In this document: in pieces, positions 1 through 37,682 of the stretch
How positions within the stretch are numbered: position 1 is the first letter of the stretch
How the letters are laid out: each line of letters begins with the position of its first letter
IMG/VR virus record: IMGVR_UViG_2778261545_000003
Length of the DNA stretch: 37,682 bases
Direction: 5' to 3' (one strand)
Source of the DNA: a virus
Lineage: Duplodnaviria > Heunggongvirae > Uroviricota > Caudoviricetes
Notes under the pieces: generated by a model
Database searches by the model: none
Seen by the model: the letters and a program-made list of their open reading frames with translations, nothing else
Told to the model about the DNA's origin: nothing
Position numbers and translations under genes: made by a program

Positions 1-1053
1 TTACGGGGTAATGCCAACCTCTGCCGCCACTTTGTCGCCACTTGGCAGCGTTGCCAGAGGATTGAAACGGAGCGCCGTTTCCAGATGATCCGGTGCCAGA
101 TGTGCGTAACGCATAGTCATTTTTATGTCGTGATGTCCGAGGATTTTTTGCAAAGCAAGGATATTTCCACCCGACATCATGAAATGCGCCGCAAACGTAT
201 GGCGCAGAACGTGTGTCAGTTGACCGCGAGGGAGCACGATAGACGTTTTTCCCATCACAGATAAAAATTGAAAATAGCAGTCTGTGAAGAAATTGAACCC
301 ATCAAGCGCCATGATCTCTTCGTAAAGTTCTTTACTGATAGGGATGCTTCTGTTTTTCTTCCCCTTCGTTCTTACAAAGGTAATTCGGTATTTGGTCACC
401 TGTGAGCGGGTAAGATTTACAGCTTCACGCCAGCGTGCGCCTGTGCTTAAGCATATCTTAACTACCAGTGCCAGAATTGGGTCCTGACGTTTGCAATCAG
501 CCAGTAATTCAACAATCTGCTCATGGGTAAGCCATGCCATCTCTTTTTCTGCGATGGTGAATTTTCGCATGTTCTCCAGTGGGTTCGGATACGACCATTC
601 GCCCAGGCGGGATAGTTCGCTAAAAACACTACTAAGATAGCTTTGCTCCAGGTTAATGGTGACCGGGCTTGCTCCTTTCTTCCATTTTTCGCTGAAGTAG
701 ATCTCTCCTGTCAGGCGTTTATCTCGATAGTGGGCAAACATTTTAGAGGTGAGATCGGTTGCAATGGGATTTCCCAGGGCGTCAACCATCAACAGCAATT
801 TGTCATAGACATGCTGCCCAGCTGTCAGAGATTTACCATGTAGTTTGAACCATAGTTCAACCACGTCTTTCAGTGTTCGACGATCCACTGATTCACCCAG
901 CCAGGGTTTTGCTTCGGTTTCTTCCATCGTGTGACGCTCAAAAGCCAGAGCTTCGCCTTTGGTGGCGAATTGTTTACGCACACGACGTCCACTACGTCCG
1001 GCAGGGTAACATTCGCAAAGCCATTTTCCTGTGGTGAGTTTTCGTACTGCCAT
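1..1053 (-). CDS. int: Tyrosine integrase (P2/186 family)
   Basis: 350-aa ORF with tyrosine-recombinase C-terminal signature (..HVLRHTFAAH..GHHDIKMTMRYAHL..); located at prophage end, downstream of repressor on the same strand. Confidence 0.9.
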   Translation of the reverse strand: MAVRKLTTGKWLCECYPAGRSGRRVRKQFATKGEALAFERHTMEETEAKPWLGESVDRRTLKDVVELWFKLHGKSLTAGQHVYDKLLLMVDALGNPIATDLTSKMFAHYRDKRLTGEIYFSEKWKKGASPVTINLEQSYLSSVFSELSRLGEWSYPNPLENMRKFTIAEKEMAWLTHEQIVELLADCKRQDPILALVVKICLSTGARWREAVNLTRSQVTKYRITFVRTKGKKNRSIPISKELYEEIMALDGFNFFTDCYFQFLSVMGKTSIVLPRGQLTHVLRHTFAAHFMMSGGNILALQKILGHHDIKMTMRYAHLAPDHLETALRFNPLATLPSGDKVAAEVGITP

Positions 1054-1078
1054 AAAAAAGCCCTCATATCAGAGGGCT
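1054..1078 (-). terminator. Intrinsic terminator-like hairpin directly abutting the int start codon
   Basis: On the minus strand AGCCCTC-tgatat-GAGGGCT followed by TTTTTT and then the int ATG; sits between the cargo ORF stop (1140) and int. Confidence 0.5.
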
Positions 1079-1139
1079 AAATTTAACTGTATATTTAAAC
1101 AGTTATCAATGTATGTTTAGGGTGAAATAAACATTGGCC

Positions 1140-2129
1140 TCACTCCTGTGCTTTTTCAGCGGTACTTGGCTTTAGTTTTTCTTTGGTTGAATCCCATAAA
1201 GATTGGATTCCCGGAGGGAGTTCTGTTTTGTCAGAAAATGCAGAGTTACCAGACATATTCCAGTCTTTAAAGACTAACACAGCATCTTCTTTTGTTGACG
1301 TGGAACCATAAATTTGCAGGAATACTTGCCCAAACATTAGTGCATGTCTTCTATCTTTTCTCAAAATTGATTCATGGGTATATTTTTTAGAGTTGCCAAG
1401 GCAAATATATGCTAGCCAAGAAAGAATGGAAATACCAATTAAACCACGTGTGAAAAAATAAAATAGCTCAAAGCCTTTAACATTGTTGAAGTCAATTGTG
1501 GCGTAGAGTGTATAAAATGATGCACATACAGCAAGTAGCCCAAAAATGCAGCCAGTAAAAGCCCATACTTGCGACATTTTAATGAAATATAAGTCATCTG
1601 AACTTAGTTCACTTTTAACGCTATCGACATATCCTGGTATTTTCTCATCAATCCTTTCTTGTTGTACTCGGCTTTGTAATTCGCTGTTAGATGCTTCAAG
1701 TTGCTTTATTCTAGATACGGCTTGCTCAATAATTGCTTCTTTTTCAGAATTTAGTTTTTCTAAATTCTCATTCCGAAGATGTAACGTAGCTTTGGACTCT
1801 TCAGCCTCCAATAAACGTTTGGTATATGATCGCATTATCTCTCGAAGATGTTTTTGTTCTTTTATTAATTCATCTATCTTATTGTTTTCATTAATAAAAA
1901 TATCTCCAGCTTTATCGCTGTAGTTCATTTTTTCTTGCTGGGCTAATTTCCAGTAGTATTCTCTGAATTTATCAAGTTCACCTTTTTTTAATAAGTCGAC
2001 TAAGTAGGCGCGTTCATTTTCATTAAATTTATGTAGATTTTCATTTAAAATATTATAAAGATCTTTCCATTCGCAATTAACTTTTTCAACATAATCGTTG
2101 TTTTCATTTTTTTTATTTTCAGAATTCAT
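1140..2129 (-). CDS. Cargo protein, N-terminal coiled coil plus two predicted transmembrane helices (candidate superinfection-exclusion/abortive-infection effector)
   Basis: ORF in the track is 1140..2207; the internal ATG at 2129 has an AAGGA Shine-Dalgarno and avoids overlap with cI. Product about 329 aa; N-terminal 200 aa rich in E/K/L/N heptad-like sequence, then hydrophobic stretches (VWAFTGCIFGLLAVCASFYTLYA and LFYFFTRGLIGISILSWLAYICLG). AT-rich relative to neighbours. Confidence 0.6.
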   Translation of the reverse strand: MNSENKKNENNDYVEKVNCEWKDLYNILNENLHKFNENERAYLVDLLKKGELDKFREYYWKLAQQEKMNYSDKAGDIFINENNKIDELIKEQKHLREIMRSYTKRLLEAEESKATLHLRNENLEKLNSEKEAIIEQAVSRIKQLEASNSELQSRVQQERIDEKIPGYVDSVKSELSSDDLYFIKMSQVWAFTGCIFGLLAVCASFYTLYATIDFNNVKGFELFYFFTRGLIGISILSWLAYICLGNSKKYTHESILRKDRRHALMFGQVFLQIYGSTSTKEDAVLVFKDWNMSGNSAFSDKTELPPGIQSLWDSTKEKLKPSTAEKAQE

Positions 2130-2139
2130 GTATGTTCCT

Positions 2140-3078
2140 TTAAATTTCCTTTGAAAAAACGCAACAACATTTTGCGATGGTTGTAATGTCTTCAAGCTTA
2201 CAAACAAAATCAGTTGTATCTGATGTGATTTTTACTTTTCCAACTGGAATTCTTGTTAATTTTCTTAAACTTACTTTACCTTCAATCTCAATCAACCAAC
2301 TACCATCTGAAACATCATCATATTCTGTATCTGCAATAAAGGTTTTTCCTTCTGCGGTAACTCCAATAGGTTTTTTCAATCCGGAAGGTATAAGCGTCTT
2401 GTCAAATGCTAAGTAGCCTTCATCATGTAATTTACCGTCAATGATTGTTTGGTGTTTAAGTTGGGCTACAGAGCTGGAATTATCGATAAATTTGGGGCCA
2501 TTGCCGTTTGTGAGCCAGAGTAATGAAGTTCCTGTTTCAAGAGCGCATTGAATGATCCAATCGCTAGGAAACGTGTCTCGTAAGTACCTGTTTGCTACAG
2601 TGCTTTTTGAAACCTGCAAATGGTTTGCTAGGGCTTGTCGGGTGCTAAAGCCGTAGGCTGCGACTAAGCGATCAATTGCCGCCTTCCCTCCTTTATTAGG
2701 ATTTATGCTGGTCTCGATTGGGAACTTTTGGGCTATTGAGTTAGTTCTATCCAGGTCATCAGATTTGGTATGGGCTAAACGTTCATCATTTAATAAAACT
2801 GAGGATGATTCACAGCTGATTCCCGATGCCAACCAGTCGATAGATGCGCCGGTCTCTATACTGCAAATTATCACCCAGTCAGCAGGAAATGTGTCACGAG
2901 CATACCTGTTAGCCATCGTGCTTTGTGAGATACCCAGATGATTGCAAAATGCTTGCCGCGAAGTAAAACCATACGCAGCAAGTATACGCTCAATTACTTT
3001 CTGTCCCCCACGGTTTTGCATTATTGAAGTTTTTAGACTCTCGCTAATATGGCGAAATGTGTTTTTTTGAGTTGACAT
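2140..3078 (-). CDS. cI: 186-type CI-like immunity repressor with tandemly duplicated N-terminal DNA-binding domain
   Basis: 312-aa ORF divergent from apl/cII. Two about 60-aa repeats (VIERILAAYGFTSRQAFCNHLGISQSTMANRYARDTFPADWVIICSIETGASIDWL and AIDRLVAAYGFSTRQALANHLQVSKSTVANRYLRDTFPSDWIIQCALETGTSLLWL), about 60 percent identical, matching the phage CI-repressor N-terminal HTH pattern. Confidence 0.7.
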   Translation of the reverse strand: MSTQKNTFRHISESLKTSIMQNRGGQKVIERILAAYGFTSRQAFCNHLGISQSTMANRYARDTFPADWVIICSIETGASIDWLASGISCESSSVLLNDERLAHTKSDDLDRTNSIAQKFPIETSINPNKGGKAAIDRLVAAYGFSTRQALANHLQVSKSTVANRYLRDTFPSDWIIQCALETGTSLLWLTNGNGPKFIDNSSSVAQLKHQTIIDGKLHDEGYLAFDKTLIPSGLKKPIGVTAEGKTFIADTEYDDVSDGSWLIEIEGKVSLRKLTRIPVGKVKITSDTTDFVCKLEDITTIAKCCCVFSKEI

Positions 3079-3087
3079 AACCGTTAT

Positions 3088-3125
3088 GAGATCCTAATCT
3101 CCGTTTTGTGAAGTTCTGGTCACAA
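3088..3125. promoter_or_regulatory. Candidate operator inverted repeats in the cI-apl switch region
   Basis: GAGAT-ccta-ATCTC (3088..3101) and TTGTGA-N8-TCACAA (3106..3125) lie in the 88-bp gap between divergent cI and apl. Confidence 0.3.
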
Positions 3126-3166
3126 TTCAAACCGGCTCACCACAAGCCAATAGGAGATGTTGCATC

Positions 3167-3388
3167 ATGACCCCTAACATTTCAATAACTCTGAATACGC
3201 CACATGTCACAATTGAGCGTTATAGCGAACTTACTGGTCTTTCAATCGATACAATTAACGATATGCTGGCTGACGGTCGCATCCCTCGGCATCGCCTTCG
3301 GAAAGACAAGAAAAGAGAAAAGGTGATGATCAACCTTGCTGCTCTTACCGTTGATGCACTTACTGATTGCAATGTTGTATTCAACTAG
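3167..3388 (+). CDS. apl: Apl/Cox-like excisionase and switch regulator (small HTH protein)
   Basis: 73-aa ORF with AGGAG RBS, first gene of the rightward operon divergent from cI; HTH-like segment [24 protein letters not shown]. Confidence 0.6.
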
Positions 3389-3420
3389 TTCCATTTTGGG
3401 ATACATCAGGGGTATCGACC

Positions 3421-3930
3421 ATGTTTGATTACCAAGTTTCCAAACATCCACATTTTGATGAAGCCTGTCGTGCATTCGCATTGCGCCACAACCTGGTGCA
3501 ACTGGCAGAACGTGCTGGCATGAATGTGCAGATTCTGCGGAACAAGCTGAACCCATCTCAACCTCATTTATTAACCGCACCAGAAATCTGGCTGCTTACC
3601 GATCTGACTGAAGATTCAACGCTGGTAGATGGTTTTCTGGCACAGATTCACTGCCTGCCATGTGTACCGATTAATGAGGTTGCAAAAGAGAAACTGCCGC
3701 ACTACGTCATGAGCGCAACTGCAGAGATCGGACGTGTTGCAGCAGGTGCGGTATCTGGTGATGTAAAAACTAGTGCCGGTCGTCGTGATGCTATCAGCAG
3801 CATTAACTCTGTAACACGACTGATGGCGCTGGCTGCTGTTTCATTGCAGGCCCGTTTACAGGCTAATCCTGCGATGGCGAGTGCAGTTGATACCGTGACT
3901 GGCCTCGGTGCTTCATTCGGTTTGCTGTGA
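3421..3930 (+). CDS. cII: CII-like lysogeny-establishment activator (186 CII family)
   Basis: About 170 aa from the ATG at 3421 (SD AGGGG); position after apl and size match 186 CII; resemblance to 186 CII is from memory. Confidence 0.6.
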
Positions 3931-3937
3931 GGTGCTT

Positions 3938-4138
3938 ATGCTGACGAAAGAACCATCATTTGCATCGCTGCTGGTAAAACAAAGCCCGGCAATGCACTAC
4001 GGTCACGGCTGGATCATGGGTGAGGATGGTAAACGCTGGCATCCGTGCCGTTCACAAGATGAATTGCTGGCAGAACTATCTACGAAAAAACGGGGGAACA
4101 AATGGCTATTGAAGGCGCTGCGGCGACTGTTCCATTAA
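3938..4138 (+). CDS. Hypothetical early protein
   Basis: ORF with GAGG RBS upstream of ATG 3938; early operon position (186 fil/dhr region); no recognisable motif. Confidence 0.4.
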   Translation: MLTKEPSFASLLVKQSPAMHYGHGWIMGEDGKRWHPCRSQDELLAELSTKKRGNKWLLKALRRLFH

Positions 4139-4443
4139 GCCCCGGTGAACGCCTGAATGGACTTAATCACATAGCGGAATTAAGGGCAAAAGTTTTTGGC
4201 CTGAATATTGAGTCAGAGCTTGAGCGGTTTATTAAAAATATGCGTGATCCACGGGATATCAATAACGAACAAAATAAACGAGCACTGGCAGCCATATTCT
4301 TTATGGCAAAAATTCCGGCTGAACGTCATAGCATCAGCATCAATGAGCTGACCACTGACGAAAAGCGGGAGTTGATTAAAGCAATGAATCATTTTCGTGC
4401 AGTGGTGAGCTTATTTCCCAGACGGCTAACCATGCCGAATTAA
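4102..4443 (+). CDS. Hypothetical early protein
   Basis: 113-aa ORF in the rightward early operon, overlapping the preceding ORF end. Confidence 0.45.
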   Translation: MAIEGAAATVPLSPGERLNGLNHIAELRAKVFGLNIESELERFIKNMRDPRDINNEQNKRALAAIFFMAKIPAERHSISINELTTDEKRELIKAMNHFRAVVSLFPRRLTMPN

Positions 4444-4510
4444 CCAACTAATGAAATTAATGGCGTAAACCCGCCGAGCATCCCTTTATCTAAATTCAGG
4501 AGAATTGATT

Positions 4511-4744
4511 ATGCGTAATATTGAGATCCTCACGACTAAAACCGGATCGGATGATGCAGGGCTTAATATTTTACTGACAGAGGCTCGTCTGGAAGAACGC
4601 CGGGCAAGGGCTGAAGCAATGGCAGCTCGCCTTGATAGCCTGGCGTGTCATATCTCATCCCGTCAGCTAAACCACGTGGAAGCGGCAGAACTGCTGCGTG
4701 TGACTGCTGAAGCAATCCAGAACGAAGCGCAGGAGATCCACTAA
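4511..4744 (+). CDS. Hypothetical early protein
   Basis: ATG at 4511 preceded by AGGAG; stop overlaps the next start (TAATG). Confidence 0.5.
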   Translation: MRNIEILTTKTGSDDAGLNILLTEARLEERRARAEAMAARLDSLACHISSRQLNHVEAAELLRVTAEAIQNEAQEIH

Positions 4745-4971
4745 TGGCTGATGCAATGGATCTCGTACAGCAGCGCGTTGAAGAAGAACGCCAGCGCCAT
4801 ATCCGTGCTGCCCGTGCCAAAACACCGGGCGTGTCTCGCGTGCTTTGCATTGAGTGTGAAGCGCCAATTCCGCCAGCACGCCGCCGTGCCATTCCGGGTG
4901 TGCAGCTTTGCATTACCTGCCAGGAAATTGCAGAGCTGAAAGGCAAACATTACAACGGAGGTGCTGTATGA
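4744..4971 (+). CDS. TraR/DksA-family C4 zinc-finger protein
   Basis: 75 aa with CxxC...CxxC (CIECEAP...CITCQE); stop overlaps the dam start (ATGA). Confidence 0.7.
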   Translation: MADAMDLVQQRVEEERQRHIRAARAKTPGVSRVLCIECEAPIPPARRRAIPGVQLCITCQEIAELKGKHYNGGAV

Positions 4972-5825
4972 GCACCATCCTGAAATGGGCGGGAAATAAA
5001 ACCGCCATTATGTCCGAACTGAAAAAACACCTTCCTGCTGGCCCGCGACTGGTTGAACCTTTCGCGGGTTCCTGTGCTGTGATGATGGAGACGGATTACC
5101 CCAGCTATCTTGTTGCGGATATTAATCCTGATTTAATCAACCTCTATAAAAAGGTTGCTGCTGATTGCGAGGCGTTTATATCTCGTGCCAGAGCTTTATT
5201 TGAGGAAGCAAACAGGGAGTTGGCTTATTACAACATAAGGCAGGAGTTTAATTACTCCACTGAAATTACTGATTTCATGAAAGCGGTATATTTCCTGTAT
5301 CTCAATCGTCATGGTTACCGTGGGTTATGTCGTTATAACAAGAGCGGGCATTTCAACATTCCATACGGTAATTATAAAAATCCGTATTTCCCTGAAAAAG
5401 AAATTCGCGCATTTGCAGAGAAAGCCCAGCAAGCAACGTTTATCTGCGCCAGCTTTGATGAAACGCTGGCGATGCTGCAGGTGGGGGATGTGGTGTATTG
5501 CGATCCGCCTTATGACGGTACGTTTTCCGGCTATCACACTAACGGCTTCACTGAAGATGACCAGTATCACCTGGCATCTGTTCTTGAATATCGATCATCA
5601 GAAGGTCATCCAGTCATTGTTTCTAACAGTGACACATCCCTGATCCGTTCGCTGTATCGAAATTTCACTCACCACTACATCAAGGCAAAACGCAGCATCG
5701 GCGTGTCGGCTGGCGAGAGTAAATCTGCAACAGAAATCATCGCTGTTTCTGGGGCGCGCTGCTGGGTGGGATTTGATCCTTCGCGTGGCGTGGATAGTTC
5801 TGCCGTGTACGGAGTGCGTGCATGA
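4968..5825 (+). CDS. dam: DNA adenine methyltransferase (Dam-like, N6-adenine)
   Basis: N-terminal SAM-binding region (ILKWAGNK...PFAGSCAV) and DPPY catalytic motif (VYCDPPYDG); GGAGG RBS before ATG 4968. Confidence 0.85.
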
Positions 5826-8236
5826 GCCATGCTGATATGAACAACTGCAGCGGCTTTAACGAGGCCGCCGCAGCATTCTCATGGAACAGCCCGAAAAAGG
5901 CTATTAACCCTTATCTGGACCTGGCGGAAGTTGCGCCGGTTTCTGCGCTTTCAAACCTGATCACTCTGTACGCTGCCGATAACGAGCAGGAACAACTGCG
6001 CCGCGAGGCACTGAGTGATCAGGTTTGGGAGCGTTATTTCTTTAATGAATCCCGTGATCCTGTCCAGCGCGAAATGGAGCAGGATAAGTTCATTAGCCGG
6101 GCAAAGTTGGCGCATGAGCAGCAGCGTTTTAACCCGGACATGGTCATTCTGGCAGACGTTAACGCCCAGCCTTCCCATATCAGCAGGCCGCTGATGCAAC
6201 GTATTGAATACTTCAGCAGCCTTGGCAGGCCAAAGGCTTATTCCCGCTATTTACGTGAGACGATTAAGCCATGTCTGGAACGGCTGGAGCATGTACGCGA
6301 CAGTCAGCTATCCACTTCTTTTCGCTTTATGGCAAGCCATGAAGGGCTGGACGGCCTGCTGATTCTGCCTGAAATGAGTCAGGATCAGGTGAAACGCCTG
6401 TCCACCCTTGTTGCTGCGCATATGAGCATGTGCCTTGATGCAGCTTGTGGCGATTTGTATGCCACCGATGACGTTAAGCCAGAAGAAATCCGCAAGACAT
6501 GGGAAAAGGTGGCAGCAGAAACCCTGCGACTGGATGTCATACCGCCTGCGTTTGAGCAACTCCGCCGGAAAAGAAACCGCCGTAAACCCGTGCCCTATGA
6601 ACTCATTCCGGGTTCGCTGGCGCGTATGTTGTGCGCCGATTGGTGGTACCGGAAATTATGGAAGATGCGTTGCGAATGGCGGGAAGAGCAGTTGCGTGCT
6701 GTTTGCCTGGTCAGCAAAAAAGCATCTCCCTATGTCAGCTATGAAGCCATGATGCATAAACGTGAGCAGCGCCGTAAGTCGCTGGAGTTTTTCCGTTCTC
6801 ATGAACTGGTGAACGAAGACGGCGACACGCTGGACATGGAGGATGTGGTAAACGCCAGCAGCAGCAACCCTGCGCATCGCCGCAATGAGATGATGGCCTG
6901 TGTTAAAGGTCTGGAGCTTATCGCGGAAATGCGCGGTGACTGCGCCGTTTTCTACACCATCACCTGTCCGTCACGTTTCCATTCCACGCTAAATAACGGC
7001 AGGCCCAACCCGACCTGGACAAATACGACGGTAAGACAAAGCAGTGATTATCTGGTCGGCATGTTTGCTGCATTTCGTAAGGCGATGCACAAAGCCGGAT
7101 TGCGCTGGTATGGCGTGCGGGTGGCTGAGCCGCATCATGACGGTACAGTTCACTGGCACCTGTTGTGTTTTATGCGCAAAAAAGATCGCCGCACCATTAC
7201 TGCTTTGTTGCGTAAGTTTGCCATTCGTGAAGACCGCGAGGAGCTGGGTAATAACACGGGACCACGCTTTAAGTCTGAGCTGATAAACCCGCGCAAAGGT
7301 ACGCCAACAAGCTACATCGCGAAATACATCAGTAAGAACATTGACGGGCGTGGTCTGGCTGGCGAGATCAGCAAGGAAACGGGTAAATCCCTGCGTGATA
7401 ACGCTGAATACGTTAATGCCTGGGCGTCTCTGCATCGTGTTCAGCAATTCCGCTTCTTTGGCATTCCGGGGCGTCAGGCTTACCGTGAACTGCGATTGCT
7501 GGCTGGTCAGGCGGCAAGGCAACAGGGGGACAAAAAAGCAGGTGCGCCGGTACTGGATAACCCGCGCCTTGATGCAATCCTGGCTGCTGCTGATGCTGGT
7601 TGTTTTGCCACCTACATCATGAAGCAGGGCGGCGTACTGGTTCCCCGCAAATATCACCTCATCAGAACTGCTTATGAAATCAACGAAGAACCGACCGCAT
7701 ATGGCGATCACGGTATTCGTATTTATGGCATCTGGTCACCCATTGCAGAGGGCAAGATCTGCACTCATGCGGTGAAGTGGAAAATGGTTCGTAAGGCCGT
7801 TGACGTTCAGGAGGCGGCAGCCGACCAGGGCGCTTGCGCCCCTTGGACTCGTGGCAATAACTGTCCCCTTGCTGAAAATTTGAACCAACAGGAGAAAGAT
7901 AAATCAGCTGATGGGGACACCAGAACGGACATTACCCGCATGGATGACAAGGAGTTGCACGATTACCTGCACAGTATGAGCAAAAAAGAGCGCCGGGAAC
8001 TGGCAGCAAGGTTACGCCTGGTTAAACCGAAACGGCGTAAAGACTACAAACAGCGAATTACAGACCATCAGCGACTGCAGCTCGTCTATGAGCTGAAGTC
8101 CAGAGGATTTGATGGTAGCGAGAAAGAGGTCGATGTACTCCTTCGCGGCGGCAGTATTCCGTCAGGAGCAGGCCTGCGTATCTTCTATCGGAACCAGCGT
8201 TTGCGGGAAGATGATAAGTGGCGGAACCTGTATTAA
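5822..8236 (+). CDS. A: Replication initiation protein A (rolling-circle HUH endonuclease)
   Basis: 804 aa with HUH motif ([10 protein letters not shown]) and paired-tyrosine motif (YIAKYISK) typical of P2 A / phiX174 A initiators; start overlaps dam stop. Confidence 0.9.
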
Positions 8237-8328
8237 TTCCGCGGGCTAACAATTCGTGCTCTTAATAATACCAGGCATATCATGCTGATGAATGTAAAAA
8301 AACGTTTTACATCAGTAAGATTATTATA

Positions 8329-8348
8329 TACTGTAAATATAAACAGTG
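8329..8348 (+). promoter_or_regulatory. LexA box (SOS operator) overlapping the promoter of the tum/dinI-like operon
   Basis: TACTGTAAATATAAACAGTG matches CTGT-N8-ACAG exactly; TTTACA -35-like hexamer at 8306..8311 just upstream. Confidence 0.8.
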
Positions 8349-8389
8349 GTTATGCATACAGTGTTGCTTGTGGTGTCATAGGAGGAAAA

Positions 8390-8578
8390 ATGCAGGACTA
8401 TTTTTTGGAGTCTTTGAAGCTCCAGCGCATTGATTTTTTTCTTAAGCTTGTAGCGGCTAGTGAGTGTAGTGATGAAGAGAAGGGGCTGGCTCTGCAGTGG
8501 GTTTCTGAATTGACTGATGAACTCATGGCAAAGATCAGAATCCACGAATACAGCCGCTCAATGGATGTCATCAGTTGA
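8390..8578 (+). CDS. Small protein in SOS operon (possible Tum-like antirepressor component)
   Basis: 62-aa ORF from the ATG at 8390 with GGAGG RBS, immediately downstream of the LexA box. Confidence 0.4.
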   Translation: MQDYFLESLKLQRIDFFLKLVAASECSDEEKGLALQWVSELTDELMAKIRIHEYSRSMDVIS

Positions 8579-8588
8579 GGTGACTTTT

Positions 8589-8822
8589 ATGCGCATTGAA
8601 ATAATGATCGATAAAGAGCAGAAAATTAGCCAGTCTACCCTGGACGCCCTTGAATCCGAGCTTTACCGCAATCTGCGCCCCCTGTATCCCAAAGCGGTAA
8701 TTCGTATCCGTAAAGGTAGCTCTAATGGTGTGGAACTGACCGGACTGCAACTGGACGAAGAAAGAAAACAAGTGATGAAAATTATGCAGAAGGTGTGGGA
8801 AGACGACAGCTGGCTGCATTAA
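8589..8822 (+). CDS. DinI-family protein
   Basis: 77 aa, MRIEIMIDKEQ...LDALESELYRNLRPLYP...VWEDDSWL resembles E. coli DinI; SD GAGGTGA before ATG 8589. Confidence 0.75.
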   Translation: MRIEIMIDKEQKISQSTLDALESELYRNLRPLYPKAVIRIRKGSSNGVELTGLQLDEERKQVMKIMQKVWEDDSWLH

Positions 8823-8825
8823 GAA

Positions 8826-8868
8826 ACGTTGCTGGCGTCTGAACTTGCTTCTGACGTCAGCAACGTTG
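8826..8868 (+). terminator. Imperfect 15-bp inverted repeat after the dinI-like gene (possible terminator or binding site)
   Basis: AACGTTGCTGGCGTC-N13-GACGTCAGCAACGTT with one mismatch; no strong U-tract. Confidence 0.3.
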
Positions 8869-9088
8869 AACAACTAGTTTAGTGGGGCATTAGTCATGGG
8901 GTAAAATACAGTAACCATTATTTTCACTTCCGCTCAGATTTAACCGAACGTTAGTTTTGCTACGTATGATGGGCTGCAAATTACCTTTTGGGATTTGTGA
9001 TAGATACGAAAATCCTATTAGATGCTTGTTAGACCGGAAGCGCCACTTCGAACGAAAAGTAATGGCCACTTATGCCGGTTTAAAAGCC

Positions 9089-9619
9089 TTAACCTTGTAT
9101 AGTTATTTGAATATTTTCTTCATTAACACCAAAGTATAGGGCTAGCCCTGCTTTTGCCTCCTGAAGTGTTAACGGCTTAACTACATTTTCTTCTTCTTCT
9201 TCGTACTCATCACCCGCTTGATCGACAATCGAATTAGTCGGGGTTAATTTGGGAAGAGCTTTAAATTCCAACTTGTCAGCCTCAATGCCAATGTCTTTGA
9301 GGTTGCGATAAGAAACGGGATTCCGATTGCCATCCCATTGTCCTGGGATGTCAATTTCAGCATAAGAATTGATGTTTATGATCCAGCGTTTAGGGTTTTC
9401 TGGAGCCCTGCTTACTCCCGAGATTCGACCGATCATAAAAGCATGATGATGTTTTGCTTCTTGTGATCCCCAGTCCTTTCTCGAATTTTGTACACAAACT
9501 AAATATTCGTGCTTAGCTGCATGGCTGGCGTCAAGTCTCCATGCTTGGCTTCCCCCTGTGTTCAAAATCTCTGTTAAACCACGAGCAGTAAGTACAGTAA
9601 TACAGTTGGTAGTAGCCAT
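9089..9619 (-). CDS. Hypothetical cargo protein (176 aa) in the variable region between the SOS operon and cos
   Basis: Clean ORF on the opposite strand with acidic stretch EYEEEEEN; AT-rich; no recognisable motif. Confidence 0.55.
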   Translation of the reverse strand: MATTNCITVLTARGLTEILNTGGSQAWRLDASHAAKHEYLVCVQNSRKDWGSQEAKHHHAFMIGRISGVSRAPENPKRWIININSYAEIDIPGQWDGNRNPVSYRNLKDIGIEADKLEFKALPKLTPTNSIVDQAGDEYEEEEENVVKPLTLQEAKAGLALYFGVNEENIQITIQG

Positions 9620-9936
9620 TGAATTGTGACCCCGTCTTTTTTAGAGAAATACTGTTGATGAATGTAGTTTACGTATTTTTTTATGGAGTAGTCAAGTTAG
9701 TATTATGCTCATTATTGGCTGTTTGTTGAGTGTTATGAGTTGGTACTTTGTGTAGTACCTCTTGATTTATGAGGATTAAATCTAAGTTATGACAAAGGGA
9801 GGCAGGGGGAACGCGCAGCGCAAGGTGGACAGGAGGCCATAAGGACTCACTTGAAGTAAGAAAAGATCGATAAAGCAACAATGCATGTCTATGCCGCATG
9901 AATTCGCATGATCGTTTGAGGATCGTTTTAGTTGAG

Positions 9937-9964
9937 GCCCGCCAGGAATGGCGGGCTTTTGTTT
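9937..9964 (+). terminator. Intrinsic terminator (GC hairpin plus T-tract) with no obvious upstream plus-strand gene
   Basis: GCCCGCC-aggaat-GGCGGGC followed by TTTTGTTT. Confidence 0.5.
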
Positions 9965-10005
9965 ATGTCATGCAAGTGCATGAAAACCACTACATAAAGC
10001 GGGCA

Positions 10006-10024
10006 GGCGTGGCGGGGATACGAG
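10006..10024. other. Candidate cos (cohesive end) site
   Basis: GGCGTGGCGGGGATACGAG resembles the 19-nt P2/186 cohesive ends as I recall them (P2 GGCGAGGCGGGGAAAGCAC), matching at 14 of 19 positions; lies in a GC-rich patch of an otherwise AT-rich intergenic region. Confidence 0.4.
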
Positions 10025-10176
10025 CGCGCGTTAAGCCATATAAGAGTTATATATTGATTTGATTGCTGGACATACATACAGTATCGCTCTATCATCTAAT
10101 AAATCTTAGGGTATTTGACAATGTTTGGATAAAATGGAACCTAACTTATTCATAATCCGCTAAACAGGGATGTCAG

Positions 10177-11091
10177 ATGCCATACCAATTGGTAGAGCTT
10201 AGCCCCGTAGCTAACGATCTTGAACAGTTAGGAACCAAAGAGAAGTTTTGGTTCTATTTCTCCGATGACACTGTAAATTTGCAGTTGTTTAAGTACTCTA
10301 GGCCAGGTACTGGCGAGCATTGGTCTGAAAAGTGTGCTGCTGAGTTATGTCATTTGCTTAACATTCCACATGCTAGCTATGATTTGGCGCGATACAATGG
10401 TCGATTCGGTGTGGTGACTCAGAATATCATTCCATCTGGTTTCCGGATGGTAATGGGAAATGAAGTGCTTCACAGTTCGACATTCGATTATCCTGGGCCT
10501 TTACAAGCCGGGGAAAAGCCGGTAAGGGTCAGAGAACACACTGTCACAAGGGTCTTGGGTTGTTTAGATAGGGAATCTATCAAGCCTCCTCCGAGTGTAT
10601 ATGATCTAACCGGGCTAAATGCAGCAGATGTATTTTGTGGATATTTGATGCTCGATGCACTTGTGAGTAATCAAGATCGCCACCATGAAAATTGGGCAAT
10701 CATGCTTAACAATGAAACTGGTGAGCAGTTTTTGTGTCCAACATACGATCATGCCGCTAGTTTAGGAAGGGAGATGTTAGATGATGAGCGTAACGAACGG
10801 CTTAATACTAAAGATAAAAATCGACAAATCCCATGTTTTGTAAGAAAAGCTCGCTCTGAGCTATTCAAAGCAAAAACTGATAAAAAGCCCTTGCTGACTG
10901 TTGAAGCATTTCAACATGCAGTTGAAGGGAGAGTTGCCGCTCGCGACCATTGGTTAGGTAAGTTGAGCGTTTTAACAGAAGATTCCATTACAGATGTGTT
11001 TAACCAAGTGCCTTCATCGTGTATATCCGACAGTGCACGTAGATTTGCAACGTTAATGGTAATGGAAAATCGCAGAAGGTTACTAGAATGA
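10177..11091 (+). CDS. HipA-like / PI3-4K-like small Ser/Thr kinase (cargo)
   Basis: 304 aa; catalytic-loop-like LVSNQDRHHENWAIM (DRH..N) and downstream YDHAASLG (metal-binding Asp), plus N-terminal LGTKEKFW; AGGGA RBS; stop overlaps the next gene by 4 nt. Confidence 0.55.
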   Translation: MPYQLVELSPVANDLEQLGTKEKFWFYFSDDTVNLQLFKYSRPGTGEHWSEKCAAELCHLLNIPHASYDLARYNGRFGVVTQNIIPSGFRMVMGNEVLHSSTFDYPGPLQAGEKPVRVREHTVTRVLGCLDRESIKPPPSVYDLTGLNAADVFCGYLMLDALVSNQDRHHENWAIMLNNETGEQFLCPTYDHAASLGREMLDDERNERLNTKDKNRQIPCFVRKARSELFKAKTDKKPLLTVEAFQHAVEGRVAARDHWLGKLSVLTEDSITDVFNQVPSSCISDSARRFATLMVMENRRRLLE

Positions 11092-11828
11092 CTAATACAA
11101 ACTCCGTTTACGTCGCATGGCAGGCACCAGATACCAGAGACTGGCATGTTGTTGGTAACTTGCAAGAGCGCAAATCGGGGTATGTTTTCAGGTATACCAA
11201 AGGTGCTCTTAAATCTTCTAAATTTACAAAGTTTAGCGGCATGAGTGATGTTCGTGAAACTTATGTATCGGAAGAATTGTTTCCTCTTTTTAAAAATCGC
11301 CTTTTATCACCGAGACGTCCAGAGTATCCGAGTTTCATTAAATGGCTTGGATTTGAAGAAGATAAGGTAAATCCTATCGATATTCTTGCTCGCTCGGGAG
11401 GCTTACGAAGCACTGATCAGCTGCAGATTTTCAAAAAAATTGATTTTGATTCTGATGGTAACTTTGAGCATTTTTTCTTCTTACATGGACTTGGTTACTT
11501 GAATAGCTTAGCTAATGCTCGTGTATCTGAATTGAAACCGGGGCAAATTTTGCGTCTTTGCTTGGATCTTCAAAATGAATACGATGGGGATGCTGTTGTC
11601 GTTCGTGCAGATAAACCAGCTGAAATCGTTGGTTACTGCCCTAGGTATTTAAGTAATGACATCAAGAAGATGTTATTGGATGATCCAAAATCAATCACTT
11701 TAACGGTCGAAAAGATTAGCGATGATGCTCCTCATAACTATCGGTTATTATGTAAATTATCAGGGGTACTAAGCCAAGCCTGTCAATCGACGCTGATTCC
11801 TCAAGATGAGTTTGAACCTATTGAGTAA
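11088..11828 (+). CDS. Protein with C-terminal HIRAN-like domain (cargo, partner of the kinase)
   Basis: 246 aa; C-terminal LQNEYDGDAVVVRADKPAEIVGYCPRYLSNDIKKMLLD fits the HIRAN pattern (N.YD.nAi.V...........lGY.PR..........L); translationally coupled to the upstream kinase gene. Confidence 0.5.
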   Translation: MTNTNSVYVAWQAPDTRDWHVVGNLQERKSGYVFRYTKGALKSSKFTKFSGMSDVRETYVSEELFPLFKNRLLSPRRPEYPSFIKWLGFEEDKVNPIDILARSGGLRSTDQLQIFKKIDFDSDGNFEHFFFLHGLGYLNSLANARVSELKPGQILRLCLDLQNEYDGDAVVVRADKPAEIVGYCPRYLSNDIKKMLLDDPKSITLTVEKISDDAPHNYRLLCKLSGVLSQACQSTLIPQDEFEPIE

Positions 11829-11835
11829 ATGAAGA

Positions 11836-11861
11836 AAAGCCACCAAACGGTGGCTTTTCTT
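11836..11861. terminator. Bidirectional intrinsic terminator between the HIRAN gene and Q
   Basis: AAAA-GCCACC-aaac-GGTGGC-TTTTCTT; A-tract and T-tract flank the hairpin. Confidence 0.6.
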
Positions 11862-11862
11862 A

Positions 11863-12903
11863 TTATGGGGCTATATCTAGCGAGTAGGTATCAAACCGTA
11901 TCGCCTCCTTGCCAAGCCAATCATTCATCTCCTGTAATCGCTTTTGTAGTGGCATTAGCTCATTTCGGACGAATACACGGCTTGCCTTCTCCACATCCCC
12001 AAACCCCCCAACATTATTCGGCATAATCCCCATCATTTGCGGTGGCACACGGTGCGCTGCCATCATGTCATCGCGGCTGACATTTTTGATATTCAGAAAC
12101 TCATCCTTCGCCGCGACTTCTGACAATGGGATGATCTGAAGTCCGTCCTTTTTGCCGTTAGGCGAGTACATAAACAGATTGCGGAAGTTACCTGGTCCTT
12201 TGGCGCTTTTCATCGCGTTACGGAGGTTGTTTACATCCTCCTGGTTCTGCGCGGCGTCGGTCATGTACATGATGAAGCCTGCATGACTGCCGTTAATGTA
12301 ATACTTTCGACGGAACAGCGTGGCGGACTCGTTGAGCAGGGCTGACGGAATGGCAGAAAGATAACCGGGCAGGCCGTAGATCTCCTGGTTGATATCCGGT
12401 TCCATCAGGTGAAAAATGCTGCCTTTCGTGAACTGATACGGTTGCGTTGTCATGCCGTATTGCACAAACCAGTAGGTATCCAGGTCTAATCCACGTCGGG
12501 TGTATTTTGCCAGGGCAGGCTCAAGGGCGATAACTTCACCGAATCGGTTCGTGCGTTTCTCCAGGTAGGCGTTACCAAATACCAGATAGTCCTGCACAAA
12601 ACGCGAAAGAGCCTGCTGGCTGAGCAGCGGATGAGGGATATAGGTACTGGTCAGAATGTTGCACTTTACTGCAATCGGGGAACTGTGATGCACGGCGGCG
12701 CGGAAGGTGCGCGCCAGTCCGTCAAAGCTGACGGGCGGCTCATACCAACGGTCCATCTGTACGCATTCCACATAGTCCAGCAGTTCACGGCGGTCCAGAA
12801 CAGGAACGGGATCGCCGAAGCTGAATGCTTCGGCTGTAGCTTGACTTTTAAGCTGGATCTGTTTCGTCGCCGCAGCTCGGTTCTTCTTACTCTTTCCCAT
12901 CAA
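11863..12903 (-). CDS. Q: Portal protein
   Basis: 346-aa ORF in the P2 Q position, in a leftward operon with the terminase gene. Confidence 0.85.
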   Translation of the reverse strand: MMGKSKKNRAAATKQIQLKSQATAEAFSFGDPVPVLDRRELLDYVECVQMDRWYEPPVSFDGLARTFRAAVHHSSPIAVKCNILTSTYIPHPLLSQQALSRFVQDYLVFGNAYLEKRTNRFGEVIALEPALAKYTRRGLDLDTYWFVQYGMTTQPYQFTKGSIFHLMEPDINQEIYGLPGYLSAIPSALLNESATLFRRKYYINGSHAGFIMYMTDAAQNQEDVNNLRNAMKSAKGPGNFRNLFMYSPNGKKDGLQIIPLSEVAAKDEFLNIKNVSRDDMMAAHRVPPQMMGIMPNNVGGFGDVEKASRVFVRNELMPLQKRLQEMNDWLGKEAIRFDTYSLDIAP

Positions 12904-14666
12904 AAAATCTCCACAATATTGCTGGTATTGGCGGATTCGCCCTGCAGCGGTTCGTTAAACAGTGCGTGCATCGTTGCCCATGCCAGATCGGCGTGGCTGG
13001 CTTCTTCGCTGCGGCTGGCTTCATAGGTCGGGCGGTTGCCACTGGCGGTGGTGGCGCGACGGATTGCCATAAATGACTGCGCAATGTCGGTATGTCCGGC
13101 GTCAAACTCCAGACGGCGGTGGCTGATAATGTCGTAGGCCTTGAGTACCAGGGCGTTTTTAACGTTGGGGTTGTAGACAAACTCCCGGACGGCAGGAAAG
13201 AACGCTTTCACGTTCTCGTAAACCCCGTGACCAACGCCGGTTGAGTCGATGCCGATGTAGGTCACGTTGTACTGCTCGGTCAGTTTTTTGATTGCGTCAG
13301 CCTGGGCGCGGAAGTCCATCCCGCGCCACTGGTGACGCTCAAGAATGCGAAACTTACCGCCCGGCACGGCTGGCGGTGCCACCACCACGCATCCGGCGCT
13401 GTCGCCGTTCTGCGTACCTTTTGCCGGGTCATAACCGATCCACACTTCGCGCCAGCCAAACGGGCGCAGGGCCAGAGCATGAAAGTCGGTCCAGACTTCC
13501 CAACTGTCCACCATGCACGCCTGCAGCTCGCTGAGCGGAAACACGGACGCGAGATCGTCCACAAACTCGCACATCAGCAGGTTCTGGTATTCGTCCGGGC
13601 TGTACTCCATGCGCAACTGGTCGAGGTCGAACAGGTTACAGCCGCCGCGCACCGCATCTTCCACAGTGACTATCTGGCGGTACTGCCCGTCTGCGCACAG
13701 CAGGCCGGGGGCCAGATTGCTGTGGGACAGGTCGATGTCCACCTTGTCGGCTTTGTTGCGCCCACGATTGAACAGCGCACCGGACCAGAACGGATAAGCA
13801 CTGTGAGTCAGGCTGGATGGCGTGGAAAAATAGGTTTGTCGCCATTTTTTGTGAATAGCCATACCGGAAGCCACTTTGCGCAGCTCCTGGAATTTCGGTA
13901 TCCAGAAATATTCATCCAGATACAGGTTGCCGTGATAACTCTGGGCAGTGCGGGCATTGGTGCCGAGGAAGTAAAGCGTGGCCCCGTTAGGAAGCACCAT
14001 CGGATCGCCTTTCAACTCCACCTCCACTTCTTTGGCGAAGTCGATGATGTACTGCTTAAAGACGTGGGCCTGTGCCTTGCTGGCGGAAAGGAAAATCTGG
14101 TTACGTCCGGTAAGCAGGGCGTCAATCAGGGCTTCACGGGCAAAGTAAAAGGTCGCGCCGATCTGGCGTGACTTCAGCAGGTTGCGGATGCGGTTGGCTT
14201 TTCCGGCTTCCCACCAGTGGCGCTGGTAGTTGAACATGGAGGAATGGAAGATTTCTTCCAGCTTCTCAATCTGCTCATCGGTGAAAACATTCTTTTCCGG
14301 CTGACGGCGCGGGCCTTTGTTGCGGTTGGCGACGTTAGGGTTTAAGTCGGCTTCGTTGCCGCCATTGTTAAACTTGCCGATCCGCGCGTGGCGCTCCGAC
14401 TGGCGCGCCAGCAGGTCAATCTCTTTGAAATCTTTCCCTTCTTTGTGCTCCTTCATAATGAGCTGGCAGTAGCGTGCGGCGGTGGTGAGCTGCATCTGAT
14501 CCAGCGGCCCATAGTCACCCCACTTGTCGCGTTTTTTCCAGCTGTGAACGGTTGCAACTTTCTCGCCCAGCATTTCAGCAATGCGGGCTACGCGGTATCC
14601 CTGAAAGTACAGCAGCATGGCCTGCCGACGGGGATCGAGATCTGCGGGTGTCAGTGTGGTGTTCAT
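12900..14666 (-). CDS. P: Terminase large (ATPase) subunit
   Basis: 588-aa ORF, P2 gpP-like; divergent from O across a late-promoter region. Confidence 0.85.
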   Translation of the reverse strand: MNTTLTPADLDPRRQAMLLYFQGYRVARIAEMLGEKVATVHSWKKRDKWGDYGPLDQMQLTTAARYCQLIMKEHKEGKDFKEIDLLARQSERHARIGKFNNGGNEADLNPNVANRNKGPRRQPEKNVFTDEQIEKLEEIFHSSMFNYQRHWWEAGKANRIRNLLKSRQIGATFYFAREALIDALLTGRNQIFLSASKAQAHVFKQYIIDFAKEVEVELKGDPMVLPNGATLYFLGTNARTAQSYHGNLYLDEYFWIPKFQELRKVASGMAIHKKWRQTYFSTPSSLTHSAYPFWSGALFNRGRNKADKVDIDLSHSNLAPGLLCADGQYRQIVTVEDAVRGGCNLFDLDQLRMEYSPDEYQNLLMCEFVDDLASVFPLSELQACMVDSWEVWTDFHALALRPFGWREVWIGYDPAKGTQNGDSAGCVVVAPPAVPGGKFRILERHQWRGMDFRAQADAIKKLTEQYNVTYIGIDSTGVGHGVYENVKAFFPAVREFVYNPNVKNALVLKAYDIISHRRLEFDAGHTDIAQSFMAIRRATTASGNRPTYEASRSEEASHADLAWATMHALFNEPLQGESANTSNIVEIF

Positions 14667-14712
14667 GGCACAAACCTACAGCCTTGAATGAAGGCTTTCC
14701 CCGCCTGCGGTT

Positions 14713-14730
14713 TGTGTGGTTGTCGGTACA
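14713..14730. promoter_or_regulatory. P2-type late promoter activator site (TGT-N12-ACA) in the divergent P/O promoter region
   Basis: TGTgtggttgtcggtACA between P (ends 14666) and O (starts 14809). Confidence 0.55.
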
Positions 14731-14808
14731 AATACCGCGCATTGTTTCACTGCCCCCATCACCGCAACCATAAGGCTCCAGTAAGTTTTTTCTAACGGAG
14801 CACGGCTC

Positions 14809-15642
14809 ATGACAGTGAAAGCAAAGCGTTTTCGCATCGGGGTGGAAGGTGCCACCACCGACGGACGCGAAATCCAGCGTGAATGGCTGGAACAGATGGC
14901 AGCCAGCTACAACCCGACGGTGTACACCGCGCTGATTAACCTTGAGCACATCAAGTCATATCTGCCGGACAGCACCTTTAACCGCTACGGCAAGGTGACG
15001 GCGCTGTTTGCTGAAGAAATCACGGAAGGTCCGCTGGCAGGCAAGATGGCGCTGTATGCCGACGTTGAGCCAACGGAATCACTGGTGGAACTGGTGAAAA
15101 AAGGCCAGAAATTATTCACCTCTATGGAAGTCAGCCCGAAGTTTGCTGATACGGGCAAAGCCTACCTGGTCGGCCTGGCTGCCACTGATGACCCTGCCAG
15201 TCTGGGCACTGAAATGCTGACATTCAGCGCCAGTGCAGCCCATAACCCGCTGGCAAACCGCAAGCAGAATCCCGCCAATCTTTTTACCGCTGCAGAGGAA
15301 ACGGTGATCGAACTGGAAGAAATCCAGGATGACAAACCGTCCCTGTTTGCCCGTGTCACGGCGCTGTTCACCAAAAAAGAGCAGTCCGATGACGCCCGGT
15401 TCTCTGATGTGCATAAGGCCGTGGAACTGGTCGCCACTGAGCAGCAGAACCTGAGTGCGCGCACCGAAAAATCCCTGTCTGAGCAGGAAGAACGCCTGTC
15501 TGAGCTGGAGACTGCCCTGCAGGCACAGCAGACCGCCTTTAACGAACTGGTGGACAAGCTGAGCCAAGAAGACAGCCGCCAGGACTACCGCCAGCGTGCA
15601 ACAGGCGGTAACGCCCCCGCTGACACTCTGACCAATTGCTGA
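14809..15642 (+). CDS. O: Capsid scaffolding protein
   Basis: 277-aa ORF, P2 gpO-like, first gene of the rightward late operon. Confidence 0.85.
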   Translation: MTVKAKRFRIGVEGATTDGREIQREWLEQMAASYNPTVYTALINLEHIKSYLPDSTFNRYGKVTALFAEEITEGPLAGKMALYADVEPTESLVELVKKGQKLFTSMEVSPKFADTGKAYLVGLAATDDPASLGTEMLTFSASAAHNPLANRKQNPANLFTAAEETVIELEEIQDDKPSLFARVTALFTKKEQSDDARFSDVHKAVELVATEQQNLSARTEKSLSEQEERLSELETALQAQQTAFNELVDKLSQEDSRQDYRQRATGGNAPADTLTNC

Positions 15643-15658
15643 TGGAGCACAAAACCTG

Positions 15659-16717
15659 ATGAAGAAGAATACCCGCTTTGCTTTTAACGCTTACCTGCAG
15701 CAACTGGCGCGTCTGAACGGTGTGGCAGTTGAAGAACTGTCCAGCAAATTCACCGTAGAGCCGTCTGTACAGCAGACTCTGGAAGACCAGATCCAGCAGT
15801 CCGCCGCTTTCCTGACGCTGATTAACGTCACGCCAGTGACTGAGCAATCCGGTCAGCTGCTGGGGTTGGGTGTTGGCAGCACCATTGCCGGAACCACTGA
15901 TACCACCGCGAAAGAGCGTGAGCCTGTCGATCCGACGCTGATGGTCGATGTGGAATATAAATGCGAGCAGACCAACTTTGACACGGTGCTGACCTACGCG
16001 AAGCTGGATCTGTGGGCGAAGTTTCAGGATTTCCAGGTGCGTATCCGTGACGCCATCGTGAAACGTCAGGCACTGGACCGCATCATGATCGGTTTTAACG
16101 GCGTGAAGCGTGCGAAAAACTCCAACCGTAGCGAAAACCCGCTGCTGCAGGATGTGAATAAAGGCTGGCTGCAGAAAATCCGTGAGGATGCACCGGATCA
16201 CGTCATGGGCAGCACCACCACGGGCGGTGAAACCACACCGGGCGCGGTGAAAGTCGGGAAAGGGGGCGAATATGCCAACCTGGACGCTGTGGTGATGGAT
16301 GCGGTCAATGAGCTTATCGACGTGGTCTGCCAGGACGATGACGATCTGGTGGTGATTTGCGGTCGTGAACTGCTGTCTGACAAGTATTTCCCGCTGGTCA
16401 ACAAAGAGCAGGAAAACAGTGAAAAACTGGCTGCCGATATGATCATCAGTCAGAAACGCATGGGTGGCCTGCAGGCGGTGCGTGCGCCGTTCTTCCCGCC
16501 GAATGCGCTGCTGATCACCCGTCTGGATAACCTGTCCATCTACTGGCAGGAAGATACCCGCCGCCGTTCAGTTATCGACAACCCGAAACGTGACCGGATT
16601 GAAAATTTTGAATCCGTTAACGAAGCCTATGTGGTTGAGGACTATCGCTGCGCTGCACTGGTGGAAAACATCCAGATTGGTGACTTCAGCGCCGCCGCAG
16701 CCGAAACCGGAGCGTAA
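15659..16717 (+). CDS. N: Major capsid protein
   Basis: 352-aa ORF following O; P2 gpN-like; GGAG RBS. Confidence 0.85.
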   Translation: MKKNTRFAFNAYLQQLARLNGVAVEELSSKFTVEPSVQQTLEDQIQQSAAFLTLINVTPVTEQSGQLLGLGVGSTIAGTTDTTAKEREPVDPTLMVDVEYKCEQTNFDTVLTYAKLDLWAKFQDFQVRIRDAIVKRQALDRIMIGFNGVKRAKNSNRSENPLLQDVNKGWLQKIREDAPDHVMGSTTTGGETTPGAVKVGKGGEYANLDAVVMDAVNELIDVVCQDDDDLVVICGRELLSDKYFPLVNKEQENSEKLAADMIISQKRMGGLQAVRAPFFPPNALLITRLDNLSIYWQEDTRRRSVIDNPKRDRIENFESVNEAYVVEDYRCAALVENIQIGDFSAAAAETGA

Positions 16718-16720
16718 TTC

Positions 16721-17371
16721 ATGAGCCTGAGTCCCGCACGGCAGCATCGCCTGCGCGTTCAGGCTGAACAGGCCGCTCGCGAGGGTGGCAGTGTTCGCCA
16801 CGCGTCGGGCTATGACCTGATGCTGCTGCAACTGGCGGAAGACCGCCGCCGTCTCAAGGGCGTTCAGTCCACGGTCAAAAAAGCGGAAATCAAGGTGGAG
16901 CTGCTGCCGAAGTACGCCGCCTGGGCGGAGGGCGTCCTGGCTGCCGGAGGCGCTCAACAGGATGACGTGCTGATGTACGTGATGCTGTGGCGCATTGATG
17001 CCGGAGATTATGCCGGGGCGCTGGAGATCGGGCGTCATGCCCTGCGTCATGGCTGGGTGATGCCGCTGGGTAACCGCAACGTGCAGACCGTGCTGGCAGA
17101 GGAAATGGCAGATGCAGCGCAGAGTGCAATGCTTGCCGCCACCGACTTTGATGCCGATCTGTTGCTGCAGACGCTGGAGCTGACAGACGGTCTGGATATG
17201 CCGGACCAGTCACGGGCGCGTCTGCATAAAGCGATTGGCGCTGTCCTGAGTGAAAGCAATCCGGCTTCCGCCCTTAATCATCTCAACCATGCGTTACAGC
17301 TCGATCCCCGCTGTGGCGTGAAAAAAGACAAACAGCAGCTGGAGCGCAGACTGCGCAATGACAGCCGCTGA
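16721..17371 (+). CDS. M: Terminase small (endonuclease) subunit
   Basis: 216-aa ORF in the P2 gpM position. Confidence 0.8.
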   Translation: MSLSPARQHRLRVQAEQAAREGGSVRHASGYDLMLLQLAEDRRRLKGVQSTVKKAEIKVELLPKYAAWAEGVLAAGGAQQDDVLMYVMLWRIDAGDYAGALEIGRHALRHGWVMPLGNRNVQTVLAEEMADAAQSAMLAATDFDADLLLQTLELTDGLDMPDQSRARLHKAIGAVLSESNPASALNHLNHALQLDPRCGVKKDKQQLERRLRNDSR

Positions 17372-17466
17372 CAGAACGTGCCCCCGCGCACGGGCGGCAC
17401 GGGGTGGCGAAAGGCACTGCCACATCAAAATCCCGTCCACCGCCCTCTATTTCAGGAGAAAGCAGC

Positions 17467-17931
17467 ATGAAGTTTGTTGCGCCAGAACAGGCACCGGAAC
17501 AGGCGGAAATCATCAGAAATACGCCGTTCTGGCCTGATGTGGACCTGTCGGAGTTTCGCTGTGTCATGCGCACTGACGGCACGGTGACGCAGCCGCGTTT
17601 AAAGCAGGTTGCGCTGTCGGCAATTTCGGAGGTCAACGCAGAGCTGTATGAGTTTCGCAGACGTCAGCAGATGCTGGGATATGCCTCGCTGGCAGAGGTT
17701 CCGGCGGAACAGCTGGACGGCAAAAGTGAGCGCATTCATCACTATTTCAACGCGGTTTACTGCTGGGCACGCGCCATGCTCAACGAGCGTTATCAGGACT
17801 ATGACGCCACGGCATCCGGTGTGAAGCGGGGCGAGGAACTGGCGGAAGCAAGCGGTGATTTGTGGCGTGACGCCCGCTGGGCCATCAGCCGGGTGCAGGA
17901 TGCGCCGCACTGCACAGTGGAGCTTATCTGA
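17467..17931 (+). CDS. L: Head completion/stabilisation protein
   Basis: ATG at 17467 with AGGAG RBS; P2 gpL position. Confidence 0.75.
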   Translation: MKFVAPEQAPEQAEIIRNTPFWPDVDLSEFRCVMRTDGTVTQPRLKQVALSAISEVNAELYEFRRRQQMLGYASLAEVPAEQLDGKSERIHHYFNAVYCWARAMLNERYQDYDATASGVKRGEELAEASGDLWRDARWAISRVQDAPHCTVELI

Positions 17932-18134
17932 TGAAAGTGCGTGCGCATCAGTATGACACGGTGGACGCGCTTTGCTGGCGTCATTACGGGCGCACGCAGG
18001 GTGTCACGGAGCAGGTACTGAAGGCAAATCCGGGGCTTGCCGAATACGGCCCCTTTTTACCTCACGGGCTGCAGGTGGAGCTGCCGGACATTCCGACAAC
18101 CACCACCGTGCAGACCGTCCAGCTATGGGACTGA
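17931..18134 (+). CDS. X: Tail protein X
   Basis: 67-aa ORF in the P2 X position before the lysis genes. Confidence 0.7.
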   Translation: MKVRAHQYDTVDALCWRHYGRTQGVTEQVLKANPGLAEYGPFLPHGLQVELPDIPTTTTVQTVQLWD

Positions 18135-18137
18135 ATT

Positions 18138-18353
18138 ATGACGCTTGAGCGAATCAGCGCCTTTATCACGTATTGCATCGCCGTCGTGCTGGCCTGGCTG
18201 GGCGATTTGTCCATCAAGGATGCCTCAACGCTGGGCGGCCTGATGATTGGTGTACTGATGCTGGCTATCAACTGGTACTACAAACACAAAGCCTACCAGC
18301 TTCTGCGCGACGGGCAGATCTCGCGGGAGGACTATGAATCCATCAATCGTTAA
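18138..18353 (+). CDS. Y: Holin (two-TMD, pinholin-like)
   Basis: 71 aa with two hydrophobic helices and a charged C-terminus; immediately precedes the endolysin. Confidence 0.65.
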   Translation: MTLERISAFITYCIAVVLAWLGDLSIKDASTLGGLMIGVLMLAINWYYKHKAYQLLRDGQISREDYESINR

Positions 18354-18846
18354 ACGCTGCCTTGTCGGGGCCGTGCTGGCTATTGCTGCCACGCTGCCGG
18401 GTTTTCAGCAGCTTCACACCTCCGTGGAGGGGCTGAAACTGATTGCTGATTACGAAGGCTGTCGTCTGCAGCCGTATCAGTGCAGCGCGGGTGTCTGGAC
18501 CGACGGCATTGGTAATACGTCGGGCGTCATTCCCGGCAAAACCATTACGGAGCGACAGGCAGCAGAAGGGCTGATCTCCAACGTGCTGCGTGTGGAGCGG
18601 GCGCTGGAAAGGTGTGTGAAGCAACAGCCGCCGCAGAAGGTGTATGACGCTGCGGTGTCGTTTGCCTTCAACGTGGGAACGGGCAATGCCTGCAGTTCCA
18701 CACTGGTGAAATTACTCAATCAGCGGCGCTGGGCGGATGCGTGCCGACAGTTGCCGCGCTGGGTTTATGTGAAAGGTGTTTTTAATCAGGGGCTGGATAA
18801 CCGCCGTGCGCGGGAGATGGCCTGGTGCTTACAGGGAGCAAACTGA
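18334..18846 (+). CDS. K: Endolysin (GH24-type lysozyme) with N-terminal SAR-like signal-anchor
   Basis: 170 aa; N-terminal hydrophobic KRCLVGAVLAIAATLPGF followed by a lysozyme-like domain; GGGAGG RBS. Confidence 0.8.
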   Translation: MNPSIVKRCLVGAVLAIAATLPGFQQLHTSVEGLKLIADYEGCRLQPYQCSAGVWTDGIGNTSGVIPGKTITERQAAEGLISNVLRVERALERCVKQQPPQKVYDAAVSFAFNVGTGNACSSTLVKLLNQRRWADACRQLPRWVYVKGVFNQGLDNRRAREMAWCLQGAN

Positions 18847-18847
18847 A

Positions 18848-19225
18848 ATGAAAAAGAAAGTAATCAGCGGGCTGTTTCTGATGTTATGGATGGCGCTGTT
18901 GATCGCAGCAATGGTGTATCCACAGGGGATTTTTCCGGTACTGGCAGCGTCCGGTGTCTGGGTAGCCTGTCTGCTGACATGGGCGGTAATTCCGGTAGCA
19001 CTGGCTGCGTTAATTAAGAACGGCCCGCTCTGGCAGGAGTTGAGGGCATCTTTGCTAAAGACCATTACCCGAAAAGAAAACGTATTTATCAGCTGGGTGA
19101 TGCGATTGCTGATTGTCGTAAGTTTCGCCTGGACGGGGTGGGCTATTACCCTGGTCTTTTATCTGCTGACCGTTATTGCCTTCTGGATGATCCGTAATCA
19201 GATTGCGCAACAGGTAGCAGCATGA
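18848..19225 (+). CDS. lysA: LysA-like membrane protein (lysis timing)
   Basis: About 125-aa polytopic membrane protein after the endolysin; GGGAG RBS before ATG 18848. Confidence 0.6.
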   Translation: MKKKVISGLFLMLWMALLIAAMVYPQGIFPVLAASGVWVACLLTWAVIPVALAALIKNGPLWQELRASLLKTITRKENVFISWVMRLLIVVSFAWTGWAITLVFYLLTVIAFWMIRNQIAQQVAA

Positions 19226-19650
19226 ACCGGTTGCTGCTGGTTGTGCTGGCGTTATTACTGGCGGCGCTGGGCTGGCAGACGTGGCGGCTGGCTGATGCCA
19301 GCCAGACCATCAGCACGCAGGCAGACGAGCTTCGGAGCAAAAGCCAGGCACTGGCAAAGAGCAACAGCCAGCTTATCAGCCTGTCCATTCTGACTGAAAC
19401 CAATAACCGGGAGCAGGCGCGGCTCTATGCCGAAGCAGAACAGACCAGTGTACTGCTGAGACAACGACAACACCGGATTGAGGAACTGAAACGTGAGAAC
19501 GAGGATTTACGCCGCTGGGCTGATACTCCTTTGCCTGCTGACATTATCCGGCTGCGGGAACGCCCCACACTCACCGGAGGTGCAGCTTACCGTCAGTGGT
19601 TGTCCGCGAGTGACGCCGTGTCGGCTGGGGCAGGCAGCGCCGCGCACTAA
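19222..19650 (+). CDS. lysB: LysB (Rz-like i-spanin)
   Basis: 142 aa with N-terminal TM anchor and coiled-coil periplasmic domain. Confidence 0.7.
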   Translation: MNRLLLVVLALLLAALGWQTWRLADASQTISTQADELRSKSQALAKSNSQLISLSILTETNNREQARLYAEAEQTSVLLRQRQHRIEELKRENEDLRRWADTPLPADIIRLRERPTLTGGAAYRQWLSASDAVSAGAGSAAH

Positions 19651-19783
19651 CGGTGACCTGAACGCGTTGCTGGATGAAACGGAGGCCGCCTGGGCGGTCT
19701 GTGCAGACAAAGTGGACATGATTATTGCGTGTCAGGAGCGAAACAGTGAACAAACCACAATCCCTGCGCCACGCCCTCAATAA
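19493..19783 (+). CDS. lysC: LysC (Rz1-like o-spanin lipoprotein), starting inside lysB in another frame
   Basis: Signal peptide with lipobox LTLSGC; overlaps the 3' part of lysB and extends beyond it, as in P2. Confidence 0.65.
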   Translation: MRTRIYAAGLILLCLLTLSGCGNAPHSPEVQLTVSGCPRVTPCRLGQAAPRTNGDLNALLDETEAAWAVCADKVDMIIACQERNSEQTTIPAPRPQ

Positions 19784-20177
19784 AGCGGTGCCTTATGTCC
19801 GCAATAACCCGGACAAACTGCATCTGTTTGTGGATAACGGTTCGCTGGTTGCCACGGGGGCCAGCTCCATGTCATGGGAGTACCGCTATACCCTGAACGT
19901 GGTGATAGAGGATTTCAGCGGCGACCAGAATCTGCTGATGGCCCCGGTTTTACTGTGGCTTCGGGATAACCAGCCCGATGCCATCAATAACCCGGCGTTA
20001 CGGGAAAAGCTATTCACCTTTGAGGTGGATATTTTGCGCAACGATGTCTGTGATATCAGCCTTAACCTGCAACTGACGGAACGTGTGCTGGTCAGTACTG
20101 ACGGCAGTGTGTCGAGCGTTGAAGCTGTAGCAGAACCCGATGAACCTGAAGAAATGTGGACGGTGAAACGTGGCTGA
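19745..20177 (+). CDS. R: Tail completion protein R
   Basis: P2 gpR-like ORF; likely GTG start at 19745 with AGGAG RBS (the track ORF starts at 19725). Confidence 0.7.
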
Positions 20178-20616
20178 ACTGCAGAAGGTGGACGACTGGC
20201 TGAGTGCCTTGCTGGCGAATCTGGAACCAGCCACGAGAAGCCGCATGATGCGCCAACTGGCGCAGGAACTGCGCCGGACACAGCAGCAGAATATCAGGAT
20301 GCAGCGCAATCCAGATGGCAGCAGTTATGAACCGCGCAGGGTAACAGCACGCAGCAAAAAAGGCCGCATCAAACGTCAGATGTTTGCAAAGCTGCGCACC
20401 ACAAAATACCTGAAAACTGCCGCCAGCGCCGACTCTGCCAGCGTACAGTTTGAAGGCAAGGTGCAGCGTATTGCCCGTGTTCACCATTACGGCCTGCGCG
20501 ATCGTGTCAGTCGCAAAGGACCGGAAGTGCGTTATGCAGAGCGGCGGTTGCTTGGTATCAATAACAAGATGCAGTCTGTCATTGGAGATATATTGCATCA
20601 GTGGCTGTTTAAATGA
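20170..20616 (+). CDS. S: Tail completion / virion morphogenesis protein S
   Basis: 148-aa ORF, P2 gpS position. Confidence 0.8.
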   Translation: MAELQKVDDWLSALLANLEPATRSRMMRQLAQELRRTQQQNIRMQRNPDGSSYEPRRVTARSKKGRIKRQMFAKLRTTKYLKTAASADSASVQFEGKVQRIARVHHYGLRDRVSRKGPEVRYAERRLLGINNKMQSVIGDILHQWLFK

Positions 20617-20660
20617 GTCAACTAATTTGGTTAATCTAATTTATTCGTTGTTAACGAATA

Positions 20661-21476
20661 TCATATTTTTAATTTTTTATGGATATGCTCCATCCCTAAA
20701 TTAGATATCTCTTTTTTTAGCTGGGTTTCACTTGCAGTTATCCAGTTTTTTCCACAGTTTGGTAGAAGCATCTCGCTACTTGACGGATTGATAAGTTTTA
20801 CTTTTTCATTCTTTATAATTTTGTTTTTCAAATAACTTTTACTTATTAAGGCTGATTTTTCAGTTATAACGAGATAAAAAAATATGCTTCCAAAAAATAT
20901 ACCTTTTAAAATAATACCGCTGCGTAACAGAACAGGGTCATTTTTGGTTATTCTCATTTTAAAGGGAGAGCAAAGGTTGTCTTCACTTGTAGGTATATTA
21001 AGTTCACTTTTTTGCTCGTCAGTAAGTTTAAGAGGCATGAGCAGTCCAGCGAAGAGCATGACATCTTTTTCTGAAGGCAAAGGTTCTCCGCGGAGAATAT
21101 AATCTTTATATGCGCCAAAAATATGTGTCGATGGATCATTGACCGCGCTTGCCGAGTTGTAAGAAATTTTCATTAACCAGCGTAGCAATAAATGATAATC
21201 ATAAGTTATAGTCGTTTGTGTCTTTAGATAAAGTTGGGTTAAGAAACCGTTTCTGGCTAAAAACTGACTTCCATAATCATCTAAAAAACTTAATGCTCCA
21301 CCATTGCATGTTTTACAAACATCGGCAATTGTTGCCTCACCACCAATTATATCATTTGCTCTCTCGTTCCAGCCTATAAAACGATCTCCAGATTCTTTTT
21401 GATATTTATATATAAATTTAGGGATAATATGTTCTCTTTCTATTATTCCATCTTGCTCGCAATATCTGCAGTGCAT
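20661..21476 (-). CDS. Cargo protein with N-terminal HNH-like (His-Me finger) nuclease motif
   Basis: 271 aa; CRYCEQ...EHIIPKF...GG...CKTCNGG arrangement typical of HNH endonucleases; strongly AT-rich, opposite strand, inserted between S and the V late promoter. Confidence 0.55.
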   Translation of the reverse strand: MHCRYCEQDGIIEREHIIPKFIYKYQKESGDRFIGWNERANDIIGGEATIADVCKTCNGGALSFLDDYGSQFLARNGFLTQLYLKTQTTITYDYHLLLRWLMKISYNSASAVNDPSTHIFGAYKDYILRGEPLPSEKDVMLFAGLLMPLKLTDEQKSELNIPTSEDNLCSPFKMRITKNDPVLLRSGIILKGIFFGSIFFYLVITEKSALISKSYLKNKIIKNEKVKLINPSSSEMLLPNCGKNWITASETQLKKEISNLGMEHIHKKLKI

Positions 21477-21520
21477 TATTTTCTCCGTTGATTTTATTTA
21501 TCGTTAATTTTCAGTTGTAA

Positions 21521-21538
21521 TGTGCCATCCATCATACA
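21521..21538 (+). promoter_or_regulatory. P2-type late promoter activator site (TGT-N12-ACA) upstream of V
   Basis: TGTgccatccatcatACA, 46 bp upstream of the V start codon. Confidence 0.55.
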
Positions 21539-21583
21539 ACGGTATGTTATCGACTGAAATTCCATTTAGTTTAACATTTTTAC

Positions 21584-22162
21584 ATGAACGCACAATTAAC
21601 CGAAATCATGCGCCTTATCACCAACCTGATCCGCACTGGGGTAGTCACCGAAGTGGACAGGGAAAACTGGCTTTGCCGGGTGAAAACGGGCGAGCTTGAA
21701 ACTAACTGGATCAGTTGGCTGACGCTGCGTGCAGGAAATGCCCGGACATGGTGGCGACCATCGGAAGGTGAGCAGGTGGTGCTGCTGAGTCTGGGCGGTA
21801 ATCTGGAAACCGCGTTTGCCCTGCCTGCGGTCTACTCAAACCAGTTTCCGCCACCTTCAGGCTCTGAGGACGGCAACGTGACGGAATACCCGGACGGCGG
21901 CTGGTTTGAATACGAACCCGCCACCGGGCGCTGGTATGTCAGGGGCATCAAATCAATGGTCATTGAGGCCGCTGACAATATCACCCTGAAAACCAGTGTG
22001 TTTGTGCTGGAGGCTGACCGCACGCGTATTAACAGCGAAGTGGTGATTAATGGTGGCGTTACCCAGGGCGGCGGAGCGATGAGCTCTAACGGGATTGTGG
22101 TTGATGCGCATCAGCATACTGGCGTCCTGAAAGGCGGCGATACAACCGGAGGCCCGGTATGA
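21584..22162 (+). CDS. V: Baseplate spike protein V
   Basis: 192-aa ORF, P2 gpV-like. Confidence 0.85.
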   Translation: MNAQLTEIMRLITNLIRTGVVTEVDRENWLCRVKTGELETNWISWLTLRAGNARTWWRPSEGEQVVLLSLGGNLETAFALPAVYSNQFPPPSGSEDGNVTEYPDGGWFEYEPATGRWYVRGIKSMVIEAADNITLKTSVFVLEADRTRINSEVVINGGVTQGGGAMSSNGIVVDAHQHTGVLKGGDTTGGPV

Positions 22163-22518
22163 CGCTTTATAGCGGGATGAACAATACCAGCGGCAAAGTC
22201 ATTACTGATATTGATCATCTGCGCCAGTCGGTGCGGGACATTCTGCTGACACCGCAGGGTAGCCGTATTGCCCGCCGTGAATATGGTTCCCTGCTGTCGG
22301 CACTGATAGACCAGCCACAAAATCCGGCGTTACGCCTGCAGGTCATGTCGGCAGTGTATGTGGCGCTGAGTCGCTGGGAGCCACGGCTGACGTTGGATTC
22401 CATCACCATCAACAGCTATTTTGACGGTTCAATGGTGGTGGAGCTGAGCGGGCGGCGTAATAACGGTGTGCCTGTTTCCCTTTCCGTATCAACAGGAGCA
22501 GAGAATGGCAGTGATTGA
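22159..22518 (+). CDS. W: Baseplate protein W
   Basis: 119-aa ORF overlapping V stop; P2 gpW position. Confidence 0.8.
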   Translation: MTLYSGMNNTSGKVITDIDHLRQSVRDILLTPQGSRIARREYGSLLSALIDQPQNPALRLQVMSAVYVALSRWEPRLTLDSITINSYFDGSMVVELSGRRNNGVPVSLSVSTGAENGSD

Positions 22519-23413
22519 CCTTTCGCAGTTGCCTGCGCCGCAGATTGTGGATGTGCCGGACTTTGAGATGCTGCTTGCCGAACGCAAGGCCGAATTTGTT
22601 GCGCTTCATCCGAAAGATGAGCAGGAAGCAGTGATCCGCACGCTGGAACTGGAATCTGAACCCGTCACCAAATTGCTGCAGGAGAACGCTTACCGTGAGT
22701 TGCTTCTGCGCCAGCGCATTAACGAAGCCGCGCAGGCTGTGATGGTGGCTTACGCGATGGGCAGCGATCTTGACCAGCTCGCTGCCAACTACAACGTGAA
22801 ACGCCTGACGGTGACGCCTGCTGATAATAACGCTGTGCCGCCCGTTGCAGCTGTGATGGAAAGCGATGAAGCGTTACGCCTGCGTGTGCCTGCAGCCTTT
22901 GAAGGGCTTTCAGTTGCGGGGCCAACTGCAGCTTATGAATTTCATGCCCGAAGCGCCGACGGTCGGGTGGCGGATGCCAGTGCAACCAGCCCGGCACCTG
23001 CAGAGGTGGTGCTGACTGTCCTTAGCCGCGAAGGCGATGGAACTGCAGAAAAAGACCTGCTGGACGTGGTGGAAAAAGCTCTGAACAGTGAGAACGTCCG
23101 CCCGGTGGCTGACCGTCTTACGGTTCGCAGCGCAGAAATCATCCCGTATCGCGTGGAAGCCACCATTTTTCTCTATCCGGGACCGGAAGCAGAGCCGGTA
23201 ATGGCAGCGGCAAAAGCCAGCCTGCAGAAGTACATCGCCAGTCAGACGCGTCTTGGTCGGGATATTCGCCGTAGCGCCATCTTTGCCGCCCTGCATGTTG
23301 AGGGTGTGCAGCGTGTGGAGCTGGCTTCTCCTCTGGCGGATGTGGTCCTGAACAAAACACAGGCGGCATCATGTACGCAGTGGAGCGTAACCAACGGAGG
23401 AACGGATGAATAG
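22505..23413 (+). CDS. J: Baseplate protein J
   Basis: ATG at 22505 with AGGAG RBS; P2 gpJ position. Confidence 0.8.
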   Translation: MAVIDLSQLPAPQIVDVPDFEMLLAERKAEFVALHPKDEQEAVIRTLELESEPVTKLLQENAYRELLLRQRINEAAQAVMVAYAMGSDLDQLAANYNVKRLTVTPADNNAVPPVAAVMESDEALRLRVPAAFEGLSVAGPTAAYEFHARSADGRVADASATSPAPAEVVLTVLSREGDGTAEKDLLDVVEKALNSENVRPVADRLTVRSAEIIPYRVEATIFLYPGPEAEPVMAAAKASLQKYIASQTRLGRDIRRSAIFAALHVEGVQRVELASPLADVVLNKTQAASCTQWSVTNGGTDE

Positions 23414-24011
23414 TCTGCTGCCACCGGGTTCAACACCACTGGAGCGCCGACTGGCGCAAACCTGCAGCGGGATTTCTGATCTGCAGGTGCCGCTTCGTGA
23501 CTTGTGGAATCCGGCAACCTGTCCGGTCAGTTTCCTGCCTTATCTCGCCTGGGCGTTCTCTGTGGATCGCTGGGACGAGGGCTGGACAGAAAGCGTCAAG
23601 CGCCAGGTGGTGAAGGATGCTTTTTATATTCATCAGCATAAAGGGACCACCAGTGCCGTGCGGCGGGTGGTGGAGCCGTTCGGCTTTCTGATCCGCATTA
23701 TTGAGTGGTGGCAGACCGGAGAGGCACCGGGCACGTTTCGCCTGGATATCGGCGTGCAGGACCAGGGCATCACTGAAGATACCTATCTGGAACTTGAGCG
23801 ACTGATAAGCGATGCCAAACCATGTAGCCGTCACATGATCGGCATGTCCATCAATCTGCAGACCAGCGGCCCGCATTGGGTGGGAGCCGCCAGCTATCTT
23901 GGCGAAGAAATCACGATCTATCCGTATATCAACGAAACGATTATTTCCGGTGGCACCGCGCATGAAGGCGGGGCGGTCCATGTTATTGACACAATGAGAG
24001 TGAATCCATGA
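23406..24011 (+). CDS. I: Baseplate/tail-fibre attachment protein I
   Basis: 201-aa ORF, P2 gpI position. Confidence 0.8.
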   Translation: MNSLLPPGSTPLERRLAQTCSGISDLQVPLRDLWNPATCPVSFLPYLAWAFSVDRWDEGWTESVKRQVVKDAFYIHQHKGTTSAVRRVVEPFGFLIRIIEWWQTGEAPGTFRLDIGVQDQGITEDTYLELERLISDAKPCSRHMIGMSINLQTSGPHWVGAASYLGEEITIYPYINETIISGGTAHEGGAVHVIDTMRVNP

Positions 24012-25405
24012 GCACAAAATTTTATACCCTGCTGACGGATATTGGCGCGGCGAAACTTGCCAGCGCCGCCGCGCTCGGTGTGCCGCTAAAAATTACCCAT
24101 ATGGCGGTGGGCGATGGCGGCGGAGTATTGCCAACGCCGGACGCAAAGCAGACGGCACTGGTAAATGAGAAACGCCGGGCTGCGCTGAATATGCTTTATA
24201 TCGACCCGCAGAATAGCAGCCAGATTATTGCTGAACAGGTGATCCCTGAAAACGAGGGCGGTTGGTGGATACGTGAAGTGGGCCTGTTTGATGAGTCCGG
24301 GGCATTGATTGCCGTGGGCAACTGCCCGGAAAGCTATAAGCCGCAACTGGCTGAAGGCAGCGGGCGCACCCAGACCGTGCGCATGGTGCTCATTACCAGC
24401 AGTACGGACAATATCACCCTGAAAATCGACCCTGCTGTAGTGCTGGCAACCCGTAAATACGTGGATGATGAAGTCCTGGAATTAAAGCTGTATGTGGATG
24501 ACCAGATGAGAAACCACATTGCCGCACAAGATCCTCATACCCAGTATGCGCAGAAACATAATCCGACATTTACCGGAGAACCAAAAGCGCCGACGCCTGC
24601 AGCAGGAAATAACACCACGCGGATTGCGACCACTGAGTTTGTTCAGGCCGCTATTACTGCTCTGATTAACGATGCGCCAGCCACGCTGGACACACTGAAA
24701 GAAATTGCCGCAGCCATTAACAATGACCCGAAATTCAGTACCACCATTAACAATGCGCTGGCACTAAAAGCACCGCTGTCGAGTCCGGCACTCACCGGAA
24801 CGCCAACAGCACCTACTGCGGCACAGTCGGTCAACAATACACAGATTGCCACTACAGCTTTTGTGAAATCAGCGATTGCAGCAATGGTGGGTTCTGCACC
24901 TGCGGCACTGGATACACTGAACGAACTGGCGGCGGCACTGGGGAATGATCCGAACTTTGCCACGACAATGCTTAATGCGCTGGCAGGTAAACAACCGCTG
25001 GACAATACGCTTACCAATTTGAGTGGAAAGGATGTAGCTGGTCTTCTCGCATACCTTGGTTTGGGAGAATTATCTCTGGCTGGCACTGCATCGGGTGTCA
25101 TTGGTCTGAATGGGTATGTAACGATTCCGTTAATTATTTCAGGTTCCCGGAGAACACTGATTATTCAGTGGGGGCAGGCGAGATTTGGTGGGTCTGGTGG
25201 TGAAGATGCCGGATATCTTAATGATTTTCCTTTTGCCTTTCCGTCAGCATGTTATGGAATGATAGTTAGTCATGTGGGGCATACACCTTCAGGCGCAGGA
25301 ATCCTGTCGGCTTCTGCAATTACATCAAATCAGTTCCGCGGTTTTTCAAGCATAGCGACTGCTGCAAACGCTGTATTAGGTCGTTATATCGCTATAGGGG
25401 TGTAA
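24008..25405 (+). CDS. H: Tail fibre protein H (constant N-terminus plus currently expressed variable C-terminus)
   Basis: 465 aa; N-terminal region resembles P2 gpH (MAVGDGGG, ESYKP.LAEGSGR, NELAAALGNDPNFATTM.NALAGKQP); C-terminal third lies inside the invertible segment. Confidence 0.85.
   Translation: MSTKFYTLLTDIGAAKLASAAALGVPLKITHMAVGDGGGVLPTPDAKQTALVNEKRRAALNMLYIDPQNSSQIIAEQVIPENEGGWWIREVGLFDESGALIAVGNCPESYKPQLAEGSGRTQTVRMVLITSSTDNITLKIDPAVVLATRKYVDDEVLELKLYVDDQMRNHIAAQDPHTQYAQKHNPTFTGEPKAPTPAAGNNTTRIATTEFVQAAITALINDAPATLDTLKEIAAAINNDPKFSTTINNALALKAPLSSPALTGTPTAPTAAQSVNNTQIATTAFVKSAIAAMVGSAPAALDTLNELAAALGNDPNFATTMLNALAGKQPLDNTLTNLSGKDVAGLLAYLGLGELSLAGTASGVIGLNGYVTIPLIISGSRRTLIIQWGQARFGGSGGEDAGYLNDFPFAFPSACYGMIVSHVGHTPSGAGILSASAITSNQFRGFSSIATAANAVLGRYIAIGV
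25044..25069. repeat. Left crossover site of invertible tail-fibre segment (gix/hix-like)
   Basis: TTCTCGCATACCTTGGTTTGGGAGAA; inverted copy at 26886..26911 (19 of 26 identical, TTGGTTT core conserved); both fall on a shared GLGE peptide junction. Confidence 0.6.
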
Positions 25406-25406
25406 T

Positions 25407-25844
25407 ATGTTTTATAGTCCATCTTTAAACATTTTTGTGAATCCTGCACTTAAGGATGATTACATTAATGCAAATTCATGGCCAGATGATGCTCTGGCTG
25501 TCAGTGATGATGTTTATAATGAATTTGCAGTCAATACGCCTCCAGATGACAAAATTCGTGTTGCAGGAAAAAATGGATTACCCACATGGGCACTAATACC
25601 TCCACCATCGCATGAAGAACTTATTCAACAGGCAGAATCAGAAAGGCAATTATTGCTTAATCAGGCCAACGAATACATGAACAGTAAGCAATGGCCTGGC
25701 AAAGCAGCTATTGGTCGTCTGAAAGGTGAGGAACTGGCGCAATATAATTTGTGGCTGGATTATCTGGACGCACTGGAACTGGTCGATACTTCCGGTGCGC
25801 CAGATATTGAATGGCCTACGCCTCCGGCAGTTCAGGCCAGATGA
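25407..25844 (+). CDS. G: Tail fibre assembly chaperone G (cognate to current H C-terminus)
   Basis: 145-aa ORF following H; tail-fibre-assembly-like C-terminus (DIEWPTPP). Confidence 0.75.
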   Translation: MFYSPSLNIFVNPALKDDYINANSWPDDALAVSDDVYNEFAVNTPPDDKIRVAGKNGLPTWALIPPPSHEELIQQAESERQLLLNQANEYMNSKQWPGKAAIGRLKGEELAQYNLWLDYLDALELVDTSGAPDIEWPTPPAVQAR

Positions 25845-26418
25845 CGTCCGGCGCTGTGCTGGTATCTGTTGCCGTCACCACGTCAATGTAATCCAGCACA
25901 GTGTTAAGGCGGGTTGTTTCTGCCTGCGTCAGCTTCCGTCCGGCCTGTAATTTCAGTTGAATCAGACTGATGGAGGCCATTGCAGTATCAATCAGCGACT
26001 GGCGCTGTGCTTCTGCTGCATCTACTGCTGCGCCGTGCTGTGCCTCAGTATCGGTCACCCATTTCTCACCATCCCATTTATCGTATGGCGTTAACGGGGC
26101 GATAGTGGTTGTATTTTCAGGGTAATCACCCGGAGTTGTGATTTCTTTGGCTTCTCCCGTTTCGGTGTTATAGACGATTTCACCGCGATGGTCTGGCACA
26201 TATTCCCATGAGTTAAAATCTGCAGAACGGCAGATAGCATAACCAGCCTTATATGTGCCTGGTGAATCTAAACAGGAATATGCCGGGATACCAACACCAA
26301 CGGCAAGATATTCATTTGAAGTGGAAATATATTCCCGTGTTTCACCATCATAGTTATAGACGGTAATATTCCCTGCCTTCGTGGCAATAATCTCGCTATT
26401 TAATACAGCGTTATCCAT
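25816..26418 (-). CDS. Alternative tail fibre assembly chaperone (G-prime, inverted orientation)
   Basis: 200-aa ORF on the opposite strand, tail-to-tail with G, shared C-terminal motif (DVIWPELPEA). Confidence 0.7.
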   Translation of the reverse strand: MDNAVLNSEIIATKAGNITVYNYDGETREYISTSNEYLAVGVGIPAYSCLDSPGTYKAGYAICRSADFNSWEYVPDHRGEIVYNTETGEAKEITTPGDYPENTTTIAPLTPYDKWDGEKWVTDTEAQHGAAVDAAEAQRQSLIDTAMASISLIQLKLQAGRKLTQAETTRLNTVLDYIDVVTATDTSTAPDVIWPELPEA

Positions 26419-26898
26419 TATGCAGCCCTCACAATATAATTAAAGGCAATGTTACGTGGGCGGTTCTCATTTGCGGTTGGGACAACGGCTGAAGCATTAA
26501 AATTCGCATACAGGGAGCGTTGATACCCGGATGCTGATGCACCACTTAATGCGGGAGCTTTTGACTCCGAAGCCGAAAAGGCCCCTGACACGTATCCTAA
26601 TAACCCTTGTGAATCGCCAATTGAACTGTAGCCAACCACCCCGGTAATGTTTCGGATAGCATCTCCTTGTGCTGAAAGCAGAGTTCGCCCACTATCCACT
26701 CCCTTTTCACCATCCCAGCCACGAATAAACTCACCGCGTAAATCAGGCAATTTTAACGTCGGGTAAGCCTTTGCCAGATTAGGGTAATCTTCAGCAGAAA
26801 AAGCCGCACCGTTGCATTTCAGCCAGCCTGTTGGCGGTGTGGCTGAAGGCCATGGAACAGGCACACCAACAGGCAGCGCAGAGCCTTCCCCTAAACCA
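26418..26898 (-). other. Silent alternative tail-fibre C-terminal cassette (H-prime variable region)
   Basis: Minus-strand reading frame with tail-fibre-tip-like sequence (LPDLRGEFIRGWDG); upstream junction GLGE coincides with the right crossover site; no promoter of its own. Confidence 0.65.
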
Positions 26899-26911
26899 AC
26901 GTTTAAGAAAA
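26886..26911. repeat. Right crossover site of invertible tail-fibre segment
   Basis: TTCCCCTAAACCAACGTTTAAGAAAA, similar to the Gin/Hin site consensus (AAACC-NN-GGTTT core). Confidence 0.6.
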
Positions 26912-26960
26912 TGCAGAGGTAACAGCTAACTGGCATCATCTCCGGTTTTTATTCAGGGGA

Positions 26961-27538
26961 ATGATCATGCTTATTGGCTATGTACGCGTGTCAACAAATG
27001 ACCAGAACACCGATTTGCAACGTAATGCACTGAACTGCGCGGGATGTGAGCGGATTTTTGAGGACAAAATCAGTGGTACTAAGTCCGACAGACCGGGGCT
27101 TAAAAAACTGCTCAGGACACTATCGGCAGGTGACACACTGGTTGTCTGGAAGCTGGACAGGTTGGGGCGCAGTATGCGGCATCTTGTTACTCTGATAGAA
27201 GAGTTGCGCCAGCGCGGCGTGAATTTCAGAAGTCTGACTGACAGTATTGATACCAGTACCCCAATGGGCCGTTTCTTTTTTCATGTCATGGGTGCCCTGG
27301 CTGAAATGGAACGCGAACTGATAGTTGAACGTACCAGGGCAGGGCAGGGCTGGCTGCAGCTCGTGCTAAAGGCAGAGTAGGTGGACGCCGTCCTAAGTTG
27401 ACTACCGAACAGTGGGCACAGATTGGACGTTTACTCGAGGCCGGAGAATCAAGACAGCGTATTGCACTGATTTTTGATGTGGGCGTTTCTACCATTTATA
27501 GAAAATTTCCGGCGAATGAGAACAATGAATCGCCCTGA
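26961..27538 (+). pseudogene. Gin/Hin/Pin-family serine DNA invertase, frameshifted
   Basis: N-terminal 130 aa match the serine-recombinase catalytic domain (MLIGYVRVSTNDQ...LVVWKLDRLGRS); three tandem AGGGC copies at 27336..27350 where two would give ...ERTRAGLAAARAKGRVGGRRPKLT...; as read the frame stops at 27380 and the HTH domain is in another frame to 27538. Confidence 0.75.
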
Positions 27539-27586
27539 GTCAGCATTATTTTGATTTTTCCTGTAAGCGGACAAATACCGTTATTT

Positions 27587-27604
27587 TGTGTGAATAACGA
27601 CACA
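27587..27604 (+). promoter_or_regulatory. P2-type late promoter activator site (TGT-N12-ACA) upstream of FI
   Basis: TGTgtgaataacgacACA, about 77 bp upstream of the FI start. Confidence 0.55.
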
Positions 27605-27680
27605 ACTGCGCTTAGCTGTTTGTCAGGCACAATCACTTCAACATAGGGCGAAGCCTAATCCAATCAGGAGGTTCGCCACT

Positions 27681-28853
27681 ATGGCTCAGGATTACCACCA
27701 CGGAGTGCGCGTTGTTGAAGTCAACGAAGGCACCCGATCCATTACCACGGTGAGCACCGCCATCGTGGGTATGGTCTGCACGGGCGATGATGCCGATGCA
27801 AAAATGTTTCCTCTTAATAAACCCGTGCTGATCACTGATGTGCTGACTGCCAGCGGTAAAGCGGGTGAGTCCGGCACGCTGGCCCGTTCGCTGGATGCCA
27901 TCGCTGACCAGGCAAAACCCGTGACCGTTGTTGTGCGTGTGCCGCAGGGGGAAACGGAAGAAGAAACCACGACCAATATCATCGGCGCAGTGACCGCTGA
28001 AGGTAAAAAAACAGGCATGAAAGCCCTGTTATCTGCCCAGTCACAGCTCGGCGTTAAACCGCGCATTCTCGGCGTGCCAGGTCACGACACGAAGACGGTA
28101 GCTACTGAGTTGCTGAGCGTGGCGCAAAGCCTGCGTGGATTTGCTTACCTGTCAGCGTATGGTTGCAAGACGGTGCAGGAAGCAATCACTTACCGTGAAA
28201 ACTTCAGTCAGCGTGAAGGAATGCTGATCTGGCCCGACTTTACTGGCTGGGACACGGTGCTGAATGCCGAAGCAACGGCTTATGCCACCGCCCGTGCGCT
28301 TGGTCTGCGCGCCAAAATTGACGAGCAGACCGGATGGCACAAAAGCCTGTCCAACGTGGGCGTTAACGGTGTCACCGGAATTTCTGCTGATGTGTTCTGG
28401 GATCTGCAGGACCCGGCAACCGATGCGGGACTGCTGAACCAGAACGACGTCACCACCCTTATCCGCAAAGACGGTTTTCGCTTCTGGGGTTCCCGCTGCC
28501 TGAGTGATGACCCGCTCTTTGCCTTCGAAAACTACACCCGCACGGCGCAGGTGCTGACGGACACGATGGCAGAAGCGCACATGTGGGCGGTGGATAAACC
28601 GCTGAATCCGTCGCTGGCCCGCGACATTATCGAGGGTATCCGCGCCAAAATGCGCAGCCTGGTCAGTCAGGGCTATCTCATTGGTGGTGATTGCTGGCTG
28701 GATGAGTCGGTGAACGACAAAGACACGCTGAAAGCCGGAAAACTCACCATCGACTACGACTACACGCCAGTGCCGCCACTTGAAAACCTGATGCTGCGTC
28801 AGCGCATCACCGATCAGTACCTGGTGAATTTCTCCAGCCAGGTCAGCGCGTAA
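27681..28853 (+). CDS. FI: Tail sheath protein
   Basis: 390-aa ORF, P2 gpFI-like. Confidence 0.85.
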
Positions 28854-28862
28854 GGGGACAAC

Positions 28863-29378
28863 ATGGCTTTACCACGCAAATTAAAACACCTGAACCTGTT
28901 TAATGACGGGAACAACTGGCAGGGGATCGTTGAGTCGCTGACGCTGCCGAAATTTACCCGCAAATATGAGAAGTATCGCGGCGGCGGAATGCCGGGTGCA
29001 GTGGATGTGGATCTGGGGCTGGATGACGGCGCACTGGATACGGAATTTTCCATTGGTGGTACTGAACTGCTGCTGTTTAAGCAGATGGGCAAAGCCACGG
29101 TGGATGGTATCCAGTTGCGCTTTACCGGCTCTATCCAGCGTGACGATACCGGGGAAGTGCAGGCCGTGGAGCTTGTGGTGCGTGGACGTCACAAAGAAGT
29201 GGATTCCGGCGAGTGGAAGACGGGCGAAAGCAACACCACCAAAGTGACCAGTACCAACAGCTACGCGAAGCTGACTATAAATGGTGAGGTGCTCTATGAA
29301 GTGGACCTTATCAACATGGTGGAAATTGTGGACGGTGTGGACCTGATGGAAGCGCACCGCAACGCCCTCGGCCTCTGA
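28863..29378 (+). CDS. FII: Tail tube protein
   Basis: 171-aa ORF after the sheath gene. Confidence 0.85.
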   Translation: MALPRKLKHLNLFNDGNNWQGIVESLTLPKFTRKYEKYRGGGMPGAVDVDLGLDDGALDTEFSIGGTELLLFKQMGKATVDGIQLRFTGSIQRDDTGEVQAVELVVRGRHKEVDSGEWKTGESNTTKVTSTNSYAKLTINGEVLYEVDLINMVEIVDGVDLMEAHRNALGL

Positions 29379-29432
29379 TGTATCTGAACGGCGCGGGATA
29401 CCGCGCCAGAACCCAATTTACAGGACAGCAAA

Positions 29433-29735
29433 ATGAGCGATAAGCAGACTGAAAAGACTATTCAACTGGATACCCCCATCAAGCGCGGTAAAACAGAAAT
29501 CACCGAAATTGTGCTGCGTAAACCGCAGTCCGGTGCGCTGCGCGGTACACGCCTGCAGGCCATTATGGATATGGATGTGAACGCGATGATGACCGTGATC
29601 CCCCGCATCTCCAGTCCGGCACTGACTGCACAGGAAATTGCAGAGATGGACCCGGCAGATCTCACTGCCATGTCGGTTGAGGTTGTCACTTTTTTGTTGA
29701 AGAAGTCGGTGCTTGCCGGTTTACCGACAGCCTGA
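29433..29735 (+). CDS. E: Tail assembly chaperone E (zero-frame product)
   Basis: 100-aa ORF before the tape measure gene containing a slippery heptamer. Confidence 0.8.
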   Translation: MSDKQTEKTIQLDTPIKRGKTEITEIVLRKPQSGALRGTRLQAIMDMDVNAMMTVIPRISSPALTAQEIAEMDPADLTAMSVEVVTFLLKKSVLAGLPTA

Positions 29736-29869
29736 CGGTTGACGATCTGGTGGCTGATATCGCCACCATCTTTCACTGGCCGCCATCCGTTACTGACGTT
29801 ATGCCGCTGACCGAAGTGCTGGAATGGCGGTATAAAGCGATTCAGAGAAGCGGGGCCAACGATGAGTGA
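29433..29869 (+). CDS. E': Tail assembly chaperone E+E' (programmed -1 frameshift product)
   Basis: Slippery T_TTT_TTG at 29708..29714 in the E frame; the -1 frame stays open to TGA at 29867..29869, overlapping the T start; extension reads ...FFVEEVGACRFTDSLTVDDLVADIATIFHWPPSVTDVMPLTEVLEWRYKAIQRSGANDE. Confidence 0.7.
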
Positions 29870-32800
29870 TAATAACCTGCGCCTGCAGGTCATTCTTAAT
29901 GCGGTTGACAAACTCACCCGCCCATTCCGTGCTGCACAGGCCAGTTCGAAAGAGCTGGCTGGCGCAATTCAGAATACCCGAAACAGCCTCAAAGAACTGA
30001 ATAAGCAGGCTGGCAGAATTGATGAATTTCGCAAGACGCGCTCGCAACTAGCCATAACAGCCAACAACCTGAACGCAGCCCGCGAAGAGGCGGCAAAACT
30101 CGCCACACAATTTGCTGCCACTAACAGGCCAACCGCCGCGCAGGCAAAGTTATTCAGTCAGGCCAAAACACGAGTACAGGAACTTCAGCAGACCTATAAC
30201 GGCTTGTTGGGGGCGGTCCAGAGACAACGTCAGGCACTTAAAGAATCAGGGATTGATACCAGACAACTCAGTAGTGCCCAGCGAGAACTTAAGAAAAATG
30301 CCGAAGAAACTCGTCAGGCACTGGAGGGCCAGCAAAAAGCACTTAAACGTCTGGGTGAACAACAGGCACGGATGAACGCTGCCAGAGAACAATACTCAAG
30401 ACGGCTTGAAGTGCGCGATCGCATCGCAGGAGCCGGAGCCACTACCACGGCTGCAGGGCTGGCAATGGGCGCGCCAGTGATGGCGGCGGTAAAAAGCTAT
30501 ACCAGCATGGAAGATGCCATGAAAGGTGTGGCAAAGCAGGTCAATGGTCTGCGTGACGATAATGGCAACCGCACTGCGCGTTTTTACGAAATGCAGGATG
30601 CCATCAAAGCTGCCAGTGAACAGCTGCCAATGGAAAACGGTGCTGTGGACTTCGCCGCACTGGTTGAAGGTGGTGCGCGCATGAATGTGGCAAACCCTGA
30701 CGACAGCTGGGAGGACCAGAAACGTGACCTGCTGGCCTTCGCCAGTACGGCAGCAAAGGCGGCAACAGCCTTTGAGCTGCCAGCGGATGAACTGTCAGAA
30801 AGTCTGGGGAAAATCGCCCAGCTCTACAAAATACCAACCCGCAATATTGAACAGCTCGGTGATGCGCTGAACTATCTGGATGATAACGCTATGTCGAAAG
30901 GGGCAGACATCATTGATGTCATGCAACGCCTGGGCGGTGTGGCTGATCGTCTGGATTATCGTAAAGCGGCGGCGCTGGGTTCCACCTTCCTGACACTGGG
31001 TGCTGCGCCGGAGGTCGCTGCCAGTGCTGCCAACGCGATGGTGCGTGAATTGTCCATTGCGACCATGCAAAGCAAGAGTTTCTTTGAAGGAATGAATCTG
31101 CTGAAACTCAATCCTGAAGTGATTGAAAAGCAGATGACGAAGGATGCGATGGGAACTATCCAGCGCGTACTGGAGAAGGTGAACGCACTGCCGCAGGATA
31201 AGCGCCTGTCTGCCATGACCATGTTGTTTGGTAAAGAGTTTGGCGATGATGCGGCGAAACTGGCAAACAACCTGCCGGAACTGCAGCGCCAGCTAAAACT
31301 GACAGCGGGCAATGATGCGCTCGGTTCGATGCAGAAAGAATCCGACATTAACAAGGACTCACTTTCTGCGCAGTGGTTGCTGGTCAAAACCGGAGCGCAG
31401 AACACCTTCAGCAGCCTGGGCGAAACGCTGCGCCAGCCGCTGATGGATATTCTGTACACGGTGAAAAGCATCACGGGGGCGTTGCGCCGCTGGGTGGAAG
31501 CTAACCCGGAACTGACAGGCACACTGATGAAAGTAGCCGCTGTGGTGGCTGCGGTTACCGTAGGCCTCGGCACCTTAGCGGTGGCGCTGGCTGCAGTGCT
31601 GGGGCCGCTGGCAGTGATCCGTCTGGGATTCTCTGTGCTGGGTATCAAAACGTTACCTTCCGTTACGGCAGCAGTAACTCGAACCAGCAGCGCGTTGTCC
31701 TGGCTGGCTGGCGCACCACTGGCACTGCTGCGACGCGGGCTTGCTTCATCGGGCAACGCCGCAGGTTTACTTACTGCGCCGTTGTCGTCTTTGCGCCGCA
31801 CGGCATCACTGACGGGAAATGTCCTGAAAACTGTAGCAGGTGCGCCGGTTGCACTTTTGCGGTCTGGATTATCCGGTTTACGTGCTGTTGCTGCGATGTT
31901 TATGAATCCTCTGGCGGTACTGCGCGGTGGACTGGTCGCCGCAGGCACGGTGCTGCGAGTACTGGCATCTGGTCCACTGGCGATGCTGCGCGTTGCGCTG
32001 TATGCCGTATCTGGTCTGTTAGGTGCTCTGCTCAGTCCGATAGGTCTTGTGGTTACTGCACTGACGGGTGTGGCGCTGGTTGTCTGGAAATACTGGCAAC
32101 CCATCACCGCATTTCTCGGTGGCGTGGTGGAAGGATTCAAAGCGTCGGCAGGTCCCATCAGTGCTGCATTCGAACCACTTAAGCCTGTGTTTCAGTGGAT
32201 TGGCGACAAAGTGCAGGCGTTGTGGGGTTGGTTTACTGATCTGCTGACGCCTGTTAAGTCGACCTCTGCTGAACTGCAGAGCGCAGCGGCAATGGGGCGC
32301 CGATTCGGGGAGGCTCTGGCGGAGGGGCTGAATATGGTCATGCATCCGCTGGACTCCCTGAAATCCGGTGTTTCCTGGTTGCTGGATAAACTCGGCATTG
32401 TCAGTAAAGAAGCTGCAAAGGCGAAACTGCCGGAAAGCGTGACGCGTCAGCAACCTGCGACGGTGAATGCAGACGGTAAAGTGATGATGCCATCGGGTGG
32501 TTTTCCATCATGGGGATATGGCTTTGCGGGGATGTATGACAGCGGCGGCTATATCCCGCGCGGGCAGTTTGGCATCGTCGGTGAAAACGGGCCGGAAATT
32601 GTTAACGGCCCGGCAAATGTGACCAGCCGGAGAAATACAGCTGCACTGGCTGCCATTGTTGCCGGAATGATGGGCGTTGCTGCCGCGCCTGCAGAGCTTC
32701 CACCGTTGCATCCTTTGGCGCTTCCCGCGAAAGGTGGTGAAGCGATGATGAGTCGCGCAGCCACTGTGCCGCCAGTTCAACGGATTGAGGCACCGACGCA

Positions 32801-32939
32801 GATCATCATCCAGACGCAGCCAGGACAAAGTGCTCAGGATATTGCGCGGGAGGTGGCACGCCAGCTTGATGAACGTGAACGCAGGCTGAAGGCAAAAGCC
32901 AGGAGTAACTACAGCGATCAGGGGGGATACGACGCATGA
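29862..32939 (+). CDS. T: Tail tape measure protein
   Basis: 1025-aa ORF, coiled-coil N-terminus, Ala/Gly-rich hydrophobic central region. Confidence 0.85.
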   Translation: MSDNNLRLQVILNAVDKLTRPFRAAQASSKELAGAIQNTRNSLKELNKQAGRIDEFRKTRSQLAITANNLNAAREEAAKLATQFAATNRPTAAQAKLFSQAKTRVQELQQTYNGLLGAVQRQRQALKESGIDTRQLSSAQRELKKNAEETRQALEGQQKALKRLGEQQARMNAAREQYSRRLEVRDRIAGAGATTTAAGLAMGAPVMAAVKSYTSMEDAMKGVAKQVNGLRDDNGNRTARFYEMQDAIKAASEQLPMENGAVDFAALVEGGARMNVANPDDSWEDQKRDLLAFASTAAKAATAFELPADELSESLGKIAQLYKIPTRNIEQLGDALNYLDDNAMSKGADIIDVMQRLGGVADRLDYRKAAALGSTFLTLGAAPEVAASAANAMVRELSIATMQSKSFFEGMNLLKLNPEVIEKQMTKDAMGTIQRVLEKVNALPQDKRLSAMTMLFGKEFGDDAAKLANNLPELQRQLKLTAGNDALGSMQKESDINKDSLSAQWLLVKTGAQNTFSSLGETLRQPLMDILYTVKSITGALRRWVEANPELTGTLMKVAAVVAAVTVGLGTLAVALAAVLGPLAVIRLGFSVLGIKTLPSVTAAVTRTSSALSWLAGAPLALLRRGLASSGNAAGLLTAPLSSLRRTASLTGNVLKTVAGAPVALLRSGLSGLRAVAAMFMNPLAVLRGGLVAAGTVLRVLASGPLAMLRVALYAVSGLLGALLSPIGLVVTALTGVALVVWKYWQPITAFLGGVVEGFKASAGPISAAFEPLKPVFQWIGDKVQALWGWFTDLLTPVKSTSAELQSAAAMGRRFGEALAEGLNMVMHPLDSLKSGVSWLLDKLGIVSKEAAKAKLPESVTRQQPATVNADGKVMMPSGGFPSWGYGFAGMYDSGGYIPRGQFGIVGENGPEIVNGPANVTSRRNTAALAAIVAGMMGVAAAPAELPPLHPLALPAKGGEAMMSRAATVPPVQRIEAPTQIIIQTQPGQSAQDIAREVARQLDERERRLKAKARSNYSDQGGYDA

Positions 32940-33421
32940 TGATGGTGCTGGGATTGTACGTGTTTATGCTGCGCACCGTTCCGTATCAGGAACTGCAGTA
33001 TCAACGCAGCTGGCGACATGCGGCAAACAGCCGGGTAAACCGACGTCCGTCCACGCAGTTTCTGGGACCGGACAACGACATGCTGACGCTTTCCGGTGTT
33101 CTTATGCCGGAGATAACAGGTGGCAGGCTGTCGTTGCTGGCACTGGAGCAGATGGCAGAACAGGGGAAAGCATGGCCTCTGATTGAAGGCAGCGGCACGA
33201 TTTACGGCATGTATGTGATTGAGGGACTGAATCAGACTAAAACGGAGTTTTTCCGCGACGGTATGCCGCGCCGGATTGAGTTCACCCTGTCGCTCAAACG
33301 GGTGGATGAATCCCTGTCCGATATGTTCGGTGATCTCAGTGCGCAGCTGAATAATCTGCAGGACACGGCAACATCTGCGTTAAGCGATATCAGTAAAACG
33401 GTGGGAGGGCTGCTGTCGTGA
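32936..33421 (+). CDS. U: Tail protein U
   Basis: 161-aa ORF, P2 gpU position. Confidence 0.8.
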   Translation: MMMVLGLYVFMLRTVPYQELQYQRSWRHAANSRVNRRPSTQFLGPDNDMLTLSGVLMPEITGGRLSLLALEQMAEQGKAWPLIEGSGTIYGMYVIEGLNQTKTEFFRDGMPRRIEFTLSLKRVDESLSDMFGDLSAQLNNLQDTATSALSDISKTVGGLLS

Positions 33422-34518
33422 ATTTCAGCTCTGAACTGCTTAACAAAGGCAACAAAACTCCGGCATTCAGCATCAGTATTGAAGGCAGGGATATCACCAC
33501 TGTGCTGGACAACTGCCTGATGGGGCTGACGCTGACGGATAACCGGGGCTTTGAAGCAGACCAGCTTGATCTGGAACTGGACGACGCCGACGGAAAAATC
33601 GTGCTGCCGCGTCGTGGTGCGGTTATTACGCTGGCGCTGGGCTGGAAAGGGCAGCCGCTTTTCCCGAAAGGGGCATTCACGGTGGACGAGATTGAACACA
33701 CTGGCGCACCGGATCGCCTGACTATCCGGGCGCGAAGTGCTGATTTTAGGGAAACGCTGAATACCCGCCGTGAAAAATCGTGGCATAACACCACTGTCGG
33801 GGAAGTGGTGAAGGAAATAGCCGCGCGTCACAAGCTGAAGATGGCACTGGGTAAAGACCTGTCGGATAAGCCCGTGGAACATATAGACCAGACTAATGAG
33901 AGTGACGGCAGTTTTCTGATGCGGCTGGCGCGCCAGTACGGTGCCATCGCGTCGGTTAAAAATGGCAATCTGTTATTCATCCGGCAGGGACAGGGTAAAA
34001 GCGCCAGCGGTAAACCACTACCGGTTATCACTATCACACGTAAGGACGGCGACAGTCACCGCTTTACCCTGGCAGATCGCGGAGCCTACACGGGCGTAAT
34101 TGCCAGCTGGTTGCATACCCGCGAACCCGCGAAGAAAGAAAGCACCACGGTGAAGCGTAAGCGCAGGACTAAGAAGCAGAAGAAAGAGCCGGAAGCGAAG
34201 CAGGGCGATTACCTGGTGGGTACGGATGAAAACGTGCTGGTACTTAATCGCACTTATGCCAACCGGAGCAACGCCGAACGAGCGGCGAAAATGCAGTGGG
34301 AACGCCTGCAACGCGGCGTTGCGTCATTTTCGCTACAACTGGCAGAAGGGCGGGCAGATCTCTACACGGAAATGCCTGTGAAGGTCAGTGGTTTTAAACA
34401 GCCGATAGATGATGCGGAATGGACCATTACGACTCTGACGCATACCGTCAGCCCGGATAACGGTTTTACGACCAGTCTGGAGCTTGAAGTGAGGATTGAT
34501 GATTTCGAAATGGAATGA
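33418..34518 (+). CDS. D: Tail protein D
   Basis: 366-aa ORF, P2 gpD position. Confidence 0.8.
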   Translation: MNFSSELLNKGNKTPAFSISIEGRDITTVLDNCLMGLTLTDNRGFEADQLDLELDDADGKIVLPRRGAVITLALGWKGQPLFPKGAFTVDEIEHTGAPDRLTIRARSADFRETLNTRREKSWHNTTVGEVVKEIAARHKLKMALGKDLSDKPVEHIDQTNESDGSFLMRLARQYGAIASVKNGNLLFIRQGQGKSASGKPLPVITITRKDGDSHRFTLADRGAYTGVIASWLHTREPAKKESTTVKRKRRTKKQKKEPEAKQGDYLVGTDENVLVLNRTYANRSNAERAAKMQWERLQRGVASFSLQLAEGRADLYTEMPVKVSGFKQPIDDAEWTITTLTHTVSPDNGFTTSLELEVRIDDFEME

Positions 34519-34608
34519 TTCTTCGCAATGGAGAACTTTTAAGTTTGCAAAATGGAATAATGCGGTATCATTATTGTGAATTTAGCAAAAATGGGGAGGA
34601 CTCGAAAA

Positions 34609-34827
34609 ATGATGATTTGCCCACTGTGTGGAAGTGCCGCCCATACTCGCAGCAGTTTTCAGGTATCTTCATTGACCAAAGAGCGTTACAACCAGTGCCA
34701 GAACATTAACTGCAGCCATACTTTTGTTACCCATGAAACTTTTGTTCGTTCGATTGCAACGCCAAAAGAGTCAAATCCGGTTCAGCCGCATCCAATGAAA
34801 TCAGGACAGGTGGCGCTCTCTCTTTGA
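34609..34827 (+). CDS. ogr: Late gene transcriptional activator Ogr (zinc finger)
   Basis: 72 aa from ATG 34609 (SD GGGGAGGA): MMICPLCGSAAHTRSS...KERYNQCQNINCSHTFVTHE, Cys4 pattern as in P2 Ogr; last prophage gene. Confidence 0.85.
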   Translation: MMICPLCGSAAHTRSSFQVSSLTKERYNQCQNINCSHTFVTHETFVRSIATPKESNPVQPHPMKSGQVALSL

Positions 34828-34912
34828 CGCTGCCGCCATTTTGTCGCCATCGTTAAAAAACAGTGCTTCTAACATCATGATTTTAAACAGCTTAAATTTC
34901 AGGCAACAAAAA

Positions 34913-34950
34913 ACCCATCAACCTTGAACCGAAATGGCGGGGTTGATGGG
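34913..34950 (-). terminator. Stem-loop with T-tract on minus strand, probably the ybjL terminator (host side of the junction)
   Basis: CCCATCAACC-N18-GGTTGATGGG with a T-run (TTTTTTGTTG) following on the minus strand, about 110 nt downstream of the ybjL stop. Confidence 0.45.
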
Positions 34951-35062
34951 CTCCACAAAATGGGGACATCAAAGAAAAGCAGTGGCATTAATTAAGACTG
35001 ATGCCCTGCGGAAAAGTTCTGCGGTTGTGCAAAAAAATTTCATTTTCAGGGCAACTTCAGTT

Positions 35063-36748
35063 TTATCCTAATCCTGGCCATACCATGACGATGATTGTCC
35101 CTGCCAGCGTCAGCAGGACGTTGGCGATTGCGTAGGTGCCCGCATAGCCCAGCGCAGGGATGTTACTGCGAGCTGTATCACTGATGATCTCCATTGCCGG
35201 CGCGCAGGTGCGTGCGCCCATCATTGCGCCGAACAACAGTGCGCGGTTCATTCGCAATACATAAGCACCGAACAAGAAACAGATAACCACGGGCACAAGA
35301 CTGACAATTAATCCGGCAATCAACATCTGACCGCCAATCGCGCCCAGGCCGTTATTAATACCGCTACCGGCGCTCAGACCAACGCCTGCCATAAACACCA
35401 TCAAGCCGAACTCTTTCACCATGCTTAATGCACCTTGCGGAATGTAACCGAAGGTCGGGTGGTTAGCACGCATAAAGCCCAGCATAATTCCGGCGAATAA
35501 CAACCCGGCAGCGTTCCCCATGCCGAAACTGAATGTGCTGAACTGGAAGGTGATCATCCCGATCATCAGCCCAATAACAAAGAAGGCGCAAAATGCCAGC
35601 AGGTCAGTGACCTGGCTGTGAATCGAGATAAAGCCGATGCGATCGGCGATGGTTTTTACGCGACGGGCATCACCGCTGACTTGTAAAACGTCACCTTTGT
35701 TAAGCACGACGTTGTCATCTATCGGCATCTCAATCTGGCTACGAATGACGCGGTTAAGGAAGCAACCGTGATCGGTCAACTTCAGTTGTGCGAGACGTTT
35801 ACCTACAGCGTTATGGTTTTTAACGACCACTTCTTCAGTGACGATACGCATGTCGAGAAGGTCACGATCGAAAACTTCTTTACCGTTACGGAAGCTGGGA
35901 TCGAGTCGGGCATGGGCGTCGGGATAGCCTACCAACGCTATTTCATCGCCCATTTGTAGCACGGCATCACCGTCTGGATTTGCCAGAATCCCGTTACGTC
36001 GAATACGTTCAATGTAGCAGCCGGTTTGTCGATAAATACCCAGTTCACGCAGATTTTTGCCGTCGGTCCAGGCCACCAGCTCCGGGCCGACGCGATAGGC
36101 GCGGATCACCGGTAAATAAACCTTACGGTTGGCATCAGTGTCCAGGCCACGTTCGCGGGCGATTTGCTGGGCGCTGGTCTGTAAGTCCTGATGCTGCAAT
36201 TTCGGCAAGTAACGCGCACCAACAATCAAACTCACCAGACCGATTAAATAGGTTAAGGCATACCCGAGGCTCAGATTATCCAGTGCCAGTGAGAGCTGCC
36301 TGCTTTCCATGCCGGAATGACGCAGTGTATCGCCAGCACCGACCAGAACCGGTGTCGACGTCATAGAGCCTGCTAACATACCGGCCGTCAGGCCAATATC
36401 CCAGCCAAACAGCTTACCTAACCCTAAGGCGATCACCAGCGCACTGCCAACCATCACCAGTGCTAACATTAGGTAATTTTTCCCATCGCGAAAAAAAATG
36501 GAAAAAAAGTTCGGTCCGGCTTCGACCCCGACGCAGAAAATAAACAGCATAAAGCCAAGATTAAGCGCATCGGTGTTAATGCTGAAATGTTGTTGGCCTA
36601 ATAACAGCGATACGACTAAAACGCCAATGGAATTACCCAGTTGGATCGAACCAAGTCGTAACTTTCCGAGACATAGCCCAAGCGCGAGGACCACAAATAA
36701 TAACAGAATGTAATTCCCATTTAACAATTCGGCGACGTTTATATTCAC
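35063..36748 (-). CDS. ybjL: Putative transport protein YbjL (host)
   Basis: 561-aa polytopic membrane protein recognised as E. coli YbjL. Confidence 0.85.
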
Positions 36749-37017
36749 GGAGGCTAACTTCTTGTTTACTAGTAAGCTGTTGAAAGAAATGGTAATTTAC
36801 GATAATGTTTTTTACCAGAATTCAGGGCGCAGATTCATTCAGCGCACCTAAACGATAGTAAAGTAACAATATATTTTACTAGTGTAATCACATTAGGTAT
36901 CAACGGCTATATGAATTGCGTTGGCCTATATTAGCATGGAATGCGAAGCGGCTTTATCTTACTGAACGCCACACTGGCGAAAAATGTGTTCGATAGACGC
37001 AGTGTCAGGAGGAACGA

Positions 37018-37395
37018 GTGAAACATAAACAACGTTGGGCGGGGGCAATCTGCTGTTTTGTCCTCTTCATTGTGGTGTGCCTTTTTCTGGCGACGCACAT
37101 GAAAGGCGCTTTTCGGGCTGCCGGGCATCCTGAAATCGGCTTGCTATTTTTCATTCTTCCTGGAGCAGTCGCCAGCTTCTTTTCACAGCGTAGAGAAGTC
37201 CTGAAACCTCTGTTTGGCGCAATGCTGGCGGCACCCTGTTCGATGCTCATTATGCGGCTGTTTTTTTCACCGACGCGCTCATTCTGGCAAGAGCTGGCAT
37301 GGTTACTAAGCGCGGTGTTCTGGTGTGCGCTGGGGGCACTGTGTTTCTTATTTATCAGTAGTTTGTTTAAACCACAGCACAGAAAAAATCAGTAA
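37018..37395 (+). CDS. ybjM: Inner membrane protein YbjM (host)
   Basis: 125-aa hydrophobic protein adjacent to ybjL and grxA, as in E. coli. Confidence 0.75.
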   Translation: MKHKQRWAGAICCFVLFIVVCLFLATHMKGAFRAAGHPEIGLLFFILPGAVASFFSQRREVLKPLFGAMLAAPCSMLIMRLFFSPTRSFWQELAWLLSAVFWCALGALCFLFISSLFKPQHRKNQ

Positions 37396-37424
37396 AGCCC
37401 TCAACGCGAGGGCTTGTCAGACGA

Positions 37425-37682
37425 TCAGGCGTCCAGATTTTCTTTCACCCATGCAGCAAAATCGGTATAGCCGCCGATATGTTGCTGATCGACAAAAATC
37501 TGCGGCACGGTTTCTACGGGTTTACCTGCCTTTTGTTGTAGATCTTCTTTAGTGATCCCTTCCGCACGAATATCTACATACTGATACTGAAAATCATCGC
37601 GTTCATTGCTCAATTTCTCAGCCAGATCTTTTGCACGCACACAGTAAGGGCAACCCGAACGACCAAAAATAACGGTTTGCAT
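37425..37682 (-). CDS. grxA: Glutaredoxin 1 (host)
   Basis: 85 aa with the CPYC active site (MQTVIFGRSGCPYCVRAK...); start codon is at the window end. Confidence 0.9.
   Translation of the reverse strand: MQTVIFGRSGCPYCVRAKDLAEKLSNERDDFQYQYVDIRAEGITKEDLQQKAGKPVETVPQIFVDQQHIGGYTDFAAWVKENLDA

Follow-up and report, generated by a model that had tools for sequence, protein, structure and literature searches.

Prophage genes that are expressed in the lysogen decide which phages infect clinical Escherichia coli and Klebsiella, and so bear on phage therapy. In phage lambda, RexA and RexB, whose genes follow cI on the lysogenic transcript, bring about abortive infection. P22 SieA, lactococcal Sie2009, T4 Imm and HK97 gp15 instead block the entry or ejection of phage DNA, and in lactococcal prophages the gene for Sie2009 is found between those for repressor and integrase. 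SLATT domains are effector domains with two transmembrane helices (2TM) that are found in association with SMODS and SLOG. The mechanism of RexAB is summarised in bioRxiv 10.1101/2024.07.02.601686. The interval between cI and int has been described as a hotspot in Vibrio K139-like phages (Rousset et al., PMC9122126), and in a survey from 2026 the interval from integrase to primase accounts for 8% of the defence systems of P2 (PMC13586616). The report of Vassallo et al. (2022, PMC9519451) lists PD-Lambda-1 as a defence gene and describes, among its defence systems, one that is anchored in the membrane and has a coiled coil at its centre (DUF4041); we infer that this system is PD-Lambda-1 because the DUF4041 and T5orf172 domains match.

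Here we compare with these systems a prophage gene, orfX, that lies between cI and int. As with RexAB, it directly follows the repressor gene in the same orientation, and we propose for it the same combination of a cytoplasmic sensor with an inner-membrane effector that collapses membrane function. However, orfX encodes one polypeptide with two TM helices, whereas Rex consists of two proteins, of which RexB has four, and searches of Pfam, PADLOC and the PDB gave no match that would relate orfX to RexA or RexB in sequence or fold. With SLATT proteins it shares a two-TM hairpin joined to a cytoplasmic helical part. SLATT domains are found in conflict systems and fused to TIR-type domains, as the module of orfX is in some distant relatives, but in orfX this module is C-terminal and stands behind a long coiled coil. 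PD-Lambda-1, also a single gene, occupies the identical cI-int slot next to a 96%-identical int backbone in phage KP12; it differs in ending with a T5orf172/MUG113 nuclease-like domain where orfX has two TM helices and a C-terminal domain. Finally, orfX resembles Sie2009, P22 SieA and K139 Glo, exclusion proteins from the lysogeny module of prophages, in being membrane-associated and (by prediction) expressed from the prophage, but no homology to them was detected, and orfX is overwhelmingly cytoplasmic, with relatives linked to post-entry immune NTPase systems.

A low-GC gene between repressor and integrase

The window, by which we mean the whole stretch of 37,682 nucleotides that was analysed (IMG/VR record IMGVR_UViG_2778261545_000003), is a complete 186/P2-like prophage of the E. 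coli/Klebsiella type. Its left end carries, in order, int (1-1053), orfX (1140-2129) and cI (2140-3078), all on the minus strand. Divergent from cI are an apl/cox-like gene (3167-3388, plus strand) and cII, followed by Fil, DUF5347, Dam methylase and replication protein A genes. In the window, orfX is the single gene between cI and int. The features of this interval are:

1-1053, minus strand: int, a P2/186-type tyrosine integrase gene with its ATG at 1053; downstream border of the cargo slot
1054-1078, minus strand: terminator-like hairpin AGCCCTC-TGATAT-GAGGGCT with T-run, directly abutting the int ATG (1053)
1140-2129, minus strand: orfX cargo gene, 329 aa plus TGA (1142-1140), ATG at 2129; member of PHROG 2628
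2136-2140, minus strand: Shine-Dalgarno sequence AAGGA, 6 nt before the orfX ATG, overlapping the last base of the cI stop
2140-3078, minus strand: cI repressor gene, 312 aa, with two Phage_CI_repr HTH domains and Phage_CI_C

The GC content of orfX is 33.2% (GC3 26.7%), compared with 50.6% for the window and 47.9% for int, and the low-GC tract extends into the last third of cI (32.8%). A GC content of 33% against 51% suggests that orfX is of foreign origin. The cI gene, presumed to be the first of a cI-orfX lysogenic operon, ends with TAA at 2142-2140, and a 10-nt gap separates it from the orfX ATG (AGGAACATAC). No promoter-like site was found between cI and orfX. Because orfX is co-oriented with cI across so short a gap and without an intervening promoter-like site, it is very probably carried on the lysogenic transcript. 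An earlier note on this DNA had described a low-GC gene of about 1 kb separating cI and int, co-oriented with cI and starting 10 nt past its stop with a Shine-Dalgarno sequence of its own, and our analysis bears out each of these points. A longer, 355-aa reading from a TTG at 2207 was rejected: it overlaps cI and lacks a Shine-Dalgarno sequence, and both PGAP and the homologues begin at the ATG. In E. coli Ecol_224, PGAP calls the identical 329-aa ORF as hypothetical protein WP_060615102.1.

The hairpin (1078-1059) begins 61 nt past the orfX stop and has a 7-bp stem (5 GC; dG -13.3 kcal/mol, z -2.5), followed by TTTTTT. Together with the spacer up to position 1136, it is common to KP12 (homology 1-1136), whose cargo gene differs. 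Judged from this comparison, hairpin and spacer are int-proximal backbone, not cargo, so that the hairpin that the earlier note read as a terminator behind the gene exists but does not belong to it.

The cI-int slot holds variable cargo

All 43 IMG/VR loci with a homologue have the order cI-orfX-int, with cII and apl divergent, and in roughly eight of the 43 a further 1-2 kb of cargo precedes int. The same order was found at 5 of 8 loci from species-representative genomes, and at all loci examined the gap between cI and orfX is 10-31 nt.

The content of the slot varies among phages that share its flanks. The DNA on either side of orfX is 85-99% identical in nucleotide sequence to that of Klebsiella phages KP12, 4LV2017 and others. 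The sister phage KP12 shares the int region at 96% identity as far as position 1136, and its slot holds a 558-aa PD-Lambda-1 (7e-120) with DUF4041 and T5orf172/MUG113 domains; that of 4LV2017 holds an unrelated 349-aa protein. A profile of the conserved C-terminal module of orfX, described below, showed this module to be absent from the cargo genes of both phages. In Brenneria corticis the PADLOC candidate PDC-S20 (KAP_NTPase) lies beside an orfX homologue, and in Yersinia rohdei the slot holds a bPH_3-SHOCT protein and another gene. On these sequence comparisons the cI-int slot behaves as a defence hotspot with variable content among flank-sharing phages. The idea that this is a defence-type position is thus strengthened by PD-Lambda-1 in KP12 and PDC-S20 in Brenneria, and agrees with the published hotspots (PMC9122126, PMC13586616).

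Protein architecture and conservation

An AlphaFold2 monomer model of orfX, built from 112 homologues, is all-helical (mean pLDDT 73.6, pTM 0.37). It consists of three short helices (aa 8-71), an uninterrupted helix (81-209), a 9-residue turn and further helices at 219-274, 280-297 and 308-319. The helix at 81-209 passes from coiled coil through a juxtamembrane segment into TM1, with pLDDT above 90 at aa 90-150, and that at 219-274 is TM2 prolonged into the cytoplasm. Kyte-Doolittle analysis (19-residue windows up to 1.86) places the hydrophobic segments at aa 188-212 and 222-245, which are the two hydrophobic helices anticipated earlier. The regions of the protein, with mean pairwise identities calculated over 112 family members, are:

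1890-2129, minus strand: N-terminal helical domain, aa 1-80; three short helices, variable, 19% identity
1683-1889, minus strand: coiled-coil stalk, aa 81-149; variable, 20% identity, pLDDT above 90
1569-1682, minus strand: juxtamembrane helix, aa 150-187; QQxRIDEKIPxYVxxVK..DD..F..MS, 61% identity, first element of the conserved module
1494-1568, minus strand: TM1, aa 188-212; invariant W189 and G193, 44% identity
1467-1493, minus strand: short periplasmic loop, aa 213-221; 9 aa (predicted)
1395-1466, minus strand: TM2, aa 222-245; invariant R228, G229, G232 and W238, 72% identity
1230-1394, minus strand: cytoplasmic C-terminal domain, aa 246-300; 86% identity, dN/dS up to 0.06
1143-1229, minus strand: C-terminal end, aa 301-329; variable, low confidence, 36% identity

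Because six K/R residues follow TM2 and an N-terminal signal sequence is absent, both termini should be cytoplasmic, making orfX an N-in/C-in hairpin membrane protein. The predicted topology leaves about 270 of the 329 residues in the cytoplasm and only about 9 facing the periplasm. Profile matches of the stalk were to the coiled coils of GCN4, myosin and BST2. The coiled coil is shorter than the roughly 200 aa first described; it spans about 105 aa and is preceded, in the AlphaFold2 model, by the 80-aa helical domain.

Conservation is concentrated at the other end of the protein. The C-terminal domain carries the motif KKYTHESIxRKDRxHALMFGQVFLQIYGST.TKEDA..VFKDWNMS..SAF, and E253, H262, G267, W290 and N291 are invariant past TM2. 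What had been passed over as a short tail is indeed present, at 84 aa, but it is far from incidental: aa 246-300 are the best conserved part (86%) and form the functional core of orfX. The invariant polar residues R228, E253 and H262, within and past TM2, argue that the TM hairpin is more than an anchor. The dN/dS ratio of the whole gene is 0.19-0.25; within it, aa 1-149 have a ratio of 0.27-0.33 and aa 150-300 one of 0.00-0.06. On the strength of the overall ratio and that of aa 150-300, orfX can be taken as a real gene under purifying selection rather than a chance ORF. The N-terminal half is under relaxed purifying selection (omega ~0.3), without demonstrable diversifying selection, and aa 1-80 would be the specificity or sensor part.

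Searches of domain, structure and phage libraries

The one confident library match was PHROG 2628, a family with no functional annotation (E 1.1e-88; residues 22-326 of the protein align with positions 13-311 of the 314-position profile). Nothing rose above noise for orfX in Pfam, NCBIfam or PADLOC, and a PDB profile search returned coiled-coil proteins only. Several weak candidates were discarded: Pfam DUF2207_C, Rod_CreS and MKT1_N, all below cut-off, reflect coiled-coil or TM composition, and NCBIfam Omp28_seleno is noise, its 18 bits falling far short of the cut-off of 200. The PADLOC models JukA and LeoBC reached only E ~0.5 with orfX; LeoBC, LmuB, JetC and ZorA among relatives are coiled-coil matches, and no PADLOC model matched the conserved module. 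When the orfX protein was compared by tblastn with 50,697 phage records there was no match, though the flanking DNA matched many Klebsiella phages; the orfX family is rare in that phage collection.

The earlier note had likened the 2TM architecture to SLATT domains. None of Pfam SLATT_1 to SLATT_6 or SLATT_fungal matched orfX or 24 relatives at E<=1, or 59 distant relatives at E<=0.01, leaving about 84 members without a SLATT match. The sole profile-profile test was against SLATT_5, using an alignment of 12 sequences built from the SLATT_5 protein that lies beside an orfX relative in a Vibrio integron array; with hhalign, two module alignments gave probabilities of 0.5% and 0.08%. In a Foldseek search of BFVD, SLATT proteins rank 7-8, with E 0.37-0.39 and TM-scores of 0.15-0.23. 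No SMODS, SLOG or TIR gene is adjacent to orfX in the window, and a TIR_2 fusion occurs in one distant relative. As far as sequence and fold comparison can tell, the resemblance to SLATT is thus one of design and not detectable homology, and the suggested kinship finds no support.

A literature search found no paper describing the orfX family, and one on EAD11, a domain fused to a relative of orfX, found nothing relevant. Lysogeny-module genes that lie in a defence hotspot and act as membrane effectors, the category to which we assign orfX, are familiar; the family and its module are undescribed in the libraries and literature searched. A possible relative is Brigantia, a V. cholerae cassette system described as having a TM protein of no known domain.

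The C-terminal module recurs in immune operons

The conserved module consists of the juxtamembrane helix, the two TM helices and the C-terminal domain. A profile of aa 150-329 was searched against 1.84 billion representatives and recovered 464 clusters (50% identity) at E<=1e-3, including 289 at E<=1e-10, in Gammaproteobacteria and beyond. The module is C-terminal in all full-length matches listed, and the N-termini vary. The superfamily motif, Y.HE[SA][IL].R.DR.HA..FG..[YF]L.[IV]YG ... F..WN ... AF, is present in orfX, and H262, A263, G267 and W290 are invariant in 59 diverse superfamily members. Most of the proteins recovered, from Vibrio, Aeromonas, Shewanella, Pseudomonas and others, are about 310-330 aa long, hypothetical and without Pfam domains.

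Some relatives occur in settings that are more informative. One (P0205) joins TIR_2 (67.7 bits) to the module and is encoded in an operon with DUF5691, AAA_5 (MoxR-like), DUF5682, Imm51 and VWA_CoxE; this operon is flanked by a Type ISP restriction-modification gene, AAA_15 with DUF4276, and PemK. Another (P0179) joins EAD11 (71.8 bits) to the module and lies directly upstream of an Mrr_cat-nSTAND3 NTPase gene in four independent contigs. An effector-associated domain is defined by its fusion to an effector that an NTPase conflict system recruits (PMC7159879). A V. cholerae relative (P0282) is a superintegron cassette among toxin-antitoxin cassettes, with the SLATT_5 cassette in the same array, and the superintegron cassettes of this species are rich in defence genes (bioRxiv 10.1101/2024.07.02.601686). 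In Pseudomonas aeruginosa, a relative (P0367) is encoded between genes for PLDc/RE_NgoFVII (restriction-like), AAA_13 and HATPase_c proteins.

The fusion of the 2TM module to TIR and EAD11 within NTPase conflict operons lends weight to the membrane-effector idea raised in the earlier note. In the TIR fusion, the module could be a mere membrane anchor or oligomeriser for TIR and not the effector. More tentatively than for orfX itself, and with the balance leaning somewhat against it, we suggest that the module is a membrane-effector domain, widespread in bacterial immunity and so far without a name. In prophage cI operons, integron cassettes and defence islands it would act on its own, preceded by a sensor head of coiled-coil or helical type; in EAD11-coupled STAND and TIR-fused MoxR-vWA systems it would be the recruited or fused effector. 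On this view orfX would be the prototype of a new single-gene abortive-infection family in prophages of clinical E. coli and Klebsiella.

Distribution and retention of the family

A first homologue search recovered 167 proteins, all from Enterobacterales and almost all labelled hypothetical, two of which bear spurious coiled-coil names. Matches covering at least 80% of the orfX query were present in 24 of 5,426 genomes, and the best matches listed include copies in complete E. coli genomes that are 99.6-99.9% identical. In Enterobacter and Pectobacterium, remnants of a few kilobases retain full-length orfX next to fragmented cI and int; the Enterobacter orfX allele was read on 21 contigs. In Chimaeribacter, orphan copies sit among ordinary chromosomal genes. 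The retention of orfX after the phage has decayed argues that it benefits the cell. Intact copies in remnants, the Chimaeribacter orphans and a dN/dS of 0.2 (at most 0.06 in the module) together suggest selection on orfX that is independent of the phage.

Identities of cI and orfX co-vary between loci (99/100%, ~59/55% and ~55/45%) while int, apl and cII remain 98-100% identical in the same loci, which suggests that cI and orfX travel as one module. Such co-variation could mean that orfX has a function linked to the immunity region.

Proposed function and alternatives

Because its conserved two-helix tail module occurs also in bacterial immune operons, we regard orfX as a candidate anti-phage effector, and put at about even the chance that it is a lysogen-expressed, single-protein membrane effector of abortive infection or exclusion. 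In the lysogen, orfX would reside in the inner membrane as an inactive coiled-coil oligomer. A product or activity of a superinfecting phage would be sensed by the variable N-terminal part, and the signal would travel through the unbroken helix formed by stalk and TM1. Clustered TM hairpins, together with the C-terminal domains, would then perturb the membrane through leak or depolarisation, and phage development would be halted in the manner of lambda RexAB. Pore formation is conjectural, because the prediction is for a single chain and reaches moderate confidence (pTM 0.37).

A gentler mode of action, in which orfX in the inner membrane would block the entry or ejection of incoming DNA and leave the cell unharmed, draws on much of the same evidence. 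An inner-membrane hairpin encoded in the lysogeny operon would suit such non-suicidal superinfection exclusion, a harmless blocker fits constitutive expression in the lysogen more easily than a latent toxin does, and Sie2009 likewise lies between repressor and integrase. We nevertheless consider it unlikely, since by prediction some 270 of 329 residues are cytoplasmic and about 9 periplasmic, and since the systems to which relatives of the module are linked (TIR, EAD11, STAND and MoxR-vWA) act once entry has taken place. The tight gap of 10-31 nt between cI and orfX at all loci examined, and the co-variation of the two genes beside int, apl and cII at 98-100% identity, could instead speak for a part in the prophage's own immunity or lysis-lysogeny circuit, for example as a membrane-anchored partner or modulator of cI, or in host physiology (lysogenic conversion). 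Physical linkage alone can explain the co-variation, however, and orfX is intact where cI is a pseudogene, exists without any prophage in Chimaeribacter and in a Vibrio integron cassette, and has module relatives in defence islands, all of which make this role rather improbable.

The survival of orfX in decayed remnants, and the relative found among Vibrio superintegron toxin-antitoxin cassettes, would also be expected of a toxin-like addiction protein that stabilises the prophage or its remnant by post-segregational killing and has no anti-phage role; small TM-hairpin proteins are, moreover, often toxic. Yet no conserved antitoxin gene adjoins orfX, which is alone between cI and int in the window, and a conserved 55-aa cytoplasmic domain combined with a variable, sensor-like head is atypical of simple membrane toxins. 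We therefore judge addiction very unlikely.

Should orfX act as an anti-phage membrane effector, it would represent a new single-gene defence family and its module a new membrane-effector domain with which to annotate defence islands and integron cassettes. The protein would also offer a compact sensor-stalk-effector arrangement for dissecting how a signal passes along one helix into the membrane. The family is invisible to Pfam, NCBIfam and PADLOC, though its module spans 464 clusters and TIR, EAD11, STAND and MoxR-vWA operons. Among the varied N-terminal heads that precede the module, those of four relatives are MgtE_N-like.

The repressor and orfX as an exchangeable unit

Across the 43 IMG/VR viral loci with a homologue of orfX (L026-L068), the low-GC gene for a two-TM membrane protein between cI and int, cI and orfX (window 1137-3166) co-vary as a single exchangeable module. 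Paired cI/orfX identities fall at 99/100%, about 59/55% and about 55/45%, and the flanking int, apl and cII genes are 98-100% identical in those loci. Such co-variation could reflect either linkage or a functional tie between the two genes.

2140-3078, minus strand: cI repressor, 312 aa, two tandem Phage_CI_repr HTH domains followed by Phage_CI_C

The repressor itself is of a long form, with HTH domains at about residues 20-93 and 133-196, N-terminal to Phage_CI_C. The Klebsiella phage 4LV2017 shares this long form, whereas cI relatives from Yersinia and Brenneria are 187-209 aa with one HTH. A weak terminator-like hairpin (2160-2176, minus strand; 5-bp stem and T-run) lies within the final cI codons, immediately 5' of the orfX SD, and could attenuate read-through into orfX.

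Other cargo and the integration site

10177-11828, plus strand: PDC-M03A/B, a PADLOC candidate two-gene system (matches 2e-122 and 7e-93)
9089-9619, minus strand: 176-aa ORF in the A-Q hotspot that also holds PDC-M03A/B
20661-21476, minus strand: 271-aa ORF antisense to the surrounding late genes
35063-36748, minus strand: host-type Asp-Al_Ex/TrkA_C permease gene at the far window end, past the prophage late genes

PDC-M03A/B occupies the canonical hotspot of P2 phages, which is bounded by the replication protein gene (5822-8236) and the portal gene; its B protein contains a HIRAN domain and its A protein has a weak HipA_C-like match. The 176-aa ORF matched nothing in Pfam or PADLOC. The 271-aa ORF, whose sole match is a weak one to HNH_5 (E 5e-4), may be a further cargo gene within the late-gene region. 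The same kind of permease gene flanks the decayed Enterobacter prophage remnants that retain orfX (L021-L024), which suggests a common integration site.

Neighbours of distant orfX relatives

A V. cholerae superintegron (L071) carries a SLATT_5 cassette (8546-9346) some 2.5 kb away from the cassette of the orfX relative, so that two unrelated 2TM-effector families coexist as cassettes in one array. At the P. aeruginosa locus (L072), the orfX relative has, two genes upstream of it, a second gene of 313 aa (1004-1945) with no Pfam match, which may be its paralogue.

Follow-up and report, generated by a model that had tools for sequence, protein, structure and literature searches.

The CI repressor of coliphage 186 is the textbook alternative to λ CI, and its single DNA-binding head reads two kinds of site. 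Subunits of this class carry one HTH head in a protein of about 190 amino acids. The cI gene considered here departs from that pattern by encoding a repressor of 312 amino acids with two heads. It lies in IMG/VR record IMGVR_UViG_2778261545_000003, hereafter the window, which denotes the whole stretch of 37,682 nucleotides that was analyzed. The locus raises the question of where the additional head came from and which of the two heads controls the lytic promoter. The explanation that we favor as a whole, with moderate confidence, is a chimeric two-head repressor whose first head acts at pR.

Domain layout and gene neighborhood

The repressor gene and its parts are listed below, with the heads named D1 and D2 in their order along the protein.

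2140..3078, minus strand: cI, a 312-aa two-HTH 186-type immunity repressor, identified from the ORF, Pfam, alignment to PDB 2fjr and the PGAP name
3013..3078, minus strand: N-terminal extension, residues 1-22, common to S1-type single-HTH CIs
2815..3012, minus strand: HTH head D1, residues 23-88, S1-type, recognition helix SQSTMANRYAR; HMM domain
2695..2814, minus strand: inter-head linker, residues 89-128, about 40 aa, predicted disordered
2497..2694, minus strand: HTH head D2, residues 129-194, in the S2/186-type position, recognition helix SKSTVANRYLR; HMM domain
2164..2460, minus strand: C-terminal oligomerization domain, residues 207-305, from PF16452 and Foldseek

An earlier note on this DNA described a CI-like repressor of 312 amino acids with two CI-type HTH domains ahead of a C-terminal domain. 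The Pfam annotation that it proposed as a check confirms that both repeats are CI-type HTH domains, since PF07022 (Phage_CI_repr) matches the protein in two stretches (E=8.4e-55) and PF16452 (Phage_CI_C) matches residues 207-305 (E=1.5e-30). The head boundaries were placed with our own HMM, and the PGAP label of the protein is "phage repressor protein CI". Models from AF2 predict five helices for D1 and D2 alike, with pLDDT values of 80-86 over D1, and one helix within the N-terminal extension at residues 13-20. The linker is rich in S, N, E, P, T and D, and its residues 90-122 have a pLDDT of about 30. By Foldseek, the C-terminal domain resembles 2fkd_A with a TM score of 0.92 and an rmsd of 1.8 Å.

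Coliphage 186 CI (PDB 2FJR, 2FKD) comprises the same Pfam families, but it corresponds as a whole, through its residues 10-187, only to residues 134-310 of the window CI (E=1.8e-32), with D2 aligned to the 186 N-terminal domain. Relative to 186 CI, the window protein bears about 125 extra N-terminal residues, which make up a further HTH head and its disordered tether. While one source names relatives as LexA or λ CI self-cleaving repressors (peptidase S24), a Pfam scan of the window CI at E<=0.1 returned no S24 family, and structure comparison gave only a remote similarity in fold to the C-terminal domains of LexA (E about 1e-6, TM 0.5). Models of 186 CI arrange seven dimers into a wheel (bioRxiv 10.1101/2021.10.29.466366, PMC3675496). 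The C-terminal domain of the window CI would dimerize and probably build a 186-like wheel, an assumption for which the similarity of fold is suggestive.

The genes that surround cI, together with a downstream SOS module, are as follows.

1-1053, leftward: int, in switch context with cI
3167..3388, plus strand: apl, a Cox/Apl-like excisionase and lytic regulator of 73 aa (phrog_575, E=9.6e-32)
3421..3930, plus strand: cII (CP76), the establishment activator (PF06892, E=3.6e-42; phrog_101)
8329..8822, plus strand: SOS module with a LexA box, TACTGTAAATATAAACAGTG, at 8329-8348, a 62-aa ORF at 8390-8578 and a DinI-like ORF at 8589-8822

This is a 186-type switch, in which cI and int run leftward and apl and cII rightward from a short spacer. 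Coliphage 186 has the same order of int, cI, face-to-face promoters, apl and cII, and the ATG of the window cII at 3421 aligns to the 186 cII start. The SOS module occupies the position of 186 p95/tum. Its DinI-like ORF matches Pfam DinI (E=1.4e-22), and it shares 40% identity with the C-terminal half of Tum, the protein of the SOS operon in 186. In the window, however, the homologue of Tum is split, and nothing in the 62-aa ORF resembles the Tum N-terminus. The module is likely a Tum-type antirepressor operon for induction, as judged from its sequence, and induction would probably proceed through this SOS-controlled Tum/DinI-like operon instead of through self-cleavage. On balance, we take the prophage to be an intact, 186-like member of the P2/186-like group in E. 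coli, with the window CI as its working immunity repressor.

Origin of the additional head

Between the two heads, 42 of 72 aligned residues are the same (58% identity; 38 of 66 when only the domain is counted), in agreement with the figure of about 60 percent in the earlier note. Their local BLOSUM62 score is 248, compared with 27.6 +/- 4.7 (maximum 54) in 2000 shuffles. At the level of the coding sequence, synonymous sites are saturated and dN is 0.35; the divergence between D1 and D2 is therefore old.

The closest relatives of the two heads are found in two lineages of CIs with one head each. The S1 lineage is represented by P0099 from Salmonella diarizonae and, by alignment coordinates, by Klebsiella phage ST13-OXA48phi12.1; the S2 lineage is represented by P0026 from Kluyvera and, again by alignment coordinates, by Escherichia phage vB_EcoM-813R9. 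D1 shares 85% identity with the P0099 HTH, and the likeness extends over the 22-aa N-terminal extension (MSTSNITLRHIGDNLKASIMQNRGG in P0099, MSTQKNTFRHISESLKTSIMQNRGG in the window CI). D2 is 83% identical to many single-HTH CIs, and D2 together with the C-terminal domain shares 77% identity with P0026. In Kimura-distance NJ trees of the heads, 90 of 100 bootstraps unite D1 with S1 single-HTH proteins, and none of the 100 makes D1 and D2 sisters. D1, its N-terminal extension and a TTCTC-N6-GTGAA operator follow the pattern of S1; S2 contributes apl and the right half of the spacer in addition to D2 and the C-terminal domain.

The same division is found in the DNA by blastn, where one block stands out.

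2843..3112: S1-like mosaic block covering D1 coding sequence, the candidate pR -35 and -10, and the operator through GTGAA

Exactly this segment is 76% identical to S1 locus L003, and its flanks match S2 loci at 79% (1000-2728) and 93.5% (3066-4000). The breakpoints fall at 2728/2843 and at 3112, and no counterpart of nucleotides 2729-2842 was found in the DNA of the S1 or S2 loci that were compared. By these alignments, the cI region is chimeric, with D1 and the left part of the pR region being S1-like in an S2-like background.

Before an origin is assigned, the gene itself could be doubted as an artefact of sequencing or assembly, or as a pseudogene fusion of two neighboring cI genes, given that tandem cI genes are known in some relatives. 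That reading is already refuted by the intact frame, by recurrence and by purifying selection, and we give it practically no credence: the gene occurs in at least 21 complete E. coli genomes (21 at >=95% identity), at least 80% of it is carried by 24 of 5426 genomes, relatives from isolated phages have the same architecture, and more than 40 diverged clusters keep the same frame. The earlier note proposed an in-place tandem duplication of the HTH segment of a single cI followed by long divergence, and the heads are indeed homologous and adjacent. Duplication in place seems genuine in Shewanella P0235, whose heads share 70% identity and pair as sisters in every one of 100 bootstraps, and PSP3-type heads cluster together as well, though weakly (14 of 100 bootstraps for a single in-lineage duplication). 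For the clade of the window CI it is very improbable. Repeats that were duplicated in place should be each other's closest relatives, whereas D1, including the N-terminal extension, is far nearer to S1 than to D2, and the mosaic DNA brings D1 along with an S1-like promoter and operator. What remains of the earlier statement, an old duplication rather than an assembly artefact, is the age of the divergence and the reality of the gene, and the tandem duplication is abandoned.

Since the S1-like block sits within an S2-like background, the extra head was probably grafted from another repressor lineage together with its operator, and not duplicated in place. In such an ancestral recombination, the N-terminal head of one CI lineage and the adjoining operator-bearing half of pR would have been placed before the whole CI of another. 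The product would be laid out as an S1-type head (D1) joined by a flexible tether, about 40 aa long, to a complete S2/186-type CI consisting of D2 and the oligomerization domain. A tandem pair of cI genes is a possible intermediate of the graft because such pairs exist; single-HTH and two-HTH cI genes stand in tandem in loci L064-L068 and L085. The window CI may be regarded as a natural graft comparable to an engineered λ-186 hybrid repressor (PDB 7JVT, also matched by the window CI), in which a foreign N-terminal head is mounted on the 186 C-terminal domain. In the hybrid the head was replaced, while in the window CI the foreign head was added before the resident one.

The architecture is not confined to this prophage, as many enterobacterial prophages and phage PSP3 have the same design. 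Of the clusters among the 120 closest relatives, about 46 have it, and it occurs also in Klebsiella phages, Pantoea, Edwardsiella and Shewanella; a scan of genome contigs gave 14 loci, two of them with two HTH heads. The CI of the Salmonella phage PSP3, a cultured 186-like phage, is one chain of 286 aa with two PF07022-type heads and a C-terminal domain, as are the CIs of SEN1, SW9 and Escherichia phage Midge in their layout. PSP3 CI is about 30% identical to the window CI, and its heads are 47% identical to each other. They cluster with each other and not with S1 or S2 heads; therefore, a separate origin is probable. The two-HTH design seems to have arisen several times. [quoted passage not shown]

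The switch region and the roles of the two heads

The spacer between cI and apl spans 3079-3166, as the earlier note gave it, and at 88 bp it is shorter than the 129 bp of 186. The candidate elements in and around it are listed below.

3072..3100, plus strand: candidate lytic promoter pR, TTGACA at 3072-3077, 17 bp spacer, TAATCT at 3095-3100
3157..3185, minus strand: candidate lysogenic promoter pL, TTGAAA at 3185-3180, 17 bp spacer, CAACAT at 3162-3157, facing pR
3097..3112, strand not applicable: candidate primary operator ATCTC-CGTTTT-GTGAA, a 5-6-5 imperfect inverted repeat over the pR -10/+1
3088..3092, strand not applicable: flanking half-site GAGAT (GnGAw) between the -35 and -10
3119..3125, strand not applicable: flanking inverted half-site GTCACAA (rTCACrA), a candidate CI D2 half-site or Apl site

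The candidate pR -35 overlaps the cI start codon, and the pattern TTGACAT-N16-TAwTCT/TAGTAT is kept throughout the S1, S2 and two-HTH switch regions. A sigma-70 promoter scan reported neither pR nor pL, the pR -10 matching at only 3 of 6 positions and falling below threshold. Support for the promoters thus comes from conservation and from analogy with 186, the putative pL having been located by its position relative to the annotated pL of 186 (U32222).

With its spacing fixed, the operator core TCTC-N6-GTGA is present in 27 of 33 distinct two-HTH switch regions and 10 of 16 D1-only ones (37 of the 49 that bear D1), and in none of the nine S2-only regions. Most of the exceptions are near variants, start-codon misassignments by the script, or second cI genes without a pR. 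The half-sites have the orientation of 186 FL and FR (TTCAC-N5-GTGAA), and those at the annotated FL, FR and pR of 186 are similar to the window candidates (TTCAC/ATCTC-like). Upstream, GnGAw-CCTA is conserved across S1, S2 and two-HTH regions, and GAGAT combines with ATCTC to give GAGAT-N4-ATCTC. Downstream, rTCACrA is found in two-HTH and S2 switch regions and is absent from S1; its distance from GTGAA ranges from 5 to 7 nt. GTCACrA always travels with this type of apl and could be an Apl site instead of a D2 half-site. Altogether the switch presents four alternating half-sites within 36 bp, as an array at 3088-3125.

S2-only switch regions carry GTyCCC-N4-GGGkAC in 6 of 9 cases, and the window has no such sequence. 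The palindrome used by S2 phages, GTTCCCATTTGGGGAC, is absent from the window even when 3 mismatches are allowed, and the S2-type palindrome is missing from all two-HTH switch regions compared; D2 is left with no cognate S2-type operator in its own switch. Some S1-type phages with an identical D1 recognition helix have another palindrome, CATCT-N7-AGATG, at the same place. Across the window, GTGA/TCAC and GAGA/TCTC palindromes and degenerate half-site pairs occur at or below the counts expected from shuffles. The full two-HTH palindrome pattern has its sole match in the window at 3106-3125, and one match also appears in 20 of 100 shuffles. Unlike 186, the window yielded no FL- or FR-type flanking operators. 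One candidate, GTTCCATTTTGGGATAC at the apl-cII junction, is conserved alike in S1, S2 and two-HTH phages, at the place where the pE -10 would be expected; it is therefore uninformative on CI specificity. Within the hypervariable linker-coding regions no conserved DNA word was found, and by eye no covariation was seen between D2 recognition-helix variants (ANRY versus ATRY) and GTCACrA.

Both heads are under strong purifying selection. Their dN/dS values are 0.066 (D1) and 0.114 (D2), with an underlying dS near 1.1, against 0.70 for the linker, 0.45 for the C-terminal domain and 0.44 for the N-terminal extension. Mean pairwise identity among two-HTH CIs is 81% for D1, 77% for D2, 19% for the linker and 35% for the C-terminal domain. 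Despite its near-neutral drift, the linker is held at 36-47 aa. Conservation of D2 could partly stem from repeated module exchange with S2 phages rather than from selection within two-HTH phages.

Based on conservation and co-inheritance of the operator with D1, D1 most likely represses pR. It would bind the conserved ATCTC-N6-GTGAA across the candidate pR -10/+1 and shut off lytic transcription of apl and cII. The association of D1 with this operator could also arise from linkage alone, D1 being only about 30 bp away. D2, in the position of the single 186 head, may add avidity or provide immunity to a second phage class. For the former, D2 would occupy the neighboring half-sites GAGAT and GTCACAA, and a single dimer would then cover four half-sites within 36 bp; for the latter, it would keep its S2-type specificity and extend superinfection immunity to S2-type phages. 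Elsewhere in the window, a candidate site lies upstream of ogr/B (34565-34581) as a possible D2 target. The changed operator geometry and distinct immunity suggested in the earlier note are plausible in light of these sequences. Two DNA-contacting domains per polypeptide, reading asymmetric or extended sites, are described for a monomeric mycobacteriophage immunity repressor (PMC9283540). That protein is of an unrelated family and its domains are not homologous, whereas the window CI has paralogous heads on an oligomerizing scaffold.

Other assignments of the heads have been weighed against a D1 that represses pR. The roles could be reversed, with D2 as the operator-binding head, as in 186, and the tethered D1 as an accessory that reaches distant or weak sites by looping or wrapping, or that serves as a docking site or decoy for the antirepressor. 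D2 sits just where 186 has its only head and joins the C-terminal domain through an equally short connection, D1 hangs on a disordered tether of conserved length, and GTCACrA is common to two-HTH and S2 switch regions. We nevertheless find this arrangement unlikely: two-HTH switches lack the S2-type palindrome, the pR -10/+1 region is S1-like and co-varies with D1, and P0049, a natural recombinant with only the D1 recognition helix, retains a two-HTH-type switch. P0049 is also a natural derivative that has lost one head, and in trees the two-HTH D2 and C-terminal modules interleave with single-HTH proteins, which implies frequent exchange. Both observations would fit a repressor with one functional head, the other being a passenger that linkage, or frequent recombination with single-HTH phages, has retained. 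A passenger is harder to reconcile with dN/dS near 0.1 and nearly invariant recognition helices in both heads while the linker and C-terminal domain drift freely, or with an architecture that arose repeatedly and persists in many genera, and we hold it quite improbable.

Implications for immunity in 186-type phages

A natural and widespread version of 186 CI with two different heads, PSP3 CI included, is undescribed in the literature that was searched. In annotations all such proteins are labelled simply "repressor protein CI", which masks the difference in heads. If the C-terminal domain still forms a 14-mer wheel, 28 heads would be displayed, and this raises the question of how the occupancy of operators on the wheel depends on the number of heads and the length of the tether. 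The locus also raises the question of how immunity modules, each a repressor head with its operator, pass between phages, and whether stacked heads or repressor genes can broaden the superinfection immunity of a prophage. One tentative and rather doubtful proposal is that 186-type repressors gain immunity specificities by module, with one head for their own pR and the other against a second immunity class. A heteroimmune head would then either be fused to the front of a complete CI or come as a second cI gene in the cargo slot, and the repeated origins of the two-HTH design would reflect selection for broader immunity.

Architecture and setting of the two-headed repressor

The window is an E. 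coli P2/186-like prophage whose positions 1054-3400 are 100% identical in Ecol_224, MS6192 and others. Its repressor gene and the neighbouring genes are arranged as follows.

1-1053: int
2140..3078, minus strand: cI, ORF of 312 aa
3167-3388: Cox/Apl-like gene (apl)
3421-3930: CP76-type cII

The cI ORF matches Phage_CI_repr (PF07022) twice (total E=8.4e-55) and Phage_CI_C (PF16452) once (E=1.5e-30), and falls among transcriptional repressors in PHROGs. These domains, together with the int, Cox/Apl-like and cII neighbours, therefore identify window CI as the immunity repressor of a 186-type switch. The earlier note's description of a 312-aa CI with two CI-type helix-turn-helix (HTH) domains ahead of a C-terminal domain is thus borne out. 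It had also put the two copies at about 60 percent identity and regarded them as long diverged, which agrees with the 58% measured between the first head (D1, HMM residues 23-88) and the second (D2, residues 129-194) and with their saturated synonymous sites. An assembly artefact is ruled out, as the gene occurs in 24 of 5426 complete E. coli genomes, in 21 of them at ≥95% identity.

The D1-D2 alignment scores 248, compared with at most 54 among 2000 shuffled alignments. The structure of coliphage 186 CI (2FJR) aligns to residues 134-310 only, and the roughly 125 extra residues of window CI are N-terminal. AlphaFold2, given a 31-sequence alignment, returns three folded units, namely D1 (13-85), D2 (131-191) and the C-terminal domain (204-308). 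The segment connecting the heads (90-122) has a pLDDT near 30, and the overall pTM of 0.40 is the value expected from independent domains. The C-terminal domain superposes on 186 CI (2FKD) with a TM of 0.92 and an rmsd of 1.8 Å. No S24 peptidase domain was found in window CI by the Pfam scan.

Pairwise identity among 31 two-HTH proteins averages 81% in D1, 77% in D2 and 19% in the linker, the latter ranging from 36 to 47 aa in length. In the family alignment (A1), the C-terminal domain (residues 207-305) averages 35%, while heads and candidate operators are highly conserved. Median dN/dS over 42 distinct genes is 0.066 in D1 and 0.114 in D2, rising to 0.45 in the C-terminal domain and 0.70 in the linker, and the recognition helices are nearly invariant: SQSTMANRYAR in D1 and SKST(L/V)ANRY(M/L)R in D2. 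From these patterns both heads look functional, and the linker looks like a tether held in length and free in sequence. Diversification seems to act on oligomerisation or antirepressor contact rather than DNA recognition, which would be unusual for immunity determinants.

Between cI and int lies a 329-aa ORF (1140-2129, minus strand) beginning 10 nt past the cI stop. It has weak Pfam matches to a coiled-coil rod domain and to DUF2207_C (predicted membrane protein), matches phrog_2628 of unknown function (E=2.6e-88) and has no match in PADLOC. In relatives the slot is filled by other genes (DUF4747, YdcA-like and others), and by this difference in content it behaves as a cargo hotspot. Elsewhere, two genes separate the replication region from the portal gene's side of the window, one for a HipA-like kinase (10177-11091) and one for a HIRAN-domain protein (11088-11828); they correspond to the two components of PDC-M03, a candidate defence system in PADLOC (E=2e-122 and 7e-93). 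A 271-aa ORF on the opposite (minus) strand within the late-gene region (20661-21476) has only a weak HNH_5 match and none in PADLOC, and may be a moron.

Origin and spread of the two-head design

A survey of repressor length, suggested in the earlier note, covered the 120 closest database clusters; full-length two-HTH proteins (290-330 aa) make up about 46, the remainder being single-HTH. In a tree of all heads, D1 of the window clade joins single-HTH proteins of about 207 aa (the S1 lineage, exemplified by P0099 from Salmonella diarizonae), whereas D2 groups with 186-like single-HTH proteins about 198 aa long (S2). D1 matches the P0099 head at 85% identity, and the 22-aa N-terminal extension of P0099 is present as well. 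For D2 and the C-terminal domain together, identity to the S2 CI P0026 is 77%, a likeness that reaches into the N-terminal tail (KFPIETSINPNKGG versus KYPNEIKINPNQGG). The DNA is a mosaic in the same sense: 1000-2728 matches S2 phage DNA at 79%, 2843-3112 matches S1 phage DNA at 76%, and over 3066-4000 identity to S2 phages reaches 93.5%, while neither gave a match to the linker-coding stretch 2729-2842. The S1-like block spans D1 and the candidate pR -35/-10, and ends exactly after GTGAA (3108-3112).

The earlier note had proposed that the heads arose by tandem duplication. In Shewanella the two heads of the two-HTH CI are 70% identical and sisters in 100/100 bootstraps, as a genuine duplication in place would leave them. 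For the window clade, neighbour-joining places D1 with S1 in 90 of 100 replicates and recovers D1 and D2 as sisters in none, so that, with the 85% match to P0099, the proposal is not supported. Because D1 resembles S1, D2 and the C-terminal domain resemble S2, and the DNA mosaic agrees with the protein data, the best reading of the sequences is a graft, in which the head of one CI lineage and the adjoining, operator-bearing half of the spacer would have been set before the complete CI of another.

The architecture is widely distributed. Isolated Klebsiella phages (4LV2017, ST437-OXA245phi4.2 and others) encode two-HTH CIs 50-54% identical to window CI, and two-HTH CIs are also present in E. 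coli, Citrobacter, Enterobacter, Salmonella and Edwardsiella. An exhaustive family search of 1.84 billion representatives gave only 241 members at the 50% clustering level, including about a dozen more distant two-HTH proteins of 285-330 aa; those tested by Pfam (from Pantoea, Citrobacter, Edwardsiella, Hafnia, Enterobacter and Shewanella) have two heads and a C-terminal domain. The CI of the cultured Salmonella phage PSP3 (286 aa; locus L106, 701-1561) has heads at 16-76 and 101-166; in the literature found, it is noted only for a 'longer C-terminal domain' (PMC3448106). Literature searches found no description of a double-headed 186-type CI, and this large, unremarked subgroup appears undescribed. 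Since the Shewanella heads are sisters and the first heads of P0022, P0040, P0045 and P0046 group with further single-HTH proteins, several origins by different routes seem likely for the architecture. It also looks to have been lost: P0049, a 208-aa CI from a single metagenomic contig (L109, 1501-2127) that adjoins a two-HTH-type switch, combines D1 helices 1-4, D2 helix 5 and a P0013-type C-terminal domain, as if the two heads of a two-HTH gene had recombined within the gene.

Switch region, candidate operators and induction

The cI-apl spacer is 88 bp, compared with 129 bp in 186. Comparison of about 28 distinct two-HTH, 16 S1 and 9 S2 spacers gave the following candidate elements; the SOS operon is listed with them.

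3072-3077: -35 of candidate pR, overlapping the cI start codon
3088-3092: flanking half-site GAGAT, conserved in all spacer classes
3095-3100: -10 of candidate pR
3097-3112: candidate operator palindrome, ATCTC-CGTTTT-GTGAA
3119-3125: flanking half-site GTCACAA, also in S2 phages, spacing varying from 5 to 7 nt
8329-8822: SOS operon with LexA box TACTGTAAATATAAACAGTG, 62-aa ORF and separate DinI-like ORF

TTGACAT-N16-TAwTCT/TAGTAT is common to all compared spacers and is taken as pR; a generic promoter scan did not call it, the -10 matching at only 3/6 positions. Overlapping the -10 and directly following it, at fixed spacing, every pR-adjacent D1-bearing gene has a 5-6-5 imperfect palindrome or close variant, present in 27/33 two-HTH, 10/16 S1 and 0/9 S2-only distinct switch regions. 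The exceptions are one-base variants, start codons misassigned by script, second-copy genes lacking pR and an S1 sub-type with CATCT-N7-AGATG. S2 phages have GTyCCC-N4-GGGkAC in its place, a motif absent from the window. The association of D1 with the palindrome could be simple linkage, and the motifs are too short for significance on their own. The half-sites are oriented as in the annotated 186 flanking operators FL and FR (TTCAC-N5-GTGAA), and no FL/FR-like sites emerged in the window. Four alternating half-sites, about 10 bp apart, lie inside 36 bp of the spacer; one of them, GTCACrA, is always found together with this apl type and could be bound by Apl.

Two further sequences were observed. 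Locus L031 (upstream of 1501), from a close relative whose CI is 97% identical, shows GGCTCACCACAAGCCAAT duplicated in tandem (18-19 bp) within the pR-pL spacer; its sequence between -35 and -10 also differs (TATAAGATTCAAATCTCC), and it may be a switch variant. At 34565-34581, about 30 nt upstream of an ogr/B-type zinc-finger gene (ATG 34609), GTATCATTATTGTGAAT resembles FL/FR (ATTCAC-N5-GTGAAT) in its right half only and could be a CI site at the promoter of the late activator.

As for induction, the LexA box (8329-8348) is perfect and the DinI-like ORF shares 40% identity with the C-terminal half of 186 Tum. Unlike 186 tum, this ORF is separate, and the 62-aa ORF has no similarity to the Tum N-terminus; the antirepressor function appears split or replaced. 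Given the LexA box, the Tum-related ORF and the undetected S24 domain, induction probably proceeds through an antirepressor.

Immunity and place in the 186 CI family

Window CI amounts to a 186-type CI to which an S1-type head has been added through a flexible tether; both heads are conserved. Its C-terminal domain would dimerise and probably assemble a 186-like wheel, and D1 would bind the palindrome across the pR -10/+1, blocking lytic transcription. This role for D1 fits P0049, where the D1-type recognition helix alone accompanies a retained switch of this type. For D2, the window's own switch lacks an S2-type operator. D2 may fill neighbouring half-sites, one dimer presenting four heads to four half-sites, or it may keep S2-type specificity and widen immunity to S2-type phages sharing hosts. 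The latter option fits the repeated origin of the architecture as well as its occurrence as a second gene beside a complete single-HTH cI in some prophages (L064, L066-L068 and L085). In these pairs the single-HTH cI faces apl, and the two-HTH cI lies 50 bp downstream in the cargo slot before int, without its own pR (in L066, 875-1450, 191 aa, and 1501-2424, 307 aa). Such second genes could serve extra immunity or be fusion precursors, the pairs being plausible as the latter.

In sequence, fold and context window CI belongs with the 186 CI family, from which it departs in having two heads per subunit. A family variant within the two-HTH subgroup is its most fitting classification, and the earlier note's suggestion that two heads could alter operator geometry or immunity is reasonable. 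The two-HTH CI stays within known principles: it is a natural, widespread two-headed version of a model repressor, to which standard assays apply.

Follow-up and report, generated by a model that had tools for sequence, protein, structure and literature searches.

A segment of prophage DNA directly behind a replication gene is very probably the SOS operon of a Fels-2-like, P2-family prophage, with a LexA-repressed promoter, a tum antirepressor gene, and a gene for a DinI-like protein. The operon lies in a viral sequence of 37,682 nucleotides, which we refer to as the window. SOS induction modules of this kind are already known from phages 186, PSP3, and Fels-2 and from DuoHS, a prophage of E. 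coli HS. The prophage of the window is integrated adjoining rybB/ybjL, and the host small RNA RybB (34905-34983) is the sole Rfam match in the whole window; the same search returned no match in the SOS operon region. Replication gene A (PF05840, E=1e-126) ends at 8236, directly upstream of the intergenic region that contains the SOS elements. The module was found in 1125 of 5426 complete E. coli genomes. We established the sequence elements, their conservation, the identity of the genes to those of DuoHS and Fels-2, and the type of the repressor directly in this analysis. A first-pass annotation had placed a LexA box, a promoter-like region, a 62-aa ORF, and a DinI-family gene here, and on reading the sequence we found every one of these positions to be correct to the base. 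The start it gave to the module, 8306, is the first base of the -35-like hexamer TTTACA.

Table 1. Features of the SOS operon and its predicted target (positions in the window; a dot marks an element given without a strand)
Feature	Position	Strand	Evidence or remark
186-family CI immunity repressor, 312 aa	2140..3078	-	PF07022 x2, PF16452
A-tract before the -35	~8296-8302		
-35 hexamer TTTACA of the tum promoter	8306..8311	+	sequence; 31 related loci; 186 p95
LexA box 1, TACTGTAAATATAAACAGTG	8329..8348	.	exact CTGT-N8-ACAG core, weight matrix, conservation
Candidate LexA box 2, CAGTGGTTATGCATACAGTG	8344..8363	.	overlaps box 1; absent from the first-pass annotation
Shine-Dalgarno sequence AGGAGG of the small ORF	8380..8385	+	sequence reading
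tum (tumA-type) antirepressor gene, 62 aa	8390..8578	+	DuoHS/Fels-2 identity, phrog_698
DinI-like gene, tumB type, 77 aa	8589..8822	+	PF06183, phrog_189, PSP3 TumB
Conserved stem-loop closing the operon	8825..8867	+	folding energy, covariation

The promoter has a recognizable -35 hexamer, and 17 nt after it comes the likely -10, TACTGT, which is made up of the first six bases of LexA box 1. In 31 related loci, TTTACA or a close variant stands at a fixed distance from CTGT, about 19 nt ahead of it. The -10 is too weak for a generic promoter scan of positions 8100-9200, which did not report a sigma-70 site. In phage 186, the annotated promoter p95 has an equal layout, TTCACA-18-TACTGT compared to TTTACA-17-TACTGT in the window, and its LexA box, which the 186 record marks as "putative," likewise begins at the -10. 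The LexA box of the window overlaps the -10, is intergenic, and lies just downstream of gene A, as in a 186-like Tum SOS operon.

One check proposed in the first-pass annotation was to score the LexA box with a position weight matrix. We built such a matrix from 19 E. coli sites, which themselves score 13.6-27.0 bits. Box 1 scores 23.9 bits, well above the best site in 100 random windows (16.1 bits). The window has two exact copies of the core CTGT-N8-ACAG, with 0.36 expected. TA-rich palindromes are frequent in AT-rich intergenic DNA, and taken together with the empty promoter scan, this could mean that the LexA-like sequence is a chance palindrome and that the promoter is constitutive or otherwise controlled. 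However, the score is far above that of all random windows, and the CTG/CAG cores are conserved in the 31 loci despite a variable spacer. In these loci, which come from different species, every intact tum homologue has a LexA box 38-95 nt before it, and the single locus with a truncated tum gene has a decayed box. Furthermore, DuoHS, whose box 1 and -35 are identical to those of the window, cannot be induced in a lexA(Ind-) host. We regard the probability of a chance palindrome as negligible.

The window contains a second candidate LexA box that shares its first bases with the end of box 1. At 11.9 bits, it is the fifth-best site of the window by weight matrix, and a site as strong as this is expected 0.26 times per random window. 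The corresponding site scores 16-21 bits in most Enterobacteriaceae relatives and 17.2 bits in DuoHS. Some 24 loci conserve the motif TGGATATATATACAGT, which is lacking in the Pantoea, Erwinia, and Tatumella loci. The 16-nt cores of the two boxes overlap by one base (CTGT-N8-nCAG/TGG-N9-ACAG), which is the colicin-type arrangement. We compared the window with the colicin plasmid sequences themselves: colicin E1-type and colicin Y promoters have the layout CTGT-N8-CCAGTGGTTAT-N3-TACAGTA, as in the window, and the operator sequences are nearly alike, CTGTAAATATAAACAGTGGTTATGCATACAGT in the window versus CTGTACATAAAACCAGTGGTTATGTATACAGT in colicin Y. Binding of two LexA dimers, which prevents untimely lethal expression, has been reported for colicin operators (PMC2994835). 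Judging from the sequence, boxes 1 and 2 probably form a colicin-type double SOS operator that two LexA dimers would occupy. Elsewhere in the window, two further strong LexA boxes are present, one upstream of int (1085-1104) and the other upstream of the hipIN (PDC-M03) kinase module (10064-10083).

The small ORF behind this operator starts with ATG at 8390 and ends with TGA at 8576-8578. AGGAGG is kept 4-7 nt before the ATG in all loci compared. A 98-aa version from the in-frame ATG at 8282 was rejected, since translation would begin ahead of the promoter and the conserved Shine-Dalgarno sequence belongs to the ATG at 8390. The 62-aa protein has 97% identity to DuoHS Tum (ECHS_RS04495) and 95% identity to STM2728 of Fels-2, and the published primers for the DuoHS deletion match the boundaries of the small ORF. 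In DuoHS, either an in-frame deletion of tum or a lexA(Ind-) host abolishes induction by mitomycin C (PMC12055606, Nat Microbiol 2025). In Fels-2 and PSP3, tum is split by a stop codon, and the upstream gene has antirepressor activity (Lemire et al. 2011). The first-pass annotation had likened the region to the LexA-repressed antirepressor operon of 186; the identity to DuoHS Tum, the identical box 1, the tumA/tumB pair of PSP3, and the work of Lemire et al. (2011) all support this comparison.

The first product of the operon is thus a homologue of Tum/TumA, close to the proteins of DuoHS and Fels-2 and remote from that of 186. BLASTP aligned the 62-aa ORF with neither 186 Tum nor PSP3 TumA, and the ORF has no match in Pfam, NCBIfam, or PADLOC. 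It matches phrog_698 at E=7e-37, and so does the N-terminal half of 186 Tum, at E=5.9e-6; the ORF also matches phrog_1993 at E=0.003. A direct comparison of the ORF with the N-terminal half of 186 Tum by hhalign gave E=2.9e-4 and a probability of 41% over columns 4-43. These profile-level matches, modest in strength, suggest a remote homology between the two. The protein is acidic (pI 4.6), and an AlphaFold2 model (pLDDT 90) has helices at residues 2-23 and 28-61, a predicted two-helix hairpin; Foldseek of this model against the PDB found generic helical hairpins only (E>0.6), which say nothing about mechanism.

The second gene runs from ATG at 8589 to TAA at 8820-8822, and its Shine-Dalgarno sequence, GAGGTG (8577-8582), overlaps the stop codon of tum. 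Residues 14-76 of the product match the Pfam DinI family (PF06183, E=7e-23), and the protein matches phrog_189, "RecA filament binding protein DinI," at E=3e-29. It is 99% identical to its DuoHS counterpart and 77% identical to PSP3 TumB, and it shares 40% identity with the DinI-like C-terminal half of 186 Tum (residues 71-145). Its C terminus, QKVWEDDSW, aligns with QEVWEDESW of 186 Tum, a conserved acidic helix containing tryptophan. The window therefore has a DinI-like moiety of the kind found fused to Tum or, as here, immediately downstream of it. An orthologue of host DinI was considered and rejected: NCBIfam PRK10597 gives 41.8 bits, below its cut-off of 111 bits.

Which of the two products is the inducer? 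The DinI domain is the only part of the operon products with a curated family match, and shorter 186 Tum products consisting of the DinI-like part only are annotated as modulating SOS induction. These points would fit a DinI-like protein that is the effective inducer, for example by stabilizing RecA filaments, with the 62-aa ORF as a minor accessory or a leader peptide. The genetic data from DuoHS argue against it, since the in-frame tum deletion keeps the DinI-like gene and its ribosome-binding site and yet the prophage is not inducible. In addition, about 14 of 33 related loci have an intact LexA box and tum and no DinI-like gene downstream, and RecA would find no autocleavage domain in the CI repressor of the window. 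In Gifsy prophages, nonpolar dinI deletions had no measurable effect on induction (Lemire et al. 2011). We give induction by the DinI-like protein very little credence. Because the gene is missing from so many loci and is intact in the noninducible DuoHS deletion, the DinI-like gene appears to be a dispensable, optional accessory, and given the Gifsy deletions, the role of its product is a proposed one. 186 Tum is a fusion of two separable functions, and in the window the small ORF carries the switch. The first-pass annotation had suggested that the antirepressor function may be split across two ORFs, or that the DinI-like protein may modulate RecA. The gene arrangement is indeed split, as in PSP3 and Fels-2, but the antirepressor activity is confined to the small ORF and not shared.

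A stem-loop with a minimum free energy of about -30 kcal/mol (z=-3.2) closes the operon. Across 13 loci, compensatory double changes affect 6 of the 17 pairs in its consensus. The structure is terminator-like but lacks the U-tract of a classical intrinsic terminator; an invariant GAACAAC follows it. The ORF that comes next (9089-9619) lies on the other strand.

The predicted target of Tum is the CI repressor of the prophage. In this protein, Pfam finds two copies of Phage_CI_repr (PF07022, E=8e-55), which give it two HTH domains in tandem at the N terminus, and Phage_CI_C (PF16452) as its single C-terminal domain; no Peptidase_S24 match was found at E<=0.01. It is a 186-family CI without a RecA-dependent autocleavage domain. 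Induction through lambda-type, RecA-stimulated autocleavage of the repressor was excluded on the grounds that CI has no S24 domain. The identity of this CI is 35% to CI of 186, 46% to that of DuoHS, and 39% to that of Fels-2. It is collinear with the 286-aa two-HTH CI of PSP3, to which it is 29% identical.

The immunity region is a mosaic when compared with the SOS module. Strain A41 has an SOS module that is 100% identical next to a CI that is 41% identical, and a CI of the window type is present in 24 of the 5426 genomes, compared to 1125 for the module. This raises the question of whether the switch works in this prophage. A generic Tum might fail on a two-HTH CI, leaving the module as a recombinational leftover or as an inducer of co-resident prophages only; the extra HTH, and an identity of just 46% to the CI on which DuoHS Tum works, are in line with such a failure. 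However, PSP3 also has a two-HTH CI, and it is annotated as UV inducible through tumA. Moreover, a diverged lineage has retained the two-HTH CI, with 77% identity, and the operator elements and both ORFs are all intact in the window. We consider an inactive switch unlikely and favor Tum acting on the CI of the window.

Tum is 64-100% identical between loci, and the linked CI is 31-99% identical; the two do not covary (Spearman, -0.004), while Tum identity tracks that of the neighbouring gene A (rho 0.71). This is unexpected for a specific binding pair and suggests that Tum is a generalist antirepressor. The same data, and the A41 combination of an identical module with a distant CI, would also be obtained if Tum acted indirectly, through a third party that is itself conserved (a host factor, for example, or a different phage regulator), in which case coevolution with CI would not be needed. 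The 186 system speaks against this: the record of the phage annotates Tum as a sequestering inhibitor of CI DNA binding, and the protein has been used experimentally in this capacity (PMC7708051). The N-terminal domain of CI, which is much better conserved than the rest (median of 67% versus 34%), offers a conserved surface on CI itself. Gifsy antirepressors, in turn, are known to act in trans on several repressors. A third-party target thus seems to us quite improbable, and CI remains the preferred one. We tentatively propose, as a possibility that may well prove wrong, that the near-invariant Tum is a generalist "master key" for the conserved N-terminal HTH of otherwise divergent 186-family CI proteins, including the two-HTH type, and could induce P2-like prophages of different immunity that reside in the same cell. 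Under this proposal, the switch would also be one of three LexA-operated units: tum-dinI behind its double operator, an SOS-inducible int promoter, and the hipIN/PDC-M03 kinase module.

The following mechanism can be proposed. In an undamaged lysogen, LexA would sit on the operator, with box 1 over the -10 and box 2 over the transcript start. Two LexA dimers probably bind there, as they do on colicin promoters, and would keep the promoter tightly shut. Upon DNA damage, active RecA would lead to self-cleavage of LexA, and the promoter would fire. A single short mRNA ending at the stem-loop would encode both proteins. Tum would then bind the noncleavable 186-family CI stoichiometrically, presumably by direct contact in the case of the window's CI, and release the lytic promoter. 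With CI neutralized, Apl/Cox, CII, replication protein A, and the late genes would be expressed. The dependence of induction on tum and on a cleavable LexA is taken by analogy from DuoHS, and the inhibition of CI DNA binding by Tum is taken from 186. The DinI-like protein, translationally coupled to Tum, may act on RecA filaments, tuning the strength or duration of the SOS response, and would not be needed for the switch.

Prophages of a class that is very common in E. coli, Salmonella, and Klebsiella exit the chromosome at a time set by this module, and about one complete E. coli genome in five has a related copy. As a switch, the module is textbook biology of 186 and Fels-2. RefSeq and most databases call the tum-type gene a "hypothetical protein," so that transferring the Tum annotation is of practical use. 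Of modest interest are the by-products of the analysis: the colicin-like double LexA operator, the occurrence of one antirepressor sequence across many immunity types, and the conserved LexA boxes before int and before a candidate defence kinase module.

DuoHS and Fels-2 (STM2728, STM2726.1) are the known systems most like the window in gene sequence. Their module likewise follows replication gene A, and DuoHS is inserted at the same site as the prophage of the window, between rcdA and ybjL. They differ in the cargo downstream of the module and in their CI proteins, of 189 aa and 210 aa, respectively, versus the 312-aa two-HTH repressor of the window. PSP3 has the antirepressor and DinI-like genes split in the same manner, behind a LexA box after gene A; its record annotates the pair as tumA ("UV induction of prophage") and tumB, and its CI also carries two tandem PF07022 domains. 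PSP3 TumA, with 60 aa, belongs to phrog_1993, whereas the ORF of the window belongs to phrog_698. The p95-tum operon of 186 has the same genomic position, a similar -35, a 186-family CI, and a product that inhibits CI. In 186, however, both parts are fused into one 146-aa Tum with internal starts, compared to two ORFs in the window, and the operon reads into orf97 past a partial terminator. PSP3 and 186 each have a single LexA box, versus two in the window. Colicin operons resemble the window in the operator and differ in their unrelated downstream genes and in promoters that have additional regulation. Finally, in Gifsy-1, -2, and -3 (gfoA, gftA, and gfhA), a LexA box controls the genes for a DinI homologue and a small antirepressor, the repressor stays uncleaved, and the antirepressors can act in trans on other prophages. 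Unlike the operon of the window, these have dinI first, belong to lambdoid phages, and encode an antirepressor and a repressor of unrelated families.

The small open reading frame (ORF) in front of the DinI-like gene is, judging from its sequence, the Fels-2-lineage antirepressor gene tum (tumA type). Its product shares 97% identity with ECHS_RS04495 of DuoHS, the prophage of E. coli HS, and 95% with STM2728 of Fels-2, which is likewise followed by a DinI-family gene. The published primers for the in-frame tum deletion in DuoHS match the window exactly at the stop side of the ORF and with one mismatch at the start side. In DuoHS, this deletion abolishes mitomycin C-induced lysis and virion formation, and so does a non-cleavable lexA(Ind-) allele (PMC12055606). 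The relation to the biochemically studied 186 Tum is remote. BLASTP found no match of the small ORF to 186 Tum or PSP3 TumA. The first 70 residues of 186 Tum match phrog_698, the family of the small ORF (E=5.9e-6, residues 6-44 against 6-44), both proteins match phrog_8554 and phrog_1993, and hhalign aligns residues 4-43 of each (E=2.9e-4). The small protein is acidic (pI 4.6) and is predicted by AlphaFold2 to form a two-helix hairpin (pLDDT 90); a structure search with this model returned generic hairpins only.

The LexA box, small ORF and DinI-family gene described in the first-pass annotation are all present where it had placed them. We scored LexA sites with an approximate weight matrix built on 19 E. 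coli sites. The box in front of tum (box 1) reaches 23.9 bits, which falls among the scores of the training sites themselves (13.6-27.0), and the top site across 100 random windows was 16.1 bits. The exact core CTGT-N8-ACAG occurs twice in the window, with 0.36 expected. Box 1 is not a chance palindrome. The proposed promoter-like region has the layout of the annotated p95 of 186 (TTCACA-18-TACTGT, with the LexA site beginning at -10); a generic promoter scanner gave no match for the small-ORF promoter. We then compared 33 loci from different species, each encoding a relative of the small ORF. A CTG-N10-CAG box lies 38-95 nt 5′ of the ATG in every intact copy, with varying spacer bases, and the -35 hexamer and Shine-Dalgarno sequence are likewise kept. 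A single locus, L034 of Siccibacter turicensis (at about 9830-10060 of that locus), has a truncated ORF: just 20 codons of tum are left, and its LexA box has decayed into GCTGTGTATATAAGTATTTG. This locus is a natural control in which box and gene were lost together.

Nearly all of a P2-family prophage lies in the window, together with a little host DNA. Its insertion site and gene order are the same as those of DuoHS, which lies between rcdA and ybjL. Between cI and int is a low-GC (31-37%) cargo gene; its 329-aa product has coiled-coil and membrane-like segments, belongs to phrog_2628 (function unknown), shows weak matches to DUF2207_C and a crescentin rod domain, and has no match in PADLOC. 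The variable region past the SOS operon carries a 176-aa ORF (phrog_37247, function unknown). Further on, a 130-bp segment is 81-95% identical in >1400 E. coli genomes irrespective of the cargo that follows, and contains a terminator-like hairpin; it is probably a boundary of the P2 cargo hotspot.

Features of the prophage and its SOS operon, with positions in the window
Feature	Position	Strand	Remarks
Integrase gene (int)	1-1053	minus	
Hairpin with T-run	1058-1078		GC-rich; abuts int ATG
LexA box AACTGTATATTTAAACAGTT	1085-1104		25.3 bits, best in window; about 30 nt upstream of int start codon
Cargo gene	1140-2129	minus	
186-type immunity region	after int		cI, Cox/Apl-like gene, CII-like gene
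cI	2140-3078	minus	
Cox/Apl-like gene	3167-3388		
CII-like gene	about 3421-3930		
gpA replication endonuclease gene	5822-8236		PF05840, E=1e-126
P2-type structural genes	after gpA gene		
tum promoter	-35 at 8306-8311		TTTACA, 17 nt, TACTGT; resembles 186 p95
LexA box 1, TACTGTAAATATAAACAGTG	8329-8348		20 bp
LexA-like box 2, CAGTGGTTATGCATACAGTG	8344-8363		overlaps box 1
tum (small ORF)	8390-8578		62 aa; ATG to TGA; AGGAGG in front
DinI-like gene	8589-8822		77 aa, from ATG; PF06183, E=7e-23
Stem-loop closing operon	8825-8867		17 pairs, 6 with compensatory changes, 13 loci
ORF, phrog_37247	9089-9619	minus	
Conserved 130-bp segment	within 9900-10030		
Terminator-like hairpin	about 9936-9960		
LexA box TGCTGGACATACATACAGTA	10064-10083		22.5 bits; box start 113 nt upstream of kinase ATG
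HipA-like kinase and HIRAN-domain genes	10177-11828		304 aa and 246 aa
Host sRNA RybB	34905-34983	minus	right end; marks host junction
ybjL-like gene	right end of window		

The repressor explains the need for an antirepressor. CI (312 aa) has two tandem PF07022 (Phage_CI_repr) helix-turn-helix (HTH) domains, at about residues 23-86 and 130-196, and one C-terminal PF16452 (Phage_CI_C) domain. No S24 protease domain was found in CI, and therefore RecA-stimulated self-cleavage cannot inactivate it and an antirepressor is needed, as in 186. Tum of 186 is described as an inhibitor of DNA binding by CI that works through sequestration (186 record; PMC7708051). By analogy, the most likely mechanism is that LexA would hold the tum promoter shut until DNA damage removes it; Tum would then be produced and titrate CI, and the lytic promoter would open. 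Most relatives have a single HTH domain and 189-218 aa; of 5426 complete E. coli genomes, 24 carry the two-HTH type of the window. PSP3 CI (286 aa) is built in the same way, and strain S3 carries a version that is 77% identical to the window CI and keeps both HTH domains. These comparisons argue that the two-HTH arrangement is real and under selection.

Pairwise comparison across 23 loci indicates that Tum and CI do not co-evolve. Tum proteins share a median identity of 89% (range 64-100), which follows that of the neighboring gene A (Spearman 0.71); for CI the median is 45% (range 31-99), with no correlation to Tum identity (rho -0.004). Tum is at least 95% identical in 48 locus pairs, and in 33 of these the CI proteins are <55% identical. 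In strain A41 the SOS module is 100% identical to that of the window and the adjoining CI 41% identical, and Fels-2 and DuoHS, for each of which SOS induction has been reported, share 97% identity in Tum and 41% in CI. The N-terminal domain of CI is far better kept than the C-terminal part (median 67% versus 34%). We infer that Tum recognizes the conserved CI N-terminal domain and may be a generalist antirepressor; the data also point to free recombination of immunity and SOS modules. A generalist Tum, if true, would allow prophages that differ in immunity to cross-induce one another, an effect demonstrated for the Gifsy antirepressors (Lemire et al. 2011).

The first-pass annotation did not note box 2. 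Its counterpart, TGGATATATATACAGT, is kept in about 24 loci at 16-21 bits; the DuoHS copy scores 17.2 bits but the window copy only 11.9. The Pantoea, Erwinia and Tatumella loci lack box 2, as do 186 and PSP3. A 48-nt query spanning the double operator matched >1000 small Col-type plasmids. The stretch that it matches in pCol-Let (colicin Y), and likewise in a ColE1-type plasmid, is a double SOS box close to the promoter, CTGT-N8-CCAGTGGTTAT-N3-TACAGTA. Such double boxes reportedly bind two LexA dimers and prevent untimely lethal expression (PMC2994835). An operator that represses very tightly and fires late would suit a gene whose expression is lethal to the host.

The DinI-like ORF shares 77% identity with PSP3 TumB and 40% with residues 71-145 of 186 Tum. 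With a Shine-Dalgarno sequence that overlaps the stop codon of tum, it is likely co-translated with Tum; the stem-loop behind it lacks a U-tract and may either end the transcript or stabilize it. Family membership suggests that the protein acts on RecA filaments. It is not essential to the switch: the gene is missing in about 14 of the 33 loci, which retain box and tum, and is still present in the non-inducible DuoHS tum deletion. Deleting dinI from Gifsy prophages made no measurable difference (Lemire et al. 2011).

Two further strong LexA boxes lie outside the main finding and may merit separate attention. The one at int may form an SOS-inducible int promoter. It is located downstream of the low-GC cargo gene and, read on the int strand, immediately precedes the GC-rich hairpin; equivalents occur in DuoHS (L002:18335), in three other related loci (L004, L018 and L036) and in strain S3, all with cargo between cI and int; the box is absent in about 17 loci where int abuts cI. 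The other precedes the HipA-like kinase and HIRAN-domain genes, which are the PADLOC candidate defense system PDC-M03 A+B (E=2e-122 and 7e-93), a module of the hipIN type (Gerdes et al. 2021). We surveyed the IMG/VR loci whose upstream sequence was usable, and one chromosomal homologue that lies in a different context. Each kinase homologue with 67-100% identity is preceded, at -109 to -133, by a LexA box of 16.6-25.1 bits whose spacer varies; homologues with 56-58% identity have no LexA box upstream. This pattern suggests that the PDC-M03/hipIN kinase/defense module is LexA controlled; the literature examined on hipIN and P2 hotspots makes no mention of LexA.

The SOS module is widespread, in 1125 of 5426 complete E. 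coli genomes and in 67 phage records, mostly of Klebsiella, Salmonella and Escherichia, and its tum is almost always annotated "hypothetical protein." By sequence, the element is nearly identical to experimentally characterized copies and therefore already known. The suggested 186-style antirepressor operon is supported, with one refinement: each of the two ORFs has a separable function of its own, and no single function is shared between them. In Fels-2 and PSP3, a stop codon splits the 186 tum reading frame in two, the upstream gene having antirepressor activity and the downstream one being a DinI homologue (Lemire et al. 2011). The PSP3 GenBank record accordingly lists tumA ("similar to 5' end 186 tum; UV induction of prophage") and tumB, and the window element has every feature of the 186/PSP3/Fels-2 Tum SOS operon that can be checked in sequence.

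Follow-up and report, generated by a model that had tools for sequence, protein, structure and literature searches.

The region between gpA and gpQ near cos of P2-like prophages has been described as a recombination-driven hotspot of anti-phage systems (PMC9122126). In P2 itself, the slot from the end of the early operon to cos is filled by tin and old, which are oriented opposite to gene A, and the P2 annotation places the start of the old-tin mRNA about 150 bp from cosR. Both are lysogenic-conversion exclusion genes and non-essential cargo. Old is an ATPase/nuclease, and Tin is annotated as blocking the growth of T-even phages. Tin acts by poisoning T4 gp32.

In domains of the EVE, YTH and ASCH kind an aromatic pocket takes up a modified base that is flipped out, or a modified mononucleotide. 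YTH domains are the eukaryotic readers of m6A in RNA. The closest bacterial counterparts are the stand-alone EVE and ASCH proteins (Bell, Wolf & Koonin 2020, PMC7641849), small proteins of essentially one PUA-like reader domain with a predicted specificity for modified bases, which are found in defence or mobile contexts. Some of them are associated with restriction-modification, helicase-nuclease or toxin-antitoxin loci, and those beside restriction-modification and SNF2-nuclease systems have been read as specificity factors (PMC7641849). In the modification-dependent endonucleases of the PUA superfamily the sensor is joined to a nuclease; examples are the EVE-HNH enzymes VcaM4I and TspA15I, YenY4I with its PUA-DUF3427-nuclease build, and the GIY-YIG enzyme PD-T4-3 (PMC6765204, PMC7897488, PMC12923530). 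The PUA-like domains of Metis MisA and of PUA-Cal-HAD, abortive-infection systems that are both cargo of E. coli mobile elements, sense free m6dAMP (10.1101/2025.11.05.686725; PMC12871103). Metis carries an NAD diphosphatase as effector and PUA-Cal-HAD calcineurin-like and HAD phosphatases, and in PUA-Cal-HAD oligomerisation is part of the output.

Here, we analyze a gene for a protein of 176 amino acids in the window, a stretch of 37,682 nucleotides (IMG/VR record IMGVR_UViG_2778261545_000003). It is best explained as a self-contained accessory gene that a P2/186-type prophage carries in its hotspot close to cos, and its product as a protein made of an input part, the N-terminal domain, and an output part, the C-terminal tail.

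Results

A solitary gene between the early operon and cos

The surroundings of the gene are those of a P2/186-type prophage of E. coli, with the following landmarks:

5822-8236: replication gene A (gpA)
between gene A and the 176-aa gene: a small PHROG-698 gene and a DinI-like gene, the latter ending at 8822
9089..9619, minus strand: coding sequence of 176 aa from the ORF list, with an ATG start and its stop codon at 9089-9091
10006..10024, plus strand: cos cohesive end, GGCGTGGCGGGGATACGAG, the right-hand boundary of the slot
10177-11091: HipA-like kinase, beyond cos and before portal Q
11088-11828: HIRAN protein, beyond cos and before portal Q
minus strand: portal Q and terminase P

The cohesive-end sequence has a single match in the window, and together with about 45 bases upstream it aligns with the annotated cosR end of P2. 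From the DinI-like gene to cos, the 176-aa gene is the sole credible gene. The earlier note on this DNA had described it as AT-rich, on the opposite strand and alone in this interval, and this holds: its GC content is 0.42, whereas gpA has 0.53 and the genes for portal Q and terminase P have 0.55. The kinase and the HIRAN protein match PDC-M03A/B (PADLOC PDC-M03) strongly. They are a second, separate cargo, across cos from the 176-aa gene.

Scans of the genes between gpA and Q with Pfam, NCBIfam, PADLOC and PHROGs found no OLD-type ATPase/nuclease, in line with the earlier note; the features of that family (an ABC-type ATPase plus a Toprim nuclease in about 590 aa) are absent from all genes from gpA to Q. 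Homology to P2 Tin (253 aa) was not found either, since tblastn against a phage collection that includes NC_001895 gave no P2 match at E<=1e-3. The 176-aa gene shares with P2 old-tin the slot, the strand, a (predicted) promoter beside cos and the status of non-essential cargo, while its product differs from Tin and Old in size and predicted fold, has no homology to them and, unlike Old, is no ATPase/nuclease.

The protein is identical in sequence to RefSeq WP_000246368.1, a 'hypothetical protein'. The exact sequence is present on 970 contigs and is labelled 'hypothetical' every time; in five identical E. coli prophage loci the gene is called as a CDS. Comparison with nine homologues of 66-98% protein identity gave dN/dS values of 0.06-0.13. 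Because of these values, and of hundreds of full-length homologues, the ORF is to be taken as real and not a chance reading frame, and judged by its substitution pattern the gene is under strong purifying selection. Searches of the literature by accession and topic found no study of the protein. WP_001433252, listed by Rousset et al. 2022, has the same gene arrangement and is also no more than 'hypothetical' there; it may be the same protein.

The gene sits in an exchangeable insert

The limits of the insert and the candidate expression signals are as follows:

8825..8867, no strand: inverted repeat with 19-nt arms at 8825-8843 and 8849-8867, 89% complementary (repeat search)
8875..9881, no strand: cargo module of 1007 bp, GC 0.41, delimited by BLAST of the window against the prophage in NZ_CP127848 (L002)
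8885..9088, no strand: non-coding filler of 204 bp downstream of the 176-aa gene
9630..9636, minus strand: Shine-Dalgarno-like GACGGGG, 10 nt upstream of the ATG, read from the sequence
9666..9729, minus strand: two sigma-70-like promoter candidates, TCAACA-16-CATAAT and TTGACT-18-TAAACT (consensus scan)

The near-isogenic E. coli prophage in NZ_CP127848 shares the DinI gene, cos, the kinase/HIRAN pair and the portal gene with the window and has 28 unrelated bp where the window has positions 8875-9881. The full 1007-bp module occurs in 8 of the 5426 complete E. coli genomes. P2-like prophages of E. coli, Citrobacter and Enterobacter (IMG/VR and other assemblies) hold an 88-100% identical gene at this position. 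This is the distribution check that the earlier note had proposed for the slot. Prophages sharing the 176-aa gene carry at least 11 different cargos from cos to Q, and where the cargo is unlike, nucleotide homology among them breaks at about 10030, just beyond cos. This switching of cargo and the position of the break fit the published recombination-driven hotspot between gpA and gpQ (PMC9122126). The comparison bears out the suggestion that this is a variable slot like that of P2 tin/old, by the insert missing from a near-isogenic prophage, by the range of cargos and by the old-tin-like layout, and it supports the view that the 176-aa gene is variable, horizontally acquired cargo at the tin/old position.

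The insert holds no further gene besides the 176-aa coding sequence. The 204-bp filler is missing from four P2-like loci (L051-L053 and L058), where the gene abuts the region of the DinI terminator; by this comparison the filler is not a conserved part of the module. It has no protein similarity to neighbour genes, and the idea that it is a remnant of the Sel1 gene seen on plasmids was ruled out for want of any similarity. Plasmid copies share the coding sequence alone with the prophage copy, and the flanks diverge. The functional unit is therefore the protein. A hidden RNA partner was considered and rejected, since 8600-10300 has no match to an Rfam family and the flanks are unlike those of the plasmid copies.

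The inverted repeat sits between the convergent DinI-like and 176-aa genes, is kept in related prophages and is likely to be a terminator shared by the two. The number of promoter candidates is not above that expected from shuffled sequence, so that the call for 9666-9729 is a position-based one.

A two-part protein with a conserved tail

AlphaFold2 was run twice, independently, on 42 and on 150 aligned sequences; both models have the same topology, and their mean pLDDT is 84.5 and 82.7, respectively. The protein divides into three segments:

9245..9619, minus strand: N-terminal domain, aa 1-125, beta-rich, predicted PUA-like pseudo-barrel of the EVE/YTH/ASCH type
9179..9244, minus strand: disordered variable linker, aa 126-147, with the EYEEEEEN stretch, pLDDT <50 in both models
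9092..9178, minus strand: C-terminal tail, aa 148-176, with a helix at 152-163, a short turn and a terminal strand

The blocks of the N-domain within aa 11-120 are modelled with a pLDDT of 88-97. In the alignment of 150 sequences T11, W27, N45, H57, F61, W95, R99, P101 and Y104 are invariant, a set rich in aromatic residues and in Asn and Arg. The domain is near neutral, with a family median pI of 6.5 and a net charge of -1. The low-confidence stretch between the two parts (aa 126/127-144/146 in the two models) varies in length and charge over the family, with a median of 21 aa and a net charge of -1. The acidic EYEEEEEN motif singled out by the earlier note is indeed present in the ORF translation, but it turns out to be a local feature of this disordered, variable linker and not a motif of the family, in which the median linker charge is -1.

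The tail is modelled with a pLDDT of 81-89, and its last strand is left unpaired in the monomer models. From 315 distinct tails we derived the consensus P-LTIAEAKxGLAxTFGVxPExIEITIRG, in which several positions exceed 95% conservation: A155 is kept in 314, I172 in 312 and K156 in 307 of them. A155 and K156 are also invariant in the alignment of 150 sequences. N-domain and tail are retained together in about 90% of 223 relatives, and even a plasmid clade of 30% identity has the same two-part build with a recognisable variant of the tail. No other ORF in the 85 loci examined contains the tail motif.

The N-domain is predicted to be PUA-like

Apart from PHROG 37247, a family of unknown function, sequence profiles are silent on the protein. 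Pfam, including its EVE, ASCH and YTH families, gave nothing at E<=1 apart from a chance match to Phage-Gp8, NCBIfam gave no match, PADLOC-DB v2 gave 0 families at E<=1, and both family profiles failed to find a PDB sequence at E<=10. Pfam-covered anti-restriction families (ArdA, ArdB/KlcA, Ocr and others) had no profile match, and neither the protein nor the 1007-bp insert contains a nuclease domain (HNH, PD-(D/E)XK, GIY-YIG or PLD) or an adjacent nuclease subunit. Thus the statement that the protein has no recognisable motif stands as far as sequence profiles go; it does not stand for the predicted fold.

In the predicted structure the N-domain has the pseudo-barrel that marks the PUA-like superfamily, in its EVE/YTH/ASCH branch. 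Fold matches comprise YTHDC1 (6.9), the EVE-HNH enzyme VcaM4I (6.9), other YTH domains (6.0-6.8), DrmA (6.5), the 5hmC-specific GIY-YIG enzyme PD-T4-3 (6.4), ZmASCH (6.2), THYN1 bound to 5mC DNA (5.8) and the N-domains of McrB (5.0-5.1); YqfB is also among them. Foldseek returned the same families with weak E-values, the best being the ASCH domain of TRIP4 (E=0.013, probability 0.98). Matches in BFVD are to uncharacterised phage proteins only, and structural look-alikes are found in T4-like and jumbo phages. Because the fold matches EVE, YTH and ASCH domains while sequence profiles miss the relation, we call the N-domain a putative divergent, unnamed branch of the PUA-like fold, without assigning it to EVE, YTH or ASCH. 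Identity to YTH domains is about 10% with no profile match, and the family belongs to bacterial mobile elements, in contrast to the eukaryotic readers.

W27, W95, Y104, F61 and N45 are the candidate pocket residues, and in the alignment these invariant positions, together with H57 and R99, are compatible with a candidate aromatic or polar pocket. The near-neutral charge of the domain speaks mildly for a small ligand, or for dependence on avidity, over strong binding to the nucleic-acid backbone.

A large family on plasmids and prophages

The earlier note had called the gene an orphan, which does not hold. When 1.84 billion representatives were searched exhaustively with a profile, 1003 clusters at 50% identity matched, and for 307 the E-value was <=1e-30; a word-indexed search had 74 clusters. 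PHROG 37247, which has no functional annotation, matches with E=6.3e-94 (residues 1-176 against profile positions 1-189). Searching with the N-domain only gave 791 proteins, and an N-domain-only alignment aimed at further fusions added, among the matches listed, 120 more that are stand-alone proteins of about 170 aa. Members of the family are all 'hypothetical' and all lack a Pfam domain. Their hosts include Enterobacterales, Acinetobacter, Alpha- and Betaproteobacteria, Acidobacteriota, Planctomycetes, Ktedonobacteria and a Nitrosotalea archaeon, and they are located in P2-like and other prophages, on plasmids, in genomic islands or chromosomal islets and in two jumbo phages.

PLSDB holds 193 plasmids with a homologue, 163 of which are small and mobilizable. 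Homologues are 74% identical on 5-6 kb ColE1-type plasmids of Enterobacter, Salmonella and Klebsiella and 48% identical on pRAY*, an aadB plasmid of Acinetobacter; ColE1 plasmids of 4.4-5.9 kb from E. coli and Salmonella carry a second clade, with 30% identity. The sole tblastn matches in the phage collection were 28%-identical copies in two lytic Brevundimonas jumbo phages, where the neighbours are all 'hypothetical'. By these searches, then, the family appears as a large and uncharacterised one on plasmids and prophages.

Three relatives have another domain in the position of the tail: P0204 a weak DUF3427 plus HNH, P0205 an AbiTii domain and P0217 a MazE/AbrB domain. By its domain order P0204 has the build of a modification-dependent nuclease such as YenY4I, that is sensor, DUF3427 and HNH.

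Among the 140 nearest neighbours in 47 non-redundant loci outside P2 there is no universal or conserved partner gene. Integrases, relaxases, toxin-antitoxin genes and phage structural genes make up most of them. The families that recur are integrases (5), MobA/MobL relaxases (3), HTH_3 (3) and RelE (2), and phage tail genes and TraD/TraG are also common. PADLOC matches among the neighbours are sporadic. In one locus the homologue precedes HmaA (PADLOC E=0) by 350 bp, in another it lies beside a type IIG restriction-modification enzyme and an HKD-Snf2 helicase, and on 6.2-kb ColE1-type plasmids a Sel1-repeat gene follows the homologue by 4 bp. A link to the 7-deazaguanine systems was discarded: the three PADLOC matches to 'DpdH' are almost certainly the three mutually homologous MobA/MobL neighbours on small plasmid contigs.

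From the rare fusions and the conflict-gene neighbours it would follow that the N-domain senses and that the part behind it is the output, which most members would have in the form of the 28-aa tail alone. The predicted fold and the fusions support a tie between the 176-aa protein and modification-sensing defence proteins.

Discussion

Compared with the stand-alone EVE and ASCH proteins (PMC7641849), the 176-aa protein is similarly small, with what is predicted to be essentially one PUA-like reader domain, possibly with specificity for modified bases, and some relatives lie in defence or mobile contexts close to HmaA or an HKD-Snf2 gene. However, the family lacks membership in the EVE or ASCH profiles, is mostly solitary with no fixed partner, and is strongly tied to small mobilizable plasmids and to the P2 cos hotspot. 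It also has the conserved helix-strand tail of 28 aa, of which we found no description in the related literature. In contrast to the PUA-superfamily endonucleases it has no nuclease domain, and because of this it cannot by itself restrict by cleavage. As in Metis MisA and PUA-Cal-HAD, an N-terminal PUA-like ligand pocket (here predicted) would be the input and the gene is cargo of a mobile element in E. coli, but the effectors of those systems are replaced by the 28-aa tail only, and PADLOC and Pfam detected no sequence similarity to them. We see a probable Pfam-less relative of the PUA-like modification readers of conflict systems, which its conserved tail and solitary lifestyle set apart.

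The earlier note's proposal of a candidate single-gene defence or anti-defence factor is supported in part. Our leading proposal, which we place a little below an even chance, is that the protein works as a stand-alone unit which senses or binds a modified base or nucleotide, acts in conflicts between mobile elements and probably protects the lysogen. The lysogen would make the protein constitutively from its own predicted promoter on the cos side, as with old-tin. The N-domain might then recognise a modification that marks the invader, or damage that the invader causes; phage DNA with dense modification, or the methylated nucleotides that DNA degradation sets free, would be examples of such targets. 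The invader could be blocked by cooperative coating through the tail or by engagement of an effector encoded elsewhere. The 28-residue tail on its flexible linker would most likely work by pairing of its beta-strand, either with that of its own copies or with a partner protein. We infer here ligand binding, defence over anti-defence and the working of the tail.

Several observations go against the reading as a sensor or binder. A near-neutral N-domain is atypical of a strong nucleic-acid binder. There is no effector domain, no conserved partner gene and no match to a PADLOC model. Homologues in lytic jumbo phages and on very small mobilizable plasmids would also be compatible with a function in the service of the mobile element.

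The last point leads to the main rival, anti-defence, which we consider unlikely. In this case the protein would shield modified bases of its own element against type IV restriction, or act as a sponge or decoy for an alarm of the m6dAMP type. A predicted ligand-binding fold devoid of an effector is what a sponge or shield is expected to look like, a near-neutral domain suits a small-molecule ligand, and look-alikes by structure occur in T4-like and jumbo phages. The carriers, mostly small mobilizable plasmids (163/193) and two lytic jumbo phages, have to establish themselves in new hosts, and immune systems with m6dAMP-sensing PUA-like domains, Metis and PUA-Cal-HAD, exist as targets (PMC12871103). 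Against this stands the arrangement in the prophage, where the gene converges on the early lytic operon from a predicted promoter of its own, like the lysogen-expressed old-tin, and does not have the position of an early anti-defence gene. The HNH and AbiTii fusions of relatives and the Abi_2 gene downstream of one homologue are defence architectures. Moreover, plasmids and temperate P2 leave the host genome undegraded, so that an m6dAMP sponge would be of little use to them, and a large survey recognised very few anti-defence genes in P2-like prophages (PMC13586616).

A role outside immunity seems to us improbable. The protein would then be a small enzyme or regulator, for example an ASCH-like hydrolase or RNase with a modified nucleoside or RNA as its substrate, or a DNA-binding regulator that reads methylation and tunes the physiology of the host or the element. 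Catalysis does occur among proteins of the ASCH fold, the structural matches include ZmASCH and YqfB, and the invariant polar residues T11, N45, H57, R78 and R99 could form an active site. A DNA-binding MazE/AbrB domain takes the place of the tail in P0217, and most loci have no defence neighbour. However, the gene is found almost wholly on mobile elements or in variable hotspots and is rare within a species (8/5426 E. coli genomes), a free-standing RNase normally needs an antitoxin and none is conserved, and the links to HNH, AbiTii and Abi_2 point to conflict systems.

The plasmid pRAY* bears on a further possibility, an accessory function in the relaxosome or mobilisation, or some other role in plasmid or phage maintenance, to which we give very little probability. 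On pRAY* the order is mobC, mobA, homologue (2142-2627) and Abi_2 on one strand, with 132 bp between the homologue and Abi_2, and on three small plasmid contigs a MobA/MobL gene adjoins the homologue. The derivative pRAY*-delta1, with a published size of 2808 bp, replicates and has lost mobilisation, which its authors attribute to mobA/mobC (PMC6160057). In the HindIII map of pRAY* only a deletion of 1742-5012 (3270 bp) leaves 2808 bp, and this deletion removes the homologue as well, so that a part in mobilisation would be possible for it in pRAY*, though not in prophages. Since it lies inside the deletion that matches pRAY*-delta1, the homologue is dispensable for replication of pRAY*, which speaks against a maintenance role. 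On ColE1-type plasmids the homologue lies outside the mob operon, and there are homologues in P2-like and other prophages, in chromosomal islets and in jumbo phages, which do not conjugate. In addition, the gene is missing from P2 and from near-isogenic P2-like prophages that are otherwise complete. Together with the pRAY* deletion, these complete prophages support the conclusion that this is not a structural or housekeeping phage gene, homology to which the earlier note had named as a finding that would overturn its proposal.

A third component of a HipA-like kinase/HIRAN system, or a spurious or decaying ORF, has a negligible chance: all three genes fall into a 3-kb stretch and the whole arrangement recurs in five E. 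coli genomes, but the link is rejected by comparative data showing that the parts assort independently (cos separates the 176-aa gene from the pair, many genomes have the pair without it, and it occurs with at least 11 other cargos), and a decaying ORF is ruled out by the strong purifying selection.

Returning to the sensor or binder, the protein might represent a new class of conflict proteins without an effector, a stand-alone PUA-like reader whose sole output is a 28-residue tail for oligomerisation or docking. This stronger claim is speculative and, in our opinion, rather unlikely to be right. Such a reader could polymerise on densely modified DNA of the invader and thus restrict by coating instead of cutting. 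Alternatively, it could mop up a modified nucleotide that serves as a danger signal, which would make it the first nucleotide sponge of the PUA type. If such a class existed, a single small gene on P2-like prophages and on small plasmids common in the clinic (pRAY*, ColE1-type) would tune which phages or plasmids a cell accepts. Should the protein read such a base or nucleotide and show a phenotype by itself, sensing of modification would be deployable without a fused enzyme, and the conserved tail would offer a handle on the mechanism of output. For the P2 cos hotspot, the gene would be a compact entry in the catalogue. More broadly, the finding would define a new Pfam-less family of about 1000 clusters that reaches from E. 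coli prophages to soil bacteria and an archaeon, and it would give a function to a gene carried by common small plasmids, the Acinetobacter plasmid pRAY* (aadB) and the 4-6 kb ColE1-type plasmids of Salmonella, E. coli, Enterobacter and Klebsiella.

Flanks of the 176-aa gene and the cos boundary

The two genes that the earlier note called the SOS operon lie on the 3' side of the 176-aa gene, and a second operon lies beyond cos:

8282-8822, plus strand: 62-aa PHROG-698 protein and DinI-like protein
10177-11828, plus strand: HipA-like kinase (304 aa) and HIRAN-domain protein (246 aa), two-gene operon between cos and the portal gene Q

At the position of the DinI-like gene, phage 186 carries Tum, a DinI-related antirepressor. 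The 204-bp stretch 3' of the 176-aa gene (8885-9088) has no homologue and no Rfam match, and the neighbouring proteins are dissimilar to it; it is missing from related P2-like prophages, where the 176-aa gene adjoins the probable DinI terminator. On the other side, in prophages that carry the 176-aa gene and differ in the next cargo (L042-L050), nucleotide homology stops a few bases from the cos cohesive end, at about position 10030. This break beside cos is consistent with cos-end-driven recombination, which has already been proposed for the hotspot.

The kinase and the HIRAN protein match PDC-M03A and PDC-M03B, a candidate system in PADLOC (E=2e-122 and 7e-93), and the pair occurs without the 176-aa gene in many E. 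coli prophages. A Vibrio 'HIRAN-kinase' pair is one of the cloned candidates in Rousset 2022.

Other AT-rich open reading frames

Two further AT-rich ORFs are found in the window:

1140-2207, minus strand: 355-aa ORF, GC about 0.33, with the integrase (1-1053) on one side and the 186-type CI repressor (2140-3078) on the other
20661-21476, minus strand: 271-aa ORF, GC 0.33-0.36, oriented against its two flanking tail genes, S (20170-20616) and V (21584-22162)

None of the PADLOC models matched either of them. The 355-aa ORF gave a weak coiled-coil match and nothing else, and may be a further accessory gene; the 271-aa ORF, with a sub-threshold HNH_5 match as its only hit, looks like the mark of a second cargo slot within the late operon.

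Plasmid homologues

Homologues of the 176-aa gene on plasmid-type loci have neighbours of their own:

L003 1156-1746 and L057 6531-7121: Sel1-repeat gene following the homologue
L087 (pRAY*, CP012954, an Acinetobacter resistance plasmid) 1341-4947: mobC, mobA, homologue and Abi_2 in one same-strand run

On ColE1-type plasmids of 5-6 kb and one viral contig, the gene for a Sel1-repeat protein, about 196 aa long, begins a few bases 3' of the closest plasmid homologues (69-74% identical). The two genes may form a unit; the Sel1 gene is lacking at the prophage copy. The published deletion pRAY*-delta1 lacks mobC, mobA and the homologue, with the Abi_2 gene partly removed; its authors ascribe the loss of mobilisation to mobA/mobC alone (PMC6160057).

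PUA-like proteins near gpA

Phage P2 itself encodes a small protein next to its replication gene:

L088 (phage P2) 2817-3146: Orf91, a DUF3850/ASCH-like protein, directly after gene A

Proteins of this type belong to a family other than that of the 176-aa protein. In supplementary files 4 and 6 of Rousset 2022, the hotspot table holds 143 occurrences of 'ASCH', which among the passages listed stand mostly as 'DUF3850/ASCH'. As Orf91 and these entries show, small PUA-like proteins recur beside gpA in P2-like phages.

Follow-up and report, generated by a model that had tools for sequence, protein, structure and literature searches.

A hipIN gene pair in the cos-proximal cargo slot of an Escherichia coli P2-like prophage

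The two genes located between the cos site and the portal gene of an E. coli P2-like prophage are hipIN, which encodes the kinase HipI and the putative antitoxin HipN. The pair is already catalogued, and its identification is correct but not new. The family, its architecture, a hypothesised mechanism and its presence in the same hotspot have all been published; the window, i.e., the whole stretch of 37,682 nucleotides analysed, adds a test case, not a discovery.

hipIN was described by Gerdes, Baerentsen & Brodersen in 2021 (PMC8262856) as a putative toxin-antitoxin (TA) module in clade XI of the Hip kinase tree. That report already proposes that the HIRAN domain senses phage DNA ends, upon which the kinase is activated and the infection aborts (PMC8262856). 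PDC-M03, the corresponding PADLOC entry, is a phage-defence candidate that Payne et al. 2024 predicted by guilt-by-embedding. Table S5 of Rousset et al. 2022 (PMC9122126) places WP_001146828 and WP_000185756, which are these very proteins, in the P2 gpA-gpQ hotspot; a homologue from a Vibrio prophage is labelled there "HIRAN-kinase" and "unknown system", and "hypothetical + HIRAN" cassettes are also reported. The sequence-only reading, which did not recognise the pairing and held that a match to a toxin-antitoxin pair would end its novelty, is overturned on this point by the matches to hipIN, PDC-M03 and "HIRAN-kinase". The profile searches that it had suggested returned a HIRAN match above the cut-off, a weak HipA_C match and the PDC-M03 match. 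No experiment on hipIN, HipL or HIRAN kinases was found in the searchable literature.

A two-gene insert between cos and the portal gene

The host element carries a two-gene insert of 1.84 kb between the cos core and the portal gene Q. The slot and its signals map as follows.

10006..10024, + strand: cos core of P2-like phages, left edge of the cargo slot (P2/186-type core GGCGTGGCGGGGATACGAG)
10031..11872, no strand: AT-rich cargo insert between cos and Q (homology to P2-like phages with other cargo is interrupted)
10067..10095, + strand: best sigma-70-like promoter candidate, TGGACA-17-TATCAT (consensus scan, 10/12 matches)
10115..10120, + strand: TTGACA hexamer of the sequence-only reading (read from the sequence; absent from the consensus-scan output)
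11832..11861, both strands: bidirectional intrinsic terminator (hairpin with U-tracts on both sides)
11863..12903, - strand: portal gene Q, right edge of the slot (ORF list, RefSeq annotation, homology to P2 Q)

The core GGCGTGGCGGGGATACGAG is the sole match to the P2/186 cos consensus in the window (0 expected by chance), and positions 10006-10024 align with P2 cosL and with the annotated cos of phage Cartapus. The cos core and the Q stop codon are 1838 bp apart, whereas the cosL-to-Q interval of P2 is geneless and spans 167 bp. Homology to P2-like phages carrying other cargo ends at 10030 and restarts at approximately 11873-11900. In the same slot, Cartapus features DUF4145 and phage 500465-1 features TIR. 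The G+C content of the insert (10031-11872) is 40.6%, as against 55.1% in the Q-P genes and 50.6% in the whole window. The G+C values, the cos match and the comparison with P2 all agree with the original proposal of an AT-rich insertion at a site where P2 has no genes. The slot corresponds to the gpA-gpQ hotspot known from P2-like phages, which hosts a large variety of anti-phage genes, several of which have been validated as defence systems (Rousset et al. 2022, PMC9122126).

The terminator, initially placed at 11836..11861, corresponds to a hairpin at 11832-11861 that is stable on both strands, with free energies of -21 kcal/mol (+ strand; z -5.1) and -20.4 kcal/mol (- strand; z -6.2). It is common to hipIN and to the convergent Q-P operon, and aligns with P2 tQ, of which it is the positional equivalent. 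The promoter is less clearly marked: four promoter-like sites were found in the insert region versus 5.9 expected in shuffled sequence, which indicates no enrichment. The TTGACA hexamer suggested earlier as a possible promoter is present, but no -10 hexamer lies 16-18 nt from it, the sole nearby TAAAAT being 9 nt off, and this candidate was dropped for lack of a correctly spaced -10 element.

As the sequence-only reading had it, the two genes are translationally coupled: the hipI stop and the hipN start overlap by 4 nt (ATGA, 11088-11091), and a ribosome-binding site for hipN (GAAGG) is found at 11075-11079. The operon contains no HTH/HipB gene; upstream of it lie the cos site and a 150-bp leader.

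HipI, a short HipA-family kinase

Judged by sequence conservation and by its modelled fold, HipI is a catalytically intact, short HipA-family kinase that lacks the N-subdomain 1 of HipA.

10177..11091, + strand: hipI, short HipA-family Ser/Thr kinase of 304 aa; presumed toxin/effector (PADLOC, phrog, fold)
10222..10245, + strand: Gly-rich (ATP-binding) loop E16-Q-L-G-T-K-E-K23 (homologue conservation, motif)
10669..10692, + strand: catalytic loop N165-Q-D167-R-H-H-E-N172 (conservation, hhalign)
10747..10752, + strand: Mg-binding motif D191-H192, within YDHAAS (conservation, alignment)

HipI matches the PADLOC model PDC-M03A (E 2e-122, residues 2-304) and phrog_8728, and is named "HipA domain-containing protein" in RefSeq. 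The Pfam HipA_C match is weak (E 3.6e-4, under the curated cut-off), NCBIfam HipA/YjjJ models match at E > 0.1 only, and HipI, searched among PDB sequences both as a single sequence and as a profile, led to CtkA alone, the one chain below E 0.01 with the profile (E 0.0026). Despite the weak HipA_C score, HipI is regarded as a kinase because fold comparison and family profiles confirm it. The AlphaFold model (pLDDT 81) matches HipA (3dnt/3tpt, E 2e-6), Legionella HipT (8ezr_B) and, as the best structural match, CtkA (3akj, E 6e-10, query TM ~0.65).

In the Gly-rich loop, which by motif matches HipA S150-V-A-G-A-Q-E-K, there is no variation at E16, G19, K21 and K23, and 56 of 59 homologues have Ser or Thr at position 20. 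Residues N165, D167, R168, H169 and N172 of the catalytic loop are invariant in 61 diverse homologues, as is D191 (61/61), which aligns with HipA D332. The D167 codon (GAT, 10675-10677), embedded in the sequence encoding SNQDRHHENW, is paired with HipA D309 by hhalign, in which HipI residue 1 corresponds approximately to HipA residue 140; against the single HipA sequence, the expected motifs of both HipI and HipN were aligned with non-significant scores. The NQDRHHEN loop, with the D167 codon at 10675, and the downstream DHA motif, both noticed at the outset, were located, and D167 and D191 within them are invariant in homologues.

HipN, a HipS-like domain fused to a HIRAN domain

11088..11828, + strand: hipN, two-domain partner of 246 aa; putative antitoxin and sensor (PADLOC, phrog, AlphaFold)
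11088..11441, + strand: HipS-like domain, HipN residues ~1-118, equivalent to HipA N-subdomain 1 (Foldseek, Pfam, hhalign)
11466..11771, + strand: HIRAN domain, HipN residues 127-228 (Pfam, Foldseek)
11571-11585, + strand: predicted DNA 3'-end binding pocket, Q162-N-E-Y-D166 (hhalign to HLTF)

HipN matches PDC-M03B (E 7e-93, residues 1-244) and phrog_8026, and its AlphaFold model has a pLDDT of 84.7 and a pTM of 0.81. Comparison of the full-length profile with PDB sequences remained at chance level (best E 0.31; E 0.66 for the HIRAN protein 3k2y), and the profile of the N-terminal domain yielded no match among them. These searches are too weak, and fold comparison is therefore needed. Foldseek matched the N-terminal domain with HipS of the E. 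coli HipBST system (7ab3_E, E 1.8e-3, target TM 0.73; also 7vkb_B). Pfam Couple_hipA is weak on this domain and present in 20 of 25 diverse homologues; HipN residues 20-72 were aligned with HipA 11-65 by hhalign, at a non-significant score. The LFPLFKNR motif (11277-11300) is invariant, and 80 homologues show no change at L64, F65, P66, F68, N70, R71, R77, T109 and D110. This HipS-like domain, which Foldseek, hhalign and Couple_hipA all indicate, was overlooked in the sequence-only reading; its presence makes the pair a split HipA, i.e., a design of the toxin-antitoxin type. On the evidence of alignments and models, HipN supplies the N-subdomain 1 absent from HipI, fused to a HIRAN domain.

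The HIRAN-like C-terminal domain had been correctly spotted. Pfam HIRAN (PF08797) matches at E 1e-13, with 51.3 bits versus a cut-off of 24.7, and Foldseek retrieved the HIRAN domain of HLTF (4xzg, 4s0n) and lp_0118 (3k2y) at E 6e-5 to 1e-3 and target TM 0.65-0.74. HLTF residues Y93 and D94 sit in the pocket that holds the DNA 3' end, as established by structural work on HLTF. N163, Y165 and D166 of HipN align by hhalign with HLTF N91, Y93 and D94, and G182 aligns with G109. In about half of the distant HipN homologues, the pair equivalent to Y93/D94 is Ala-Thr; binding of DNA 3' ends, as read from these alignments, may therefore be confined to part of the family.

Assignment to hipIN rests on architecture and PADLOC models. 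The 304-aa kinase falls within the 279-321 aa range of HipI proteins and carries the Gly-rich loop at residues 16-23; in up to 61 homologues, the core residues G19, K21, K23, D167, H169, N172 and D191 show no variation; and the partner gene product combines HIRAN with a HipS-like match. Similarly, the adjacent genes match M03A and M03B of PDC-M03 and overlap by 4 nt. The locus has neither the upstream HipB HTH protein nor the HipA of ~440 aa with N-subdomain 1 that mark canonical hipBA type II TA modules. It also departs from the tripartite hipB-hipS-hipT organization with a free HipS of ~100 aa, as it has only two genes, opens with that of the kinase, and carries the HipS-like domain in one protein with HIRAN.

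Linkage and genomic contexts

Of 80 species-level genome loci, 71 have hipI immediately upstream of hipN, and stop and start codons overlap in 60 of these 71; the same order is found in all 54 IMG/VR viral contigs (54/54). HipN-like genes without any kinase occur in eight loci, and some of them adjoin SNF2 or HsdR ATPases. Type I restriction-modification (RM) genes adjoin about a quarter of the genome loci, with HsdR next to hipIN in 20/80 loci, HsdM in 10 and HsdS in 9, an adjacency that reproduces the guilt-by-embedding prediction. hipIN occurs in many phyla, and its non-phage settings include the interior of type I RM operons and a genomic island on which it lies beside cdiBA and an IS element. 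Given these many non-phage contexts, the idea of hipIN as a cos-specific module was dropped. Across P2-like phages, hipIN identity tracks portal identity, with Q at 62-99%. Clustering of flanking ORFs in search of a third conserved component yielded no more than subunits of type I RM systems, a YgjP-like peptidase and phage capsid genes.

Possible function and alternative readings

hipIN is carried as cargo in the variable hotspot next to cos of a P2-like prophage, and we are inclined to see it as a toxin-antitoxin-like abortive-infection module. This idea, raised when the locus was first noticed, stands as a candidate, and the domains, the operon and the location between cos and Q named at that time also hold. 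When another phage infects the cell, the HIRAN domain would be engaged by replication intermediates or free DNA 3' ends, or else HipN would be lost; in either case the kinase would be released. Free HipI might then phosphorylate a component essential for translation, which is probably an aminoacyl-tRNA synthetase. HipA is known to phosphorylate GltX, and HipT to phosphorylate TrpS. Growth would stop and the infection would abort, so that the lysogen population, and hence the prophage, would be protected. The toxicity of HipI, its target and its trigger are all points that we infer. Rolling-circle replication and cos ends of P2 also yield DNA ends, and a simple trigger responding to any 3' end therefore risks self-activation.

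Several observations favour an abortive-infection role, namely, the position of hipIN in a defence hotspot, its embedding in RM operons, the occurrence of TIR and DUF4145 in the same slot, and the retention of residues equivalent to HLTF Y93/D94 in the HipN of the window. Speaking against it, the fused relative pFR108 was tested and is not in the validated list. The kinase-less HipN-like genes at eight loci speak against an antitoxin role, as a pure antitoxin should not persist alone. A more specific scheme, which we put forward tentatively and hold to be doubtful, would make HipI-HipN a DNA-end-gated split kinase, with HipN serving both as the off-clamp and as a sensor by which HipI is released or recruited once the HIRAN pocket has captured free 3' DNA ends from a phage that is entering or replicating. 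The pair would then be a functional counterpart of Ku/DNA-PK in prokaryotes, with translational arrest as its outcome, and HipN a DNA-end sensor shared between defence systems. If this were true, the kinase-less HipN-like genes beside HsdR/SNF2 translocases would mark HipN as a reusable sensor.

That hipIN is an ordinary type II TA (addiction) module is unlikely. Unstable HipN would neutralise HipI, the module would stabilise the prophage or island or promote persistence with no specific anti-phage role, and HIRAN would be only a DNA-binding or autoregulatory domain replacing HipB. This is consistent with the classification of hipIN as a putative TA module (PMC8262856), with its presence on mobile elements (prophages, and the genomic island with cdiBA and an IS element), and with the lack of validation of the related fused system pFR108 as defence; as the operon has no HipB/HTH, another DNA-binding regulatory function is also plausible. 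However, HIRAN domains bind DNA ends and not operators, as known from HLTF and supported by the fold match, recurrent embedding in type I RM operons and residence in a phage defence hotspot are typical of defence genes, and a leading kinase gene is unusual for autoregulated TA operons, in which the antitoxin comes first.

It is rather improbable that HipN is an activating or targeting subunit of a split kinase instead of an inhibitor. Its HipS-like domain would complete the HipA fold, and HIRAN would recruit the holoenzyme to DNA ends, where DNA-bound phage or host proteins would be phosphorylated, again by analogy with Ku/DNA-PK. N-subdomain 1 is indeed part of the active enzyme in full-length HipA, HipI plus the N-terminal domain of HipN approximates the length of HipA, natural fusions of kinase and HipS-like domains exist, and the N-terminal motifs show extreme conservation (LFPLFxNR, T109 and D110 without exception in 80/80 homologues). 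Yet the separate HipS is an inhibitor in HipBST, the sole split system studied experimentally, and HipN genes without a kinase exist. We consider it very improbable that hipIN serves the phage itself, in counter-defence, packaging control at cos or lysis-lysogeny control, and not in host protection. Its place directly beside cos, convergent with the portal and terminase genes, would fit such a role, and the tracking of portal identity suggests long residence in the lineage; but hipIN is missing from P2 and many P2-like phages, whose slot holds unrelated cargo, and it is also found far from phages, in type I RM operons and in many phyla.

Were the abortive-infection module to protect against phage, it would couple the sensing of DNA ends directly to a kinase that arrests translation, a sensing logic so far undemonstrated for any Hip kinase, and the P2 hotspot would gain one more validated system. 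The copy in the window offers a convenient native example in E. coli, being intact, located in a P2-like prophage and provided with its own terminator.

Comparison with known systems

The gene pair does not differ structurally from hipIN as published (PMC8262856): both feature a core kinase of ~300 aa that lacks N-subdomain 1 and has its Gly-rich loop close to the N terminus, the kinase gene stands first and is followed by a gene for a HipS-like protein with a C-terminal HIRAN domain, and proteobacterial members are described. The P2 cos-Q slot is not given there, and no experiments are reported. Both proteins also match the PDC-M03 models nearly end to end; in contrast to the RM-embedded setting, the copy in the window lies in a prophage and not within an RM operon. 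The HIRAN-kinase of Rousset et al. 2022 comprises the same proteins in the same hotspot, where it was catalogued and not tested.

The relative that has been tested is pFR108, an "Exonuclease + HipA" system of the P2 hotspot that was cloned and challenged with phages by Rousset et al. (PMC9122126). The authors place it among their "additional tested systems" only (Table S2B), and it is absent from the validated list (PMC9122126). In pFR108, a fused kinase is paired with a DEDD exonuclease, which the module in the window lacks. Protein 2 of pFR108 is a natural fusion of a HipI-like kinase and a HipN-like N-terminal domain that aligns to both, and its stored sequence ends before any HIRAN domain could appear. 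A DEDD exonuclease was excluded as a third hipIN component, as a search of 140 loci and of the window yielded no homologue of the pFR108 enzyme.

HipBST of E. coli O127:H6 and Legionella is likewise a split HipA, with a kinase devoid of N-subdomain 1 and a separate HipS, which neutralises the kinase at the Gly-rich loop. HipN matches HipS (7ab3_E) and HipI matches HipT (8ezr_B/7vkb_A) in fold, and the similarity is detectable by fold or weak profile matches only. In contrast to HipBST, hipIN has no HipB, reverses the gene order by placing the kinase first, and fuses the HipS-like domain to HIRAN. HipL combines the same kinase, HipS-like and HIRAN parts (PMC8262856) in one polypeptide, whereas hipIN distributes them over two coupled genes.

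HLTF/Rad5 HIRAN domains share fold and pocket residues with the HIRAN domain of HipN (N163, Y165, D166 and G182 in HipN), but are fused to an SNF2 ATPase and act in fork reversal, whereas the HIRAN of HipN is fused to a kinase-regulating domain. CtkA (Helicobacter pylori JHP0940) is, like HipI, a short HipA-like kinase without N-subdomain 1; it differs in being a stand-alone, secreted, pro-inflammatory kinase that has no HipS or HIRAN partner.

Organization of the cos-to-Q interval

The window constitutes the genome of a P2-like phage or prophage of E. coli, in which the gene pair hipIN lies between cos and the portal gene Q. The interval is organized as follows.

10006-10024 (+), P2/186-type cos core, GGCGTGGCGGGGATACGAG; single match in the window, 0 expected by chance
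10067-10095 (+), promoter candidate TGGACA-17-TATCAT
10177-11091 (+), hipI ORF, 304 aa
11088-11828 (+), hipN ORF, 246 aa
11832-11861 (both strands), hairpin, -21 and -20.4 kcal/mol; z -5.1 and -6.2

The sequence-only reading had placed an overlapping two-gene operon at 10177-11828. ORFs with these coordinates were found; the hipI stop and hipN start codons overlap (ATGA), and the hipN ribosome-binding site, GAAGG, sits within the 3' end of hipI. The AT-rich insertion described between cos and Q was also recovered, as evidenced by a G+C content of 40.6% versus 55.1% for the adjoining Q-P genes. Q ends at 11863, 1838 bp beyond the cos core, whereas the equivalent interval in phage P2 measures 167 bp and features the tQ terminator alone, with no gene. 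Homology of the flanks to P2-like phages with other cargo (for instance, a DUF4145 gene in Cartapus and a TIR gene in 500465-1) ends at 10030 and restarts at ~11873-11900, and the insert limits are therefore defined. The hairpin at 11832-11861, the positional equivalent of tQ, is strong on both strands, in agreement with the bidirectional terminator anticipated. The possible promoter at TTGACA (10115) is the one weak point of that reading, as no -10 hexamer occurs at 16-18 nt; the candidate at 10067-10095 is better, and promoter-like sites in the hipIN upstream region are not enriched over shuffled sequence. About 45 bp left of the cos core is a strong terminator-like hairpin with a T-tract after it (9934-9959, +; -20.8 kcal/mol, z -3.3), which would stop + strand transcription from running on into cos and hipIN.

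The CFSAN061772 chromosome matches bases 10100-11870 at 100% identity, and is annotated there, in order, with a "HipA domain-containing protein" (WP_001146828), a "HIRAN domain-containing protein" (WP_000185756) and a phage portal protein. In the matching prophage region, tail, D and ogr segments are duplicated and two tape-measure pseudogenes, both partial, are present, suggesting a tandem or rearranged P2-like prophage.

Other features of the window were also noted. A 176-aa ORF (9089-9619, -) occupies the A-to-cos half of the hotspot that holds hipIN, where P2 has tin/old. The ORF matches nothing in Pfam, PADLOC or NCBIfam, belongs to phrog_37247 (unknown function), has 74 homologue clusters, all unannotated, and assorts independently of hipIN, both being present on 1 of ~19 near-identical IMG/VR contigs. 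A 271-aa ORF (20661-21476, -), flanked by + strand ORFs ending at 20616 and starting at 21584, lies in a 33-36% G+C island inside the structural-gene region. Its N terminus is Cys-rich; Pfam HNH_5 matches weakly, below cut-off (E 5.5e-4), PADLOC does not match, and the ORF may be further accessory cargo. The composition profile revealed additional low-G+C segments (31-42%) at 1001-2500, which overlaps the integrase/repressor region, 34501-35000 and 36501-37000.

HipI and HipN proteins

The HipA-like kinase recognized in gene 1 was upheld, although Pfam HipA_C gave a sub-threshold match (E 3.6e-4). The PADLOC phage defence candidate model PDC-M03A covers HipI end to end (E 2e-122). The fold nearest to the AlphaFold model (pLDDT 81, pTM 0.85) is that of CtkA, an H. 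pylori kinase (E 6e-10), with HipA from E. coli (E 2e-6) and HipT from Legionella next. Residues N165, D167, R168, H169, N172, W173 and D191 are invariant across 61 diverse homologues, and hhalign equates D167 and D191 with HipA D309 and D332. An N-terminal Gly-rich loop, E16-Q-L-G-[S/T]-K-x-K, corresponds by motif to HipA S150-V-A-G-A-Q-E-K. Because these lines of evidence agree, HipI is, by sequence and predicted fold, an intact kinase without HipA N-subdomain 1.

E16 (10222-10224), which is motif-aligned to the HipA autophosphorylation site S150 (HipT S57), is Glu in 59/59 homologues, and position 20, after the loop Gly, is Ser or Thr in 56/59. These residues suggest that the loop is regulated differently from that of HipA or HipT.

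The HIRAN-like domain reported at the end of gene 2 is borne out by Pfam HIRAN (residues 127-228, E 1e-13) and by the resemblance of the HipN model (pLDDT 84.7) to the HIRAN domains of HLTF and lp_0118; PDC-M03B matches HipN at E 7e-93. The N-terminal half, omitted from the sequence-only reading, is HipS-like by fold. A separate match links the model to HipS from HipBST of E. coli (7ab3_E, E 1.8e-3, target TM 0.73) and to 7vkb_B, the HipS counterpart within the bacterial kinase complex 7vkb. Pfam Couple_hipA weakly matches 20 of 25 diverse HipN N-terminal domains, and residues 20-72 pair with HipA 11-65 (hhalign). HipI and the HipN N-terminal domain together are a split HipA. Sequence and model comparisons thus establish a predicted intact kinase, a partner carrying the missing HipA domain and a HIRAN fold, and tight operon coupling.

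HipN N163, Y165, D166 and G182 align with HLTF N91, Y93, D94 and G109, which structural work on HLTF locates in the 3'-end pocket. In comparisons with loci L019-L084, which carry HipN relatives, the Tyr-Asp pair (residues 165-166; 11580-11585) is retained in the gammaproteobacterial clade, including the window copy, and gives way to Ala-Thr in roughly half of the distant HipN homologues; N163, A169, G182 and P185 are invariant even there.

Distribution and genomic context

Taking one genome per species, HipN relatives were found in 230 stretches, from Proteobacteria, Verrucomicrobia, Planctomycetes, Cyanobacteria, Nitrospirae and other groups; the HipN family amounts to ~1000 clusters at 50% identity (E <= 1e-10). 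Among the best 80 loci, 71 have a HipI homologue encoded immediately before HipN in the same orientation, with stop/start codon overlap in 60 of these pairs. Pfam-confirmed HsdR adjoins 20 of the 80 loci, HsdM 10 and HsdS 9; hipIN thus frequently sits inside type I restriction-modification (RM) operons.

HipN occurs on 54 IMG/VR viral contigs, preceded by HipI in all 54. A convergent P2-type portal gene lies <=400 bp away in 36, and the cos core is also upstream in 31 of these; in the other 18 contigs, hipIN is away from any P2-type portal gene. The module's phage and RM-embedded context is hence directly observed. The cos-hipIN-portal arrangement is also found in two Enterobacterales genomes (L005 and L006). 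In P2-like contigs among the IMG/VR set (L087-L140), portal identity to the window (62-99%) drops in step with hipIN identity (~72-100%), suggesting long residence in the slot across a P2-like phage lineage, with co-divergence rather than recent insertion.

Complete E. coli genomes carry hipIN in 51 of 5426 cases. The window's allele accounts for 21 carriers, with the portal gene adjacent in 15/15 records listed. A second allele, ~67% identical in DNA, is present in 30/5426 genomes, including O157:H7 strains. In E. coli 1303 (NZ_CP009166.1, 1165805-1167464), the sole genome inspected for this allele, it lies in a non-P2 island alongside cdiA/cdiB, an ISL3 remnant and a KAP-family NTPase gene.

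Eight loci feature a HipN-like gene (HipS-like plus HIRAN) with no Hip kinase nearby, for instance (locus coordinates):

L034, L062, L064 and L076: ~5800-6800 or 1000-2600
L045: 5956-6732
L082: 5974-6744
L051: 5796-6581

These genes retain the invariant LFPLFxNR motif. Several are immediately flanked by hsdS on one side and hsdR on the other, in type I RM systems; one precedes the gene for a 1470-aa UvrD_C-like protein and one adjoins that for an HD-domain protein. Another is just downstream of a 1138-aa SNF2-family helicase, a HIRAN-plus-SNF2 neighbourhood that recalls eukaryotic HLTF/Rad5.

Possible mode of action

In HipBST, HipS keeps the HipT Gly-rich loop in an inactive position. By analogy, HipN would inhibit HipI in this manner, and HIRAN-bound DNA ends, or HipN loss, would release the kinase; growth would stop once HipI had phosphorylated an essential translation factor. 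The abortive-infection design put forward in the sequence-only reading is reasonable, and is the same as a published hypothesis: Gerdes et al. 2021 (PMC8262856) proposed that HIRAN recognises invading phage DNA ends, leading to kinase activation and abortive infection.

Several observations argue against so simple a mechanism. The HLTF Y93/D94 equivalents are replaced in about half of distant homologues, the eight kinase-less loci, several of them hsdS/hsdR- or SNF2-adjacent, have a HipN-like gene without a kinase, and P2's own replication and packaging also make DNA ends. Alternatively, hipIN could be a plain addiction module, HipI could be a DNA-targeted kinase that HipN activates, or the pair could have a phage-serving function.

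Relation to known systems

The sequence-only reading did not recognise the pairing as a named system, a view superseded by PDC-M03, by the hipIN family of Gerdes et al. (HipI kinase with HipN as putative antitoxin) and by the hotspot table of Rousset et al. 2022 (PMC9122126). PADLOC PDC candidates derive from Payne et al. 2024, who picked them out as genes embedded within BREX, DISARM or type I RM systems; PDC-M03 is designated "HipA and HIRAN". PDCs are predictions, and few others have been tested. Rousset et al. reported the P2-like gpA-gpQ region as a defence hotspot, included WP_001146828 and WP_000185756 among its contents, and gave a homologue in a Vibrio prophage the label "HIRAN-kinase, unknown system". 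Literature searches turned up no experimental work on hipIN itself, and a 2025 NAR paper still lists HipA-HIRAN genes as "predicted" defence genes.

Rousset et al. also cloned "Exonuclease + HipA" (pFR108) from a P2 hotspot (PMC9122126). In the second protein of this pair, a HipI-like kinase and a HipN-like N-terminal domain share one chain (hhalign probability 96% and 92.6%), a gene fusion that points to a functional link between the two; for pFR108, placement under "additional tested systems", outside the validated systems, calls for caution on the defence claim. hipIN is an already catalogued module, known as a candidate, and the copy described here offers a native E. coli example ready for testing.

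What the first reader, a model, noticed from the sequence alone, without database searches (positions are those of the whole stretch)
20661..21476. Opposite-strand HNH-like gene inserted between tail-completion gene S and baseplate gene V
P2 has S directly followed by the V late promoter. Here an 816-bp strongly AT-rich gene on the opposite strand is inserted, leaving the V promoter dyad (21521..21538) intact just beyond it. The protein has an N-terminal HNH/His-Me finger arrangement (CxxC...EHIIP...GG...CxxCN) and a roughly 190-aa C-terminal domain of unknown function. This looks like a moron encoding a nuclease-based defence or Abi-like protein.
Basis: partly seen in the sequence, partly recalled or inferred. 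Interest (0 to 1): 0.65.

Follow-up and report, generated by a model that had tools for sequence, protein, structure and literature searches.

The report
Orphan HNH-like cargo gene in P2 prophage
A P2-like E. coli prophage carries, at a known but little-studied swap site between two tail genes, a real and well-conserved gene for an uncharacterised HNH-type nuclease that is probably a one-gene anti-phage defence, though no experiment has shown this.

Summary
A 271-codon ORF lies at 20661..21476 (-), with 34% GC against ~57% in the flanks, between tail genes S and V of a complete P2-like prophage. It is under purifying selection (dN/dS 0.10).

P2 itself has a nonessential opposite-strand gene (orf30) at this site, and the literature names the orf30 locus as a known region of horizontally acquired genes. 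In a sample of 50 related E. coli prophages, 22 sites were empty. The other 28 held varied single-gene cargo, including TIR, FRG, DUF2971 and PDC-S59 proteins that match PADLOC defence-candidate families. The V promoter was not "left intact". The swapped module (20544..21583) brings its own S tail and its own promoter.

The protein belongs to an uncatalogued family of 858 representatives. The N-terminal 110 residues are a divergent His-Me finger: CxxC, EH, CxxCN and D66 are invariant, and 40 of 52 members hit Pfam HNH_5, though the ten scored individually and the window protein fall below its cut-off. The C-terminal domain is variable and has no PDB fold match.

Relatives sit in other P2 hotspots, in Tn7 cargo and in R-M or defence islands, always as solitary genes. 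A single-gene defence nuclease is the best reading (confidence ~0.55). It is a new member of a known kind.

The parts
20170..20616 (+). Gene S (tail completion / virion morphogenesis protein). Its last ~24 codons (20544..20616, GC 0.40) belong to the swapped module.
   Evidence: ORF. The EA7 copy is annotated 'phage virion morphogenesis protein'. Identity to phage 500465-1 is 95% up to 20543, then falls to ~0.5. S tails differ by cargo type.
20544..21583 (.). Exchangeable AT-rich module: S tail, cargo gene and V late promoter. It replaces 141 bp in relatives with an empty site.
   Evidence: BLAST breakpoints at 20543 and 21584 against L001. The same collinear module plus S tail (...HQWLFK) occurs in L006 at 80% identity.
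20642..20660 (+). Weak AT-rich hairpin followed by a T-run. Possibly the terminator of the O-operon transcript after S (tentative).
   Evidence: Fold: 8-bp stem, but the z-score for the 81-nt region is only -1.1. The consensus terminator scan did not call it. P2 has a putative terminator at the equivalent place.
20661..21476 (-). Cargo gene: 271-aa orphan HNH-like protein (RefSeq WP_001748178.1, 'hypothetical protein').
   Evidence: dN/dS 0.10. AF2 model pLDDT 91.8, pTM 0.90.
21144..21476 (-). Conserved N-terminal module, residues 1-111. Residues 1-75 are the His-Me finger core: C3, C6, E15, H16, D52, C54, C57, N58, D66. Residues 92-110 are an invariant basic helix: R99, K103, N107, R110.
   Evidence: Invariant columns in 52 diverse members. 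HNH_5 hits. Predicted strand 12-16 ends in H16, and helices 55-75 follow C54xxC57.
20664..21143 (-). Variable C-terminal alpha/beta domain, residues 112-271, basic (pI 9.3), with no recognisable fold relative.
21483..21486 (-). Shine-Dalgarno GGAG, 6 nt upstream of the cargo gene's ATG.
   Evidence: Read from the sequence.
21522..21539 (+). TGT-N12-ACA dyad of the Ogr-type late promoter for the V operon. The sequence is specific to this module.
   Evidence: Sequence. A dyad starts 63-65 nt upstream of the V ATG in the window and in all six E. coli-lineage comparator loci examined (one empty site, five other cargo types), with different spacer sequences. The geometry matches P2's annotated pV activator site and transcription start.
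21584..22162 (+). Gene V (baseplate assembly protein). Homology to relatives resumes exactly at its start codon.

Best explanation
The gene is single-gene cargo in the S-V ('orf30') exchange site of a P2-like prophage. It encodes a stand-alone His-Me-finger (HNH-type) metal-dependent nuclease. The conserved N-terminal 110 residues are the catalytic and nucleic-acid-binding module. The fast-evolving C-terminal domain most likely decides when or on what the nuclease acts.

I infer that the lysogen expresses it from the strand opposite the late operons, as P2 does for old, tin and fun(Z). I infer that it protects the lysogen, and so the prophage, against other phages by cutting nucleic acid. It could do this directly on a feature of foreign DNA, in the manner of a type IV restriction enzyme. 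Or it could act after the C-terminal domain senses an infection cue, in the manner of an abortive-infection system.

Shown: the gene is real and under selection; the site is an exchange hotspot; the catalytic-type residues are invariant; family members recur in defence and mobile-element hotspots as solitary genes.

Inferred: nuclease activity, expression during lysogeny, the anti-phage role, the substrate and the trigger.
For: The gene is real and selected. dN/dS is 0.10 with dS 0.63. Ten E. coli genomes carry it at >=99% identity. The family has 858 representatives at 50% identity, 593 of them at E<=1e-10.

It has a His-Me finger. E15, H16, D52, C54, C57, N58 and D66 are invariant, and C3 and C6 nearly so, across 52 members at 23-50% identity to the window protein. 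HNH_5 is hit by 40 of 52 members, best E 2.6e-7. The predicted strand-His ... CxxC-helix topology comes from a model with pLDDT 91.8.

The site is a hotspot. P2 has orf30 there. The literature names the orf30 locus as one of three acquisition regions (PMC3091744). In a sample of 50 sites, 22 were empty and 28 held >=10 cargo types. Four of six alternative cargos match PADLOC candidate defence families, e.g. PDC-S59 at 1.7e-197, PDC-S15 at 8.5e-32 and PDC-S31 at 1.9e-24.

Family contexts point to defence. Homologs at 87% and 46% identity sit at the same S-V site. Another lies in the canonical gpA-gpQ hotspot of an Aeromonas P2/HP1-like prophage. Another is the first cargo gene of a Tn7-like element, beside GmrSD, Eco57I-type, HicAB and HEPN genes. 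Another lies in a chromosomal island with AAA_13, Cap4-nuclease, AAA_15/21 and AbiTii genes. Another lies immediately downstream of a type I R-M operon near integrases.

The gene is always solitary, with no conserved partner. A conserved effector joined to a variable accessory domain is the layout of known single-protein sensor-effector systems; that comparison is from my own knowledge.
Against: There is no experimental evidence of any kind, and the protein does not appear in the searched literature. PADLOC v2 does not match the window protein; among 52 family members the only hit is one member's marginal match to PDC-M01B at E=0.0027. The window protein's own HNH_5 score is below Pfam's cut-off, as are the scores of the 10 relatives tested individually, at 23.9-26.8 bits against 27.5. 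No solved structure matches, so the C-terminal domain gives no functional clue. I found no sigma-70-like promoter upstream, so expression in the lysogen is assumed. Some family members sit in neutral contexts, among housekeeping or hypothetical genes. How a lone nuclease avoids damaging the host is unexplained. PDC families are candidates, not validated systems.
Confidence: 0.55

Rival explanations
1. It is a free-standing HNH homing endonuclease, like the T4 Mob or Seg genes. It cuts P2-like genomes that lack it near the S-V junction and spreads by repair-mediated gene conversion. The co-converted flanks would explain the module-specific S tail and promoter.
For: It is an HNH-type protein inserted between two conserved phage genes. 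The flanking sequence, including the S tail and the V promoter, diverges along with the gene. HNH_5 shares a His-Me group with the T4 Mob endonucleases (PMC5714182).
Against: Non-nuclease cargos at the same site (TIR, FRG, DUF2971, DUF6216) show the same module architecture, with their own S tail and promoter. So that architecture does not need a nuclease. Family members occur at unrelated loci: gpA-gpQ, Tn7 cargo, chromosomal islands, and next to R-M. Pfam finds no NUMOD, IENR, AP2 or HNH_3 DNA-binding module. Only 10 of 1041 genomes with this phage lineage carry it. It is neither an intron nor an intein.
Confidence: 0.07
2. It is a type IV (modification-dependent) restriction endonuclease, functionally like the prophage-e14 enzyme McrA. 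The C-terminal domain would read a modified base and the HNH module would cut. This is a specific sub-case of the best explanation.
For: It is a solitary gene with no methyltransferase or antitoxin partner, which is what a type IV enzyme needs in order to be harmless to its host. Its size and prophage origin are similar to McrA (own knowledge). One relative is co-resident with a GmrSD-type gene and another abuts a type I R-M operon. The C-terminal domain is variable and basic.
Confidence: 0.2
3. It has a phage-beneficial function unrelated to defence: a lysogenic-conversion factor, an anti-defence factor, or a nuclease serving the prophage's own life cycle, such as host DNA degradation or processing during lytic growth.
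For: P2 hotspots also carry non-defence cargo (Rousset 2022, PMC9122126). P2 Orf30 at the same site has no known function. The gene shares a 107-bp intergenic region with the Ogr-dependent V promoter, so late-phase co-regulation cannot be excluded.
Against: The family is widespread outside phages, in Tn7 cargo and chromosomal islands beside R-M and Abi genes. About 99% of close phage relatives lack the gene, and 22 of the 50 sampled sites are empty. It is on the strand opposite all the late genes.
Confidence: 0.13
4. It is a catalytically dead zinc-ribbon, HNH-like nucleic-acid-binding protein, for example a regulator, or a selfish remnant with no current function.
For: HNH_5 scores are sub-threshold, and an insertion of ~25 residues splits the motif. 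Nuclease activity is untested.
Against: The predicted general-base His, with its preceding Glu, and the N58 and D66 positions are invariant across hundreds of diverged sequences, not only the four cysteines. Purifying selection is strong in both halves.
Confidence: 0.05

Closest known systems
P2 Orf30 and the 'orf30 region' of P2-like phages (NC_001895 P2p15; Nilsson & Haggard-Ljungquist, as cited in PMC3091744)
   Same: Same genomic slot between S and V. Same opposite-strand orientation, similar size (261 aa against 271 aa), AT-rich, nonessential, horizontally acquired.
   Different: No detectable sequence similarity (BLASTP E=3.7). Orf30 has no HNH motif and no PADLOC hit. The two are different genes occupying the same site.
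Pfam HNH_5 (PF14279) / His-Me finger superfamily (clan containing McrA, Cas9 HNH and T4 Mob; PMC5714182)
   Same: CxxC ... EH..P ... CxxCN ... D pattern. Strand-His then helix topology. 40 of 52 family members hit the profile.
   Different: The window protein and the 10 relatives tested individually score below the curated cut-off. A ~25-residue insertion (helix 20-28 plus short strands) splits the motif. A conserved basic helix (R99, K103, N107, R110) and a ~160-aa domain of unknown fold follow it.
McrA (E. coli e14 prophage type IV HNH restriction enzyme)
   Same: A prophage-borne, solitary HNH nuclease of ~270-280 aa joined to a second domain, with no methylase partner (own knowledge for McrA; for this gene).
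   Different: The domain order is reversed. There is no sequence or fold match to any solved structure, McrA-type domains included. Dependence on modification is untested.
PADLOC single-gene 'phage defence candidates' found at the same site (PDC-S59, PDC-S15/FRG, PDC-S31/DUF2971, TIR/PDC-S66)
   Same: Alternative occupants of the identical S-V slot in sister prophages. They are single genes, AT-rich and mostly on the opposite strand, each with its own S tail and V promoter.
   Different: They are unrelated protein families. The HNH-like family is not in PADLOC v2 at all.
HNH effectors of multi-gene defence systems (Septu PtuB, Zorya type II ZorE)
   Same: An HNH-type nuclease used in anti-phage immunity (own knowledge).
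   Different: Those act with ATPase or motor partners. This gene never has a conserved neighbour, and no PADLOC model for those systems matches it.

Membership tests
His-Me finger / HNH (Pfam HNH_5, PF14279) | Profile match at or above Pfam's gathering score (27.5 bits) | tested here: inconclusive
   The window protein scores 20.3 bits, E 5.5e-4. Ten relatives score 23.9-26.8 bits, all just below the cut-off. 40 of 52 members hit at E<=0.01, best E 2.6e-7. No other Pfam family competes.
His-Me finger / HNH (Pfam HNH_5, PF14279) | Catalytic His at the end of the first strand, preceded by an acidic residue, with conserved polar or acidic metal ligands on the following helix | tested here: met
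   E15-H16 ends predicted strand 12-16. N58 and D66 lie in helices 55-59 and 61-75. E15, H16, N58 and D66 are invariant in 52 diverse members.
His-Me finger / HNH (Pfam HNH_5, PF14279) | Two CxxC pairs forming a structural zinc site | tested here: met
   C3xxC6 and C54xxC57. They are invariant in A6 and invariant or >=90% conserved in A4.
His-Me finger / HNH (Pfam HNH_5, PF14279) | Metal-dependent nuclease activity | not testable with these tools
   Needs biochemistry.
P2 'orf30-region' cargo (S-V exchange site) | Located between S and V, compositionally foreign, with alternative or absent cargo in close relatives | tested here: met
   literature.
P2 Orf30 protein family | Sequence homology to P2 Orf30 | tested here: not met
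   BLASTP E=3.7. tblastn against 50,697 phage records, P2 included, gave no match.
Known or candidate defence systems (PADLOC-DB v2.0.0) | Match to any of 5027 defence protein models | tested here: not met
   No hit for the protein at E<=10. Among 52 family members there is one marginal hit, at E=0.0027. Newer DefenseFinder models could not be run.
Free-standing / intron / intein HNH homing endonuclease | Embedded in an intron or intein, or carrying homing-type DNA-binding modules (NUMOD, IENR, AP2, HNH_3), and tied to one target site | tested here: not met
   S and V are separate intact genes. Pfam finds no such domains. The family occurs at many unrelated loci. Actual homing was not testable.
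Type IV restriction enzyme (McrA-like) | A nuclease joined to a recognisable modified-base reader domain, with modification-dependent cleavage | tested here: inconclusive
Nuclease toxin with cognate immunity or antitoxin (colicin E7/E9-like, toxin-antitoxin) | An adjacent small immunity or antitoxin gene conserved with the nuclease | tested here: not met
   The module has room for one gene only (20617..21583). No conserved neighbour appears across the 12 contexts examined.

The most novel reading that the evidence does not exclude
The family is a previously uncatalogued single-protein immune nuclease. Its C-terminal domain is a new sensor or specificity fold. The S-V junction is a substantial and overlooked defence hotspot of P2-like phages. 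There, each cargo travels as a self-contained cassette with its own gpS C-terminal tail and its own Ogr-dependent V promoter. That linkage hints at co-adaptation between the cargo and the flanking phage functions rather than mere hitch-hiking.
Probability: 0.35. Interest if true: 0.6.

Novelty: new member of a known kind. Interest (0 to 1): 0.45.

Why it matters
If it is confirmed, a widespread family would join the catalogue of one-gene anti-phage systems. The family has 858 representatives at 50% identity, runs from Proteobacteria to Firmicutes and Verrucomicrobiota, and is called 'hypothetical' everywhere. Its effector would be a compact HNH nuclease, and its accessory domain has no structural precedent.

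The finding would also point to the S-V ('orf30') slot as a productive place to mine. About half of the sampled E. coli P2-like prophages carry something there, mostly unvalidated candidates. The two functional and mining studies I read looked only at the gpA-gpQ and Z/fun hotspots.

The gene is short and self-contained, so it is easy to test.

Tried and rejected
1. Homology to P2 Orf30: none.

2. Direct hits in PADLOC, NCBIfam or PHROGs. PADLOC and NCBIfam gave none; PHROGs gave only weak hits of unknown function.

3. tblastn against 50,697 phage records: no match. The gene is absent from sequenced isolated phages.

4. PDB by sequence, with the full-length profile and the N-terminal profile: nothing, only noise at E>0.5.

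6. Extra domains in the ~430-aa and N-terminally extended subfamilies: no Pfam domain that would hint at function.

7. A sigma-70 promoter or an intrinsic terminator for the gene: no convincing site. The hairpin after S is weak.

8. Structured RNA in the module: none in Rfam.

9. Literature look-ups for the RefSeq accession, for HNH_5 in defence and for the PDC families: nothing specific.

10. Considered and rejected. An HNH packaging cofactor of the terminase: wrong location, wrong strand, and present in only ~1% of relatives. A colicin-like toxin: no immunity gene and no translocation domains. A transmembrane protein: the hydrophobic stretch 192-205 is predicted as two buried strands at high confidence.

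Full report
**1. The observation**

The window is a complete P2-like (Peduoviridae) prophage in an E. coli chromosome. It runs from the integrase at 1..1053 to the ogr end, with the host genes rybB and ybjL just beyond.

An ATG-initiated ORF of 271 codons lies at 20661..21476 on the minus strand. A GGAG ribosome-binding site sits 6 nt upstream. GC falls from 0.55-0.60 in the flanks to 0.30-0.37 across the gene. The gene itself is 0.337 GC, with GC3 of 0.28.

The gene sits between S (20170..20616) and V (21584..22162).

The gene is not a chance ORF. It has homologs down to about 25% identity. Against an 87%-identical copy from another P2-like phage, dN/dS is 0.10 at dS 0.63. Both halves are constrained: 0.14 for the N-terminal part and 0.08 for the C-terminal part.

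**2.

That is incorrect. The P2 reference record carries Orf30, a nonessential 786-bp gene on the opposite strand, between S and the pV activator site.

A paper on P2-like Burkholderia phages, citing Nilsson and Haggard-Ljungquist, names three regions where P2-like phages commonly hold horizontally acquired genes: the TO region, the Z region and orf30 (PMC3091744). Phage R18C has yet another hypothetical ORF at this site (PMC6823313). Orf30 and the window protein are unrelated (BLASTP E=3.7).

I surveyed the site in 5,426 complete E. coli genomes, using the S and V flanks as the query. The lineage is present in 1,041 genomes, and ten of them carry this gene at >=99% identity.

In an evenly spread sample, 50 sites matched both flanks. 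Of these, 22 are empty (a span of ~1,200 bp). The other 28 hold single genes of at least ten kinds. Annotated examples are TIR-domain, FRG-domain, DUF2971, DUF6216 and several 'hypothetical' proteins.

Four of the six alternative cargos I scanned match PADLOC single-gene defence-candidate families: PDC-S59 at 1.7e-197, PDC-S15 at 8.5e-32, PDC-S31 at 1.9e-24, and the TIR protein weakly to PDC-S66 and SpbK.

So the slot is a genuine cargo hotspot enriched in defence-like genes. The two hotspot studies I read examined only gpA-gpQ and Z/fun (PMC9122126; PMC9519451). A 2026 survey mentions defence loci 'within the tail genes' without detail (PMC13586616).

**3. Anatomy of the module**

Homology to the empty-site phage 500465-1 runs at 95-97% up to 20543 and resumes exactly at the V start codon, 21584. 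The exchanged unit is therefore 20544..21583, which is 1,040 bp in place of 141 bp. It contains the last ~24 codons of S, the cargo gene and the whole S-V intergenic region.

The dyad TGT-N12-ACA, the Ogr-type late-promoter element, is at 21522..21539.

Each cargo type I examined has its own AT-rich V promoter, and four of the five alternative cargo types also have their own S tail. Tails from different cargo types are only ~50-64% identical at the nucleotide level. All the promoters keep a dyad starting 63-65 nt upstream of the V ATG.

The 87%-identical homolog sits in a collinear module with the same S tail, ending ...HQWLFK. The promoter was therefore not 'left intact'. It travels with the cargo.

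Non-nuclease cargos have the same architecture, so the architecture does not imply homing.

Cargo GC is ~0.34 whether the host phage is 0.55 or 0.63 GC.

I found no convincing sigma-70 promoter for the gene and only a weak hairpin after S. No Rfam RNA lies in the module.

**4. The protein**

The word-indexed search found only 11 relatives. The exhaustive profile search found 858 representatives at 50% identity. Of these, 593 are at E<=1e-10. Most are 260-280 aa and match over the full length.

Every source name is 'hypothetical protein'. Hosts include Aeromonas, Pseudomonas, Brenneria, Paenibacillus and Verrucomicrobiota.

In 52 members at 23-50% identity to the window protein, ten positions are invariant: E15, H16, D52, C54, C57, N58, L62, D66, R99 and K103. 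C3, C6, P19, W100, N107 and R110 are nearly invariant. Conservation is concentrated in residues 1-111, and residues 112-271 vary freely across the family.

Pfam HNH_5 is the only family hit. The window protein scores 20.3 bits, and ten relatives score 23.9-26.8 bits, all under the 27.5-bit cut-off. Even so, 40 of 52 members hit it, with a best E of 2.6e-7. The match is split by an insertion of about 25 residues.

An AlphaFold2 model built from a 46-sequence alignment is confident (pLDDT 91.8, pTM 0.90). Strand 12-16 ends in H16, and helices 55-75 follow the second CxxC. This is the order expected of a beta-beta-alpha-metal finger. I could not inspect the model coordinates.

Nothing in PDB resembles the protein, by sequence or by fold. 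The only significant viral-library hit is an uncharacterised myovirus protein.

PADLOC and NCBIfam have no model for the protein or its family.

My conclusion is that this is a divergent His-Me-finger nuclease module fused to a domain of unknown fold. Membership of HNH_5 is supported at the level of family and motif, but not by the curated threshold.

**5. Context of relatives**

I examined twelve contexts.

- The same S-V slot in two other P2-like phages, plus the window itself.
- The canonical gpA-gpQ hotspot of an Aeromonas P2/HP1-like prophage that also carries DarT and Macro genes.
- The first cargo gene of a Tn7-like element, followed by GmrSD-type, Eco57I-type, HicAB and HEPN genes.
- A chromosomal island with AAA_13, Cap4-nuclease, AAA_15/21, AbiTii, NYN and caspase-like genes.
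- Immediately downstream of a type I R-M operon, near integrases.
- Next to a PDDEXK_4 gene.
- Next to a reverse transcriptase.
- An integrase-linked island in Brenneria.
- Two uninformative contexts.

No neighbour is conserved, so the unit is a single gene.

**6. Mechanism**

The best-supported reading is a stand-alone defence nuclease. The conserved N-terminal module would cut nucleic acid, with H16 as the general base, N58 and D66 with E15 and D52 around the metal, and a Cys4 zinc site. The invariant basic helix (R99, K103, N107, R110) probably contacts the substrate. The variable, basic C-terminal domain would set specificity or gate activity.

A lone nuclease can be harmless to its host in two ways. 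It may recognise something the host lacks, as a type IV restriction enzyme does. Or it may stay inactive until an infection cue arrives, as in abortive infection. I cannot tell these apart.

I put about 0.55 on defence overall, with type IV-like recognition as a sub-case at about 0.2. Nuclease activity, lysogenic expression, substrate and trigger are all inferred.

The rivals are homing endonuclease (0.07), a phage-beneficial non-defence function (0.13) and an inactive binder or remnant (0.05). The evidence for and against each is set out in the rival-explanations section.

**7. Novelty and verdict**

The locus is already known as a variable region. The idea of prophage-hotspot defence genes is well established. 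HNH nucleases are familiar defence effectors. What is new is the family itself, which is uncatalogued, unnamed and without any structural relative. The picture of the S-V slot is also new: a busy hotspot whose cassettes carry their own S tail and V promoter.

This is a good, easily testable candidate rather than a surprise. I rate it a new member of a known kind, with interest 0.45.

Noticed in passing
window 10177..11091 (+) and 11088..11828 (+): The canonical gpA-gpQ hotspot of this prophage carries a two-gene PADLOC candidate system, PDC-M03. PDC-M03A matches at E 2e-122 and has weak HipA_C kinase similarity. PDC-M03B matches at E 7e-93 and has a Pfam HIRAN domain at 1e-13. The prophage therefore has cargo in at least two hotspots.
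   Followed up: partly
window 1140..2207 (-): A second strongly AT-rich ORF (GC ~0.30-0.36, 355 aa) lies between the integrase and the cI-like repressor. This is the int-cI slot that iLund4u and the NAR 2026 survey describe as another P2 hotspot. It has no PADLOC hit, and Pfam gives only a weak, far sub-threshold coiled-coil-like match to Crescentin.
   Followed up: partly
S 3' ends: window 20544..20616; L015-L018 about 545..620: Most cargo types at the S-V site come with their own version of the last ~24 codons of gpS. The tails are only ~50-64% identical at the nucleotide level between cargo types, but they keep the pattern LLG.N......D.L..WL. PDC-S59 is the exception: it keeps the tail seen at empty sites. 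Whether this reflects recombination breakpoints alone or functional coupling is unexplained.
   Followed up: partly
L018 (E. coli strain 142); also hits H50-H52 (E. coli C, T7Express, B-LamR): Laboratory E. coli B and C lineages carry a DUF6216-family gene at the same S-V slot of their P2-like prophage remnant. It overlaps the S 3' end convergently and has no PADLOC hit.
   Followed up: no
hit H30, NZ_CP060065.1 1152890..1153852: One of the ten E. coli copies of the gene spans 963 bp instead of 965 bp and is annotated as two hypothetical proteins. It is probably a frameshifted, decaying copy.
   Followed up: no
window 34905..34983 (-): The host sRNA gene rybB (Rfam RF00110, 105 bits) lies in the host flank just beyond the prophage's ogr end, before ybjL. 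This places the prophage's attachment site in the rybB-ybjL region.
   Followed up: no
proteins P0088, P0092, P0101, P0109, P0122 (~425-440 aa); P0104, P0119 (360 aa): Two subfamilies of the HNH-like family carry extra regions with no significant Pfam domain. One has a C-terminal extension of ~170-200 aa beyond the matched region. The other has an N-terminal extension of ~95-108 aa. These fusions might hint at function if their structures were examined.
   Followed up: partly
L002 (E. coli EA7) 1460..2440 and 10412..11212: The EA7 prophage carries an identical copy of the HNH-like protein but differs elsewhere. It has an ISKpn26 insertion near the integrase and a TIR-domain gene in the gpA-gpQ hotspot where the window has PDC-M03. 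The hotspots therefore reassort independently.
   Followed up: no

Follow-up and report, generated by a model that had tools for sequence, protein, structure and literature searches.

A question raised by the tail-fibre locus of this prophage is whether the two fibre tips that it encodes on opposite strands are the alternative states of a single invertible switch, and whether that switch can still operate in the strain that carries it. We analysed the locus within a 37,682-nucleotide stretch of DNA (hereafter, the window), using sequence and domain comparisons, inversion in silico and searches of public E. coli genomes.

Tail-fibre cassettes and crossover sites

The first-pass annotation had assigned the DNA to a P2-family prophage, and the gene content agrees. 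Pfam domains along the locus follow the P2 late-gene order (V W J I H upstream, FI FII E T U D ogr downstream), the gpA replication gene and the Q/P/O/N/M packaging and capsid genes are present, as in P2-like phages (Peduoviridae), and the best phage matches are themselves P2-like (for example, Cartapus, pro483 and 500465-1). The lysogeny module is of the 186 type. P2 shares the baseplate and tail gene order and has, as the annotation stated, one H tip and one chaperone gene, G, followed by a terminator and an oppositely oriented fun(Z); unlike the window, it has neither an invertase nor crossover sites. In the window, an invertase gene occupies the slot between G and FI where the P2 record has fun(Z), again as proposed. 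This Z/fun slot is a known swap hotspot. The fibre locus comprises the following features:

24008–25069, + strand: constant part of tail-fibre gene H (Sc), residues 1–354, ending in ...AYLGLGE inside the left crossover site
25044–25069, + strand: left 26-bp crossover site, TTCTCGCATACCTTGGTTTGGGAGAA, with its central TT at 25056–25057
25070–25405, + strand: currently expressed receptor-binding tip (Sv); Pfam Gp53-like_C, E = 3.1e-11
25407–25844, + strand: tail-fibre assembly chaperone paired with Sv (U), 145 amino acids; Pfam Caudo_TAP, E = 4.4e-33
25816–26418, − strand: tail-fibre assembly chaperone paired with the silent tip (U'), 200 amino acids; Pfam Caudo_TAP, E = 4.4e-32
26421–26885, − strand: silent, promoterless alternative tip (Sv'); Pfam Collar, E = 1.5e-15
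26886–26911, − strand: right 26-bp crossover site, which reads TTTTCTTAAACGTTGGTTTAGGGGAA on the − strand, with a central TT

The constant part matches the N-terminal Pfam domain Phage_tail_fib (E = 6.5e-65), and residues 1–358 of H are 51% identical to residues 1–368 of P2 H, the similarity ending at the crossover site. Domain assignments bear out the description of two alternative fibre C-termini arranged head-to-head, each with its own chaperone (Gp53-like_C and Caudo_TAP on the + strand, Collar and Caudo_TAP on the − strand); the 3' ends of U and U' overlap by 29 bp. The comparison with known receptor-binding domains that the annotation had suggested places Sv' with a short tail fibre (PDB 9CUY, E = 3.9e-29) and the T4 gp37 tip (2XGF, E = 4.7e-15), and links Sv weakly to the fibre of R1 pyocin (6CXB, E = 1e-3). 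Comparison of Sv and Sv' with Mu S/S' and with the P2 H tip gave no similarity.

Both tips join the constant part at the peptide GLGE, and the in-frame tip swap foreseen from this junction was reproduced in silico: the full H open reading frame of the present orientation (24008–25405, 465 amino acids) becomes, on inversion, an uninterrupted fibre frame of 508 amino acids in which ...AYLGLGE is followed directly by GSALPV... The locus has the composition of cassettes of the Mu G, P1 C and e14 P type, with a constant N-terminus outside, two opposed tips inside, each followed by its chaperone, and in-frame fusion of the silent tip on inversion. A mechanically called open reading frame at 26418–26939 extends past the right site to a spurious ATG; like its relatives with the annotation ‘phage tail protein’, this frame is a promoterless C-terminal cassette and not an independent gene.

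The flanking of about 1.85 kb by inverted 26-bp sites holds up on alignment. Left and right sites, in inverted orientation, are identical at 19 of 26 positions (direct reading and alignment) and have the central dinucleotide TT in common; the segment measures 1,868 bp with both sites included in full and 1,842 bp from centre to centre. We located the pair by direct reading and a consensus pattern search. A default-seed repeat search over the window did not report it, because its longest exact core is shorter than the 9-nt seed. A 19-base consensus with up to 2 mismatches matches the left and right sites alone in 37.7 kb (shuffled sequences, 0/100), and no third crossover site was found in the window by the same search. 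A shufflon, which has at least three sites and more than two arrangements, is ruled out by the presence of only two sites in the window with 2 mismatches allowed. Chance inverted repeats are ruled out by the shuffles together with an exact inversion between sister isolates, described below.

Inversion of homologous segments and related switches

Homologous segments demonstrably invert at exactly these sites. Over 12,962 bp, the sister E. coli isolates 2020N21-246 and 2020N21-246-1 differ by one exact inversion and nothing else, and its breakpoint can be placed anywhere in TTGGTTTGGGAGAAG, an interval that starts at the central TT of the same site. The pair is a clean in-silico demonstration of such segments flipping during ordinary strain handling. 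The left site of the window is identical in sequence to the inversion breakpoint site in these sister isolates (L002 and L003), and a second isolate pair (L001 and L004) has the same inversion boundaries. Among complete E. coli genomes, at a coverage of at least 80%, 53 records have the window orientation and 70 are inverted. For EPEC, phase variation of P2-like prophages has also been measured (Goldberg et al. 2014, PMC4272514): paired-end read mapping of single-colony cultures found the homologous locus 93% forward. The inverted junction was also sought at the contig ends of sibling drafts, where the tail of one (L011) runs into unrelated sequence and two others (L012 and L013) just end. In the sister isolates, inversion occurred with an IS1203 element 1 bp from the left site, an indication that sequence immediately internal to this 26-bp site is dispensable.

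The first-pass annotation had likened the segment to the G segment of Mu. The likeness stands for a fibre switch of the Gin/Pin type and fails for Mu as the nearest relative, the tips having no detectable similarity to Mu S/S'. Mu G/Gin, as well as P1 C/Cin, shares the logic of the window, its 26-bp sites and the gene order Sc, Sv-U, U'-Sv', invertase; the Mu segment is 3 kb, its gix site (TTCCTGTAAACCGAGGTTTTGGATAA) differs from the sites of the window, which nonetheless resemble it as they do the e14 sites, and its phage backbone is different. Mu U, like the Mu tips, has no detectable similarity to its counterpart in the window, and Mu U' weakly matches the U of the window (30% over 73 amino acids).

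Judged by sequence, the closest classical relative is e14 P/PinE and not Mu G/Gin, because the identity of the repaired invertase (see below) is 85% with PinE compared with 76% with Gin, U' and TfaE have 89.5% identity, and the crossover sites barely differ between the window and e14, whose site is near-identical to the left site. The e14 P segment of E. coli K-12 (stfP/tfaP, tfaE/stfE, pinE) has the same layout of constant part, site, tip and chaperone, inverted chaperone and tip, site and invertase, and its junction also falls at GLGE. Identity is lower for Sv' (56% to StfE) and U (50% to TfaP), and only 36% for Sv (to StfP). The e14 element is a defective lambdoid element, whereas the module of the window sits on a P2-type H in a complete P2/186-like prophage; the frameshifted invertase is a feature of the window, unlike the PinE system of e14.

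The homologous locus of EPEC E2348/69 (2977580–2979467; PMC4272514), for which both orientations were measured, lies in the same position, upstream of the sheath gene, and its products are close to those of the window (U' 87.5%, U 71% and invertase 80% identical). At 2 of 26 positions its right site departs from that of the window; sibling prophages have exactly the EPEC site. This copy is a remnant without the constant H N-terminus, and its invertase is annotated as an uninterrupted 192-amino-acid coding sequence. Three sites make the other EPEC P2 locus a shufflon; the window has two only. More widely, a 3.7-kb query had at least one match in 3,144 of 5,426 complete E. coli genomes, in up to 11 places per genome. 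The novelty implied by the first-pass annotation finds no support: this arrangement is common among genomes, RefSeq annotates it and it has been published.

A disrupted invertase gene

The gene expected to drive inversion lies just beyond the right site, with these features:

26967–27538, + strand: disrupted gene for a serine DNA invertase of the Pin/Gin family, located between the segment and the sheath gene
26989–27051, strand not applicable: putative recombinational enhancer of the Fis-dependent kind within the 5' end of the same gene, placed by positional homology only
27335–27349, + strand: three copies of CAGGG, a 5-bp tandem duplication that causes the frameshift; two copies in all intact relatives examined

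The 5-bp duplication, which the first-pass annotation had missed, is private to this copy and truncates the invertase upstream of its HTH DNA-binding domain. The frame from the ATG at 26967 ends at a stop at 27380 (137 amino acids), leaving the HTH-coding part out of frame to 27538, and as it stands the open reading frame matches Pfam Resolvase only (E = 1.1e-49), without an HTH. Removal of one CAGGG unit (5 bp) gives a protein of 188–190 amino acids with both Resolvase and HTH_7 (E = 1.5e-15). This repaired protein matches Gin (PDB 3UJ3, E = 1.8e-92) and has the catalytic-serine motif YVRVST; in the alignment to Gin (3UJ3 and 4M6F), MLIGYVRVSTNDQ is conserved, and the nucleophilic serine is S9 in Gin. 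The N-terminal serine-recombinase catalytic domain of the Din family is present, and the C-terminal HTH is missing from the same polypeptide. The gene is a member of the Gin/Hin/Cin/Pin family by descent and a pseudogene in this copy. The truncated invertase should not bind the crossover sites and would be expected to have lost its activity; given the loss of the HTH by frameshift, the segment can probably not be inverted by the enzyme encoded beside it.

The 12 best-ranked full-length matches to the 100 bp around the duplication in complete E. coli genomes all have 95.0% identity, the value that a 5-bp gap would produce. No three-copy CAGGG allele was found among the best-ranked matches from about 680 complete genomes with this stretch of the gene, which argues for a one-off mutation. 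Gene callers start the invertase at the second ATG, and in a lookup the 137-amino-acid form was found and the 139-amino-acid form was not; WP_000905026.1 is an intact homologous invertase.

Within the putative enhancer, two candidate Fis sites (TGTCAACAAATGACC and GCGCGGGATGTGAGC) match the Fis consensus weakly; their centres are separated by 48 bp. The enhancer would lie 97.5 bp from the centre of the right site (96.5 bp for its Mu equivalent). Between the candidate sites, GATTTG...GTAATG corresponds to the ATTTA/TAATG grooves described in the hin enhancer (PMC3798978). Synonymous-site conservation over the putative enhancer in comparison with gin and pinE had no significant excess (p = 0.63 and 0.48), and a promoter and terminator scan of 24900–27750 stayed at background level, with no convincing invertase promoter or terminator.

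State of the switch

The region is very probably a tail-fibre inversion switch of the Pin/Gin type with a broken invertase. The switch is a two-state one that acts on the tail-fibre tip of a P2/186-family prophage and lies in the Z/fun slot. In the proposed mechanism, the late V-W-J-I-H transcript would run through the region for the constant H N-terminus, cross the left site and enter the cassette then facing it, and that cassette would supply the receptor-binding C-terminus and the matching assembly chaperone. An intact invertase, encoded just outside the right site, would bind both sites, and, by analogy with Hin and Gin, Fis bound to the enhancer in the 5' end of the invertase gene would take part. 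Cleavage at the central TT/AA, rotation of the DNA and religation would invert 1,842 bp, exchanging the 465-amino-acid fibre (gp53-like tip, with U) for the 508-amino-acid fibre (Collar-type, StfE-like tip, with the TfaE-like U'). We infer that such a swap would have consequences for host range. In this strain, the segment can probably no longer flip and leaves the gp53-like tip on, barring the action of a different invertase in trans.

Two alternatives would remove either the switch or the defect. That the inverted repeats are incidental, and that the head-to-head cassettes reflect mosaic exchange in the Z/fun hotspot with no site-specific inversion, has some appeal in that the silent cassette differs in sibling prophages integrated at the same attachment site: homology breaks at 25839 and resumes at 26885, the right site forming the boundary at which it resumes. 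For the family, however, this reading is refuted by the exact sister-isolate inversion at the site, and it is almost certainly wrong here as well, given that both orientations of the same cassette pair exist, that phase variation was measured at the homologous locus (PMC4272514) and that sites of canonical 26-bp Gin/Pin/Hin form adjoin a Pin-family gene. It is also very unlikely that an error of sequencing or assembly created the 5-bp insertion and that the real genome encodes an intact invertase. That no other genome was found to have the duplication, with the 12 best-ranked matches at 95.0%, would fit an error, but the same duplication occurs in the NCBI assembly (GCA_002229775.1) and in the independently made Logan assembly of SRR3989742, although possibly from the same reads, and a clean 5-bp tandem duplication is atypical of short-read error.

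Accepting a broken invertase leaves the question of whether the segment flips by other means. The Gin, Cin, Pin, Hin and Fin invertases cross-complement, as is well established (Kutsukake 2006, cited in PMC4272514), so a second host invertase could keep the segment flipping. A related enzyme (PinE of e14, or an invertase of some other P2-like or Mu-like prophage) acting in trans, with both fibres made, is possible but doubtful. It would be helped by intact sites near-identical to those of e14, by the closeness of PinE to the repaired enzyme and by established cross-complementation within the family; co-resident related elements are plausible in view of how many genomes match and in how many places each, and the Logan assembly of the source strain breaks inside the tfaE-like U/U' region, which hints at a second similar element in that genome. 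Both junctions are nevertheless contiguous and in a single orientation in GCA_002229775.1 and in the Logan contigs (SRR3989742), two assemblies that probably derive from the reads of the same isolate, which weakly suggests one dominant orientation. Extremely improbable are two further roles for the disrupted gene: that the CAGGG tract is a slipped-strand switch, changes in copy number reversibly turning the fibre-flipping enzyme off and on, or that the truncated protein poisons related invertases, a catalytic domain without its DNA-binding domain forming mixed dimers with them in the same cell. If such poisoning were true, other invertible segments in that cell would be frozen too.

An invertible P2-type tail-fibre switch of an E. 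coli prophage is already described and ordinary, and the locus carries little weight beyond annotation. For the prophage itself, a locked segment is the reading that we favour, and the state of the switch tells which tip to expect on its virions, namely the gp53-like one; the StfE-like Collar tip would be the reserve form, probably inaccessible without a helper invertase.

Two fibre-tip cassettes at the P2 Z/fun slot

The segment joins a constant fibre part, the H N-terminus, to one of two head-to-head cassettes of tip and chaperone, as the first-pass annotation had described. The expressed pair, Sv and U, lies on the plus strand (Gp53-like_C and Caudo_TAP domains), and the silent, inverted pair, Sv' and U', lies on the minus strand (Collar and Caudo_TAP).

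Features of the invertible segment and its surroundings
24008-25405, +, H, 465 aa: Pfam Phage_tail_fib (P2-type N-terminal fibre domain, E 6.5e-65) and Gp53-like_C tip
25044-25069, +, left crossover site: TTCTCGCATACCTTGGTTTGGGAGAA
25407-25844, +, U, 145-aa chaperone downstream of H: Caudo_TAP
25816-26418, -, U', 200-aa chaperone: Caudo_TAP
26421-26885, -, Sv' tip: Collar domain
26911-26886, -, right crossover site: TTTTCTTAAACGTTGGTTTAGGGGAA
26989-27003 and 27037-27051, 5' end of the invertase gene: candidate Fis sites, centres 48 bp apart

Residues 1-358 of H share 51% identity with P2 H, and the likeness ends at the crossover site. On alignment the two sites pair as inverted repeats, with 19 of 26 positions identical, a common core TTGGTTT and the central dinucleotide TT in both. 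A generic repeat search (9-nt exact seed) did not report the pair because the conserved core is shorter than the seed. A 19-base site consensus, allowing up to 2 mismatches, found these two places and no others in the 37.7-kb window, and nothing in any of 100 dinucleotide-preserving shuffles of it. We therefore dropped a shufflon reading in favour of a two-state switch, as the same search of the window found no third site. Both tips meet the sites at the peptide GLGE, and in-silico inversion between the site centres yields an unbroken 508-aa fibre (...AYLGLGE continuing into GSALPVGVPVPW...), which bears out the proposed in-frame swap. The mechanical Sv' ORF extends across the right site to a spurious ATG at 26939.

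The stop ends of the convergent U and U' genes overlap by 29 bp (25816-25844), which leaves no space for a terminator between them; a promoter and terminator scan around this region gave nothing above background. The flanking genes are those of a complete P2/186-type prophage. P2 itself has the order H, G, terminator, fun(Z) on the minus strand, pF promoter, FI, so the invertase fills the Z/fun slot, as first annotated, and the silent cassette sits there too. A 2024 hotspot preprint describes a DNA invertase with inverted adjacent genes as frequent in this hotspot.

Elsewhere in the prophage, a two-gene candidate anti-phage system (10177-11091 and 11088-11828, +; PADLOC PDC-M03A, E 2e-122, and PDC-M03B, E 7e-93; weak HipA_C-like and clear HIRAN Pfam matches) sits in the classical old/tin hotspot of P2, with gpA on one side and the portal gene on the other. 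Between tail gene S and baseplate gene V, the opposite strand carries a 271-aa ORF (20661-21476, -) with an HNH-like CxxC...H...CxxC pattern at its N terminus. Its only matches are weak (Pfam HNH_5, 5.5e-4; phrog_26326, unknown function), and PADLOC and NCBIfam gave none. Every sibling prophage listed has a 271-aa gene at that position, so this could be a moron or defence gene not yet characterised. A 176-aa ORF (9089-9619, -) matches phrog_37247 (unknown function) over its full length, with no Pfam, PADLOC or NCBIfam match. The prophage has a lysogeny module of 186 type (CI repressor, CII/CP76), not P2 C/Cox, along with a methyltransferase of the Dam class and a DinI-like gene (2140-3930, 4908-5825 and 8517-8822 for the three jointly).

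Known relatives and inversion in homologues

The closest classical relative of the switch is the e14 P segment. U' is 89.5% identical to TfaE, the Sv' tip 56% to StfE, U 50% to TfaP and the Sv tip 36% to StfP, and the e14 sites (CTCTCGAAAACCTTGGTTTGGGAGAA and TTTTCATAAACGTTGGTTTGGGAGAA) are nearly identical to those of the window. The initial label 'Mu-G-like' holds for the shared logic, but Mu tips are unrelated and Mu sites different, and the invertase, once repaired (see below), is nearer to e14 PinE (85% identity) than to Mu Gin (76%). A recombinational enhancer is putatively placed at the homologous position, the 5' end of the invertase gene: the candidate Fis sites lie 97.5 bp from the crossover-site centre (96.5 bp in Mu), and the intervening GATTTG...GTAATG fits the AT-rich grooves reported in hin (PMC3798978). 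Matches to the Fis site are weak, and synonymous positions across the putative enhancer showed no extra constraint when tested.

In EPEC E2348/69, Goldberg et al. 2014 (PMC4272514) mapped paired-end reads from single-colony cultures to detect and measure phase variation by inversion in two P2-like prophages; they state PCR confirmation for the e14 locus and the four-variant shufflon. One locus in their Table S1 (2977580-2979467; repeat TTGTTTGGGAGAAG; 93% forward orientation) is homologous to the window module, with a right site differing at 2 of 26 positions and identities of 87.5% (U'), 71% (U) and 80% (invertase). The locus is upstream of the sheath gene and has the opposite orientation to the window. 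It has no constant H N-terminus, and a truncated integrase gene abuts its left end (2977243-2978079); the segment thus flips with no complete fibre gene to serve. Records of P2-like phages, among them Cartapus, pro483 and 500465-1, already carry annotations for a DNA invertase and two tail-fibre assembly genes.

We also searched complete E. coli genomes with an in-silico inverted version of the segment; at a coverage of at least 80%, the window arrangement occurred in 53 records and the inverted one in 70. The sister isolates 2020N21-246 (blood) and 2020N21-246-1 (the pair L002/L003) are identical over 12,962 bp save one exact inversion, whose breakpoint could fall at any point of TTGGTTTGGGAGAAG, a stretch starting from the central TT of a left site that matches the window's exactly. 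An IS1203 lies inside the segment, 1 bp from that site, and moved with it (L002 5071-6400, L003 6800-8150). It disrupts the gp53-like tip, and in one orientation H is fused to IS1203 as a pseudogene. Since the segment inverted nonetheless, the sequence just inside the left site seems dispensable for inversion. A second, independent pair (L001/L004), with the cassette pair of the window and an intact invertase, shows the same inversion boundaries (4057-5903, 99.8% identity on the opposite strand).

Sibling prophages (L007-L009) at the same chromosomal site (adjoining ybjL/ybjM) encode an identical 465-aa H and match the window at ~99% DNA identity as far as U. Their invertase is intact (188 aa), and their silent cassette is another one (131-aa chaperone and 135-aa gp53-like tip). 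Homology stops at the U/U' junction (25839) and restarts on the inner edge of the right site (26885), with ~99% identity on both sides. Judged from these alignments, silent cassettes are swapped as modules bounded by the crossover site.

A private frameshift in the invertase

The invertase ORF adjoining the right site stops at 27380, 137 aa from ATG 26967, with the Resolvase catalytic domain alone; the helix-turn-helix tail (...RAGLAAARAKGRVGGRRPKLTTEQWAQIGRLL...) is encoded in a second frame. The DNA has a duplicated tract, ACC AGGGC AGGGC AGGGC TGG, with one repeat unit fewer in all nine intact relatives examined (L001-L004, L007-L009). Removing 5 bp restores a 188-190 aa protein with Resolvase and HTH_7 (E 1.5e-15) that matches Mu Gin (PDB 3UJ3) over residues 1-183 (E 1.8e-92), its catalytic-serine motif intact. 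The gene stretch is present in 684 records of complete E. coli genomes, in which the 12 top-ranked full-length matches to the 100 bp around the duplication are all 95.0% identical, the value expected from a 5-bp gap. The exact 137-aa product is recorded from two contigs only: NLNU01000004.1 (NCBI GCA_002229775.1), which contains the window sequence, and the Logan assembly of SRR3989742. As both source-strain contigs carry the duplication and the relatives lack it, sequence comparison identifies the frameshift as a real, private mutation of the source strain, not a family feature.

Serine invertases such as Hin and Gin cannot recognise their sites without the DNA-binding domain, so the truncated enzyme is presumably dead. 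A co-resident invertase that complements it, leaving the segment unlocked, is unlikely, though it has some backing in the break between two Logan contigs of the source strain. One ends at window ~25832 and the other begins at ~26185, both inside the tfaE-like U/U' stretch rather than at a crossover site, which suggests a second tfaE-like element elsewhere in the genome, possibly with a second invertase. Against this, both source-strain assemblies cross both junctions in a single orientation, and this agrees weakly with a locked state.

The first-pass description was correct: the feature is real, and it belongs to a familiar class of element, of which homologues have been detected experimentally and published. 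Only the frameshifted invertase is specific to the window's copy; most likely it holds the fibre in the gp53-like state, barring complementation by a co-resident invertase.
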